Source of the DNA: Vicugna vicugna
Lineage: Eukaryota
DNA: 64,000 bases
Reading direction: 5' to 3'
Assembly (NCBI GenBank): GCA_013265495.1
Contig: MU058879.1
Coordinates: forward strand, 5,632,468-5,696,467
Every line of letters begins with the position of its first letter. Position 1 is the first letter of the stretch. Both the position numbers and the translations under genes were made by a program. The notes under the pieces are model-generated. The model did no database searches, was not told the origin of the DNA, and saw nothing but the letters and a program-made list of their open reading frames with translations. Shown piece by piece: positions 1-64,000 of this stretch.

Positions 1-199
1 TTTTCTACCTTTTAAACATGCTATCTGGTTTTGCCAATAACATCTAACACATTTCATACATCTAGAACAAAAATTTTTAATTTAAAAAGAAATGGGGTAA
101 AGACTATGATATCTACTTATATGATTTAACTCTCACTTCAACACAGTTAATTCTTAAATTCACACTTTTCATATCCTTTTTCATTTGGGGGGTGGCCCA

Positions 200-260
200 T
201 GGGCATCATTCAACATCAGGTTTACAGAAAAGGAAACTGAGGCTCCATAAGGCCGTGTTT
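200..260 (-). mobile_element. MIR SINE fragment
   Basis: tttacagaaaaggaaactgaggctc resembles the reverse MIR core (ttttacagatgaggaaactgaggc). Confidence 0.5.
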
Positions 261-799
261 TTTAAAAGCCACCGGGTTCCCTCAACTTTCCCGTGTATTC
301 CATAGAAAAGAAAAAGATGATGCACTCTCTTCATTCATCCAAAAGACCGGGCCTACCAGGATTTCAGCTCAGCCTTTGCAAGCCTCCTCTGCTCTTGGCT
401 GCGTATTTGTATTTGGGTGCCCCTTTCTTCCGTTGTCTAGTTCCCCTTCCTGACTTCCCCATACCATTCCGGAGTCAGTTGCTCAGAAATGACTCTTCCC
501 TTCGAGACTTCCATCTGATCACCACCAAGCCCTTCCCATTAATTCCTCATTTTATTTTTCCCTCTTTTTGCATCATTGTTTTCCATCCATCGTATCTGGC
601 CCTTTGAACATCACATCAGATTTACTACAAAAGCAACCTCCTAGTCTTGTCACCTCAAGTCCTCACCTCTGAAATCCACCACATGCCACACCATACGATT
701 CATTGAAAACTCTGCCTTGGTTATGTATTTACATCTGTCCATTGTTTAACCTATAAAAGAAAAGCTAATCATAACAAATAGTAAGCCTCAGGGTCTACT

Positions 800-950
800 C
801 TGGTACCTGTGCTAAGTGCGTTACACTAGTTACCTCACGTGAGCTTTACAATAATCAGATGAGGCTGTACTCTGGTTAATTCTGTTTTATAGATGGAGAA
901 ATTTAAGTTCTGAGCCATGGATTAATTTGCTCTCAGTCACATCATTAGTG
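800..950 (-). mobile_element. MIR SINE fragment
   Basis: cctgtgctaagtgcgttacac...gttttatagatggagaaatttaagttctgag...tttgctctcagtcaca follows the reverse MIR consensus. Confidence 0.55.
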
Positions 951-2689
951 GGTCTATTATTGACACACAATAAATGCGATTCTAGAGCTCAAACTATTAA
1001 CTGCTATGCTAAATACATGCAGGGATGTTTCCTGGGAGCCTCAGGTGGCGGAAGAGAAAGCCATTTGGAAGAGACAGGGAAAGAGGTGGGGACAACATGA
1101 AAAGGCATCTTCGATACTCCAGGGTTTATATTTCCAAGAGGAGTAACTCAGAGAGTCATGAGTTGCTTTCTTTAAATATTTTCTCTTTTGCCTTTGTATT
1201 TCTTTTTATCTAAATAGTCAATGGCTTCTAATACATGGAATAGGAGAAGTAAAGTAACAGATTTCCAAAGGAATGGCAGTCTGGCTTGTGAAAAATTTAA
1301 CAAAATGTTGTAACTAATAAATGGAACCATCGTCAGAGCACAGAAGAAAAACAAACCAGTTTGTTTTCCCTTCCTCTGCAAAGAGGCATTCGAATAGATT
1401 TAAACAGACTTCCAATGGCTTTCTTTCTTGATTTTTCTTCCTACACTACATTTTGTAATCAGTCAAGAAAGAGACACAATTACTTTTAATAACAGACAGG
1501 AGAATAGATGTAAAAATTGTATTTCAAAATTCTATTTGGAGACCTAATTTTGTGTCAAAGTCAAAGCCCTTCACACAGATTAAAAGGCTTTGGGCAATCC
1601 AAAAGAAAAGTGAAAAAACAGTATGTGGAGACATTTCAGTTTTATGTTCAGTGTATTTGAAACCAGTCAAGAAGTTTGAGCCCTTTCCACGTGGAGCGTG
1701 GCGAGACAGTGGACTCCTGAACTTGCCCCTCCGCCCGCTCCACAGCTCATTCATCAAGACACGGGGAGACTTGGTGATGACTTTTAATGCTGGAGTCCTG
1801 AAGCTCCCACACAAATTCTGTCCTTGCACTTGTTAGACTTCCTCGATTGTAAGCATCAGGAACCCATGCTGGTTAACTTCAAAACAGAAATTCTTAGAGC
1901 CATCTTGGGGACCTCGAAAGGTGAAGAGGACTTGAGCCAGGCTTGGAGTCAGCTCAGCATCCGGTCAGCAACCAGCCAGCTCTGGGCATCGAGGCTACGG
2001 GACCACCTTGACCTTCTCTTCAGGAGACTGCACAGGAGCGAGTGAACTCTGACTGTCTGTTACACTCTTGTAACATTTGACTCTAGATTCGGAGCTCCCC
2101 CTTCACTCCCCACCAAAAGCGATAGGTTTGGTCTGGGAAAATGCCCACCTTTTGTTTAAGGAAGTGCAGTGACCCCAGTCACAACCCCAGCAGGACTGCA
2201 AACTGAAGAGAGGTCGCTCTTCAGAAGGAAACCGGGGCGCTCGTTAGAAAGGGGAATGGTTGGTGGGAAGCAAAAACCAACAAACGGCGAGCTGGCAGAA
2301 CAGAAATTGCTACAGAAACGCAAGTTTGTTCTTTTTGTAAACAAGAATTTAAGATTATTTTCTCTGGAAAAGAGAAAAAACCACGGTATCTATTCATTAT
2401 GGTTTTTCAAGTATTCACTTTTCAAGTTAAGAAGAGGCAGACCAGTTGTTCTCTGTACTTGAACAGGAGCTGAACAGAGTTCAGCTAAATGAGCCCTGGT
2501 TCAGTTTAAGCTAAAATGTAAGTAAGATCAGCTGCATATCGGGCAAAATTCCATTGTGATAAAGGGGATAAAACAATAAATAGTGAATGAGTTTAATATT
2601 TTCTCTACTGCATTTTTTGACACGTGCCAATTGTTTGGGTTTTTTTTTTTTGCATTTTGTTTAATAAACAGAATCCAAGATTTTAAGGG

Positions 2690-2810
2690 TACAATAGAGA
2701 TAATCTAAGACAAACTCTTCATTTCATAGGCTAGGAAACCGAGATCCAGAGAATTAAAGTGACTTGCCCAAGATCACACCGCTGCTCAGTATCAAAGCTC
2801 TGTCTACTAC
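2690..2810 (-). mobile_element. MIR SINE fragment
   Basis: catttcataggctaggaaaccgagatccagagaattaaagtgacttgcccaagatcacac, reverse MIR core. Confidence 0.6.
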
Positions 2811-2991
2811 CTCTATTTTCTAATTCATAGTAATATCCACTACCCTCCACTCTTGTCTTGGGCTGTGTGTGCCCTGGTTAATTTAGGCACTCACCAATCG
2901 AAGATAATTTATTGTATTTATCTTTCACCCATTATCTACAATTTTATGATTTGGGATAACTTTATTTCCCCAGCATATAATTTTTAAACTG

Positions 2992-3668
2992 CAGTATTTC
3001 ATCAAATCAAGTTGCCATTAATTAAAAGATGCAGCACTAGGAAATCAAGCAACATGCTGGCACTCAAACTGGGACGCAGTGCTTTCTTACCACTTTGGAT
3101 TTTTATTCTACACATAAAATAGTCTTTTATTTTATCATTAAATTGTGTACTTAAAATAGCTCTTTCAGATTCACTTACACATGGGTTTTTATTATGCCTT
3201 ATTCTTGTTCATAGGGTAAAAGGAAAATATAAGCAAAATATAGTTCAATAACAGCTTAAAAACTTTTGCAAGTGTGAAGTCCAGCTTTCCTGAACTACAT
3301 GTCATCTCAGAGTCACAGATACCATGTAATACAGCATCAACCTCTATGCCATCAAGAGCATTGGTGATGCAGCATTTCTTCAAACTGTCCCCAGGCTTTT
3401 CTTTCATGCTGCCTACCCTGACTCTGCACTCATGTTCCTTTCTCAAATAGTCCTGATGGGTTTTGACTGAAGTGTCAAGAGGTTGCCATTGTCCAGATGT
3501 GCCACCGAGAATAACAATTAAGCTCACACGTGCACACACAACGACACCTGCCTTACAGCTGCCACCCAGCCAACAGCGATCATAAAACCCCACTGAGTAG
3601 AACACACATCCTAATTTCAGCTATGTTAAAATGCGAAAAAAAAATTTTTGAATCAATCAAATGTAGTA
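2992..3668 (-). mobile_element. Tc2/pogo-group (Kanga-type) DNA transposon fossil, internally deleted
   Basis: ORF 3192-3605(-) contains VILGGTSGQWQPLDTSVKTHQDYLRKEH...LKKCCITNALDGIEVDAVL, the C-terminal part of a pogo/POGK-like DDE_1 transposase. Degenerate TIRs cagtatttcatcaaatc (2992-3008) and gaatcaatcaaatgtag followed by TA (3650-3668). Confidence 0.8.
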
Positions 3669-4150
3669 ATTTAGTCTTTTTGTTTTTTGGGTTTTTTCTA
3701 GCCTTTAAAATGAATATGAAGAAATAGCTTTCAATCCATTATAAAATTTGCTAAACCTTCATAGATAACTACCTATCTGCAGATGATGTATTCTCATGCA
3801 AGGACGGACAGCCTTCTCTGCTTCTTGGTGGCTGATGTTGGTGGGGAGAGCGGGTCGGCTCGCGTCCTGCTCTTACTCTCCAGGCTGTGCCGCGGGAGAT
3901 GTTGTTACACATACACCAGTCTCCGCTGCGTTAGATCAAAGAGTTGATTTTCAATTTTATGAAAAATCTAGATTTTTTCACAAGTGTAATAATTCTCTGC
4001 TTCCTTTTTTTGGCTCAAAATCTTCTTCTATGGGGTCCTATTGAGAAGTTAGCATTTTCTGAGAGAGTAAACTTAGATTACACACAGGCAAAAAAAAAAA
4101 AAAAGTGTACCCACCATGCTGAGGATGGTTCTGTGAGCTTCCTAAGAAGA

Positions 4151-4313
4151 GCGTGGTTGTTCATCGCGTGGTCCACGGAGGTGCAGCGACAGCATCACCT
4201 GGGAGCTCGTTAGAAACGCAGACCTCAACTCACCCCAGACCGACGGAACCAGAATCTTCATTTTACCAGGATCCCCAGGGAGACACAGGCACATTAAAGT
4301 TGGAGAAGCACTG
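4151..4313 (+). mobile_element. MER5A1-type hAT-Charlie MITE
   Basis: gtggtccacggag...cagcatcacctgggagctcgttagaaacgcagacc...caccccagacc...cacattaaagttggagaagcactg. Confidence 0.8.
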
Positions 4314-5954
4314 GCCTAAAAGATGGGCTGTTCAGTGAAAGCTGAGTACACATTCCCCAGAAACTTGGATGGCTTGTAACCATTTTATCGCCATGGCTGA
4401 CATCAGCAGCTAACAGGCTCCAAGGCATTTCCAGCCGGACTGCTAGTCCCTAGCAGAGTTTTGACCTTCAGGCGGTGAGCAAGGAAAGAAAAGGAAGGAG
4501 TGGCTGGTGAAGGGCACACATCTGTACCAAGGTGACTGACTCGTTAACTTGTGGCACAACAAAGACGTGGAGGCTGAGCGCTGGAGGAAAGATTCGCTCA
4601 GCTCACTCATCCATTCTGTTTCACCACTATTCTCGAGTACTTTCTACCTGCCTCACGTTTCCTCTTCCTGCCCATCTAAAACTCACTCATCCTCTAATGC
4701 TTTTTCTGTTCTCCTTCTGAAAGTCTGGTGTGACCGTCTGAACCAAAGATTCTTTAACAGGAGATAGGAGTTCAGGGATAATCTTCTGGGAGCCTATAAA
4801 CCTAAGATGACATGTTTTTTAAAATGGAGTATGGGCATATGTTCACTTTCATGGGGGGAAAATTCCATTCTCTTATCAGAATTTCAAAAAGGATTCCACT
4901 CAGCCAATCAATCAACAGCTAAGAACCACTAGCACTCGAATTCCTAGACGCCATCTGTTTTAAAGTCATTGATATCAACGTTTTAGTGGCAAAAGCCATC
5001 CTATCCCATTTGGGGACGGGCTCATCAAGAGACAACTAATAGCCCAAAGCCATTTTTGTGATGTCATATGCCTTTTTCTAGATAAAAACAAAAAAAAAAC
5101 ACAGACAGGAAAATCTCATCTTGGTTAAGCTTAAGAGGCCTTCACTTAAAACTAGTCACGGCAGCATCTCCTCCCAGTTTTGCAGTCCTCCTTGCCTTCA
5201 TTCTCTACATTTGTCGTTTCCCATTCTTAAAGGATCATTGTTGCTATGCCTCCCTCAGGGTCAGCTCCCCTGCGACCCTCCTGAAGTGTGTCATAGATGT
5301 GAAAAGCTATATTGTTCTGCAGTCTGTCCTTCCCGCTTTGTCTCTATCTATTTCAAAATCTCATTCAAGAAACAGCAAAGAAAGGTCAGGGTTGACCTTG
5401 GCTGGCTATCATAATGTGCACTGTCCCCTCACCCTTAGCCCAGGGACCCACAAAAGGGGTGGTAGCCTTTAATGCTTTTCAAATCATCAAGAGAAATCAA
5501 AGGAACCATTTCCAATCCTGTCTTTATAACCAGAAGCCCATTGATCAGTGTAGGTAAAGGGACAGCACATCAAGGGGGAATGGCATTTATAAAGTAGATT
5601 TGATCCACACAGCCGAGTGATCATGACAAGCTCAAATCCCATCTGAGCTGGAGAATAAATCTATAGTACCGTCAGCTCTGAAATATCTCATTCATGAAGC
5701 CCAGGTAAGAAATCACCTTTAGTTGCCATTAATTATCACATACGTTTGAATTAAGTAAGTACTTCACCTGTGCAGTGATCCGTGGATAGAGCTGTACAGT
5801 TGAGAGAGGGCTGTGGCCACAGAAACCCAGTACCATCAGATCTCTAGCATCCAGGTCTGAATACTAGTCTTTCTACTAAATGTCTAAGAAATTTGGTCCC
5901 AAACATTTTGCCCCGCTGGGACTCAGTTTCTTTATCTAAAACAATGAAAGCATT

Positions 5955-6809
5955 GCACATCCATTAAAATGGCCATACTCCAGAACATTGACAATGCCAA
6001 ATACTGGTGAGGATGTGGAGCAACAGGAACTCTTATATATTGCTAGTGAGAATGCAAAATGCCACAGCTACTTTAGAAGACGGTTTGGCAGTCCCTTACA
6101 AAACTGAACATACGCCAACAGGCATGCTCCTTGGTTTTTACCCAAAACGGTTAAAAACTTATGTCCCTACAAACACATTCACACGTATGTTTATAGCAGC
6201 TTTGTTTATAATTGCCAAAACTTGGAAGCGACCAAGATGTCCCTTAGGAGAATGGATAAATAAACTGTGATCTAAACAGACAATGGAATATTATTTAGTG
6301 CTAAAAAGAAATGAGCTCTCCAGCGCTGAAAAGACATAGAGGAAACTTAAGTGCATATTGCTAAATCAAAGAAGCCAGTCTGAGAAGGAACATGCCATAT
6401 GATTCCAACAATATGACTCTCTGAAAAGACAAAACTATCAAGACAATAGAAAGATCAGTGGTTGCCAGAGGTGAGGGGAGGAGGGTGAATAAGCAGAGCA
6501 CAGGCAATGTTTAGGGAAGTAAAAATTCTCTGCATGATGTTATAATGATGGATATGCGCCATTATACATTTGCCCAAACCCATAGAATGTACAAATCCAA
6601 GTGAACTCTACGGTAAATTGTGGACTTTGCCTGATTATGAAGTGCCAGTGTGGGTTCACCCCGGTAGCAAATTCTGGTGAGTGATGTTGATCATGGAGGA
6701 AGCTATGCATGTATGGAGGCTGGGGGTACCTGGAAAATCACTATATCTTCCTTTCATTTTTATTGTAAACCTAAGACTGCTGTAAAAAATATTGCCTTAA
6801 AAAAAAAAA
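5955..6809 (+). mobile_element. L1MC-type LINE-1 3' end (ORF2 C-terminal remnant, 3'UTR, polyA)
   Basis: ggtgaggatgtggagcaacaggaactct..., atgtttatagcagctttgtttataattgccaaaacttggaagcgaccaagatgtcc...gaatggataaataaactgtg, L1MC-type 3'UTR and A-tail at 6799-6809. ORF 6007-6270 (FIAALFIIAKTWKRPRCP..EWINKL) is ORF2p-like. Confidence 0.85.
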
Positions 6810-6854
6810 GTTGGGTGAGCTGATCTCAAAAATGACAGGTTGGGGTAGAGGTTA

Positions 6855-7010
6855 AAATCTTGAACTCTGGGATTAGAAGGACCTGGGTTCAAATTCACCA
6901 TCACCTCCTGACCCTCACCACCTCCTGACCTTGAGCAAATTAGCCAACTACTCCAAGCCTCTGCTTTTTTTCATCTGTAAAATGGGAATGATAGTTGTTT
7001 TGACCTTAGG
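6855..7010 (+). mobile_element. MIR SINE with small internal duplication
   Basis: gacctgggttcaaat...gaccttgagcaaatta...ttttcatctgtaaaatgggaatgata; cacctcctgacc occurs twice. Confidence 0.7.
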
Positions 7011-7993
7011 AAGTACATAAAATATGTAATATAATTCAAAAAGTGGTCAGAAGTCCAAGGGTATTTTTCAGGTCATAATCGTGGGAAAATATTTGCACTT
7101 ACTCTGAGAACTGCTCTCCCTACTCGTGTTACTATAAATATCAACTGAGATAATAGGTCAAAGTGCTTCAGAAACTACACATTACTGTATTGATATGAGG
7201 AGATATTATTCATATTACTTCACCCTTCTTACTTTTAGAGGAACTAGATAAAAACAATCCCTATATAATGTTTTATTCTAAATATTGAAATATTGATAGA
7301 AATCTAAAATTAAGACAAAAAAGTACCCTAGTTCTGGCAAGTTTGATTTTACAGAGGAGATTTCAGAGACTATGTCTCTAAAACCCAACTTCTAAAAATA
7401 AGTACAAATATCAAAAAACAACCATTAAAAACTCAGAATGACTAGTATAGTTAAATTACATTGACCCAAAATACTATTAACTGAGGCGGAACTTGTTTTC
7501 AATTTTCAATAGTATTATGATGAATCAGATTATTCTTATTAGGCATAAAACTTAATCAGAGCTGCTAAATCACAGGTGAAACAGAGCCAAGCCAAATGGA
7601 CTTCCTCTCAATTCTAGGAAACCTGAAATGATTAACAAGGAGGGAAAATAGAGTTGAAGAAATGTCACATTTCATTATTTTTATCCCCTTTTACCTAATA
7701 ATTGAGTTTCTTTCTCCAAAAACTCTTAGACTTATCATTCATTTTTTTTCCCTCTCCAAGCATTTAACTAATACACACATTAACAAAAAGGTCTGACTAT
7801 TTAGAAAACAACAAATCAAATCAACCACTTGTGTGAAGTTGCCTATTTCAATAAAGCGCTATGCCATTTGATTTGGAAGTGCTTTACAGCTGCTTAAATT
7901 ACCTCTCTCATAATTGAAACTTTTTAACGTAAGTCATTAAAAAATAGAATTTTAAACAAGACAGAATAATTTCTTTGTTTCATGCGATTTCAG

Positions 7994-8043
7994 ACTCTTG
8001 AAAGTCCTGTTGATAAGCCATGAGAAAAGGAGCATCGGTAACA
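7994..8043 (+). other. candidate 50-nt exon (plus strand), transcript unknown
   Basis: Acceptor ttctttgtttcatgcgatttcag, donor ACA|gtaagt; one open frame (LLKVLLISHEKRSIGN), no recognised homology. Confidence 0.25.
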
Positions 8044-8152
8044 GTAAGTCATACTTCAGTATTTTTTTCAACCACCGAGGTACCACTTGACAAAAATGAT
8101 GTTGACTTGTCAGTTATGCCTTCTTTTCTCTGTGGGTCTGCCTCCATTTTGC

Positions 8153-8331
8153 NNNNNNNNNNNNNNNNNNNNNNNNNNNNNNNNNNNNNNNNNNNNNNNN
8201 NNNNNNNNNNNNNNNNNNNNNNNNNNNNNNNNNNNNNNNNNNNNNNNNNNNNNNNNNNNNNNNNNNNNNNNNNNNNNNNNNNNNNNNNNNNNNNNNNNNN
8301 NNNNNNNNNNNNNNNNNNNNNNNNNNNNNNN
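8153..8331. other. assembly gap (179 N)
   Basis: Run of N. Confidence 1.
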
Positions 8332-9771
8332 NGAGCATATTTCACTGCTCATTCAAGTGTCATGCTAGAACTAGGTGAGTGTTGCCAGTGTAAGTGGATG
8401 GAGATCAACACTTTTTTGACACTCCTGCTACCAAGTGTCTATAAAATGTTTATACCTATAATTGTATCAAATTATGCTAATTGAGTACTGAAAAGACACT
8501 ATAAGTTGAAGTACTCAAAAAGCGTATTTCTCAGAATCTCATGGGGCTCTTCAAGTTAAGCACTTGGGAGACCTTTTTACCTCTTCCAAGTACCGTCAAA
8601 GTACAATGTCTTAAAGTGTCATCTTGGTCTTAATTTAATTTTTAAAAGTAAGTGCCAGGAAAGCAAATTCATTCAAATTCTTGATCGGTTTTACCTTTGG
8701 TCATTAAAAAAAAAAATTTGTATCTTTGTTCTACTAGCATCAAGAATATTTATTTTGTATAAAGTTTGTGTTTATCATAAAAGATACTCCAAGCCCAGCT
8801 CAGGGTCTTTAACAACCTCAGCCACCAGTAGATGCTAACAATAAATCAGTTATGACTGTGAGTCAGGGAGAAAACGAAATAAAATATTGCTTCCTAGGAT
8901 TTTTTTTTTCTTCTCTCAGGTCAAAATAAATAGGGATTTTTCTGAATGTCATTACAGATGACTACAACTTCAATGACTTCTCAATTTTATGTGAGACTAT
9001 TCTACTTTCAGGAATATAGATAACAATCCTTGAGTTCCCAAACTCTGACCATATTCTATTAAAATCATTTTTTCACTTTCCTGTTAAACTGCATTTAATC
9101 CTTTGTGTCAATGTGCTGAGGAAGATAGTAAAGATATATCTGAACTTTGCCTTAAACTTCTTTAATCTTTTTTAAGCTCTCATTCATGTAACACAGCTTC
9201 AGCAATCTGATTTCAACACCCTGTCTCCCGAGGGAAAAAGGCTAAGATTTCCAAGTTCAGAGACCAGTGTGAAACTGGTTCTCCTCAACTAAAAGGCATT
9301 TCATTCTAACCGCAGTCTCCACAGTGCCTCCTGGAGGCCTTTCAAGTCTTTTGAATTTCGATGGCAGGAAAGAGGTCTTTTGTCCTGGCTAGAGGGGTCC
9401 TAGTGCTAAGGGGCTGGTGACGGCCTATGGCACAGAAGGTCACAGAGAATTTTTATCTGGTGTAGAAAACGTCGACCCTCTTATAAGGCAGCATAAGCCA
9501 CCAAGACTGCATTTGCCCAAAACCTTTGTTCCCTGGGCTGGTGTTGAGCGCAACTTAGCAAACAACTGAATGCGCTGCTGCACGTCCAAGCCCCTCAACG
9601 TCGTGGGATTCAGCTGTGGAAGAAAGCAACTGCCAGTGCACGTTCTGCCGTGTTCTCTTCAGTCTCCACAGCACAAACGGCAGAATCGATCTCTCCAGTT
9701 ACGTTTGCTCGCAGGCCTGAGCATCTCCTCCTGACTCCTGTGTCTTCTCATCCAATTCCAAGAGCACTCAC

Positions 9772-9797
9772 CCACGTGTAGTTCTGGACAACTTTGT
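9772..9797 (-). other. candidate 26-nt microexon
   Basis: Minus strand ggatttcttgtttccag|ACAAAGTTGTCCAGAACTACACGTGG|gtgagt; a 158-nt intron follows, ending ttgctttcttccacag| at 9614. Confidence 0.4.
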
Positions 9798-11189
9798 CTG
9801 GAAACAAGAAATCCCATTGCTTTTGGCTTTTCCCCACTGTTTCCGTTCAACATCCCCTTATCTCAGTTAAAATAGAAGTCACTTTATCTTGTGCCCCTTT
9901 GGCATACTTCTAATATTTTTGCATGAGAAATGACGCATTCCAATGGCAGTGATATTCCAGTGCCTAAGGAGATCTGCTGGCAGATGGAAAGCGAGTCGGA
10001 GCTCTCTAGGCCTGAAAAGACCATTGAAACATCTAGCCCAGATTGGTGGTGATTACCGTCTACCAGTTATTCAAAGGCTTTATGACCCAAGCTGACAGTC
10101 CATGCTGTGGCAACAAAACCAAATCACAGCTGAAGTGCATGCTTGATAAAGAGCCTTTCATTTGTATAAACAGCTTTAGCAATTAGTTTGTTGTAACAGA
10201 GAGCAAGAGACCCTACTCTATTAGTTTCATGTGACCAAATGGTGCAATGATTTTTTAAAAACATCAGCCCTTCAGAGTAAATATAAAAATGATTACCATT
10301 GTTAGGCATACTATGTTAAATTGCAATACTGATGCACCCTATTCAGAGGCTAAATTAAAGGAATATCATGCTATGTAGTATGCATCTCTGTAAATAAATC
10401 TACCTTTACTCAAAAAAAAATACCATTCTATATTAGGAAAAAAGTAATCAGTGCACTCAGCATCTTAATATAAGTTAGGTTCCCTTTTCCTGAAAACATT
10501 CTAACCCAAGAATATTTGATGGTTGTTCCTACAGATACTAGTGCTGGAAGATGGTCTCTCCAAGGCTAGACAACCCAGCTCTTTCAGTGATGCTCATCTT
10601 TTCCCTCTTGGAACCTGCAGTTTTTTCTAGGAAAAGGATTTTTGTTGTTCACTGCACTTCAAGCCCATGGCAGTTTTAAATGATCAACTTCTTTGGCAGG
10701 CATTTTGTTACCTTCCTATCTTTCTTAGAAAGTAAGAACCAGTCCACAAAAGATAAAAATTGAAATAATTGAAGTTTAACAAATGAAAAATTTGGACTGC
10801 TGTCTCAGCTTTCTAGAAGTTAATCTCCACTACCATGCCAGAAAGGAAGGAAATGTTTTTTTTAAAAAAATTGATGATAGGGATGTCTTAAGAGGACATA
10901 GGAGCTTCCAATGACACAGAGGTAGAACAATCTGAGCAAATAAACAAAAAAAATTTTTTAAGTAGCAAAAAAAAAAAAAAGAAGAAATAAAAAAGATCCA
11001 GATCTTAGCATCCTCCAGCTGTGCTGTCATCAGCAGACTGGTCCACCCCCTCCAGCTCAGCAAATCCTGTCACTGTCGCAAGGAGGTTGCAGCAGCTCTA
11101 AGCTTCACATCCCCAGATGACATGGTTCAACAGAACAAGGAAAGAGGCAGTAGTAAAACAAAAAATACAAATAAATGTTCAAATTAATA

Positions 11190-11945
11190 AAAAAGATAGC
11201 ACCAGATTATAACCCCAAACATAAAATAAGTATCCATGGGTCCATATTAATATAAGTGAAAGACTGAATAAATAAGCAAACAAAGTGGGAGAAGACACAA
11301 ATCTCTCACACAGAAGACTTCCAAATAATTTATGGAGATACACCACCCTCAAGAAAATGGAGCATAACTCCCTACTTCATATAAGTGTGAGCTGCTCATA
11401 GTGACTTCCTTGCAAAGGTATACTGTGGAAAGTGGATTTAAAAAGTAACTTTGCAGTGCAAAAGCTTGCAAACGCCACCTCAGCCAGGTGATCAAGTTCA
11501 ACATCAGCAGTGATAAATCCCATACAGTATATACCCTTGATATTTTGTGATGAAATTGGCCCTTTACCTCTGTGGTCTTCCTCCTCAAAACTCATAACCC
11601 CAGTCTCATCATGAGAATAGCATCTGACAAATCCCTATTGAGGGACATTTCACAAAATGCCTGATCACTACTTCTCAAAACTGTCCAGGTCACCCAAAAA
11701 CAAGGAAAATGTGAGAAACTGTCACGGCCAAGAGGAGCCTAGAAAGAGATCACAACCAAATGTAATGTGGCATCTTGGATGGGCTCTTGGAACAGAAAAA
11801 GGGTATTGGGCAAAAACTACAGAAATCTGAATAAAGTATGGACTTTAGTTAATAATAATGTATCAATATCCAATCACTAATTGCCATATTAATATAAGAT
11901 GTAACAATAGGGGAAACTGAGTGTGAGGTATATGAGAACACACAT
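11190..11945 (+). mobile_element. L1MC3/L1MC4-type LINE-1 3'UTR fragment
   Basis: cacctcagccaggtgatcaagttcaacatcagcagtgataa...tctgtggtcttcctcctcaaaactcataaccccagtct...aaatgtaatgtggcatcttggatgggctcttggaacagaaaaagg...tgaataaagtatggactttagttaataata. Confidence 0.75.
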
Positions 11946-12404
11946 GAAGATATATGACATATATCATTGTCATTAGTCTTGTTTGCCGTATTTCTTGTTC
12001 TCCTGCCCCCTTTGAAATTAGGCATAATCTTATTACTTGCCCTGTCCAGCAAAATACGGAAGGAAGTATAATGCATCCGTTTCAGGCACAAGATGTAATA
12101 GCTATTGCTAAACTGACTACATTCCCTTCCCCCTGGAAGGAGCAACACAGATGGAGAGATAGAGACAGAACCTCCTTAACCTGGGTCACTGAGCGATCGC
12201 AATGAACAGAGCTCCCTGCTGTCCTGCATTGGGAGAGAAATAAACTTCGGTAGATTTAGCCAGTGAGAACTTGAGAGCATTCGTTACTACAACATAACTT
12301 GACCATCCTAGCAGATACACATATGTTCATGTTATTATCACTTGGTAACACAATAACTCTCAAAAAGTCCCAAAAGAAAGTTAATCCCTTATAATCTGCA
12401 AAAA

Positions 12405-12690
12405 CGACGAATCACTGTACTGTACACCTGGAACTAACATAATGTTGTAAATCAACTATACTTGAAAGAAAAGGAGAATGGGAGACAGAGAGAGAAGAAG
12501 GAAAGAAGGGCGGAAGGGAAGGAGGAAGGGAGGGAAGAAAGAAGCTTTTGGAGGAGATGGATATGTTCATGGCATAGATTTTGGTGATGGCTTCCCTGTT
12601 GAACACTTATCTCCAAACTCATCAAGTTGTATACATTAAATATGTACAGCTTTTTGTTATGTTGAACCTCAATAAAGTGGTTTATAATAA
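12405..12690 (+). mobile_element. two LINE-1 3'-end fragments (short younger-type end, then L1MB-type end) separated by a purine-rich tract
   Basis: gaatcactgtactgtacacctggaactaacataatgttgtaaatcaactatact (12410-12462); GA-rich tract; gatggatatgttcatggcatagattttggtgatgg...gttgtatacattaaatatgtacagc...cctcaataaagtgg. Confidence 0.7.
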
Positions 12691-15295
12691 AAAAATTGAA
12701 TTTAATTCTAATTTAAATCTTCCAAATAATACTGACAACTAGCCTACAAAAGTTTTCACGTTTTGGACTTCTGAGAGAGTTAGGAGCTTCCAGAGGAAAA
12801 GAACGCTGTCTTGTCCTTCAGAGTATCTCCTGCATCTGGTGCACACAATGCACTGCATGTGGAATTTTGTCACCAAATAGACAATACATATGGAAATATT
12901 TGAAAAAATTAAAAGAAACAGTTCCTTATGGGATGCATATTTATCACAACGTGCTTGTATTATGGCAGTAAAACAAGTATTTGAGGGCAGAATCAAAAGA
13001 GGAATAGGACTGAGTCATTTACATTACTGGCTTACTGCCACTTTAGACTTTTACATCTTTTTAGTAATTCTCTTACATTGTAACTACAGAGATTTATCTC
13101 CAGTTATGAATAGGAAAACCACTCCTACTATAGTCAGTACTGGACTCCGCAAGTAGTTTCAGGGTTAAATTCCCTGCGTCTGGAGATCCCTTAAGCGCTT
13201 GCTTTCTTTCCAAAACCAGTCTTAACATTGGTTCTTTTTCCCTTACTGAGAAAGGACAAGTAAAGTGGCTAATATTTTTTTAAGAGAAAATAAATGTTTC
13301 ACAGGAAGAAAAAATAAAAATCCTGAAAACATATCTCACAATAAAGCAGTGGGAAGATTCATTTTTTTATAACATAATTTTAAGAGGAAAACAATCTTTT
13401 ACGATCCTTATAAATAGGTTAGTGAGATATTCCTTCCACACTGATGTCCATTAAAAAACATAAAAATTGTTGTAGAGAAATAGACTAATGATCCTCTTGA
13501 GGAGGTATAAAACCACCATAATGCACTTGATGGTGTGATAGTCTGGGGCATCAAGAAAGGATAATTCCTTCATTTCCCCTCTCAGAGCATGGTTTATGCA
13601 GGAAGCATTAGAATTTTAAATCTTCAGAGCATTCAACCAGACGCCAGTTATGGCCATATGTTTCCACCTTCAATGACGCCCTCTGGCACCAGTTTCCAAA
13701 ATCAAAATTTGTTTTATTCAAAATATGTTGCCAATTCGGAGGCATTAACACACTGCTCTCTCTTCACTCAGCACACAAACATCACTGGGTCTGAGAGTTT
13801 AACCTTGTCATGTGAGCTGCACTGCCATAAATAGAATGTAGAGTCTGCCATGTTCTTTTCTAAAAGACTATTTTAAAAGATTTAGTTTTATATTAAAATA
13901 GCCCATCCTAAAAGACACATCAAAAGGTACTACAGCATATGAAAGATTTTCCATAAAAGCATATTTTTTTAAATATATATTTTATTATGTATACATATAA
14001 AATATTCTATAAGAATATCACTCTGCTTAGCTCAATAAACTTCATATGTGAATAAGTCTTGCAGAGTATTTTGGTTACCTCTCTAACAGTAGACTTGTCA
14101 CCTAATATTTATTGGAAATAGTGGAAGAAACCTTGAAACTGCTTGCTTATCACACATACCAGTTTTCCCATATCATCGTGGCTGACACTGGATAAGGACT
14201 GGAAATGGAATACAAAGTTCTCCCAAAGGAAGAAGACAGAAGACTTACAATGGGGTCAGATAAAGAATTGATGCCTTTAAACAATATGACTTTTTACTAC
14301 AGCTATACAGAAACAGACATAATGCAAATAAATTTAATAGGATCATAAAGATAAGTTAATTGTGTTTTTGTGGTAGGATTATTGGAATATGATTTTTAAT
14401 GCTTTAAAATAATCACTTATAAAGGACCCTAAAGAATAAGTTGATCAATAAGGGTAGTAGAAATGAAATACTGAAAATGTAAGTGAATATTCAAAAGTTT
14501 AAACATCTACAAATAAAAGTTATTTTCCTTAGCACTTTAAAATAACCAAATGGTATTTTTTTTCTCCATAAAAATCCATCTAAAATCAAATGCGTATCAC
14601 CTAGGAATCTCACCGAGCTCACCTCTTCTTTTGAAAACTGCCAGATGCACTTTAAATAGCTGAGGTCTTGATGCTGCAGTCAAGTTTATAATTTGCAACA
14701 ACACATTTCTCCTTATTACTTACAGGAAAATCACTTCCACAATGACTCCCTGATGCTTTTCCCTGTAATCACCATTTCTGCAGCATTTAGGTACAAGATG
14801 CATGGTGTCCTCTCTTCGGATGCCAACAGAATGACAATGAGCCAACAACAGGAGCAAATAGAGTCCCAGTCAGAGGCTGTGTGACTGCCCCAGTGACCAC
14901 AGAGAAAATGCTGAGGGCATCCTTCCCAAGTGGACACAAGAGGACTTGCAGACAGCAGAGAAAGTTACCAAGCAAATGTAGCTCATCAAGAATACAGGAG
15001 TACATTGAGAAGGAATTATAAACTTGGGAATTCACTGGCTGTAGACTTCAGATACCTTGCCTCTGGGGTTTTCATCAAGCAGAGCAAAACCTGTATTAGT
15101 CATTGAGATTCCTGTAGAATGAGGGAGGAAATATTTTGCCATTTTTTCATTTTCTGATGTTACCTGAACTCTGTCACACACTTTAATGTTTTAAGGAAAA
15201 AAGGAGTACCCTGGACAGTCTACTGAGATTGAATTCACAGTTGGCAAAATGTCAGGTTTTTTAACACTTTAAAATACTCTACCCTTTGGACACTT

Positions 15296-15801
15296 TGCTG
15301 GTTAATTNNNNNNNNNNNNNNNNNNNNNNNNNNNNNNNNNNNNNNNNNNNNNNNNNNNNNNNNNNNNNNNNNNNNNNNNNNNNNNNNNNNNNNNNNNNNN
15401 NNNNNNNNNNNNNNNNNNNNNNNNNNNNNNNNNNNNNNNNNNNNNNNNNNNNNNNNNNNNNNNNNNNNNNNNNNNNNNNNNNNNNNAAGGTGCACCTCCT
15501 CTTGAGGAACAAAGTTCTTCCTGCCTGGCAAGTCTTGAACTAGAACATTAGCTTTTTTCCTTGCCTTCAGACTCAAACTGAAACATCAGCATTTCCTGGG
15601 TCTCAAGCCTACAGCCTTTGGACTGGAACTACACCACTGGCCCTCGTGCATCTCTAGCTTGCCAACTGTAGTTCTTGGGACTTGGCAGCCTCTGTTAATG
15701 TGTGAGCCAGTTCCTTATAATAAATCAATAAATAAACACATAAATAAATAAACCTATTTATCTGTCTTATCAGTTCTGTTTCTCTGGAGAAACCTAACAC
15801 A
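15296..15801 (+). mobile_element. MLT2 (ERVL) solo LTR, interrupted by the gap at 15308-15486
   Basis: Starts tgctggttaatt; after the gap cagactcaaactgaaacatcagc...ggactggaactacaccactggcc...gtgtgagccagttccttataataaatc...gttctgtttctctggagaaacctaacaca. Confidence 0.75.
15308..15486. other. assembly gap (179 N)
   Basis: Run of N. Confidence 1.
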
Positions 15802-18720
15802 GACACCTTTGCGTAGGAAAGGGATTTGGCTCTCCTAATTTTATATATTTTGGGGACAGTGTCTGAATGTACAACGGGAATGTTGTTTAACTGAGTTGGC
15901 CAGTTTAGAAAAACACGATCAACTGCTCAGCTTTGTTGAATGAAGTGACCAGTTCAAAGGCTCAGAGAAAAGGCCAGAAGATATTTTCTATTTTACAAAC
16001 TCTTGTAGAGATTATAACACAAATTGATTTCTCAATTTATACTTAGCCAGTAATATTCATTTCTGAGCTTCTTATTCTCTTGAATTGCCTGTAAATCAGC
16101 AGCTTAGACAGTAGCATCGCTGAGAAAAGTGGATGCCTTTGAAGAAGAGGAATTAAGCCAGTCAAGAATCACAAGAAGAAGTAATTCTGCCTGGATTAAC
16201 ATGTGTCATTCCCACCATACAGATATCTCTTCAAGATGATCGCAAGTCACAGGTTCTAAATAAGACTGGTTATTCTCCTGGATCCCTTGACCAGGCTCAT
16301 GGAATCCTAAGTTAGGCTCAACTTTACAGTAAATTCCATAAGCATAACATCCTTTCAGATTAGACGTGTGCACCTGAAAAGCGGGGAGGGGACTGATCTG
16401 AAATATACACACAGTGCTTAAACTTCAGTATGAAAAAGGTCTATTTATCAAAAGTTTCATGTAGGAAATTTTGAAGATTAAAAAAAAAAAACTAAACCTA
16501 CTGGGGAATAAGAAGCAGTTAGAAAAAACTGCAGTCGAACTTTGTAGCCCTAATATTTGGACGGAGACCATTCCCAATAGCTGAAGTGCACGTCAAAAAT
16601 ATTATGCTCTAAATAAAGGGACCATGAATGAAAGGCCATCTTTAGGTATCTGAAGCATCCCATACAGTGGATCTGGCAGAATATCAGAGGCAGGAATGCC
16701 TTGACACATAATCTGTTAGTTGTTCTCAGAAGGATCTTTGTTCGGCAGTTGGATGGATTTCACTGATTGCTGGCCCCTGAGGATGTCAATCGTGCCACAC
16801 AGACAAAGAACACACAGCCCAGCAGACACAGGAAAGACTAAGGGCAGACGTCTTGATGGCTTAGTGCTCCAGCCTGAACAGAAGAAAATCTTTGCTGATT
16901 CTAATAAACATAGCTTTAGTTGTAATAATTAAATCATCCTATGGTTGTAACTTCCTTTGAGAGCTTTTCTTCAAGTTTCCATAACAACTTGATACAGGTT
17001 GTTAATGAAATTATAACATCCTCTGAATTTATGATCTCAGAATTTTTTCGTATCTTGGCTCAGCAATAATCAACTGCAAATAATACTAATTATAATAGTA
17101 ATATTAATTAAGTTTCATAATTAGCCTCCTTTACCAGTTCAGTTCCAGAGCTGTATCAGTTCCTAGGTGACCTATGTAATTTAAAGAGGCAAACTTGGCT
17201 GCTAAAAACTTTACAAGCCTTATAAGGGAAATTCAGTGTTTCTGTTGCTCTCGTGTTTATTTTTTCATTGTAAAATAATAATAAAAGTATTTGATTTATT
17301 TTTACTTTCTGTAGTTTTTGCCAATTAGTGTAAGCCTAAAAATGTTTCAAAATAAATTCAAGATAAAAAATAATCTACCATGTCAGGAGTCAGACACTCC
17401 AAGGAAGACTTCAGTGCAAAGCAGTTCTTCCTTATATGGCCGTATTCGTGTTGGAGCATCTCAGAAGCTCCTCTCCAAAGTGGCCAATTAGGGACGAGTG
17501 GGAAACTCAGTCATGAGACTGGTGAAGTGTGTTGATTGAATGGACTGGAGAAAGCTAGGAACTGAATTGAGACAGGCCTGCTAATTTCACTCAGACCACC
17601 TGCCTGGTTCGGATACAAGCCAGTGACCTAAACAGGACGGGCCATTACCAGCCCTCTGCTGGCATCCTGAAATGACGACGTAGGAGACAAGTTTGGAAAT
17701 GACGAGATTTGCAAATGGCAGAACAGCAGAGGAGTAATGACTTTTCATGAGCATTCTGAGACACCTCATGCACACACATACATTAAGTCACCAGGAGCTA
17801 TGCTGCATGAATTAACCAGGACTATTCACCCAAAAGAAAACTTTTCCCCAATAAGTTGTGACATGCGATGCTATGCGTTATCAAAAAAAAAAAATCTCTA
17901 AATAGTACTTTTCATCACATTTCTCCAGGCAACAGTATGAATTTTTTTCAACACAATTATTTCTTAGTTTGCTCTTTTTCTGTCAAGCATGCAACTGCTT
18001 TTCCTTTCTTCTGAAGTCGTTCATATTATGATGAGTGAAAGGAGAGAAATAAAAAGAGCTATGATCATGTCAACTACAACTGAACAAATACATTTATTAA
18101 GAAGAACTCCCACCAGAAATCTTAGAAGCCTCACGAAGTCTCGTTCTTTTTCATATACTATTATGAACTGAAACGTCCCTTTGTTTTATTTTAAATTATT
18201 GTCATTGTCCCCTGTGCATATATCAGCCAGTGATTTACACTGTGTCAGATAACAGCCATAATAGCTCTAATAGTGAAGGAAATCAGAGGTCATATGTAGA
18301 ATGCACGTTTTTTTGCCTATGACAATAAGTTGGACTAAATATCATAAAGGCTAAATATCATAAAGCAACACATATATCCATTTGTGAGTAAAAGCATGTG
18401 TGGAAGGCACTCTAGGATCTGCAGAGAAGGCTCTGGAGGTGGAGAGGAGCAAGCAAAGGTGCTGGTTTCCTCAAACATGGTCCTCTTCCCCAATGCTTTC
18501 AGCTTCATCCTTTATGATAATTCCTCCCAAGTTCCATCCCAAAGAGCATCACGCTGCACCCTTCCCTTCCTCTGGTTCCAACCAAAACCCTAGAACCCAG
18601 GCCCCTAATTTTAATATGCATATCACTTCACACAGTTGATGAACGTAACACACCATGGGGAAAACAGCAGGGAGGGGCTAAATGGAAAACTCATTTGTTC
18701 GTTTTCCCACTTGGAGATTG

Positions 18721-19005
18721 NNNNNNNNNNNNNNNNNNNNNNNNNNNNNNNNNNNNNNNNNNNNNNNNNNNNNNNNNNNNNNNNNNNNNNNNNNNNNNNN
18801 NNNNNNNNNNNNNNNNNNNNNNNNNNNNNNNNNNNNNNNNNNNNNNNNNNNNNNNNNNNNNNNNNNNNNNNNNNNNNNNNNNNNNNNNNNNNNNNNNNNN
18901 NNNNNNNNNNNNNNNNNNNNNNNNNNNNNNNNNNNNNNNNNNNNNNNNNNNNNNNNNNNNNNNNNNNNNNNNNNNNNNNNNNNNNNNNNNNNNNNNNNNN
19001 NNNNN
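18721..19005. other. assembly gap (285 N)
   Basis: Run of N. Confidence 1.
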
Positions 19006-20801
19006 AAATATATCACAAAAAAAAAATGTAGAATGAAGAAGATTTGAAGTTAACAAGCCCCATAATGTCACCAGCTCCAGTGCCCGGTGGCAGCGGACGC
19101 TCTTAGGCACTGAGAACTGCCTTTTCCTTCTAGTGGGAGCTCAGCCCCAGCACTTTTCTTCGAATCACTTCACTGACACAAGGAAAATGGAAAATGAGAG
19201 AAGGAAAGGTAATTTACCATTAAGCACAGAAAGTCACAAGGACAGAGAAGAGACTTGGAACAGGGCTCCCTAATGTCCCCTTTTCTGTGATGGGCCCGGC
19301 GGAGCAGCCAGCCAGTCCCAGGCATGTCACTGTGACCCTCTGTGCTCTGCAGTGACCTCAGCTCCATCTTATGGGCACTCCCTCCCTACTCACTAGGAGC
19401 TGAAGCAACACCAAAGGTTAGGATTTTCCATCTTCAGGCTCCAAGTGTCTGAAGCCACTTCCTGGCAGAGATCTGAAATCTTGAATTAGCCCTCTCAGTT
19501 AAAGACATTTTTATTTCCCAGTGCTTTTTCACGATGTTTGACCGTGCCCTCTCTGAGTCACAAGAGGGGAAGGACTATTTCAGAAGTGGGACAGGACCGT
19601 GGGAGAGGCAAATAGCAACCCAGTAAAAGCACAGCCCAGAGAAAAGACTATTCGCTTCTTAAATTATGTGTTTCCAACATCGTCCTGTTTGGCCCACCAT
19701 AGGCTTTTTCTGCAATTCACATCTTCCAAGAAGTGTCAGCTCTGTAGAAATCCGCAAATTTGCCAGGCCACTAGCGAAAACTGATGATCCAGAGAAGAGA
19801 AAAAGCAGATCACTCAACTCTTTTGTCCTCATCTGTCATGCAGGTCACAGTTCCAGAGACAGATAAGATTGCGTACGAAAGCCACAAAGGGACCACGGCT
19901 TCTATGAAAACCACCCCTTTACAAATCAAAATTCTCAGCTTCCCTCCTGAGACAAGAAGCAGTGGCCTGAAGCAAATGTCAAGAGGGCTACCAGGAGATC
20001 CCCAGAGATGAGAAACCGCTAAAGAGCACAGAGGAAGACATTTATCACAAGAGAAATTTGAGAGAGTCTTCATCCTCGCTGCTGGCTGGAAGCTACAGAA
20101 ACCATTTCGGAGAGAGCTCAGAATCGTTCACAAATCTGTGTGGAGCAGAAAGAGGATTGAGGAAGGCATGTTGCCCCCAGGAAACACACACTATCAGGAT
20201 TCCACCAGAAAACCAGAGAGACGGCAATGTGACTTAGCAGGTGATGCTCTGTCTAGCCGAGTGGCCAAGACATTTGTAAATATGAACCATGAACCTAGTA
20301 CCAAGGATCGCGGGAGAAATGCTGATCCATGGTCATGAACGTTCCTAGCCCCATACTTCCTCATTTCCCCCTTGATCTCCTTTAAACCACATCTCTATAA
20401 GCTGCATTTCCTGAATATATCAAACGTTGACTTATTAAAAATTGTCTGCAACGCAAAATAGCTCCTTAAGCATTTTCCCCAGTGACTTTAATTGTGTTTG
20501 TTCTGGGCTCATAAACGGGGAACTTGAAGCATTTGAAAAACACACACAAGTGTAATATCCAAATGTTTTGGTTTTTCTAAGCTCAATGCACTTTAATTGG
20601 CTCTTCCATTTAAAAATTATAATTAAAATGAATACACTCACCTATGGAGAAATTTCTCATTTCTTTATTTACCTTAAATCTTTCATGCAGGAAACTGTTA
20701 ATGTTCTTTTTTGTTTTGTTTTGTACTGAATAGAAATAAGATATGAAACAATTCTCTAATTAGAACTACATGGGATGTATGCCTTACAAGTTTGATTTTC
20801 T

Positions 20802-20953
20802 NNNNNNNNNNNNNNNNNNNNNNNNNNNNNNNNNNNNNNNNNNNNNNNNNNNNNNNNNNNNNNNNNNNNNNNNNNNNNNNNNNNNNNNNNNNNNNNNNNN
20901 NNNNNNNNNNNNNNNNNNNNNNNNNNNNNNNNNNNNNNNNNNNNNNNNNNNNN
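20802..20953. other. assembly gap (152 N)
   Basis: Run of N. Confidence 1.
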
Positions 20954-21659
20954 TCAGTTAAACTGACTTATGACAGCAAATTTCACATCCTTCAAGTAGT
21001 AGAAGATGTGGCCCCTGATATATTATAACTATTTAGGGCAAAAATTTATTCACATCACATTATACTTGGTAAAGTGTCTGAAATACATATAACTATTTGT
21101 TCTGTTTATAACACCATTTGCCTTATAGGTCATATTCTCAAAGATTGTAAGCTTTTCAATATCACAGTATTTGATTTTCCAATCTCTGTAACAATGCTGT
21201 GATCATTTGGCTTCAACAAATCCTTCTTAGGTAATACAATGCTTTTTAAATGATATAAATGTTCACTATAAAACAAATAGGATAAGCAAATCTATTTATC
21301 ATATATTGTCTCTCCCCAACAACACAGGCTATTTCAAACCCACCAAAAATAAAAACAAAAAACAAATAACAACAACAAAAAAACTTTTGTTCTTTGCTAG
21401 ATTCCAAAGATCACACTGGCCAATGGCCAATAGAAGAACAAAAATCCCGTTTCTGACAACTATACTGTTGTGCAAATCAGAAATATTGTCCCAGCTCTTT
21501 AACTCTGGTCCAGACAATCTCATGCACTTTTGCTCAATATGACCAGTGACCCTGGAGACAACGGTCCAAAACTGAATGCTTTGGTTTCTATCATTAAACT
21601 GTTTCTTCTCCCACATTTCCCCTTTTGGTGAAAAGGACAAATCATTTTCTAACACCACA

Positions 21660-22510
21660 TGGACTTTTTTGGACGTTTTAAGTTGAAGTACTATTAGGCT
21701 GGCATTTGGATGTATCAGACAACCATTTGGATATAAGTCTGAGCGTCCAGGCTGGAGAAATAACTCAGGGAATCACTAATATAGCGGTGGGATTTAAGTC
21801 CATGAAATTGAGCGGTGGATACAGATGGAAGAGAGAAAAAGTGTGGGAAGTGAGCCACAGAGTGAGAACCCCACAGTCTAGAGGAGAGGAGAGGAGAGGA
21901 AGCCGTCAGAGGACTTGAGAAGGAGCAGGCAGGGAGGTGGGCGGGGACCCTGGCTAGTGAGGGATCCTGCAGTTCAAGCGAAGCAGGTATTTCAAGGAGC
22001 GTGATCCACTGTCACCTGCTACTGCTAGGTCAGGTTTAGATAGTTAACCACCGACTTCATCAACACTGTGATTATCGGTGAACTTGATGAGAGCTGCTTC
22101 AATGAGTGCTGAGGGTGAAAACGTGATTGAAGTGGCTCTACAAGTGGAGTGACAGAGACGAAAAGGACAGATTGTAAGAGCTCTCCAATAAAGGGGCACG
22201 GATAATTGGAGAGGGGCGCTGGGTCAGAGCAATTTTTTCATGTAGGAGAAAAAAAAACACAATATGCTTATGTATCAGTGGAATGGACCATTAGGAAATG
22301 AAAATTTGGTTTTTGCAGTAGAGCACAGAGATAATGGCTGTGTGATTCCCTGGAGTGGGTAAGAGAGGATGGAATCCAGCTGACAAGTCGGGGAGACAAG
22401 CAGGGGGAGTTCCTCAGCAGCGCCCGGGAGGAGGGCAGAGTTCATGAGGTGGATAGATGTGGTGGTGGCAGCAGATGGAACTTTCTCATCTGATGGTTTA
22501 TGTTGTGTTA
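21660..22510 (-). mobile_element. L2 LINE fragment
   Basis: Purine-rich reverse L2 body: atttggatataagtctgag...gatttaagtccatgaaattgag...gtatttcaaggagcgtgatccactgtc...gaacttgatgagagctgcttcaatgagtg...ttctcatctgatgg. Confidence 0.65.
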
Positions 22511-22519
22511 TCACTCAGG

Positions 22520-22795
22520 TCTCAGAGCAGCTGCCACCACTCAAAGAGCCTTCCTTGACCACTCAATCTAAGTACCTCCTTCACAGGGTCCTATACAACC
22601 CTATTTTACTATCTTTATAGCACCAATGGCTCTTAAAAAAAATTGTTGTATTATTTGTTTACTCGATTGTGTCTACATTTCCCAATATAGAGCATAGACC
22701 TTACTTCTCCTCTCTACTGCTGGGTCGTTAATCCCCGTAACTGAAAAGCACGGAATACGAATACACAATTGTGAAATGAATGAGTCAATGAACGC
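22520..22795 (+). mobile_element. L2 LINE 3' end
   Basis: agagccttccttgaccactcaatctaag...ctttatagcacc...ttatttgtttactcgattgtgtct... ending tgaaatgaatgagtcaatgaa. Confidence 0.6.
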
Positions 22796-25529
22796 TTCAG
22801 AAACAAGCATTTCCAAGAATCCAAATGCTTTCAAATGTGATATTGCCTGTCTCAAGTATTTTTCTAGAGTTATTCCTACAGGTAGCAAGGTCTGTGGATG
22901 GTTGTGCCTGTGCCACTCATTCTACTGAAAATACACGCCTCTGAGGCTTTTGAGACAGTGCCTTAGAGCGCTCTCTGGCATGTTGCAGGCTGCAGACTAA
23001 GAGCATCACAAAACAAGAGCCAGTGTCTCCAACAAGAAATCAGGCCAGTCTCACTGAGGCACTGCCCTTGGCGTACACAGGAGGGTACAGAGAAGGAAAA
23101 GATTGATCCGAAAAATAGAGAAAAGCCCTGGAACTGAAAAGCATTAAGTAAGAGAAAATTATCCTTGAATATTTGTCTAGCACTTGATATTTGCTTCCCA
23201 TCATTTTTATTAGTACTCCACCAAGGCACTCCAGAGGTCAGTTAATGTTTTGGACTCATTTTTACAGAGCCATAAACTGAAATGCTGAGAGATTAGGTGC
23301 TCCACACAAAGGAATTTATCTGCAGCTGCAGAAAAGGCTACCTGCTCTTCCCAGCCCGCCTAAGCCTATCACCCCTCTAAGAGCCACGGACTGAGAGAGT
23401 CAATGGTCAGATGGTTGCTAACAGCAGTAGTTGACCACTATGTATTTTTTTTAATCTCTGATACTGATTTTACTTCTCTGGACTGACTTGCATTAACCTG
23501 AATTGAGAATATTTATGCAGAAGAAATAGTTGCATCCATGAATACCAAGTTCAAATCCTGATAGGGGTGTTTATGCCTTGGTTGAATTATGCCCAAAAGC
23601 AATTAGACATTACCCAGTGGCTCAGAGTTTAACCTGCCATTTATGCCAGTTAGACAGAGGGAAGCCATGAAATTATCTATGGCTAGGCACCTTGGAAAAT
23701 TTCCCAGGCTATCTTTCAAAGGTTAACTGAGATTGCTGGTCATCCTTGCCAAAAAGAAAGAAAAGAGGGAGAGAAAGGAGGAAACTGAGACATGGGGATA
23801 CAGATATCCTGGTGGGGGGGAGGGAGAGGGAAGTTTAGTAGAACACCAGAGGGGTTTGATAAAAGAAAAAAAAACACGAGATGCAATCTAAGAGTTTGTC
23901 ATTTTCCTTTAGTTTTTTGTTGTTGTTTTGTTTTAATGTTTAGTAGTGAAAGAGGCTTTGTTTTAAAAAGTTGATCATTATTCTTCCAAAATTGTGTCCC
24001 CAAATGAGAAACAACATTCCACTCTCCTCTAAGCCTCCAGTAAAGGAGAATTTCACACCCCAGTTCCAAACCACACACTTGAATAATAATATCCTGCCCG
24101 AGGTGAAGAATGACTTCTATCACCTGCCTCCATGCTCACCACACAAAGACTTTTGCAATGAATAGAGTATAAAGAGATATTGTTTGATTGTATCCGCCCT
24201 GCCCCCCATGAGGTAAACGTTAGTTAGCTAAGGGGGAAAATAGAAGATCAATTTACAAAACTCACAAATATGTGAGAATAATCCAGGTTTGTTCATTCTT
24301 CTGTACTTTCTTCCTCCCTCCCTTCCTTCTTTCCGTTTCTTTTTTATCAATCTTAATGGTATTTGCTGCCAATCTGAGAGCTTCTACAACAATCAGATTG
24401 TGCCTGGCTGTTAATAAGTGTCATCCTTAATGTGATATACAGAAGAAAGTGGTCCCTATCAATGTAATGGTATTTTTCCAGATTTGGTCCCTTCTGTTGC
24501 TCTGTCTTAACTGCTTTCCCTTGACCATGAAACCTGCTTCACTTCTGGGATTCTATCCTAAATATCATCCAAAGTTTAGAAAAAAAAAGTTGTGGACAAA
24601 GAGCTATATCTATTAAGCACAAAATTTTCAAATGATAATAATAAGAGAAATCTTCCAAATTAAAGGCATTAAGTAAATTCTAATTTATTTTGTTTGAAAT
24701 AACATAAAGATATTTAAATTTAATTACAAAGAACAGTCAGTACATATAGGAATGCTTTGAATATTCAATGTTACATGAAAGGAATAGGAAGCTAAATGGC
24801 ATAGCTATATGGTTATAATTATATAGAAAGCAAAAATGAGCAGAAGGTAAAAAAATACAGAATGTGGAAATACAATTAAATGTTAAGAGATTAGTTTTCT
24901 TCTATTTTTCTATATTCCAAATTTCCTATAAAGTTAAAATAAGTTGTAATTTAATTTTCTTAGCTTAAACGAGATGTGTAATGTAAAAAGACCCCTGTTT
25001 ACTGCAATTGTTCCCTTTTCTTTTTAAATATTTCTTGCATCTTGGAATAGATGTTTGTGGGCAAAAAATATTTTTGGATTAGGCCAAGTTTCTGTTCTCT
25101 GAGCCAGTTGATAAGGGCAGGGATTTAGAAGGAGAAAAAGTTATATAATCAGAATTTTATTAAAACTGTCTGGGATTTGTAGGCCATTTCTTTGAAACTC
25201 CACATTTTATAATGAAGAAACCAGGAAGGAAAAAGCTAGAAAAATATAACCAGCACATCCACGTGGGTGGATCCAATCCACGTGTTGTAAGTTTAATGAA
25301 ATTTTTGTAGTCATAATTATGTCAGAGGGCTCTGAAGATGGCTAGCAGAAGATGTAGGTAGTAGAACACTGCTGTCTTTCTGACTCAGTCTCCCTGGCCC
25401 TACTCTTTTCTAGTGACTTCCTGCTCTTTGCATCAAAAAAGCCTGTTTCTCTGCCCAGTCTGCGGGGCAACATTTACAAATCCTAGAGATAGTGCCGAAG
25501 ACGTTTATTAGCACTGCCTAAGTTCTAGG

Positions 25530-25934
25530 ATCAGTGTGTGTCCTCAGTGGTGCGGCAGCCCCTCCGAGCTGAGGCCCCCAGCACCCCAGCTCCTGGGCAC
25601 GGGCACGGCTGACGGCCCAGCCCGAGCTCCTTTCTATGAGTCACCTATGGCCGCAGCTGCCTCACTCAAGCTGCTTCCCCCTTGGGGTTGGCCGTCTGTA
25701 CCCAGTGCCTAGTCAGTAGGGGTATAAAGACCCAATCCTCTTGCCTTGACTTGGGACAACTCTGAAGGCCATGCCAGCTCCACAGCCCCGAATGGCATCA
25801 GCTGGGGCTGGGCTGCAAGTGTACTGCCCATCAGCTCCTCCCTGAACCCTCCTTGCTTCCCCCACTCCCCCATAGACCTCTGACAGACAAACCTCCGTCT
25901 CAGAGTCTGTTTTCCAGGGAACCCATCCTAAGAT
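25530..25934 (+). mobile_element. LTR16-family (ERVL) solo LTR
   Basis: ggtataaagacccaatcctcttgccttgacttgggacaactctgaaggccatgccagctcc...ctccgtctcagagtctgttttccagggaacccatcctaagata. Confidence 0.7.
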
Positions 25935-26138
25935 AATGTAACTGTATCATCACATAAGAAGTCTATGACAAAACCTTTGGTTCATTTTGGCTGAAATTGC
26001 ATTGTTTTCAACTTTTTATTGATGATAGAACAAAAACAAGAGCTTGGTTTCAGAGTTATAGACCCTCTCTTTCCAGCAACAAAATTAGGTAGAGGGTTGA
26101 AAACTGTCTATTGAATCGGAGGACTTCAGACAACTTAC

Positions 26139-26213
26139 CTTGCTTAAATACGCCTTCCCTTAATAACAAGAAGCCTTTACACTGGTTAGTTTTCTTCTTT
26201 ATTTCCACTTTCT
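26139..26213 (-). other. candidate 75-nt exon (phase 1-1)
   Basis: Acceptor tatatgcttataacttctacag, donor AAG|gtaagt; only one frame is open (EKVEIKKKTNQCKGFLLLREGVFKQ), no recognised homology. Confidence 0.35.
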
Positions 26214-26269
26214 CTGTAGAAGTTATAAGCATATATGATAAGAAAATTAACCCATGAGTCAACTTTATC

Positions 26270-26390
26270 TTTGCTGGGAGTTGTTATAAATGCAGAATCA
26301 CAGACCCCACCCAAATCTATTGGCCCAGAATCTGCATGTGACCAGGGTTCTTAGATGACACGTATGCACATTGAAGTTTGACAAGCACTG
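26270..26390 (+). mobile_element. MER5A1-type MITE fragment
   Basis: gctgggagttgttataaatgcagaatcacagaccccaccc...cagaatctgcat...gtatgcacattgaagtttgacaagcactg. Confidence 0.7.
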
Positions 26391-26439
26391 AACTGCACCG
26401 CTGTTGTTCAGTCAGGCTGCGTACTGAGACTGGCACTGT

Positions 26440-26600
26440 CAGAGGGAAAACAGATGTTAGATTCAGAAGCAGTCGGTATGGGTCCCAGCTCTGCTTTTGT
26501 GTTACTGAGCATCTTGGGCAAGTAAGTCTTCATTTCCTGGGCATCTCCTTGCTCACTCTGAAAAGTCCTTGTAACAATACGTACCTTAGAGGATCTGGAT
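26440..26600 (+). mobile_element. MIR SINE
   Basis: gggtcccagctctgc...tgtgttactgagcatcttgggcaagtaagtcttcatttcctgggc...gtaacaatacgtaccttagagg. Confidence 0.55.
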
Positions 26601-27399
26601 GAGATTTATACTTGCTTTTATTCAAATAACTTTTACTGAGCCTCTGTAATGCCAGGCACTATTTTTAAAGGCTTGAACATCACAAAGAACAAGACAGATT
26701 CAGGTCCTGCCTGAGACATTCCACAAACATGCACAGAGCATGAACCATGTACGGTGGTGAAAAACATAGACCTTTTTGGAGCCAACAGTTGAAGACCAAA
26801 CACTGAATAAGTTACTACAAAAAAAAAATTGTCAGTATTATAAAACAGAATTGTAACTGCATTGGGAGCTTATATTAAAGGGAAGTTAATCTAGTTTAGA
26901 GAAGGGGGTTCTCCAAATCTCTCCACTTTCATTCTACTTTCTGGTTAATGAGGATGGACAGATAAATATAAAATTCCAGCACCCTGGTAGGGTGATGTCA
27001 ACAGTGACGTGTGGGTAGCTAACTCAGACCTGATGGGGAAGGGGGCCAGGATGAGGCTGGGATGTGTGGGACGAAGGGAAGTTCTCCCAGAAGAAATGTT
27101 ACTTGTGAGACTTACAAAGCAAGTAGGATTGATTCGACAAACGTGGAGCTTAGGGTGTCACGTTCAAACACACAGAAGAACGTGAACTAATTTAGGGTTT
27201 TAAAAAACAAAAGTGACACGATTAACAACGCAGTTTCGAAGAATTTCTTTGCATTATTGAGACAGATTAGCTCGGTAGTGCATCCCATAAATGCCCCCTT
27301 CCTGCTCTCCTAGGTCGCCAACTTTCTCCTGTTGAACCTGCTTTTGAATTTATCTCTATGCTACCCTGGGCCAGACACTCATTTGGGTGTTTTCCTGTA

Positions 27400-27887
27400 T
27401 GTTATTTGATTAAGCCTGTCTTTCTAGTCTAATGCTTTGACACCTGAAGAGACTGCCCCTTCTAGGGCCAGCCTATTCCTAGGGGTCATAAACAATTCAC
27501 AGACTACATGCCAGCCAAGCAATTCAGACCCCCCGCCCTAACCACCGCCTTTATCAGGCTCTCTCCCACGCCAGTCTGCTACCCCACTGCCCCAGCCACC
27601 TCAGGACCAGTGCAACTAAAGACGGTTCCTACACTCCAGAGCCTGCTTCCTCTGCCTTGCCCACTGCTTCCCACTGAAACAACAACAAAGGCTCTTGCCC
27701 ACACTTCCCCCTCACTCCCTCCGCTGCCTGACCCACCCTGGTGCTTCCCCGTGTGGCCCTGCATGGTGTGGCACCCCCTGCTCCTCTTGGGAACTGAGAG
27801 TTACAAACTATCCTTTCAATGGCAGTCATCTCCTGATCTGTTGGCCCCGCCATATATGAATAAAAGTAGAGCCCACATTTTAAAACA
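27400..27887 (+). mobile_element. MER39-type (ERV1) solo LTR
   Basis: gagactgccccttctagggccagcctattcctag...aacaaaggctcttgcccacac...gacccaccctggtgcttccccgtgtggccctgcatgg...ctcctcttgggaactgagagttacaaactatcctttcaatggcagtcatctcctgatctgttggcc...cacattttaaaaca. Confidence 0.75.
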
Positions 27888-30800
27888 GTTACCTCATTCA
27901 GCTTTTAGAACACTCCCATGGGATGTTTCCCCATGTTTTTGAGATGACAAAGCTGAAACTCATCTATCTCAGAGCCTTCCGCTTTGTTTAAGCCAATATA
28001 TTGTAGGGGAAACAGTGTAATATTTCTAGTAAAGTAGAATGGCCAGATTCAAATCCCACCCAGTATGAGTCTGGCAGTAATAAACAACCACAAGAATCTC
28101 AGTTGCTCTACACATAAAATTTATTATCTGTTCCCACAAACCCTCTGCAATCTAGATACTCTCCCGGGCAACTCACTTCCCAGCAGTGAGTCACCGAGCC
28201 TTCCAGTTTCTATTTTTGTGGCTCCACCATCTCAATGCATGGCTTCCAGAGTCCCCAAGACAGGCAAGGAGAGAGCGGAAATAACTCACAACCGATCATG
28301 AGTATCGTAAGCAGTCTGGAGGTGACACGCGCCACAGCCTTCTACAGACCATTGACCAGACTCATCACGTAACCCGGCTACAAGGAAGACAGTGAAAGGC
28401 AGTGGAACGACTGAGCACTTGGTGAGTCTTATGCCTGCGACACACGCTTCCACCACTTTTGAGCTTTTTACTTTGGGCAATATCCTCACCTTCCATCTGC
28501 ATGTTATAGTGTCCCAAGGGCAGAGGTCAATAGCTACTGTGTTGGAAAAGTCAATGGTGAACCATTCCTTCCATTGTAGACACATGGAGACAATCAGAGC
28601 TTAATATGCCATTCCCTTTATAGCCACTTGGAGCTCCAATATATTTTTACTGGTTCAGTAACCTCTTTACTTACTTACACATACACTATAAATTACTAAA
28701 ATTAGAATCTACTTCATTCTTATTATCGCTTTCAACTTTGATTTTTGGCTTCATGTACGCTTTCGTTTGGGATTGTTTGAGTTTTTTGTTTTATGTATAT
28801 TCTAGAAACAGAATCATGCACAGAAAACTGTCCCCATATTCAAACAGGTTGAAAGAAAACTGGAATCTTTTTCAGGACGCCACAGAAATTAAATCAGTCT
28901 ATTACTCCTCTTTTTAACTACATTATTTCTCTATTAGCTGCTTCTTCCTATTCCATTATGAGTGTCTCTCTGTATGTTTTAAGAGCCTCCAACAGATCAT
29001 TTACTGGTTCTGTTAATCATTTTCCAAATGTAGCACCTCTTCGGGACCAAATTCTCATACAGTAGCCTTTCACAGAATAAGACTCAGTCAATACGTGATT
29101 GCTTTGGTCAGGCATATGGTCCTAATACCATCTTCCACAGCCAGAGTTCTGAAAGTCATATGATACCACGCATGCTATAACCCACCTCTGGAAGCTTAGC
29201 TCAGACCATAGCTTTGGGTGAGGCAAAATCACACAGTTTCATGGATTCCTCTCCAAAACAGCCTTGTGAGCTTTTTTTTTTTTTTTAATGACTAGAGCTA
29301 CATTCATCTTTTTCAGTTTACTGTTGGCTTAGAATTCGAGAGGATAGGAAAACATTAAACCACAGGTTTAGCCACCCATGGCATAGCTAACAGATGGGTT
29401 CTTCAAGACAAAGAAAAATATGTGAAAAGCACATCTTCTAGTCATTTTATCTCTGTCACACATAGGTTTTTTTTCTACAACCATCTAAGACTTTCACTGA
29501 CTGCTGTAATATTGAATTTTGTTAACTTTCATTTTGAATTATTATAGAAATGGTACTGTTACCATGACAAAAACACAAACTGAGCTATTCTCTTAAACAT
29601 ATGGGTCACCGGTGAGCACAGCAGAAAACGATGATAATTGTAAATTTAAGCAAGGAGAAAAAAACAGATCAATTTTGAGCAAAGGGCAAGACTAATCTAT
29701 AAGTCACCTTTATACTATGGGCCACTAACCATGTCAAATACTAAAGGATATTTTTAAAGGGTAAAAAAAATAATTAAAACAAGGACTAAAATTTATCTCA
29801 TAGATTCAGTTTTTCATAAACTTAAGAAAGACACGTTAACAAAGGAAGCCTATCAGTTAATTGGTAAACGTATTTACCTAGGATTCCTGCATTGTGGTGT
29901 CAGTCGTGACTAGGGGAGAGGACACTGGAAACAATTTGTGTCCACCACGAGGAAGCAGGTCAGTCTCATGTGGATGCACAGTCTGGGGTATCATGTTACC
30001 TCTAGAAACCACACATGAGATTTGGTCACAGCAATATGGGTGGATCAAAAAAAAAAGTGAAAAAAGGAAAACAAAATGAGGTAGAAATCATGTGATATTA
30101 TTCACATAAGTTAAAAGTATGTAAAAACACAATATAAAACAAAAAGATGCATGTTATGTCAAAATTGTTGCTTATAGTAGTAGAACTAATACCTTTTAAC
30201 AGAATATCCAAAGGGCATAAGAAAATTTGCTGAGTCCCATTCAGACTTTGCTGTGTGCCACTTTCAATGGCCCAGAACCTGAGGGGATAAGATTTCCAAA
30301 CTAAGGCTCTGGAACCCTTCCATTCTGACAGCCTCTGCTCTGAGGGAGATGGTGGGGTAGAGATAAAAGAGAATAAAGCTGAAACAAACAAGTAAGAGAG
30401 TCTGCACATCAGACAGAAGCTAATTTGTCTGCCAGGAACTAAGGAGTATGATTAAATAAGCATCTGAGATGCAAAAGAGACACAGAGAGAGAGAGAGTTA
30501 AACAGACAGAGAGCACTCTGGTCACGATGACATGTTTAACTAGACTGTATATTCTTAGTTTATGTAAAGGTTTTTGTTTTGTTTTGTCCATAATAAGATC
30601 TCATCTGACCATCAGCAGGTTCAAAAGGATATAAACTCAAACACTTAGGAAAGCTCACAGTTAAGACTCAAGCCTTAGTAGCCATTCAATCAGTTGTTCA
30701 ACCCTCAGCACAAATCAACTGAAGAGCAATAGACTCAAAACTACACAGAGACGTGGATTAATCGTCTACCATATGTCCATCACTTGGTTAGGTCTGGGAT

Positions 30801-33084
30801 TCTGTGAGCCACAAATATTATGTTCCAACAAGTAGAATGTGACAAGCAGACAGGAAAATAAAAGGCAGTCAGTGTACTGAGTATTACGGGTGGTCAGAAG
30901 TCAGGTCCCAAACCTTCACACAGTTGAAAATGATTAGACAGTCTTCCCACTGATAAAGTTCCAGGGCACCCGATGCTGGTGAGTCTAGCAAAAGCAACTT
31001 TTCTACAATAGCTAAGGGAAAGTTTGAAGGACCTAAGTCACAGAAAATAGCCAAGACTGATTTAGAAGCTTCCAATCGCATCTAACAAAGCCGTCTTTTT
31101 TTTTTTTTTTCTGGGGATTGTGGCCAGGTGAGGGTTTGGCTTCTGAGGGGAGTCTCTACTTGACATGATTTATCGGGAGGCCCACAAACCCTCTGACACG
31201 ATTCCACGTAATGGCACACTGGACAAGTTATACCGCTTTCCAAAGGAGATGCACACAGGATGGGAAATGGAAACGAGATTTTACGATTTATGATTTAGGA
31301 AGCAAATCACAGCCTTCCTGCAGTCACGTGTCCAACATTTAATCTCTACATTATTTCAGCCAGAGAAATGAACATTCTCATTCCTGTAGAATGAGTGACA
31401 CATGGTTCAATGTTCCTCTCCCCTCCTGAGAATGGGCTTCCCCCAGGAGCCCAGTGAAAGGAGGCTTGTCTGGTCATATCTCTGGAAAGGGCGCATTGAC
31501 TATGCCAGCTTTGTTGTTTATTACCTTCCTACAGTGAAGCTAGAAAAATTATGAGAAAAAAAAATGCAGAAGAGAAACAAAGACTAGATGTCAGTATAGT
31601 CTCATAGAACCAGTTCTGTTTGGGCGACATTCTTTCTTCTCCTAAAGCCGGGGTGACACTCACCAGGTGAAACAGCCAATGTGTCATAGGCACAGACCAG
31701 TCAAAATGCGTACACATCAATGCAGTCAGCTCAGCTGAGGTGACCCGCAAACGCTAGAGGCCATTTTTCTACTCGGTTATCGGGGAAAGTTCAAAGAGCT
31801 AGTACTGTCTTCCAGAATCAGCTCCAAAACTCCCTGAAGGTCTCCGTCGTCCCTCCTGTAATTTCACAGTTACTCGCCCACTCATTTGTTGCCAACACGT
31901 ACAAAGGTGGAGCAGTCCCTCAAAATGTCACCCTGCCTTCATTTCCATTGACGCCAGAAGCAAAAATTAGATCTTCCTGTTTCGGGGTAACTTAGACTCT
32001 TCTTTGTTAGGCTTAATCTCTTTTGGAGAGTCAAATTCCAGGTTTTCCCCAACAGCCTTCTCCGATCCCTGAGGGGCTTATGAATTGGCCAGTTGTTAGA
32101 GAAAGGACACTGGCTCTTGCTTGGTGTCTGAGCACCAACCAGCCTCCATCACCGCACTGAAGTGTGAGATGCACAGATCCGTGGTCTGACTCTTTAGCAC
32201 AGAGGTAGGCGCTTTTAAGTAGCTCCGTCTTCTCTGCCTATTTCATCAAGCTTTCCCCTCAGCACGAACATGCACAGCATTCTGAGACTCTGAGATCTGG
32301 CCACATCCATATATGACTCCTGCTTTGGGCTCTCCAATCCGTAGTTTCCAATTGTGGCAGGCTCTGGTAGCTGTGCTGTTTTCCAGCTCTCAAATACCAT
32401 CCCCTGCTCCAATTTTAAGACTTTTAGGAACTCTCCTAGGTCTCCTAGGAGACTTGAGGATGGGCTAGCTCAGGTTTCATCATCTAATACACACAACACT
32501 GAAATTTCTGCTCTGCTAAGGATGCCCCCTTTGAGGAAGTCATCTCCATCAAACGATCTAAGCAAGATGTGAGGACCAAGCTCACTCTAATCAATTATTT
32601 CCAAAATCATCTGGGGTCCCCGTCCCACCCAGGCCCAGGAACCAGCCCCAGTTCAGGGCTCAGTAATCTTGCTATTCTCTTACTCTTTCTCCCCAGACTC
32701 CCCCCGCCACCCCACCAGTTTTCTTCTTTACGGTGTATTTGAAAATCCTTGTGTTACACTCTGCATATTCTGTATTCTGTGGCTTATAGTAAATCGTTCT
32801 TCCTTCAGTCCTCTAACTTCTTAATATTTTAAGGGAATAGTTAATATTTAAAGCAAAGCTTCTGATTTCTCTTTCAACATACCTAGGTATTGCAAGTGAA
32901 TGCCTTGGCTTTTCAGAATTATTGTCTCTGAAATTAGCTTCAAGAGCATGTTTTGGAATTCAAAAACTGAACATTTGTCTCCTTTGTTCTTGGCTGGGTT
33001 CTGCCCTCCCCCTGAAGCCATGGATGTGTGACTCAGTGGGAGAGACTATGGAGCCAAGGAGCTAATGAGAATTAAAAATACAGA

Positions 33085-33236
33085 CGAGAGTGGAGGATAT
33101 AGCTCATTGGTAGAATGGGTGCTTAGCATGCATGAGGTCCTGGGTTCAATCCCCAGTACCTCCACTAAATACATACATATATACATACATACATACACCT
33201 AATTACCTCCCCTCCCCCCAAAAAAGAAAACAAACA
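33085..33236 (+). mobile_element. Vic-1-type camelid tRNA-derived SINE
   Basis: tRNA-like head (tagctcattggtagaat...cttagcatgcatgaggtcctgggttcaatccccagtacctcc), (taca)n tract, cctaattacctccc tail, A-rich end; perfect 11-bp TSD aaaaatacaga at 33074-33084 and 33237-33247. Confidence 0.9.
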
Positions 33237-33678
33237 AAAAATACAGAAAAGAAAGTTTCAAAAGCATACCTTCTTTACCCCAAATTTTAAAAAAAGAGAT
33301 TAATTCCCAAAAATTGGGTTACAAAATAGCATTGAACACATTTGTTCTATAATATCTTTGCTATCCAGGGGCCTAGAGTATGACACAGGCATATAAAAGC
33401 AGAATTTTTCACAAAGAGATGAAATTGAATCACCACCCTGATTCACAGAGGTGAGTGAACATTCCAACTTCAGCAAAAAGGAGGTTTTGCCACTGTCTGC
33501 AGCAGCAAGGTTGTTCTAGAGGTGAGGGGAAGGACCATGAGGGAGGCGGACATACGTGACAGAAGCCATGGATTTAAAAAAAAAACAACTTTATATGACT
33601 GTCCACGAGCTGATCATCTAAAATTATCTACTTAGAGTTTCCCATGTTAACCTTAGATATTAAGAACCATTATTCTAG

Positions 33679-33807
33679 GGGGAGAGGATAGCTCAAGTGG
33701 TAGAGCATGTGCTTAGCATGCATGAGGTCCTGAGTTCAATCCCCAGTACCTCCTCTAAGAATAAATAAATAAGCTGAATTACCTTCCCCTACCAAAAAAA
33801 AAAAAAC
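33679..33807 (+). mobile_element. Vic-1-type camelid tRNA-derived SINE
   Basis: ggggagaggatagctcaagtggtagagcatgtgcttagcatgcatgaggtcctgagttcaatccccagtacctcc...polyA; TSD ccattattctag (33667-33678) and ccattgttctag (33808-33819). Confidence 0.9.
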
Positions 33808-34523
33808 CCATTGTTCTAGCAATCTACAATTAACTAAGTGACTTTCTGACCGTTATCTTATTTGATTCTGTCTGTGAAACAGAGTTACAGTAACCCAATG
33901 TCCACTTGAAGAACCTGAGGCTCACGGACGTCCTTAGAGCCGGGTAACGTACTAACAGGAAGCAATTCAGACCTCCACCCTCCACGTCAGAAGGGCTGTT
34001 TCCTTTCTTCACCCTTACAGCCATTGCTCATTCATTCTCTTATTTTCTTAAAATCACCCTAAATTTTATCCCATGGCTTATCTTATAATTATTGGCTTAT
34101 GATGTTTGTTCTTCCTAAATGTTGATGGACTGCAGTCATCACTAATCAATGCGGGCTCCTCCCAGCACTGTGTCTGACATGCCTTGCTTAAACTGAATAT
34201 CAAGTCATCTCATCTTGATGTTTGATTTGTCTTCTGAAGTCACCTCTAATTCTGAGGAAGTTTGTACTCTTTATGAGATGAATCATAGGGTCTGCCTATT
34301 CATTTACTGTTGTTTATTCCTTAAAGAATATATTTTCCTTTGTCACTTTCCAACTCCCACTCATGGTATCTAATGTCTCAAGCCTTTCACTGCCAAGTCA
34401 TTCCATCTGGGATTCTCCTTTCCAAGGTATGCTCTGTGCATGGGTCAGATGTCACTACCCATCCTCTTAGCAAAATGTAGTATCAGCCATTTTGACTTAG
34501 CCTATTAAAACTAACAAATCTAC

Positions 34524-34890
34524 AACAATTAGCTTCTGCTGCATAAGACCCCCAAAATGTAATGATTTAAAGTAACAACCATTTATTTAGCTCAAAATTC
34601 TACATAATTTGGGCAGTTCTGCTCTTGGCTGGGTTCAGTCAATGCATCTGCGATCAGCTGAGAACCAGTTGGTCTAGGATGACCTCAGCTAGAATGTCTG
34701 TCCAGTGTTGTTCATAAAGCATACAAGAGTTCAAGAGAGCAGAGGAAAAATAAAGGCTTGACACTAGCACACCATCACTTCTGTCATATTCCATTGGCCA
34801 AAGCAAACTCTAAGGCCAGCCAAGATTCAAGCACTGGGCAAAGAGACTCCATCTCTTGAGGGGAGATGCTGCAAAGTCACACTGCAGAGA
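34524..34890 (-). mobile_element. MLT1F/G/H-type (MaLR) solo LTR
   Basis: attagcttctgctgcataagacccccaaaatgtaatgatttaaagtaacaaccatttatttagctca...cacttctgtcatattccattggccaaagcaa...aagattcaag...actccatctcttga...gctgcaaagtcaca. Confidence 0.75.
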
Positions 34891-35079
34891 AGAGGAGGTG
34901 ATTCTTCTATCAACCTGTCAAAGTATCTGTAACTAAAATTGGTCAAACAAGAAATTTTACTATTTGGCTATATGACCTACTCTGTTTTGCTCCCATATAT
35001 GAATACACATTTAATCATTTCCCAACCAGTATATTTACTTGGTAAAAGGAAACAATTATTTAAATATAATGAGTTTAAT

Positions 35080-36180
35080 TCCATTAACTTTGCCAAATAT
35101 TACTCGGGCCTCTAATGCTAGGCACTGAGTTAGTCATGGAAAATATGGGCAAACGAGAAAATCACTGCCATTAAGGAGTTTTTAGTCTAGAGGAGGAAAC
35201 AAACAAGCAAATATATCAATGTTAGATGCAGAGGACACTACGGGGTTACAAGGAAAGGATACACGACTCAGAGAAAGCTGTGGAATGCCAGGTATCAGGG
35301 AAGCCCAGAAGGGTGAGAAACGATGCGTTCTGTGTGTGTGGACAGAAAACACGGAATCCACAGCTCACAGCCGTATCAGAAGGTCGAGAAATGGCTTCAC
35401 TGACAGACTTGGGCTACCGTGAAAGCATGACTGCTACCAGGGGCTTTCTTCCATTAAACTGGCTCAGCCTACCAGGCCCCGACCACGACCTGTCGTGTAA
35501 AGATCCCACGTGAACCTCGGTTGCTGTTCTCTGTTTAAAAATCAGAAAATCGACTCTGCTTGTTGTCTGTCTCCCCTTCACTCCTCACCGCTCAGTGTGT
35601 GTTTAACACCTGCTCCTCTGTGTTTTGGTGTGGAGGCTGCTGGGCTAGTTCACCCTCAGTACTGAGATGTGACTTCCACTTCAGTTGCTCTGAGCAGTTC
35701 AGTATTCATCCTATTTTTGAAGTCCAAGACCAGTCATACATTGGTCCACACAACCATGGTTTATCACGGACTGGCTCTGGCCAGTCCTATATAACAGTCT
35801 ATAAGGTAATTATATATAACTCCTATATAACAGTAAACAAGGTAATTACTCTACCCTCATGACTCTCACAATCTGTAAGGAGAGACTGATATGAAAACAG
35901 GAATTACACAAGTGGTTTTCAATTATGTTTATATGTCCTATAAAGAAAAATGGAAGGTAGTATGAGAACAAAAGAAGAAACATTCTAATTAGTCATCTGA
36001 CAGATGAGCAGAAGTTTACCTCAAAAGGGAGCTGGAAGGATCCAAGAGGAGTGTCCTAAGCTGAAAACACAGCACGTGCCAGCGCTGGGTGTGAGGGAGC
36101 TGGCGACGTGCAGGAGCAGAAGCGCGGTCAGTGCGGCTGGAGCCTAGTAAGTCAGGAGAAGAATCAGAGTGATGGAGTTG
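35080..36180 (-). mobile_element. L2 fragments (about 35080-35350 and 35860-36180)
   Basis: aaatattactcgggcctctaatgctaggcactgag...aaggagtttttagtctagaggagga; ctcacaatctgtaaggagagactga...cagcacgtgccagcgctggg...cagtgcggctggagc. Confidence 0.5.
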
Positions 36181-38395
36181 GAAGGACAGAATTTACAGCT
36201 AGTCTACAAAAACACATGCACCACTCTGCTTGAAGATACTTTTCATCAAAACCGTGCCAAACTTGGGATGTAGGTGACTTCAGAATTAACTCAAACTTTG
36301 TAATTTTCTATTCCATTTGCAATTTATCATGCAGAGTATCTTCATTTCTCAACCCACAAGTTCACCTTCAATTCTAACTACTTCCAATTTCTTGAATATT
36401 TCCTTAAAATAAGGTTGGGCTAACTTTGATACAACCAGTGAGGAACTAAGTAGAATTTCTAGGATATAAAATGTTTTACAGGATTCTAGGAGTTGAAACC
36501 AACTCCCTGGGCATAGAATAAAGGGTGGCAGAGGAGGCGAGCTAGAAACTGGTTCACTCCGTCTACTCTCTCTTTGAGGATGTTCAAGCTGAAAGTTATG
36601 CCCTACCTCATTATCCCTAGAATCTAAGGAGGTTAGGCTACTCCCAGGGCATTCTCCATTCGTCTTTTCTGTGTTACTCTCCAAAGCCTTTCTTTATCTC
36701 TAATATTCTGTTTTAAATTCTTTTGAAATTAGAACTTAGAGCAAATGTGCTTCATATGCAAATATCTGGCTGTTTCTGTGTGTAAAATGTAGTTAAAAAT
36801 CAAAGCTATAAAACTAAAATGGAAGACCTTAAAAACCCAAACTCCACACACATTGGCCCAGAGTGTGTATGTGGTTGTGTGCTCGGGGATGGCAAGGAGC
36901 TGCCAGCAGAAAGCAAATTGGGAAGAGAGATTAAACCTCTTCTTACATCTCAGAGGCTCCCACATTGAGATCCCCGCCCCCTTCCCCAATACTCTTATCT
37001 AGGCGAAGAATAACTGTGCAGCCATTGTTATTTCCCTCCATCTCTTCCGTGCTGCCCCTTCCCCAAACCAGCAGGGGAATCACCCTATTGCAGACTCATG
37101 CAAATTGTGGGAGTCCCTCCCATGACACACACCTAATCCTTCACTTAATTCAGCATCGTTTATCTTTTGCTTACTCGGCATCCATATTGTTCAGTTCACC
37201 TGAGTTTAAAGAAAACCTGTGCAAACGTCGAGGTCGAACATTTCTGGATCACTCCCTTTCCCCGGAGGTCACTTTATCTGGGCGTGTGATGCCTTTTACT
37301 GTCAATTTGCAGAGTTGAAAACGTAATGTCAAATTAAAACACTCCACGTTTTAGGAACTCAGCTCCTACTCTAGGTTCTGTTATTTTAAAACTTAGGCTA
37401 AAATGTTCCAGGAGGTGACTGAGTTCCCTCTTGTCCCTGGGGAAGCCTCTGTGAATGACTTTCCACAATGAGTTTTCTGAGCATCACCAAGTTCACTTTT
37501 CACAACCTAAGTGTTGTACGGGTAAATGCTTGCCATGGGCATTCAAATTGAAGGAGCGAATGAAAATTCTAAGTGGAAAGTTTCTAAATGAATAAAGAAA
37601 CAGGGAAGGCTTCACTTAAAAAGGTAATAATGTGGAAACAAAGCTTAGAGTTCCAATCTCACCATAAGCAGCGGGACCCTAATCAAGCTACTCTGGTTTC
37701 CCGTTCAAAAGCAGGGACGTCACGACATTATTTCAGAGATGAAATGAGTTAACACGTGTAATTCATTTCTTGCCTATAGCTCTCCTGATGTCTAACTAGG
37801 CTGCATGATAAGACAGGGAGTAACTCATGTTCTGTTGGTTTTTTTTTTTTTTTAATGAACTAATGGAGATTCATTGATTTATGCAGTCAATTATAAAGTG
37901 TGGGCAACAGCCAAATAGGCAAGTTACTTGAAGGGAAAACGCAAAAAGTCCTCAGGTCACTGAAGCAGCAATTAGCAAGTATTGTGGGGAGAGAAGGAGG
38001 GGATGGGGGAAAAGGAGGAGGAAAAAGGCCTGATGAGGCAAATTGCCTTTAATTATCCTTAAACATTTTCTCCTCTTCTTTTGATGCCATAAGACCCCCT
38101 GCAGTTGCAAAATAAAATCAGCCTGAGTCTTGTTTTGCTCTTTTAAATCGGAGCATAATAGCCACTGTGGAAACATGTTCTTAATCAAAGGTATTAAACT
38201 TCTGGCTGCTCTCCTTCCTTCGTTTCAAATTGCCTGGGTTCATTATTATCACGGGGAAGAGACGTCTAGTCACCATGTAGCTCCCTTCTTGGTAAATTAA
38301 AATATTAATTACAAAATACGTTATTTTTATCTTATATCTTAAGCTATTAGCTACTGCAGCTGGGATAAAAGGGGGGGCAGGGGGAGGGTACTTAC

Positions 38396-38446
38396 TTTAT
38401 GCTGAAGTAATTTTCCTAACAACGCATTCATAGTGATTTCTAGTTC
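38396..38446 (-). other. candidate exon 2 (51 nt) of an unidentified minus-strand transcript, with in-frame ATG
   Basis: Acceptor tcctggtttgatttacag, donor AAA|gtaagt; ATG at 38431-38429 with A at -3 (actATGa) giving MNALLGKLLQHK; 75-nt intron 38447-38521 upstream. Confidence 0.4.
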
Positions 38447-38521
38447 CTGTAAATCAAACCAGGACATGAAATGCTGCATTTCGAGAGCCATCTGAATAAA
38501 TCAGGTAGCGAGTTCACTTAC

Positions 38522-38663
38522 TTTTCGTCTCAGAGATAAGTGTGCAATTACCGTTGCCGTGTCCACGCGCTCAGGACGCGCGGCTGCTCAGACAAGGCGC
38601 TTCGCTGCAGCCAGTGCCAGGCGGAGCCGGAGAGGAAAGAAAGAATGTTTCCTTTTCATTTCC
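38522..38663 (-). promoter_or_regulatory. candidate TATA-less promoter and first exon with CpG patch and EICE/ISRE-like element
   Basis: 11 CpGs in ~80 bp (38550-38630); donor AAA|gtaagt at 38521; minus-strand GGAAATGAAAAGGAAAC at 38647-38663 = GGAAnnGAAA overlapping GAAAnnGAAAC. Confidence 0.45.
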
Positions 38664-39149
38664 GCCACACAATGCCGTAATCGATCTTATGCCCGTAGAC
38701 ACAAATGCTCAATCTCTGGGAAAGAGGCAAATAAAGCTACAGAGCAGACATTAGAGCCAACTAAAACTCTCATTGTCTGCTTCTTCAAAGGCTCAAATTA
38801 CCAGCAAGGTATTGAGGTGACAGTAGAAAGTCTTAAGAAAATACCGTCCAGTGGCCAGCAAACCCACTAAGTATATGCAGATTACCTGGCCCTGTGGTGC
38901 CTGAAGTCATCACAAAATAAACCAAAGCTGGGGTATCTTTTACAGTCAAGAGTTAAATACAGTAATCATGCACTTAGGGGGTTTATTTGGAAAGGGTCTA
39001 AAAGCCACCATCCCCTTGCAAAATACTTCCTCCTTTCCCTACCACCTGCATGGTGCCTGAAATTAGATACTTTTCCCCCTTATGTTTGGGAGGATATTCA
39101 GTTTAAGAGGTCACTATTTAATTTCAGAAACAGCTAGAGAGATAAAACT

Positions 39150-39370
39150 TTACAGCCAGCACCATTTAAGTGCCCACTACGTACTAAGTACTTTACATAT
39201 ATTATTTTCTTGAATCATTACTTTAATCTTATGATGTAGACATTTTTTATAGCACCATGTTACTCAAATGAAAACCGAGTCTTAGAAAGATGAAGTAGCT
39301 TGAACAATTGGTGAGGGATACGGGGACGATCTCAATCCAGGCATCTGACTGCAAAGCCCTGGCTCTTCCC
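39150..39370 (-). mobile_element. MIR SINE
   Basis: caccatttaagtgcccactacgtactaagtactttacatatatt...aaatgaaaaccgagtcttagaaag...caatccaggcatctgactgcaaagccctggctctt. Confidence 0.7.
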
Positions 39371-39819
39371 TGGCTCTTAACTGTATCCGTCAGCTTCTAC
39401 CTGATAGTATGTGTTGGAGCACAAGGGACAGAGTGCCGGGACATTGAAAAACAGAAGAGGGTACAAAACAAGGAGGTGAAGGGGCATCAGAGAGAAAGCA
39501 GAATCAACCCTAGATATGCTGATTCTCGGAGGGAGAACCCCAGACTGCTAGCCAGAAGTGTTAGTGCTTGGCCTCTCACCCCTCCCGCCAGACTTCATCC
39601 AAGCTAGCCATCTTTTCGGGCCTTTGTGCATATATCTCACTGAATCGCACAAAACTCACAGTCCCCGCGGATGAGCAAAGCAGTTGTAATTTTCCCACTT
39701 GTACTTTTCTGCGTCCTTGGTGAATTTCAGTCCTACGTCCCCTGCTCTCTGCAAGAGAGGCTCACTGGTTTCAACACCTCAAAGACACTGGGAGGCAGGG
39801 GAGTAAGAGCAGTGGGGCA

Positions 39820-39960
39820 GGGCTTGGTTCTATTGCCCAGCTGTATCCCTTAGGGCAAGTTACTTAACCCTGCGTGCTGCCTCAGATTCCCTATCTGAAA
39901 AATGGGGTTCTTAACAGTGCTTTGTCATAAATAGCAGTTAGAAAACGTTGAATAGATGTT
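39820..39960 (+). mobile_element. MIR SINE
   Basis: cagctgtatcccttagggcaagttacttaaccc...gcctcagattccctatctgaaaaatgggg. Confidence 0.7.
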
Positions 39961-40564
39961 AGCTACTGCTTGTAGTAATATACCACCTCTCGATTTAACG
40001 GGGTAGGATAGCATTCCTAAAGGTGTCCTGTAAAAGAATTCCTGAGCCAAAGAAGTTTGGAAAACTGATTTGATGACTTGCTCTTGCTAATGCACAACAC
40101 AACTTAGCATATAAAAGAATCCTCCAAACTGCAGTCCAGAAGCCTACATGTTCATTCCATGAAGCACCCCTGAGGGATCAGCGTTCCAAAGAATTCCTAC
40201 ATGGACTAGGACAAAGTGATGTGAACACTACTGCATGTAACTGTACCTGCCACAGATTCATACATCGTCACCAAGACCTCTTTCTTGGATGCAAAAGTCA
40301 GCTGGCCACTCAGGAGAACAGTTTTTGAACAAGTTGCTCACCTCTTAAGTCTCAGTGTCTACATACACATTCATGATTCTGTCTTGTCGAAAGTAGGAAT
40401 CAGCCTTATTCATCTTTGAATTTCCAACATTTGTCTCAGAGCCCAAAACTTGGTTAGTGCTCAGAGTGTTCATAAGTGGCAGAATGAAGGCTCAGCTCAG
40501 AACCAGACAATGCAAACTGGTGGATCCAGTGAAAACTTACCACCAACGAGCTCAGTCCCACCAA

Positions 40565-40969
40565 TTTTTACTGAGTCTTCTGCAAGCAGACACTGAAATG
40601 GCATTAGGAGTGCCAGAGGATAACCCGGAGGTATTGCCTATGAAAGAGAGAGGCGGGGGGAGCAGGACTGGACACGGAGTGTCTCAGACTGCAATGCGTA
40701 TCTGATACTCAGCCAACCTATTGGGGAGCTCCGAGGGAAACACCATCCTGCAAACAGCAGAAATGGCCAAGCCCTAGTCCCCCTTCCCTCCACCCTCAAT
40801 GTGCTCAGCCACTGGCTGGGGTTGCCCAGAAGAGCTTGGCTTTGGCTCAAATGCAGCCGTGACAGCAGATCCCTAAGTCACTGCACCTGGAGTCTAGCAG
40901 CTACTTCCTCACAGCTGAAAGGGAAGTTCTTCAAGCGAGACCCAGCAGTGCACCTAGGTCATCGCCACG
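40565..40969 (-). mobile_element. LTR16A-type (ERVL) solo LTR
   Basis: gcagacactgaaatggcattaggagtgcc...ctcagactgcaatgc...cagccaacctattggggagctcc...cagaaatggccaagccctagt...gtgctcagccactggctggg...cagcagtgcacctaggtcatcgccac. Confidence 0.7.
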
Positions 40970-41637
40970 GTGAGCCTCTCCCAGGTGCTGACTTAGTAGG
41001 TTCAGAGACAAACAAGGCTTCACTTTTATACTAGACTATAGAATGCTAGGAAAATAAACCACTTATCAATAATGAGTTTAAGAAAACAGTATATGGATAG
41101 TTCTCTAAGGACAGAAAAATCTGCTCTGGGGTGGTTGGTTAATAATGTCTGCCAAAGACAGCAAGTGCACAGACACGTGAACTGGCCATCACTGGCCTAC
41201 CCCATCCCCTCGTCTGGCTCAAGTCTTCCTCACGGTCCAGCTGAAGACTCACGTTTTTCATAGTTTTCTTGAATACTTCTACCCATAAATGTGTCTCCTT
41301 TTCTAACCAGCTACAACGTTTATTTCCTCATCATCATTTGTCACAGAATTTACATTTTATGTTTTCTCCAACAATTGGGTTTCATTCTATTTTATCTAGT
41401 CTCAATGACCAAACTATAAATAACTTGCCAGCAGGGACAATGTCTCATATTTTCTTACCCTGCCCTTTTTAAATAGCCCCACACCACTTAGAATGTTGAG
41501 AAAATGGTAGCTGGCCAGTGTCTACATTGGGTTATATGGACTGATTGAGAAACCTTGCTGATGAAATACAAATGTATTAATTTCCTTCACCATTAACACT
41601 CCAAAAGAAAGGAGTGCACGTCATGCTCAGTTGGGAC

Positions 41638-41663
41638 GTGTGTGTGTGTGTGTGTGTGTGTGT
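41638..41663. repeat. (GT)13 microsatellite
   Basis: Perfect dinucleotide run. Confidence 0.95.
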
Positions 41664-43043
41664 AGTTATATTGTTCTGTTGCCTACATTTCTATAAAAGA
41701 ACCCCAGTACCCACTGGCAGCGTATATGGTGTCTAAGAGGGAAACTAGAGGTTGTAGAAACATTTCTATAACCTCTATCAGCTCCATCCCACCGTCCTCT
41801 GAAGGGTCTAACTTCAGTTTTATAATTTAATGTAAATTTCTCCACAAGCACAACTTTAAGCATCCTGGTCACCTGGACCACTTCCAACAATACGACTATC
41901 ACCAAACCTCACAAACAGAAATTCTGGGGCTGCTGTTTACCTCTGAAGTTCATGCAGATAATAGAGTGTAGTCCCCAGTTCTATTTTCTCCATCAAAATC
42001 CTCCAGGGACTGGTGCAATCAAGTCTACTTCCCCTAAACTCTTCACTCCTGCTATTTTGGTCCCCATCCAGCCTCTCTCCAAGGATCAACTTTTCAGTTA
42101 ACTCTCTACAGAAAGAAACAAAATGGATCAAGGGGAAAAAGTTGAGATGAATTTTTTTTTTTCCCTACAGAGCAGTTTGTCTTCTATTCATCTGGCTTTA
42201 TTTTCCAGAGGAAGAAAGACATTTGCTTTTAAACTTACTAAAGTTGAATCTACTTACTCGAATGAGTTTACCTTTTTTTAATCTTAGCTAAAAGCAGCTT
42301 GCCAGTTCATAACCTTCACAACATCTAAAGTAAGTAAGAGATTTCAGGAAAATCTCTTTAAACTCTATCCCCAAAATTAGTCCTCATCACGTTCCGTATG
42401 TTTACATGTTCATAATTGCCATCCTTACTTTAAAGCTCACTTAAAAGAGCGTCTGAAGGTGAATGAATTGCTGGAGGTCACAGTGAATCTGGGGTGAGTC
42501 AGGAATAGAAGCCAACTGTTTGGATTAGCTGCCCTGTGCTGTAATCACCTCAACAGCATCCCTTCCCACTCACCCCATTATTAGAGACACTTGTCCCAGA
42601 GCCCTGCCCAATTCGTCTCCTATAGAAGGGGCTGCGGACATGCTGAAACCACCCCTCTCGCTTCCCAAATGTGATCCAGACTCATTGCAAAGTCTCCTGA
42701 CCAAGTGAAGTACAGCCACTTGGTCATTTCCAGATCAAACAATCTATTTAGTAAATTGAGAGGCTGTTTTCTTATTTAATATAGAACTTCACTGCAAATG
42801 CTAAACATTTTGCAAAACCAAAGGCGTGGAGTTTTTTTTTTCCCACTGCGCATCTTGCTGCTCTGAGTTCAGTGAGTGCTAGCTACCATTTATTTTGGAA
42901 AATAAACAATTAAGTAGGCAACACAGTATATAAAGCCCATCACAGGGGGAAATGTCAAGTTCTCAGAAGGAGTATTTCATCTCAACCTGGGGTAACACAA
43001 AGACAGCTCAACAGCGGAGTTCTCAGAGAAGATACTAGCCAGG

Positions 43044-43343
43044 TGTTAGGCGTTGAATTGTGTTCCCCTGAAAAAAGATATGTTGAAATCCTAACTCCCA
43101 GTACTCTAGAAATTGACTTTATTTGGTGATAGAGTCTTCACAGAGATAATCAAGTTAAAATGAGGTCATTCAGGTGGACCCTTATCCAACATGACTTGTA
43201 TCCTTATAAATGGGAAATTTTGGACACAGACAGACACAGAGGGAAGATGATGTGAAGACACACAGAGGGAACACCAGGTGAAGTGATGCATCCATCAACC
43301 AAGGACCACCAAAGACTACCAACAAATCTGCCCAAATCTAGGC
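43044..43343 (+). mobile_element. MLT1B/C-type (MaLR) LTR, running into a gap
   Basis: tgttaggcgttgaattgtgttcccc...aagatatgttgaaatcctaac...ttatttggtgatagagtcttcacagagataatcaagttaaaatgaggtcatt...gagggaagatgatgtgaagacac. Confidence 0.85.
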
Positions 43344-43478
43344 NNNNNNNNNNNNNNNNNNNNNNNNNNNNNNNNNNNNNNNNNNNNNNNNNNNNNNNNN
43401 NNNNNNNNNNNNNNNNNNNNNNNNNNNNNNNNNNNNNNNNNNNNNNNNNNNNNNNNNNNNNNNNNNNNNNNNNNNNNN
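43344..43478. other. assembly gap (135 N)
   Basis: Run of N. Confidence 1.
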
Positions 43479-45279
43479 GAAGCAGCCCTACGAAACTAAT
43501 CCACCAGGACGAATAGAAAACAAAGGCACATTCTAGGCAAAGAAGAGAGAAGGGGGACATGTCTAGAGATAAAAAGTTCCCCCATGGCTGGTCTGAGGTC
43601 AGCTGAGGTGAAAACCTGAGAGTGGTGACAGGGGGCTGTGGGGAGGTGGGGAGTAGGGGTCAGAGACCGGCTCTGCATGATGTATTCAGTTTGCCCCTCA
43701 CTGTCAGGGAAACTGTGGAATCTGCAGTGTCTCCACAATGGAGGGAAAAGCTTCTGGATGTTGTATGTTCTGTAGGTCTGCTGATAATCTGTAAACCTCT
43801 GCATTTCCTCTGCAGTGAGCAGCTTGAAGATTCAAAGCTTCTGCTTCAGCACCACATCAAAACTCAGGAAGCTTTCAGGTTCGTCCAGACACCCAGCTCC
43901 TGTTTAAAGAAGACACTGGGATTCTGGAGACAAGCAATGAAATGTCTCAAGGATCCCTCTGAAAATAAATACCCCACAAGTGGACCTTTATTTATGTCCT
44001 GCAATGTCCTTTCCAGTTCCAGGTTTACTCCAGCCAGAAATACAAGACACTACATCAGTTTCATCTACAGGCGGGCAGAACCCACCAGGGGCCACAAGAC
44101 AAGGGGGGCAAAACCCTGACACTCAGCCCACAAAAGCCCCATTGCCTTCCGCTTTATAAAGAAACATGTGAGGCCATCTCCCTGGACCATGCAAACATGT
44201 TGCCTTGGGAGTGGCTAAAATTAGAAGCTTCGATCCTTCTTTGAAATCTTCTCACACTAAAGCAGGTATTTTTAGCAGCCTTCCCATCAAGCCCAGCTCA
44301 ATGCGCTTCCTGCCAGACACCTGAATGGAGAAAAGCTCTGTGGCCTACCAAACTGGGGGAGTCTTGTGAGCGAGGCAAGGCTTCAAAGTGCCACAGCTCA
44401 GCAGAACTGAGAAAGGGAATGGACAGAAGACACCCTTCAGGGAGGCGTGCCGGCACTCCAGGGCTTCCTTTTTCCCTTCGACATGAGTAGATGTCACATT
44501 AGTGACAGGAGCTTCCTTGTGGAAACACAGCAGAGAATGTACGCCAGTGAGGGATCAAACACCCACGATGCTTCAATTTACAGTTTGGGGACCACGTCTG
44601 TTTAGAGAGGAAGTGTCCCATTTCTATTTCTTTATTCAGATTAAACTCCCATTTGAGAGAGCGAAGGCGGGAGGAGAAAGGGCTGGGGGCAGGAAGCTGA
44701 GTGTCCCTCCTCCATCCACACAGGTACTGGGTTTGAACTTTGATGGGCTTTAGTTGTAGTTGGTTCTGCTTGCTTTGTTATCTGTGCATTGAAGCTGAAG
44801 AAATTTAAATGTGGGTAGACCGCCAGGTGCAGCACCCAATTGTACAGCATCTTAACAGCCGTGGGTTTTATTTTAGTATTACAGTAAGTTCTTAGTCGTA
44901 ATAATCTGATCTCACCTTCCCTAGTAGCCCTGGATAGGACTTTCCCGTGAGCCTTTGTCCATAGTTTAGTGAAGAGCTTATCACACTTTATTGTAACTTC
45001 GTGTCATATCTCTCCCAAGGCAATAACTGCTTCTTAATCATTTTGAATCTCCAGCTGCCAGCACAGAATAGATATACCATTAATTCTTCCCAGATTAATG
45101 AATAGTGCACATCTTGGACAACCACAACACGGCCGAGATAAATTTGCCGTTTCAGCTAATCACTGCTTGTCCTGACAGCTGTACCAATAGTTCTGCATGT
45201 GATTGCTGATAGCACAGAGGAGCACAGGGGTGGCCACCCAGAGACTGCGCTCCTGTCCCCCAGTCCCAGGCTTCCCCAC

Positions 45280-45331
45280 CTTGCTCACGTGGAGCTATTG
45301 CTTCCATAAGTCTTGCTCACGTGGAGCTATT
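45280..45331. repeat. perfect 20-bp direct repeat with 12-bp spacer, each copy containing CACGTG
   Basis: cttgctcacgtggagctatt at 45280-45299 and 45312-45331. Confidence 0.95.
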
Positions 45332-46303
45332 TCTTGGAACACAGAAAATACCCAGTGAGGTAAAGCAGCTTAGAAGAGGCTATTTCAAAATAGGGGTGCT
45401 GCAACCATGCAGTGTTTTATATTATGTAGCTGTTTATATTCAGAGTTTAATACCGTATTTGTATAAACTATGCATGCTACACATAATTTCTACTCTTGAT
45501 TTAAATTTGTCCTTTTCAAAACGCAATAAACTTCTTTATGATCATGGTGGCTTGACTTATAATAGTTGGTTTTAGGAATTCAAAGCACTTAATTGGCTTT
45601 TCCATCTACTCACTTAATACCCTTATCATCTAAGAAGATAGGAGGTAAGTCATTGTCTTCATTTGCCCGAGGGGAAAAGAGAGCAGGAGTCAACAAGTTT
45701 GAAAAGCCATGCTCTGGAAGCACTCTGGAATGAACAGAGCAGATTTCAGCACAAGGCTGGTCCATCTCGGCTTCCATCCAAAAAGGGTTTTGCTCGGGAA
45801 GGAGAGTAACACATCTATTACTGAGGAAGCTATGCTCAAACAGCACTTTATTGTCAGAAACTTTATTACCAGAGTTCAAAATATGTGAGGCATTAGGGAC
45901 ATACTCTACTATGTTAGTGAAGGAGCCAATTACGGTCTGATTATATCGTCAATAGTGACTGAAATAATACCAGATGTTTTAAAAAATAAAGTTATGATTC
46001 AGAGAGTCTTATGGAAAAAGGAAGGGTAAAACTTTGCTTTGGAAAATCTGAAAATACAAAAGTTATCAGAGGAGTTTCCAGATGTTGAAAGAAACATGTG
46101 CGAGAAGCGAGCATACAGATGGCCCGATATCCCCGACCTAAAGACCTCCAGCCTCCACCCAGAATCTGAGGACAAGGCACCCAGGAGCACAGCTGGCACT
46201 AAGCCTTCTCAATGTTCCCATAAAGTTAGCCGTCATCCAAGGGGAGAGAGCGTGAGGAAGTGGTGTTAAGTCCAGCGACTCAAGAGACAGAGGATAGTGA
46301 ACG

Positions 46304-46719
46304 TGGTGGGCAGTTTAGATAGAAATGAGCACTGGGCAGGAGAAGAGGAAGGGGAAAGGAGCAATCCAGAAATGTTTGCTTTCCCTAAATGAAGGCCTTT
46401 AAAAGAAGACAGTTAAAATCAAAACGCTGCAGCTGAGCCTGCCCAAGAGGGGTTGGGCATGCCAGGGAGCAGGGAACCTGAGTTGTCAATCAATCAGTCA
46501 ATCACGAAACTAGGATATAAAGACAGGAAAAACACAGGGACGGCGCCATTTTTCCCCTTTTGGATCGGCCCACTCCCAAGTCTCAAGAGTGTACTAATTT
46601 TGTTTTAACTTCACTAATAAAAATCTTGTTTATATCACAGTCTTTGTCTCTTGTCAAAAATTCCTTTTCTTCAGGTGACTAAGAGCCAGGTAATTCTTAT
46701 TTCCCTTTTCCCAGTAGTA
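46304..46719 (+). repeat. 5' LTR
   Basis: Colinear with 50949-51361 (about 85-87% by manual alignment); TATAAA 46516-46521, AATAAA 46616-46621; terminal CA has become TA. Confidence 0.95.
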
Positions 46720-46726
46720 TTAATTT

Positions 46727-46744
46727 TGGTGCTATGACTCAGAT
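46727..46744 (+). promoter_or_regulatory. primer-binding site, tRNA-His
   Basis: tggtgctatgactcagat versus the tRNA-His 3' complement TGGTGCCGTGACTCGGAT: 15/18, and all three differences are transitions at CpGs. Confidence 0.85.
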
Positions 46745-47400
46745 TGAGGGCTTAAAAATCTTTCCTCCTTCATTTCCCTCTCCCTCCCCGAGGCCAGCCA
46801 GCGGAGCACAAGCTCCTGGGGCCGCCTCTGGAGGCTGGACCGAGAAAACAGAGTGTGGTTGGGCAGGGGGGAGGGCAGCCGGGTGCACACGTGGTTGCTC
46901 CAAGCCCTGAGGGCCTGTCGGTGGCAGGTGGCCCTTCTGGTCCCCTGCTAGGCCGATCGCTGCGCCAGGCCAGAGCCGGAGCCCAGAGCCAGGGCACAGG
47001 GCTCAATCCCACTTCCCTCCCGCCCCGCATCCGGAGCTCCCAGTGACGCCGGGCCAGTCAGGCAGCAGGTGGCCCATTTGGGATCCCCTTTTTGGGCAGA
47101 TTGCTGTGCTAGGGTACCGAAGCTACATGCAACCTCCTCTGCCCAGCCACATGCACGCCTGCCCACAGCACGCCTTGTCCCCCTCACCTGCAGGTCTGCG
47201 CTGTGCTGCTCCGCCTCGCCACTCCGCCCTCCAGGGAGCTCCGGGTGGAGCTCAGCAAGGTTACGCCAGAGCCACAATAAACCAATCACCTTTCTTTCTT
47301 GCTCTCAGGTGACCAGCCACTGGCTAAACTGAAGGAGATCACTCCAATCAGACAGCACCCAGCACACAATAAGGCTGTGGCCGTTTCCCACTTTCTGGAG

Positions 47401-47550
47401 GGAGGCTGAGACGTCCGCTTCCATCCCCAAATCAGGACCCTAGGACGCTTGGCGCGGCTGATTCACGGCTACCCTCTAGGATGCATTTGGTTGTGGACAG
47501 AGGCTGAGACGTCAGCCTAGTCCACGGGCCTTTCACCTTAGGACGCTAAG
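47401..47550 (+). other. cluster of four GACG-tetraloop hairpins (putative packaging signal)
   Basis: ggaggctga-GACG-tccgcttcc (47401-47422), cctag-GACG-cttgg (47439-47452), aggctga-GACG-tcagcct (47501-47518, perfect), cttag-GACG-ctaag (47537-47550, perfect). Confidence 0.75.
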
Positions 47551-47587
47551 CTCTGAAAACCCCCTGTATCCCCACCTTGTTTTCCAG

Positions 47588-48894
47588 GTGGGAAGCAAGA
47601 CTCTGTCCCTGCTGGGACTCCTTTGGGCTGTGTGTTGGCCAACTGGGGCCTTTTTAATCTACAAACCCTCAAAGGAAAACACTTACATTCCTTTGTAGTG
47701 CTGCCTGGCCACAGTATCGACTTCCCTGCGAGGAAGCATGGCCTATAAACAGGGGCATAAACTCACCATCTTGTTCCAGCTGGATCTCATCTGCAAGAGA
47801 CAAGGCAAATGGTCTTAAATACCATACGTTCTTATCTTTTACTTACTGAGCAATGATCTAAGGATGTAAGTTAACCACTCAGGCAACGGTTACATCTAAT
47901 AACCTACTGTCCCCGACACCCCCTAGGGAGGGGGACTCTCCTAAACCTACGCCCTGCCCTGCTCTCCCTACCATATACCCTTCGTTTCCCTCAAACTCAG
48001 GAAGGACACTGCCTTTGGCTCCTCCATTACCTCTGATAGCTAAGACCTGCCCCCTGGTAGAAACAGGTAGAGAATTTGGTCCTCAATTCATACATAAGCC
48101 GTTCTCTCTGGTAGAACTGAGACAAATTAAGACTGATCTGGGAAGCTACTCAGATAAACCAGATAAATACACAGAGGCATTCCAGCACCTCACACCTGGA
48201 AAGACATTAGTATTATCCTTGGCCAGACCCTATCTGACACAGAAAAGGAAAAGGGTCTTCAGAGAAGCCAGAAAATAAGACCGGATTCCAGGCAGCCCAA
48301 CAAAGGTTATCGGTTATTCTAAGGTGTTGGCTGTTAGTCAAGAGTCCAGAGAAAATTTCACCTCCTTTTTAGCGCGACTCCTAGAGGCACTTACTAAGTG
48401 TACTAATTTGGACCTCAGCTCGTATGAGAGACAAAGCATCTCAAAGGGTAAGTTTCTCACTCAGTCTGCCCCTGATATTAGATGAAAACTCCAAAAGGGG
48501 ATCCAGGAACCTGGAGTAACTCTTGATGAAATGCTAACCACTGCTGCCACAGTGTTTTATAATCGAAAGCAGATACAAGAGGCCAAGGCTCAGGAGCAGG
48601 AAAGCAGGAAAGCAGGAAGGAGGCCAGGCCTGCCCAGGTGACTGCGGCCCCTCAAGGGCAGCCACCGTCCTGATGTCCCCAGCCCCCAACAGCCCAAGCA
48701 AGTCCACCAATAAGTGCAGCATCTGCCACCGACCTGGTCACTGGGCCAGAGAACATCCCTGCAGGGACAGACCTCCAAGATCTGCCTGCTTTTGGTGTAA
48801 CAAGCAAGATCATTGGATGGCCCTCTGTCCCCTGAGCCAAACGACCCATAGGGGAGAACCGGCCCAAGACCCGCAGATGGTTGTCTGGGACTAA
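47588..48894 (+). pseudogene. gag: ERV gag, frameshifted, with stops and an internal CA deletion
   Basis: Across frameshifts: (M>V)GSKTSVPAGTPLGCVLANW...AWPQY...QLDLICKRQGKWS*IPYV (MA); GREFGPQFIHKPFSLVELRQIKTDLGSYSDKPDKY (CA); MHR SQESRENFTSFLARLLEAL; knuckles CSICHRPGHWAREH (48715-48756) and CFWCNKQDHWMALC (48787-48828); TAA at 48892-48894. Confidence 0.92.
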
Positions 48895-50424
48895 AGAAGC
48901 CCCCTCCAGTCAGCCCCAACACAAGGGTCCCCATCACTTGGCTGGAGCCGTGGGGACAAATGGATGTGGCAGGCAGGACAGTAACTTTCCTTTTGGATAC
49001 TGGGGCCACCTACTCTGTCCTGACTTCCTTCTCCAGACCCTTCTCCTCTAGATCCTGCAGCACACCTGTCCTTCTGGTCATTAAGAAGGATGGAGCCCAG
49101 AGACTAGTCCAAAATTTAAGTCATAAACGCGGCTGTAAGGCCTCTTCATCCCGTGGGTCCACACCGCTGTGTGTCACCGAAAGCATACCTCCCGGAGCCC
49201 AGCGGTCCGTGACCTTAGAGCTAAAGCTGTTTTCTCCCGTGTACCCCGTAGTCCCCAGCCCCAATACTTGCCTGCCTTTCAGTGGGACTCACCCAGTGGG
49301 TATCAACGCCAGCTACCCTGGACAGCACGACCGCAGGAGTTTGGAGACAGTCCTCCCCTCTTTGGGCAAGCTTTGGCCCAGGATTTACAGGGCTTACAGC
49401 CTGAAAAGGGGACTATTCTCCAGTATGTAGGTGACTTACTTATCTGCTCCCTTACTGGAGAGCAGGCCATCCAGCATGCAGTCCAAACTCTTAACTTCTT
49501 GGCTGAGCAGGGATATCAAGTTTCCAGGTCCAAGACCAAAATGGTCAAAGAGGTAACTTATCTAGGAGTTGTCCTGACTCCTGGAAACTGTAGCCTTCCC
49601 CCTGAACAAATTCAGGAAATCTTACAACTCCCTAATCCCACTACTCAGAAATAGCTCAGGGCATTTCTTGGACTAACAGGTTACTGTAGGCTTTGGATCC
49701 CTCACTATGGGTCTGTAGCCCAGCCTCTATGTGACACTTTAAAGGGTAAGGATGACTCAGCACCTCTCCAGTGGGGTCCTTCCCAACACGAAACAATGGA
49801 AGAATTTAAAAGTCTCCTAGCAAGATCCCCGGCTTTGGGGCTTCCAGAACTGACAAGGCCCTTCCCGTTACATGTTCATGAGGGAGGAGGAATCGCCCTG
49901 GGGGTCCTCACCCAATGCTGGGTCCTACCCAACAGCCTATGGGATACCTCTCCAAGTGGCTAGATTCCACTGCTCAAGGCTGGCCTTCCTGCCTAAGAGT
50001 GTTGGGACCCATCTCCACTCTCCTGGAGGAAGCTTTTAAGCTAATTTTGGGGGCCCCTATACAAGCATATGCTAACCACCAAGTTTCTGATCTTTTAAAA
50101 GGTAAGGGAAATTTCTGGGTCTCAGATGCTCAGCTTCTTAAATATCAGGCATTATTATTGGAAAACCCAGATGCCACTGTCTCCATTTGCAGGGCACTCA
50201 ATCCTGCTACACTATTACCTTTCACCTATGTCATGAGACCCTGTCCATTTCTCTAGGAGCTAGAACAGATCTCACCCGCCAACCCCTGGAAAACCCTGAT
50301 GAGAACTGGTTCACCAATGGGAGCCACATATTCTTGTGAACCTCTTAGCGATCTGCGGCTGCTTTCCAAGCAACACTCCGGTGAGACTGTCCCATCGCCC
50401 CAGGGGACTATGGGTCCCTGTTAG
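48895..50424 (+). pseudogene. pol: ERV pro-pol remnant (protease N-half fused to RT; RT, connection, RNaseH start, IN C-terminal end)
   Basis: FLLDTGATYSVL (protease active site, Asp codon 48996); TPVLLVIKKDGAQRLVQNL; PQEFGDSPPLFGQALAQDL...QYVGDLL (YVDD to YVGD, 49424-49435); YLSKWLDSTAQGWPSCLR; PLENPDENWFTNGS (RNaseH D to N); YSCEPLSDLRLL (IN end). Confidence 0.92.
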
Positions 50425-50499
50425 ATAAACCTCTTTTTTAATGTCTACTGGCTCTAACCTTTTCTCTTTTGGGGCCTCCACCAAACTGTTTTAATACTA

Positions 50500-50805
50500 A
50501 TTTAAAATGTCTCTGACATTAGGGTCCCTCTTTTTACTCCTCCTTTAGTTCACTGGACTAACACTCCAACATCTGCCTTCTAAAACCTAAACCAACGGAA
50601 AGCACAGAAATCAACTTTTTTAAGACCCTTGCTTGCCCCTTTCATCCCTTGGCTAGGATTAGCTCTATATATTTGACCTCTTTCTTTTCAACCTTCTTAT
50701 AAAATGTGTTTCTTCTTGTCTAGAGTCAAACGTCAAATGGCTATACAACAAGATGATCAACCAAACAGCCAAGACAGCTTTTTATACAAGCCCCTCAATG
50801 GGGCT
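50500..50805 (+). pseudogene. env: ERV env remnant (TM membrane anchor and cytoplasmic tail; SU and ectodomain deleted)
   Basis: PLLAPFIPWLGLAL...FNLLIKCVSSCLE...KRQMAIQQ...FLYKPL resembles the HERV-W-type TM C-terminus (FNLLVNFVSSRIEAVKLQM...IYRRPL). Confidence 0.7.
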
Positions 50806-50937
50806 TCGCTCCCCACCTGCCCAGTGACAGCCAGCTAGTCTGGGTCCCCAATGAGCCCCATCATCACCCCAGATCAGCAGGAAGTAGCTAGAGCAGCCGT
50901 CGCCCTCTATGTCCCAAAGATTTGGGGTCCTATGACT

Positions 50938-50947
50938 AGAGAGGGGA
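50938..50947 (+). promoter_or_regulatory. polypurine tract
   Basis: agagagggga one base before the 3' LTR TG; preceded by the ERV1-type motif cagcaggaagtagctagagc. Confidence 0.85.
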
Positions 50948-50948
50948 T

Positions 50949-51361
50949 TGTTAGGTAGTTTCGATAGACATGAGCACTGGGCAGGGGAGAAGAAGAGGAA
51001 AGGAACTATTCGGAAATGTTTACTTTCCCTAAATGAGGGCCAGTAAAAGAAGCCAGTTAAAATCAAAGCACTGCAACTGAACCTGCCCCAAAGGGGATGG
51101 TCATGCCAGGGCACAGGGAACCTGAGATGTCAGTCAATCATGAAACCGGGATATAAAGACAGGAAAAACAAAGGAATGGCGCCACTTTCCCCTCTTGGAT
51201 CGGCCCACTCCCAATTCTCAGGAGTGTGCTATCTTTTATTTTTTTTTTTTACTTCACTAATAAAAATCTTGCTTATATCACGATTTTTGTCTCTTGTCAA
51301 AAATTCCTTTTTTTAGTGACTAAGAACGGAGGTAATTCTTATTTCCCTTTTCCCAGTAACA
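50949..51361 (+). repeat. 3' LTR
   Basis: tgttagg...cccagtaaca (TG...CA); TATAAA 51152-51157; AATAAA 51259-51264. Confidence 0.95.
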
Positions 51362-51590
51362 GAAAGAGAAGACAGGTTTTGGGGACCAGACAAGACAGAG
51401 TGAGACGCTCATTAACTGTGTAAACTTGGCTGAAATACCTCCCCCGCTGGGGCCTCAGCCTTCCTCATCAATACAATAAAGCCAATAGTAGTCACCTTGC
51501 CAGATGGTTTAAGAGTTGAGATTTTGTAGGTAAAGCACTCAGCACAATGCCCAATAAATACCAAGTGTTTAATAGTAGGGAGCTACTTAT
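51362..51590 (+). mobile_element. MIR SINE split by the provirus (head at about 46285-46303)
   Basis: Left flank gaggatagtg and right flank gaaagagaagacaggttttggggaccagac...actgtgtaaacttggc...gcctcagccttcctcatc...gtaaagcactcagcacaatgcc rejoin into a MIR. Confidence 0.65.
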
Positions 51591-53724
51591 ATTTATATCT
51601 GAAATATTAAATTACATTTACCATCAGCACAGACTTGTGGAAAATGAGATTCAGTAGTATTCATGCCCCAAAGCAATCTGTCCCCTACTAGGAGAATTTC
51701 AAATGTCAGCAAACAAGAGAGGAGAAAGTCTTGTTTCTAACAGAAGGAGATATGCAATAGGTAAGTGACTGAAAAATTAAAACTACATTAAAATGGAATA
51801 AATCAATCTATCATCAAGTATAAATAGTTGATACTAGATTCTTCCCAATTTTTAATTTTACCAGGGAAGAGGAAGGATAGTAAAAGCAGAGAAATAGAAG
51901 AAATAACAACCTGGAGAAGAAAGGATACTAGAAAGAGGAGAATTAAGATGCTTAAGTTAACTTTAAATGACTAAAATAATTAAAAGATAAATTTAGAGGG
52001 AAAAAATGGGAAGCAATAGTTTTTTGCAACATTATAAAGACTGCATTCCTGTTCTATAAATTTTCTTGATTGAAACAACCAAGACACTAGATAAAATATA
52101 AAAGAATTATTAAAACGTATTACAAGCCGGCATGATGATATTAAGTATTCCATTGAACTAAAAACAAAGTAACAAGATCCTGGAGTGAAGCAGATTCCAA
52201 ATTTGGCTTTTGCACCAGAGTTTCTGCCAAGCTTTGGAAACCTTGGGCTTCATCCTTGACAGATACAGTGAGAGCAGCAGATAGGAGACAAAATCAAAGA
52301 TAGTTCACGATGAGGGATCTCACAGAAGATGTCTGCATTAAATGGAATTTCAAAGGTCTCTATTATCAATGTAAAAGTAAATTTGAAATAAAATATGCCA
52401 CATACTAGAGACTAGCAAAGAGAATTTCTTGCCTAATCTTGGTTCTGGCTAGAGGAAATCAAAAATTTCTCTTGATAGTTTGTAATTGAAACTGGTGCAC
52501 ATAGAGATTAGTGATTCAAATCTGTGTTACCTAAATGATCATGGAATAAAAACGTGGGTAATTTATGTACTATAAAGTAATCCAGAGTTGGTAGTGCCAA
52601 CAGGTAACTGCCAGAAGCAAATATAAGTCTTCTTTAGAAAAATTAAAATTCTTAGAGAATAGCACTAAATCTATAAGGACTGAGGAAAATAGAACACACA
52701 CAGTAAAAAAAGAAAGAAAGAAAGAAAGAAAGAAATTATAAAACAAACCTGAGGAGAAGACACTATGAATAAGAATCAGGAGAAACAACAAAATAAGATA
52801 TAGGCCTGTAAGAACTTCAGAAGTTGACAGTCACATAGAGGCTAGAGAATGAATTGTTTAAATCCAATCATCTATCTAATTTTTTTTTAAAAAGCAGAGC
52901 ATAAAAATTGATCTGTGAATGAGAAATTTAAAAGAATGACCAAACATATTTGAAAAAGAATCAAAATAGAACTTCTATAAATGAAAAATATGATGATTTA
53001 AATTAAAGGAATCAATGGGTACTTTAAACAAAAGAATAGAGCACACTGAAGAGAGAATTGGTGAACTGGAGGTGGGTTTTTTGTTTGTTTGTTTTTTAAA
53101 GTCTCCAGAATGGACTCTAGAGGAACGATGAAATATAAAATATGCACACATTGACAACTAAAAGGAGACAATGTAATCAAGGTTCCAGATGGAATTAATA
53201 AAGAAAATAGGAAAGAAGCAATATTCAAAGAAATAATGGCTGAGAAATGTCCAGAATTGATGAAACAATACTAACGATCCTATGCAGGAAGTTCAAAGAA
53301 TCCCAGATGGGAAATTTTGAGGACAGCACACCTGCATAAGGCAGAACGAAAGTGTAGGGTCCAGAGTGAAGCAAGAGAACCGACGTGCAACCAGAGAAAA
53401 ATGGCAGCTCCTCTACAAAAACACAAGGCAATTAAACTGATGGCTGACTTGTCCATACCACCAATAGACGCCACAAACAGTGGAATAATGTCCTCAGTGT
53501 TTTCAGAGATAATAACTTCCAGCACCAAGTTTTAACTATGTTGAAACATGGAAGGAATCTTTCAAACACTGGGAAGGATAAAAGAAATAGATATTCTTAA
53601 AAAAAAAAAACTGATATTTTTACAGCAAAAAGACTTCACTAAGGTCTTACAAAAGATCTTCTTTCAGCTGAAGGAAATAGAGAAAGAAGAGTTTTCTTCT
53701 CACTCCAAGAAGCGAGAAGAAAAA

Positions 53725-54134
53725 TGTTGACTTGGACATTTCTTGTGTGCCTCTTCAAATTCTCTCGGCCATACCCTTGAGTGCAGGCACAGCTGCCCCA
53801 GCCACGCCTGCGTGCGCGCTTCAGTCACCTTCGCGCAGCTGCAGCCTGACAGCACTGCGTCTTTTACCTCCCGCCTGGGAGTTCTCGCCCTGCGACTAGC
53901 AAGTGATTGATGTCTGAAAGAATAATCAGGGCTTTTGACCAGCAGGAACTGAAGCCAATGAATAATGTCCCCGACTTCTTCCCCAAAGTGGACAGTCTGA
54001 GGCTCATTTAGTAAGGTTCATCTCATGGTTCTAAAAAATTGTGCACCCAGTCACCTCTAATAGTGGTTCAGTCAACGACCCATCTTTGTGCTGGCTCTGA
54101 CAGGCTCTCTTTCTGGGGAAACCAAGCTAATACA
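53725..54134 (+). mobile_element. ERVL-type (LTR16/LTR33-group) solo LTR nested in the L1 fossil
   Basis: TG...CA boundaries (tgttgacttggacatttcttgtgtgcc...ctttctggggaaaccaagctaataca); GC-richer than the flanking L1. Confidence 0.55.
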
Positions 54135-54459
54135 ATGCTATGTAACACAATAATCATCATAATAATAACAACAACAACAACTGATTTGTGAAGGAGCCAG
54201 GTTGAAAATATTTCAAAGCAATGCCTTCTGAATTCCTTTTAGTCCTTAAACAATGAGTAAAATAACAAACAACTCTAGGTTTGGTTAAGTATGTATTTTA
54301 CAATAGCTATGAAACCACTAAAAGAATAGACATAAACTGTATAATTTTGAAAGAAAGAAAAAGACAAGTAAGATTGCAGGAGGAGTGACCAGAACAGGTT
54401 GAAAACTCATCCAATACACAATAAGGCAATAAAGGAACAGGAAAAAAGTAGCAGATGGA

Positions 54460-54730
54460 TACGCGTCCTTATACATTTGTCCAAACTCACAGAATCTACA
54501 ACAGCAAAAGTGAACAATCATGTAAAATGTGGACTTTGGGTGATTATAATGTGTCAATGTAGGTTCATCAGTTGAAACAAATACATCACTCTGGTCGGGA
54601 ATGTTGGTAATAGGAGAGACTATGCCTGTGTGGGAACAGGGGACGTATGGGAAATCTCTGTGTCTTTCCCCAAATTTTTCTGTGAACCTAAAACTTCTCT
54701 AAAAAAAGTGAAGTCTTTAAAAAAAAAAAA
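54460..54730 (+). mobile_element. L1MC-type 3' end with polyA, nested in the older L1
   Basis: ttatacatttgtccaaactcacagaat...gtggactttgggtgattataatgtgtcaatgtaggttcatcagttg...tatgggaaatctctg...tctgtgaacctaaaacttctctaaaaaaag, A-tail. Confidence 0.85.
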
Positions 54731-57519
54731 GAAAAGAAAAACAGGACAAACAGAAAGGGCAAAATAAGAAAAGGAAACAGTTCAAGTATACTAATACAGT
54801 ACACATTGCCTAAGTTCTCCAAGTAAAATTCTAAAATCATACCAATTAAAATCCAGATAAGCAATTTACATGAGACATTCCTAAAACATAAGACACAGAA
54901 AGTGAGGCATTAATAATAGAAATAAGAAAACCAAGCCTGAAATAAACTAAATAATATGCCCAAGGTCACAGGTTTCCAGTGCTTTTTTCCTGATCCTCGC
55001 AGCCAATTGTTCCCATTACGTCCTGCCAGCTACTGAGGGTAGGGCCACTGTTTTCGTCATCTTTCTGCATCTGCCATCCAGTGTAGCAACAAAACAGCGT
55101 CTGCTGGATTCATGAAATCAGAATTTAAGAGTGCGCAATCCATCAGAAACATGTTGCGCATTCTCAAAAAGAGCAGCAAAGTTTCATATAATTTATGAAG
55201 ATTGATGTGTTCTGATATTTCTAACATAATAAATGAGCTTTATTTCTCCCCAGAGGATAAAATCAAGGCAACGCTCAACCTAGGAAATGTCTGCCTGTGT
55301 GGTCATTTTATAAGGTGACAGGCAGGGCCACGAAAGATGGCTTTCATTCATTCATTCTTCTCCTTATATGTCTGTGCCGGACACTACGTAAGCATGTGGA
55401 TACGCTGATAAATAAGAGAGACACAATTCTTGCCCTTTTGGAGATGGCAGATTAGTTGTCATATTGCAAAACTCTGGAGTATTTTAAATTTAGATTTGTT
55501 TAAAGAGTTTAATTTATTTTAAATTATATTACTTTTAGGAAATTCCTTTACCACAAAGTAACATTTCAGCTAGCCTTAATTTATTAACCAAATAATCTTA
55601 GACACATCATTCAGTCAGTTAGATCATTTGCTGCTCTGAGTCTCAAGTTTCTTATCTCAAAGTTTGGAAACAGTCCCAGCGTCTCACTGTGACAATGATC
55701 TGAGCTGCTGTACCAGGCATATTGATGTTCAATGAACGCCAGTTCTCTTTAGAACCAAGTTGTTACTACCATGCCCAAATCTAATATGTACCGTATCCCA
55801 TGTGTAAATATTAAGCATTATGCAGTCCAGGAATCAGGTTTCAGAACAAAGGAGCCATCAAGATGCAACAAGATTGTTATTTATTAGAAACAGGTTTATT
55901 GAGGTTCAAACAGGAATGTAATGTATGTATATTTATTCATACTCTGTATCTATTACATAGATGGTGTACGAGCCACTATAATTTGAATAATCTACTGGCA
56001 TTTACTTGTAATAATGATCCTATTTTATGCTGTATAGCTAACGCATATAATTCAGGGTACTGCCTCCACCTCCCCTTAAAAAGCATATGATCCAATGAAA
56101 ACTTACAAAGCACTGTTTTGACCATTATTTCCAAGCTCACCCTTAACCTAAGCAGATGGAGAAATGTATTATTGGATATGCTGCATAAATCTAAAGACTT
56201 TGAAATTAATAGAGACCTGTTTGCCACAGGATACGGCTACACCTAATGGGCTATTAAAAAATGATTAATGTCTGTCCCAGTGGGCCAGCAAAGAGAAGGG
56301 CCATGATTGTGCATAAAAATGAAGAATTAATTCGACCTATCATGGCCACAAAAAGGGCTAGTCCAAGTTGCAGACCACTGACTATGGGAAGAGGCTAAAA
56401 GCTTTAGCTGGCTTTATTTATTAGCTTCTAAAAAACAACATTTTTTAAAGAAAAAAAAAAAGCGGAGTTTACTAGGACGAGCTGTGTGTTTGGGCTTGCT
56501 GCAGTGGCTCAATCTTTCAAAGTTAAGTGCGATTTTGCCTTTGATTCTCCATGTCAGTGTGCTGTAAGTCAATTGCACGAGAGGAGCATTAAACAGCACC
56601 TTTGGGGAAAATACTAAACTCCTGAGGATGTTGGGATGAAAGATGCTTTGTAATTGCAAGAATTTATTATTAATTATTATTATTCAGAACCTCATTTTCC
56701 AATATTTGCCATTTTAGATGAACAATATAAAGCCATCTCTGCCTTCCAGAACACGAACGGAAGAGGCCTGAAATATTACAAAGTGTTGTGTCTTTACTCT
56801 TCTGTATTCAGGGCCACATATGAATAGATTATTTCTTTCTTCTCAGCAGCTATAAGATGAGCCATTAAATCTCTCAGATAGTTTGGATGCCCGAGTAGTT
56901 GAATGAAACATTTTTTAAAATTCAGAATCTTTTTCTGTTGTTTCTTTCACAACACTCCCTGTCTAGCTTCATCTCAAGGATTACTGATTATTCACTCTCA
57001 TTAGTAGCAGTACTTACTAAATACTGTCAGTCAAATAATGAACATTTCCGGAAGCCACACCCGCTAGAATAAATTGTGGAGGCGACAAGAAAATTGATCA
57101 TGACAGTTACAAAACTAAAAACACACTAGCTAAATATCTTCTTTGAAATCAATGACTGAAGATGGTTAAATACATTAATTTTTAACTAACAATTTTAGGA
57201 AATGAGAGGGCCAATCAGAGCTGTTTCTAGTGTTAACGGTAAATTACTAAATCCAAACGTGTATTCAACTACACAAACATCGCATATACTCCCGCGAAAG
57301 AATTCCTGTGGAGAGTTGGAAGCTAGGGAAAGGGAAAGAGTTCTTGAAAACGCCAAAATGCTTTACTTTAGCATTTATAGGTGCTCCCTTCTACCGACCT
57401 TGGTTATTTCAATCTTTAGTTCACACGTTTCTGTGTTCATGGGGGATGGAGGACTACACACACAGCTCTTTAATGTGCTTGACTCTTGATATATGTATAT
57501 ACCTTATTTAACCTACAAG

Positions 57520-57960
57520 AACCCTAGGAACCAGCTATTACTATTAGCCCCATTTTACGAATGCCTGTAGTGAAACTAAACAAACATTCAGTAATTTGCC
57601 CAAAGTCACATGGCTGAGAAGTGATAAAGTGAGATTTTCATGCACAGATCGGATTAACACCAAGCCTAGAAATATTCATTCATTCATTTTGTCGAACACC
57701 TACTATTTTCCTGCTTGCATACTGAGAATGCAAATAGTTGTGAAACAACAGTCAGTGCCCTAGGGAGTGGAGAGCTCCATCCTGGGATGCCTGTAGGAGG
57801 TAGAAGTGTTGATGCCTCCAGGCAAGGAGTAAAGAGGGAGGGTGGGTCAGATCAGACAGCAGAGAAGGTGAAATTGAACCTGAGTCTTCGAACTTGAGCA
57901 GCTGCAGCCAGACAGGCCAAGAGGAGAAGGCTTCACAGACAAAGGCAGATTAGCCTGAAA
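57520..57960 (-). mobile_element. MIR (about 57520-57670) followed by an L2 3' end (about 57680-57960)
   Basis: ctattactattagccccattttacga...taatttgcccaaagtcacatggctg; attcattcattcattttgtcgaacacctact. Confidence 0.65.
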
Positions 57961-58427
57961 ATTTAAATTTAGGAGAAATTTCTAGAATATAAGATTTAAA
58001 GAGGCGTATGTGTAGTTGGGAGTGAATTCACAGGTTGGATTAGGTTGGTGGCAAAAAGTTAATTTTTTTTTTAGATAAGAACTTGAGAAAGTTCTCAAAT
58101 GTCCTTTCCACGTAAAGAAGTAGACTATTCATGAAGCCTGGATATCTGTATGAGAAAAAGCAAATAAAATCAATCATCCAGTGAAACTGGTCAAAGCTGA
58201 AGTTAGAAAGCACTGTCCACATGGGCAGTTGAAGCAGACTGATCTTCTCATAGCAAACTTGGATCTACTGACCCGCGAGGTCTGAGCACAGATTCCCAGC
58301 ACAGTGAACCCTGAAACTTTAGCAAGGGCTGGACTGGCTTTGGGGGAGTCACTTGGGTTGTATGAACACATTACTAGAACCGAGGAAGATACGTAAAGGT
58401 GGTCTAAAGTGTTGCATTCCTATTTCT

Positions 58428-58610
58428 TTTTTTTTTAAATTTATTGACTTTTAAAAACTTCTTATTTTTGGTTTTATTTTGGGGGGGAGATAATTAGGTT
58501 TATTTATTATTATTTTTTAATGTAATGGAAGTACTAGGGATAGAATCCATGACCTCATGCCTGCTAAGTGTGTGCTCTACCACTGAGCTACACCACCCCC
58601 CCGCCCCCAT
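58428..58610 (-). mobile_element. Vic-1-type camelid tRNA-derived SINE
   Basis: Reverse head gtactagggatagaatccatgacctcatgcctgctaagtgtgtgctctaccactgagctac; ggggagataattaggtttatttat tail; perfect 12-bp TSD attcctatttct at 58416-58427 and 58611-58622. Confidence 0.9.
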
Positions 58611-59329
58611 ATTCCTATTTCTAGACTCTAAGCCACTTCCTCTAAAGTGTGCAAAGAGCATCTCAGCACAACACTAGCTACTCGGTGACATGCCCGAGAG
58701 CCAGTTCTGCAGAGACTGTCCGCAGTGTCCTGCAGGACTCCCTCCTGGTCTTTGAGCTCAGCCTATGCGTTGGCAGGTGACAGCAGGAAAGAATGAGCTG
58801 CGGTAGCCTGATTAGGATGCTCTGAATGGAACTCCAGATTGGACGAAACCTCTGACAGATTGACTCAGTTGGCTCCATGGGGTTCTTACCAGAAGCTGCA
58901 GCAACATTCTCTCCAAATACCATGACTACCGACCTCTGATGCGATTCCCAGGGGCCTGCCCGAGCGGGCCAGGCATTGGATAGAATTCACATTAATGAGC
59001 TCCAGCCTCTGGGTTTTCAGGTAAACCACTGAGGAATACGCTTTGTTCTGGGGCTGGGTGGCAGGGGGATGCAAAATGAGCTGCTTTTTCACTTTCCATT
59101 TTCTTTTAAAATCTTCTGCTGTGCAGATGAATCCAAAGATGAAGAACGGTGAGCAACAGACTGACATAACAAACCTCCCAAATACATATTCATAATCATA
59201 TGATACCCCAAAGTGGGGATTGGGCCACCAATCACATTACATTCATGCAAACTTGGCAAGGATTGTTCAGTTTACCTTGAATGCAACAGACCTCAGCAGT
59301 TCACCAGGAAGGTTTGTTTCCATTGCGTG

Positions 59330-59455
59330 TCTCTGTCTCCATCTCTGCCTCCCTTGCCTCTCTCTGTCGTCTCTCCATTTCTCCCTCTCTACCTCTATTT
59401 TTATCTTCTCTTTGTCACTCTGCCTTCCCTGGCCTCTCTTTCTTTCTCTCACTGT
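59330..59455. repeat. CT-rich low-complexity tract
   Basis: Degenerate (tc)n/(tctg)n. Confidence 0.7.
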
Positions 59456-62400
59456 ATGTTCAACTTCTCCAGAATGCTGCTGTAACCCTCCGAGATGTAT
59501 CTAGGTTTATGTCATTGGAATAACAGCTTCATTTGATGGAAAGTCTCCAGTAGGTTCTTGACCAAAGTAGGATACTTATTCTCAGAATTAAACCATTTCC
59601 AGCAATAAAATGAGCCTCAGACACAATTTCCTTTTACGGCTCTCTAAACATCAAAGGAAACAATCTATGACAACGAATTTTTGTGTCAAAAGATAAAGAT
59701 GTTGATCAATCAGTCCCCAAGCCTTCGCTTTTTTTCCGAGTAGTAGTTCTCCGTGCCGGTCTCTTTTGCTTTCTTTGGAAAGGTGGACATTTGCAACCTG
59801 ACAATTGTTTCCCACTCATGAGAAAGAGCTTTCTTGAGCTGCACACTTGACGTATTTAAAAAAATAATAATTAAAAATGTTCTTAAACGTGCCTCTTAAA
59901 CTTTATGAATGAACCCATTAGACATCTAATTCTGTAGTTGCTGAAAAACAGGTTTGTAATGAACTATTTTATGCCCCTTACATAACTTAAAATTCCACAG
60001 ATGCAGTTTTCAGCAAAGCTTTGACAGACCCGTCGGTATGTGCTGCATACATTGGATTGCATTCATTTTACATATTCAGTCACAGGTACATTCCAGTATT
60101 TTGATATTTTCTGCGTTGGTTTGAAAGAGCTTTTTATTATCACAGAGTCATCTCACCAGTAAATATTTATAGGCAGTTTCATCTCTAGTTTAGGGTTTGA
60201 GCATTGTATCTTACAATTCCTAAAATAGGCATTGTTGATTTGCTATTTTAGCTTTTGATAGAGAGTGTGTTTACGGCACGGCTGTGGGAGGTTTTTTCCT
60301 TTAATAATTTACAAAATTACCTGCAGTAAAATCTTCACCTGTTCTTTGTTTTCTTAGCGCCACAAAATTGGAATTACATATAAAATCTTTCCTCCAGGAG
60401 ATTTATGTCTACCACGGAAAGAAAATCTCCACTTAAATTTTTATGAAACATCAAAATTACGGTCTGCTTTAGCAAAACAATACAAAGGAGCATTTTGTTG
60501 CATGAGGAGTATTTCCAATATTTGAGGACATCATTCTTTATCTCCCGTTTAATTTTTGTTTTCCTGTGGCAGCTTCTTTTTGGTTTCATCAATTCCCCTG
60601 CTTGTATGGGTAGCACGTGCTAATTTGTCTTTTGTTACGGAAATTTCCAGTGCCAACCACCGAGGCTAACTCCAGCCAGGAGACAGGCCTCATGGATAGC
60701 ACTGCTATGCACAGTTCAATTTGAAGTTGTTACATAAAAGGACTGATGGCTGGTTGTTTCTTCTCCCCAGGACTGACCACCCCATCCCTGAAGAGGGCAG
60801 TGGTCCCCGCCCGGCGGCCCTGATGCAGCTGTGCGTGAAAGCAAAGTAGCCCAAATGCTGTCCTTCACTTGATTTGAACTTAAATCTCTCTTTATTGAAT
60901 TATGTGTTTTAATAAAGGGTTTATATAACATCCTCAGAGCAGTTATCAATTAATTGCCCATGGAAATTTAGGGGATGTTACACGGCGGTAGTTACTATAC
61001 CCAGGGTGTTAGACATATGTTACATAAAAGATGCAGTCACCTTGAAATTATATTGGCAAGGCTGCCTTTTTTCCTATAGAATCTTATATATTCTAATGTG
61101 AAAATTGAGTTAAAAACCTATTAGGAAATGGGAATGGTGTGTTCCAAATGGTTTAAGTTGGGTTTATAGATATTTCCAATAAGCTCAATAGAAATTTAGG
61201 AAATTGTGCCCACTGCCTGGGAAGTTTCTTAATTTTTTTAGGACTTTTCTGCCTGCCATAGATTGGGTTTTGTATTTCAGAGAGCAAACAGGCTGCTCGT
61301 TTAGAACCATGGCCCCACCTGAGCTCACCCCTGGATTCACCCAGAGCCACTGCAGACACAGCTCAGGCCAGGGGAGAAGCTGTGCATCCCTCCCGGGAGG
61401 TGACATTCCAAGTCAGAAAGCTTTGTCCCCATGCACAGCACCTGAGTGCAGGGGCCAGAGAGGGCAGAGAAGAGTGGATAATGTGGGGAAGCAGATGAAC
61501 GGTGACAAGGAGCCAGGACACGACTGATGGAGAAGTGAAGAAAAGAGATCTTCCAGGTTCAGAACAGTGAGGGCAACCACGGGTCACAGCAGGGTTACGG
61601 GGGTGGGGGGCAGAGAGGAGGTCCAGCCGGCCCGCAAGTCAGAGACAAAGCCGCCCCCAGGGTTAAAAGGACCGTCCCACTCAGTACCTGCCCTGAGGAC
61701 AGCGGAAACTCCAGCCTCCCATCTCTCCCTGTCTGGGATAAAAGTTTACCTCATTTTGGGAACATAGGGTGGTGGTGGTTGCATTTTTTTAAGCTTATCA
61801 GGGATAAAACTTACCTTTCTTCCTGGCTGAAGGAATTAAAGAGTCGCATTACCTATTTCTGAAGCTATACTCTGAAATGTTCGAAAACCCAAGCCATGAC
61901 TTCGGGGCATTGTACTACGTTGATTTTTAGAAAAATTACCTCCTTAGTTATCGTTTAGTTAAAGAAATACCAGAAATCAGTAAAATGTTTCCATTTAGCT
62001 AGTCATTAAACGAATCGAAATAAAAGGTGAATCAAAAATTTCACCCTCCTACACTGCTACTATGGAGCCAGAAGTAATCCATTCACGCAGTCAGCATTCA
62101 GCTTTGGATTCATCCCTGGAGAGTCACTGTCAGGAAACATAAATAAAGGACACGGCCCCTGGGCTCCAGCGGAAGGGGAGAGGCAGGAGTGAAAACAAAT
62201 GATTAGGATCCAGGTTGGTAAGCGATCTACCAGGGTGCCTTGAGAAGCGGTGCGGACGGCGAGAGGAACTCACTCCACAGGCAAAAGCTGCTCAAAGGAA
62301 GCGGGGATCACAGCCGAGCCCTGACAGACGCACAGTTCCAGAGGTGGAGGCGTGGGAGGATGACACTCCCGGGAGAGGACACACACAGCACGTAGCCACC

Positions 62401-62680
62401 CCCGGGGTCCATTCTCCCTCCAGCTGTGCTTGTGCAAGGCACCTGCTGTGACGGCGTGTTGGTCTCTGGCTCACGTGTCTGAGGGTGGCTAGGATGTTGA
62501 GAAAGCCCAGACTTTTCTTTTCTGGGAGCCAAGATTTCCTCTGAAAAATCCAATGTCTCTCACTTGAGGGTGAATATTAGAAGTGCTGGAGAACCAGGAA
62601 TACCATAGATTTTGACAAAAAAAAAAATAATCTTTTTCATCCAAGGCTTACTTTGCCCTATGAGAATTTGGGTCGCTGAG

Positions 62681-62688
62681 TGACGTCA
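62681..62688. promoter_or_regulatory. perfect palindromic CRE (TGACGTCA)
   Basis: Exact match; a half-CRE TGACG at 62792 and two consensus donors lie 100-130 bp downstream. Confidence 0.3.
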
Positions 62689-64000
62689 AAAAGAGCGTAA
62701 ATGAAAACTCAACTAGGAACCTCTGGTTAGTTTCTAAATGAACTACCTTTCACGTATTAAATCCCAAAGATCACTGCGCTGGTAAGTCTGCTGACGGGAG
62801 AGAGTTCTGAAGGTGAGTACGCTGTATTTCGGTTGCACAGTCAGATTAGCTGTCAGAAGGCAATAATCCCTAATATCCAACAGTACTGTCACATTCATCC
62901 CACTCTTAGAGCCTTTGAAAAAAATCCTGGAGCTGGGAAGATGGTGCTGTTACTGCCATTTAACAATGCAGAAAGGTTTGAAGATGTACTACAGCAACCT
63001 GGGTTATCAATGGCAATATCACCGTAGGGTCCATATTCCTAAACCTGTCATTTGAGCCTCCACCCTGAGGTACAGGCATCATATAAAAAACTACGCCATG
63101 CTTTTCCAAAGGCAAAATTTTAACTATAATTTGGAACCAAGGAGTTCTGTTTTCTATACTAAGTAAAAATGAAGAATTTACCCTAATTCAATCTACTTCT
63201 CTTCTGCACACAACGTTTGATGGGGGCTTTTTACCAGTTGCATACAGATAGCATGGAATGATCCGAAATGGACACTATAGCCCAGAGCATGGCGATATTC
63301 TGAGGCTGCCCTAGAAAGACGCTGGTAAACGCTTATCTATAACATTAAACAAAGATTTGGAAGATGGAAGGAAATTACTGCCTATGTTAAAATGAAAAAA
63401 AATAATTAATTGAGATATAAAATTAGAAGAAGTCAGGAAAGAAGCAGAGCTCAAGTAGATAATGAATTTTAATAATTTGGCTTACCAAAATAACCCATAT
63501 ATTCCTGGCAGCATTAATTATTCAGATTCATGTTTAACTTTGTGTTTATTAAATAGTTGTCAAAAGTATACTTATTTTTGGTTCCTGTATCTATGGTTGA
63601 TATTAATTGTGAATTTTAAAGCTTCATCTTTTACAAGCTTTAAATATTACTTTGGACTCTAAAGTTGGAAAGTAAATACATTACTGCTCTGTAAATAATC
63701 CTTAGTCCTTTATTCCACACTTAAAAAACATTTATTTGAGAAGCAAATTCAAAGCCACCAAAAGTTTCTTAAGAGCTCTTTTAAGATATTATAAAGGTAC
63801 CATCTTGTGTAGTACTAGCTAAACAGTGGACTTCTTGTCTTATTGTTATGGCTTTTCATATTTGACAGCACATTGTGTTCTTTGTGCTTCCTAACTACCT
63901 AATCTGAAGACATAGTTGCTAGGGCTGAAGGGGCAACTGCCACCAGAAACCTGTGAAAGCAAATTCATGGATACATTTTATAATATAAGGGGAATATGTA

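Follow-up and report, generated by a model that had tools for sequence, protein, structure and literature searches.

A family-wide array of four GACG hairpins, a probable dimerisation and packaging signal, in the leader of a class I endogenous retrovirus of Vicugna vicugna

An LTR element in the genome of Vicugna vicugna carries four GACG tetraloops in its leader, and the four loops are real and family-wide. Most likely they are a variant of the GACG hairpin pair of MLV, a type already known with two loops. The reading we favour, at a probability of roughly 0.75, is that the array would have served as an RNA dimerisation and packaging signal, that it came from an ancient duplication of a pair like SL-C/SL-D of MLV, and that it is now a neutral fossil; this reading draws on sequence comparison and on analogy with MLV. 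The window referred to below is the whole stretch that was analysed, 64,000 nt of contig MU058879.1, and its features are collected in Table 1.

Table 1. Features of the host element and its leader array (window positions).
Feature	Position	Strand	Remarks
LTR element, Vicugna vicugna contig MU058879.1 window	~46304-51361	+	host of the GACG array
5' LTR, approximate ends	46304-46719	+	direct repeat with 50949-51361
Primer-binding site (PBS), tRNA-His type	46727-46744	+	PBS 15-mer of a sister copy compared with ARAGORN tRNA-His genes
GC-rich leader segment	46864-47307	+	donor-like 5' end
Leader intron of 219 nt holding the whole array	47369-47587	+	donor-like and acceptor motifs counted over the 41-row alignment
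Hairpin A	47401-47422	+	loop GACG 47410-47413; private mismatch in window copy
Hairpin B	47430-47463	+	loop GACG 47444-47447; 5-bp tip, 1x3 internal loop, outer stem
Site of the proposed fifth loop	47479-47488	+	10-nt self-complementary stretch, G-U permitted
Hairpin A'	47493-47525	+	loop GACG 47508-47511; 7-bp tip and covarying basal helix
Hairpin B'	47531-47558	+	loop GACG 47542-47545; 5-bp tip, 1x3 internal loop, outer stem
Broken gag	47588-48894	+	stops, frameshifts, internal deletion; zinc-knuckle motifs near 48715 and 48787
Broken pro-pol, approximate bounds	48895-50330	+	protease-RT region deleted, without integrase
3' LTR	50949-51361	+	repeat of the 5' LTR

In the window copy the loops are spaced 34, 64 and 34 nt apart, and the initial annotation was right in placing A and A', as well as B and B', 98 nt from one another. 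With a stem defined as at least four of five flanking pairs plus the closing pair, only 4 of the 60 plus-strand GACG tetramers in the 64-kb window lie on stems, and these four, all within 136 nt, are the array; the 3 of 61 that do so on the minus strand are scattered. The segment 47380-47600 folds better than its shuffles (z=-3.35). That all four should form stem-loops is borne out in part by the folding of this copy. A' and B' fold, and their stems of 7 and 5 bp are the two perfect ones that had been described, whereas A and B are missing from the MFE structure with a pair probability of 0.00 in context. Folded alone, the window's B, whose tip holds a private mismatch as well, does worse than shuffles. 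Among the 19 copies of what we call subfamily 1, A, B, A' and B' are predicted to fold (p>0.5) in 15, 13, 15 and 13, respectively; because A and B form in most sister copies, we regard these two hairpins as privately damaged in the window.

The four loop positions are found in 19 of the 19 full-length matches (subfamily 1) obtained from the 2.0 Gb genome. A second search added 22 further rows, made up of outliers and of subfamily 2, whose identity in this region is about 68%, and 21 of these align over all four loops, the remaining copy (L078) being without A. Conservation of the loops among family members therefore holds in 40 of the 41 rows of the alignment, from which L059 was omitted as a near-duplicate of L058, its partner in a local tandem pair. 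All three subgroups and copies of 2.1-6.3 kb have the four positions, as do outlier copies whose LTRs are unlike those of the window. Among 27 elements examined, all 18 with two LTRs hold at least one array, a figure that is biased because most two-LTR copies came from array-based searches. A degenerate A'-B' motif had 0 matches in metagenome and viral contigs. Two observations on subfamily 2 may be added. Five of its copies (L065, L066, L067, L069 and L070) lie within about 300 kb on G000:C10646 and group in trees, which suggests segmental duplication. Another, L056, has a leader stretch rich in CpG and GC boxes about 1000-1330 positions upstream of its array (oriented positions 500-830), which looks unmethylated, unlike its sister copies.

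It is true that all four loop CpGs survive in the window, but their retention is what chance would give: across subfamily 1 the CpG is intact in 35 of 76 loop cells, and in 58 of 131 cells from seven CpG-type columns outside the loops (Fisher p=0.88). The window is the only one of the 19 copies with four GACG, and about 0.6 of 19 would be expected from the per-loop frequencies. Since loop loss equals background CpG loss, survival of these dinucleotides is ruled out as a sign of selection. The copies decayed neutrally after insertion, and for the host the element looks like a neutral fossil. The proposal of a fifth, decayed loop near 47480 is rejected as well. This site reads GATG in 17 of the 19 copies, and neither GACG nor GACA occurs there in any of them; it is stemless, and it has a different sequence in subfamily 2. 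Its self-complementarity recurs in 16 of the 19 subfamily-1 copies and, one column off, in 13 of 17 subfamily-2 copies, so that it is a candidate, and only that, for a dimer palindrome.

Over the 30 named pairs, 89.3% of 1211 cells can pair, vs 29-49% in slid registers. The covariation score of the alignment is 0.173 vs 0.138 in shuffles and is reached by none of 500, which upholds the expectation of covariation across family copies, with the other measures mixed: two of the four whole-structure measures do no better than the shuffles (both-side-changed pairs, 271/500; further pair types, 377/500). Seven of the 30 pairs differ between the subfamilies; six of these still pair, three of them changed on both sides, and the one broken pair is in A'. 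In neutral simulation the probability of at most one broken pair is 0.0003 at the linker rate of 0.29 and 0.004 at a rate of 0.20. The basal helix under A' differs between subfamilies in five of its eight pairs, and all five still pair. None of the 8 columns holding the loop G and A differ between the subfamilies vs 38 of 133 columns elsewhere. An independent prediction by RNAalifold, with a covariation term of -2.75, recovers the basal helix of A' and the tip of B', along with a covarying helix beside the donor (columns 17-23 with 36-42); on the gapped alignment it does not predict the A, B and A' tips. In subfamily 1 taken alone, non-CpG columns are less variable where they are paired than where they are not (30/912 vs 95/1793, p=0.02). 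When the 22 rows of subfamily 2 and outliers are folded singly, A, B, A' and B' form in 2, 5, 13 and 7 of them, and this poor folding is tentatively ascribed to decay of stem CpGs. The covariation is essentially a single split between two subfamilies. Comparison of the aligned copies shows the stems to have been preserved by paired changes during replication of the lineage.

Loop A is preceded, at a distance of about 41 nt, by a donor motif that is degraded in the window copy, and the acceptor AG stands immediately before the gag start position, in keeping with the claim that the array sits just upstream of gag. With donor and acceptor flanking it, the array thus amounts to a 219-nt intron. 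A search with an array-free query gave 23 loci with the gag start of this family (40 of 42 candidates scored); the array is present in 20 of these and the flanks are joined in three, L048, L050 and L051, which makes the spliced sample a small one of three copies only. L050 and L051 begin near R and are without U3 and 3' LTR, and would pass as L1-made processed copies, for which a HERV-W parallel is described in PMC5016936. The LTR of L050 differs from that of the window family. L048 is a two-LTR provirus with a subfamily-2 array further downstream, and it also displays a second, canonical leader splice besides the one across the array. Further upstream, the GC-rich leader segment is kept in 3 of 19 subfamily-1 copies (the window, L038 and, in part, L043) and is partly common to subfamily 2. 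Its loss has one junction common to most subfamily-1 copies; the 5' end fits a donor and the junction fits an acceptor imperfectly, and a splice or a template-switch deletion are the candidate causes.

What kind of retrovirus carried this array can be judged from its remaining parts. A PBS of tRNA-His type is a HERV-H trait, and in 8 of the 11 loci scanned a 15-mer taken from the PBS of a sister copy (L029/L151) lies at the 3' terminus of tRNA-His genes called by ARAGORN. Two zinc-knuckle motifs are present in the window, L035, L042, L047 and L052, and one or no such motif was detected in other copies, which are decayed or deleted. Two NC zinc fingers are given in PMC1224870 as the mark of the HERV-H group among gamma-like elements, the MLV-like ones having a single finger. 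Because of these two knuckles we assign the host element, on its sequence features, to the HERV-H-like class I ERVs, with a HERV-W/9-like affinity as an alternative. Sister copies hold RT, RNase H, rve (integrase core), MLVIN_C and Gag_p30 domains; Pfam left the 322-aa Gag frame of L045 unmatched and recognised Gag_p30 in two other copies. Among solved structures, MLV-type enzymes are the nearest to the RT, and its homologs are mostly ERV proteins of birds, reptiles and amphibians (37-47% identity). Gag is 34-56% identical to its 27 matches, mostly near 40%, with macaque and human ERV proteins among these and identities of about 34-42% to primate ERV Gag; named HERV references were absent from the Gag and RT homolog matches.

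The LTR pair of the window has a K2P distance of 0.134 (396 aligned sites), and 17 pairs in the family range from 0.08 to 0.16 with a median of 0.124. At the general mammalian rate, LTR divergence of this order corresponds to about 28 million years. At the camel rate given in PMC8605555, the median equals about 12 million years. Target duplications of 4 nt, exact or 3-of-4, were seen in six of the seven copies with both ends recognisable. The window flanks (46300-46303 and 51362-51365) have no matching 4-nt duplication, for which decay and recombination between two insertions are both candidate explanations.

In MLV the packaging signal is downstream of the leader splice donor and is absent from spliced RNA. 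The family array is likewise downstream of the leader donor and missing from the three spliced genomic copies. Like SL-C and SL-D, it consists of GACG tetraloops on stems, in adjacent pairs, in the leader before gag. The two MLV stem-loops are described as kissing between genomes through their CG bases, with two palindromes and tandem UCUG sites beside them (PMC3265304; PMC3247676; PMC5874298; PMC7599994). Even the spacing is comparable: the midpoints of MLV H2 (310-352) and H3 (355-374) are roughly 33.5 nt apart vs 34 nt in the family array, a comparison that takes its coordinates from a reference title in PMC516450 and assumes centred loops. In contrast to MLV, the family has four loops instead of two, a 219-nt intron with its acceptor at the gag start, and a host element with a His PBS and two zinc knuckles. 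Neither the window element nor any of 11 loci searched matches Rfam model RF00374 at E<=10, and no match was found genome-wide among the 53 of 145,976 candidates scored. The tandem UCUG-UPu-UCUG of MLV was not found in the family leader alignment, in which the recurring UCUG sites are single and far apart (columns 33 or 66, and 217), and the upstream palindromes PAL1/PAL2 (DIS-1/DIS-2) have no clear counterpart upstream of the array. Palindromes of at least 10 nt, with G-U pairs allowed, do recur in the B-A' and A'-B' intervals; these are common by chance, and one of them depends on CpG decay. The label "gammaretroviral" of the initial annotation is consequently not supported in the MLV sense, given the PBS, the knuckles and the unmatched RF00374, while its proposal of a GACG-hairpin signal of packaging or dimer type is sustained by the pair-preserving divergence and by the position from donor to gag start.

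GACG tetraloops are not confined to MLV. They are described as aiding dimerisation in the dimer linkage of RD-114 and in the DIS of Maedi-Visna (PMC5874298; PMC516450), which differ from the present array in having two loops and one, respectively, and neither of which belongs to the HERV-H-like class I. HERV-H-like ERVs share the two zinc knuckles and the tRNA-His PBS with our family, which unlike them is non-primate. The literature searched holds no four-loop form, no GACG loops in HERV-H-like leaders and no mapped packaging signal for HERV-H/W-like elements, with Konings 1992 and possible human class I entries in it outside this coverage. We also went through the leaders of 60 distant Gag matches, out of 145 in total, with a stem scan and by visual inspection. 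GACG-type hairpins after a donor-like motif are seen in at least three further class I families (L084-L126, e.g. L090, L095 and L118), in the form of two hairpins about 84 nt apart, of two in a roughly 50-nt tandem repeat, or of one. Many distant leaders are without GACG hairpins, being decayed, spliced or truncated.

If the MLV mechanism applies, each loop would use its CG to kiss with a loop of the partner genome, and this kissing would build the dimer scaffold for Gag/NC. Packaging would fall to the unspliced RNA, which keeps the array, and the small splice would yield a gag message without it. Because the loops are the same and only their stems differ, both subfamilies could also co-package, which fits the recombinants in the family. 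L033 (G000:C4104:13524116-13534115) and L040 (G000:C8256:18282828-18292827) each have two arrays in tandem, a subfamily-1 array followed by one of subfamily 2, which brings the loop positions to eight; both LTRs are present in L033, whose 4-nt TSD nearly matches. For L036, L044 and L062, the gag-MA and NC-PR trees disagree. Such recombinants are what co-packaging and template switching would give, with DNA-level exchange as an alternative.

Granting a signal of this kind, it may be asked how two hairpins became four. The doubled pair is supported by its loop distances, which are 34 nt within each pair in subfamily 1 and 37 and 34 nt in subfamily 2, and by the architecture common to B and B', whose 5-bp tip and 1x3 internal loop above an A-U pair are found in all subgroups; B and B' are also alike in sequence (median z 5.5 in subfamily 1 and 3.2 in subfamily 2), and the order of long A and short B repeats. 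These same features speak against the idea that the four arose by repeated copying of single hairpins and homogenisation, a route to the same packaging or dimer signal that we consider unlikely but still the strongest of the competing accounts. In its favour are the linkers between hairpins, which have no repeat similarity (z about 0), the other class I families described above with one or two hairpins, one of them as tandem repeats, and the behaviour of A. In subfamily 2, A is closer to B (z 3.7) than to A' (z 2.5), and in subfamily 1 the likeness of A to A' rises to z 6.9, its tip being that of A'; subfamily 2 and the outliers have another A tip. Probably an old duplication came first and A in subfamily 1 later acquired the A' tip by copying, so that the strong likeness of A and A' is probably later copying rather than a trace of the duplication. 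Because of such copying, two double changes in A may be one event. Subfamily 2 and the outliers lie on both sides of the midpoint root, and we place the doubling before the two subfamilies; it was not gained by the deleted window copy.

This last point bears on the claim that the duplication was tied to a deleted element. Doubling might have been selected in deleted, non-autonomous genomes that would out-compete helper RNA for Gag, an explanation we hold to be improbable. No room for env exists in the examined copies (in the longest two-LTR copy only about 0.7 kb separates the integrase from the 3' LTR), and internal deletions are common to several copies, which together argue that deleted genomes were amplified and mobilised in trans; the two-array recombinants exist as well. 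Yet these recombinants are just 2 of 27 elements examined, and comparison of longer and shorter copies gives the same four positions from 2.1 to 6.3 kb, in all subgroups and in outliers with non-matching LTRs. The helper-competition idea is therefore not needed, and the tie to a deleted element is not supported. No relative with env or with two hairpins was found. Marginally better odds, though low ones, go to the view that the structure was kept mainly for splicing or for control of gag translation (e.g. as an IRES) and that the GACG loops are incidental. The array fills the intron exactly, the covarying helix adjoins the donor, and spliced copies exist; but the same loop appears four times in both subfamilies and is the known kissing loop, and the two-LTR copy that lost an array by splicing carries another. 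This view is in any case compatible with a packaging role. Very improbable, finally, is a present-day host function of the window array, as protein-binding DNA or co-opted RNA, that would preserve its loop CpGs. The window alone keeps four GACG together with the GC-rich leader (CpG o/e 0.44-0.48 over 46501-47500), against which stand the background rate of loop CpG loss and the damaged A and B stems. The one RNA contig run gave no depth over the array and had one joint, with non-canonical ends.

An ancient packaging and dimerisation pair, since duplicated, remains our preferred reading, and it may extend beyond this family. We tentatively propose, at somewhat less than even odds, that class I elements, HERV-H/W-like lineages included, have the GACG kissing-loop signal as an expandable module from their ancestry, here boxed in a 219-nt splice-switch intron. 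If so, splicing of this intron would decide whether a transcript serves as a packageable genome or as a gag message lacking the array, and the MLV kissing-loop mechanism would be pushed deeper into the class I tree. The covarying four-fold array offers a concrete structural prediction for one HERV-H/W-like lineage, and class I ERVs of human and of other mammals can be scanned for the motif. The families would form a natural loop series, with one, two or four loops in families and eight in the recombinants, in which one can ask whether dimer stability scales with loop number. Among the distant Gag matches, L131 looks like a copy without the hairpin-bearing leader region. Another, L093 (G000:C8808:957837-958106), whose leader gave no GACG hairpin in the scan, falls within an open frame of 1274 aa and for this reason appears to be a much younger class I element.
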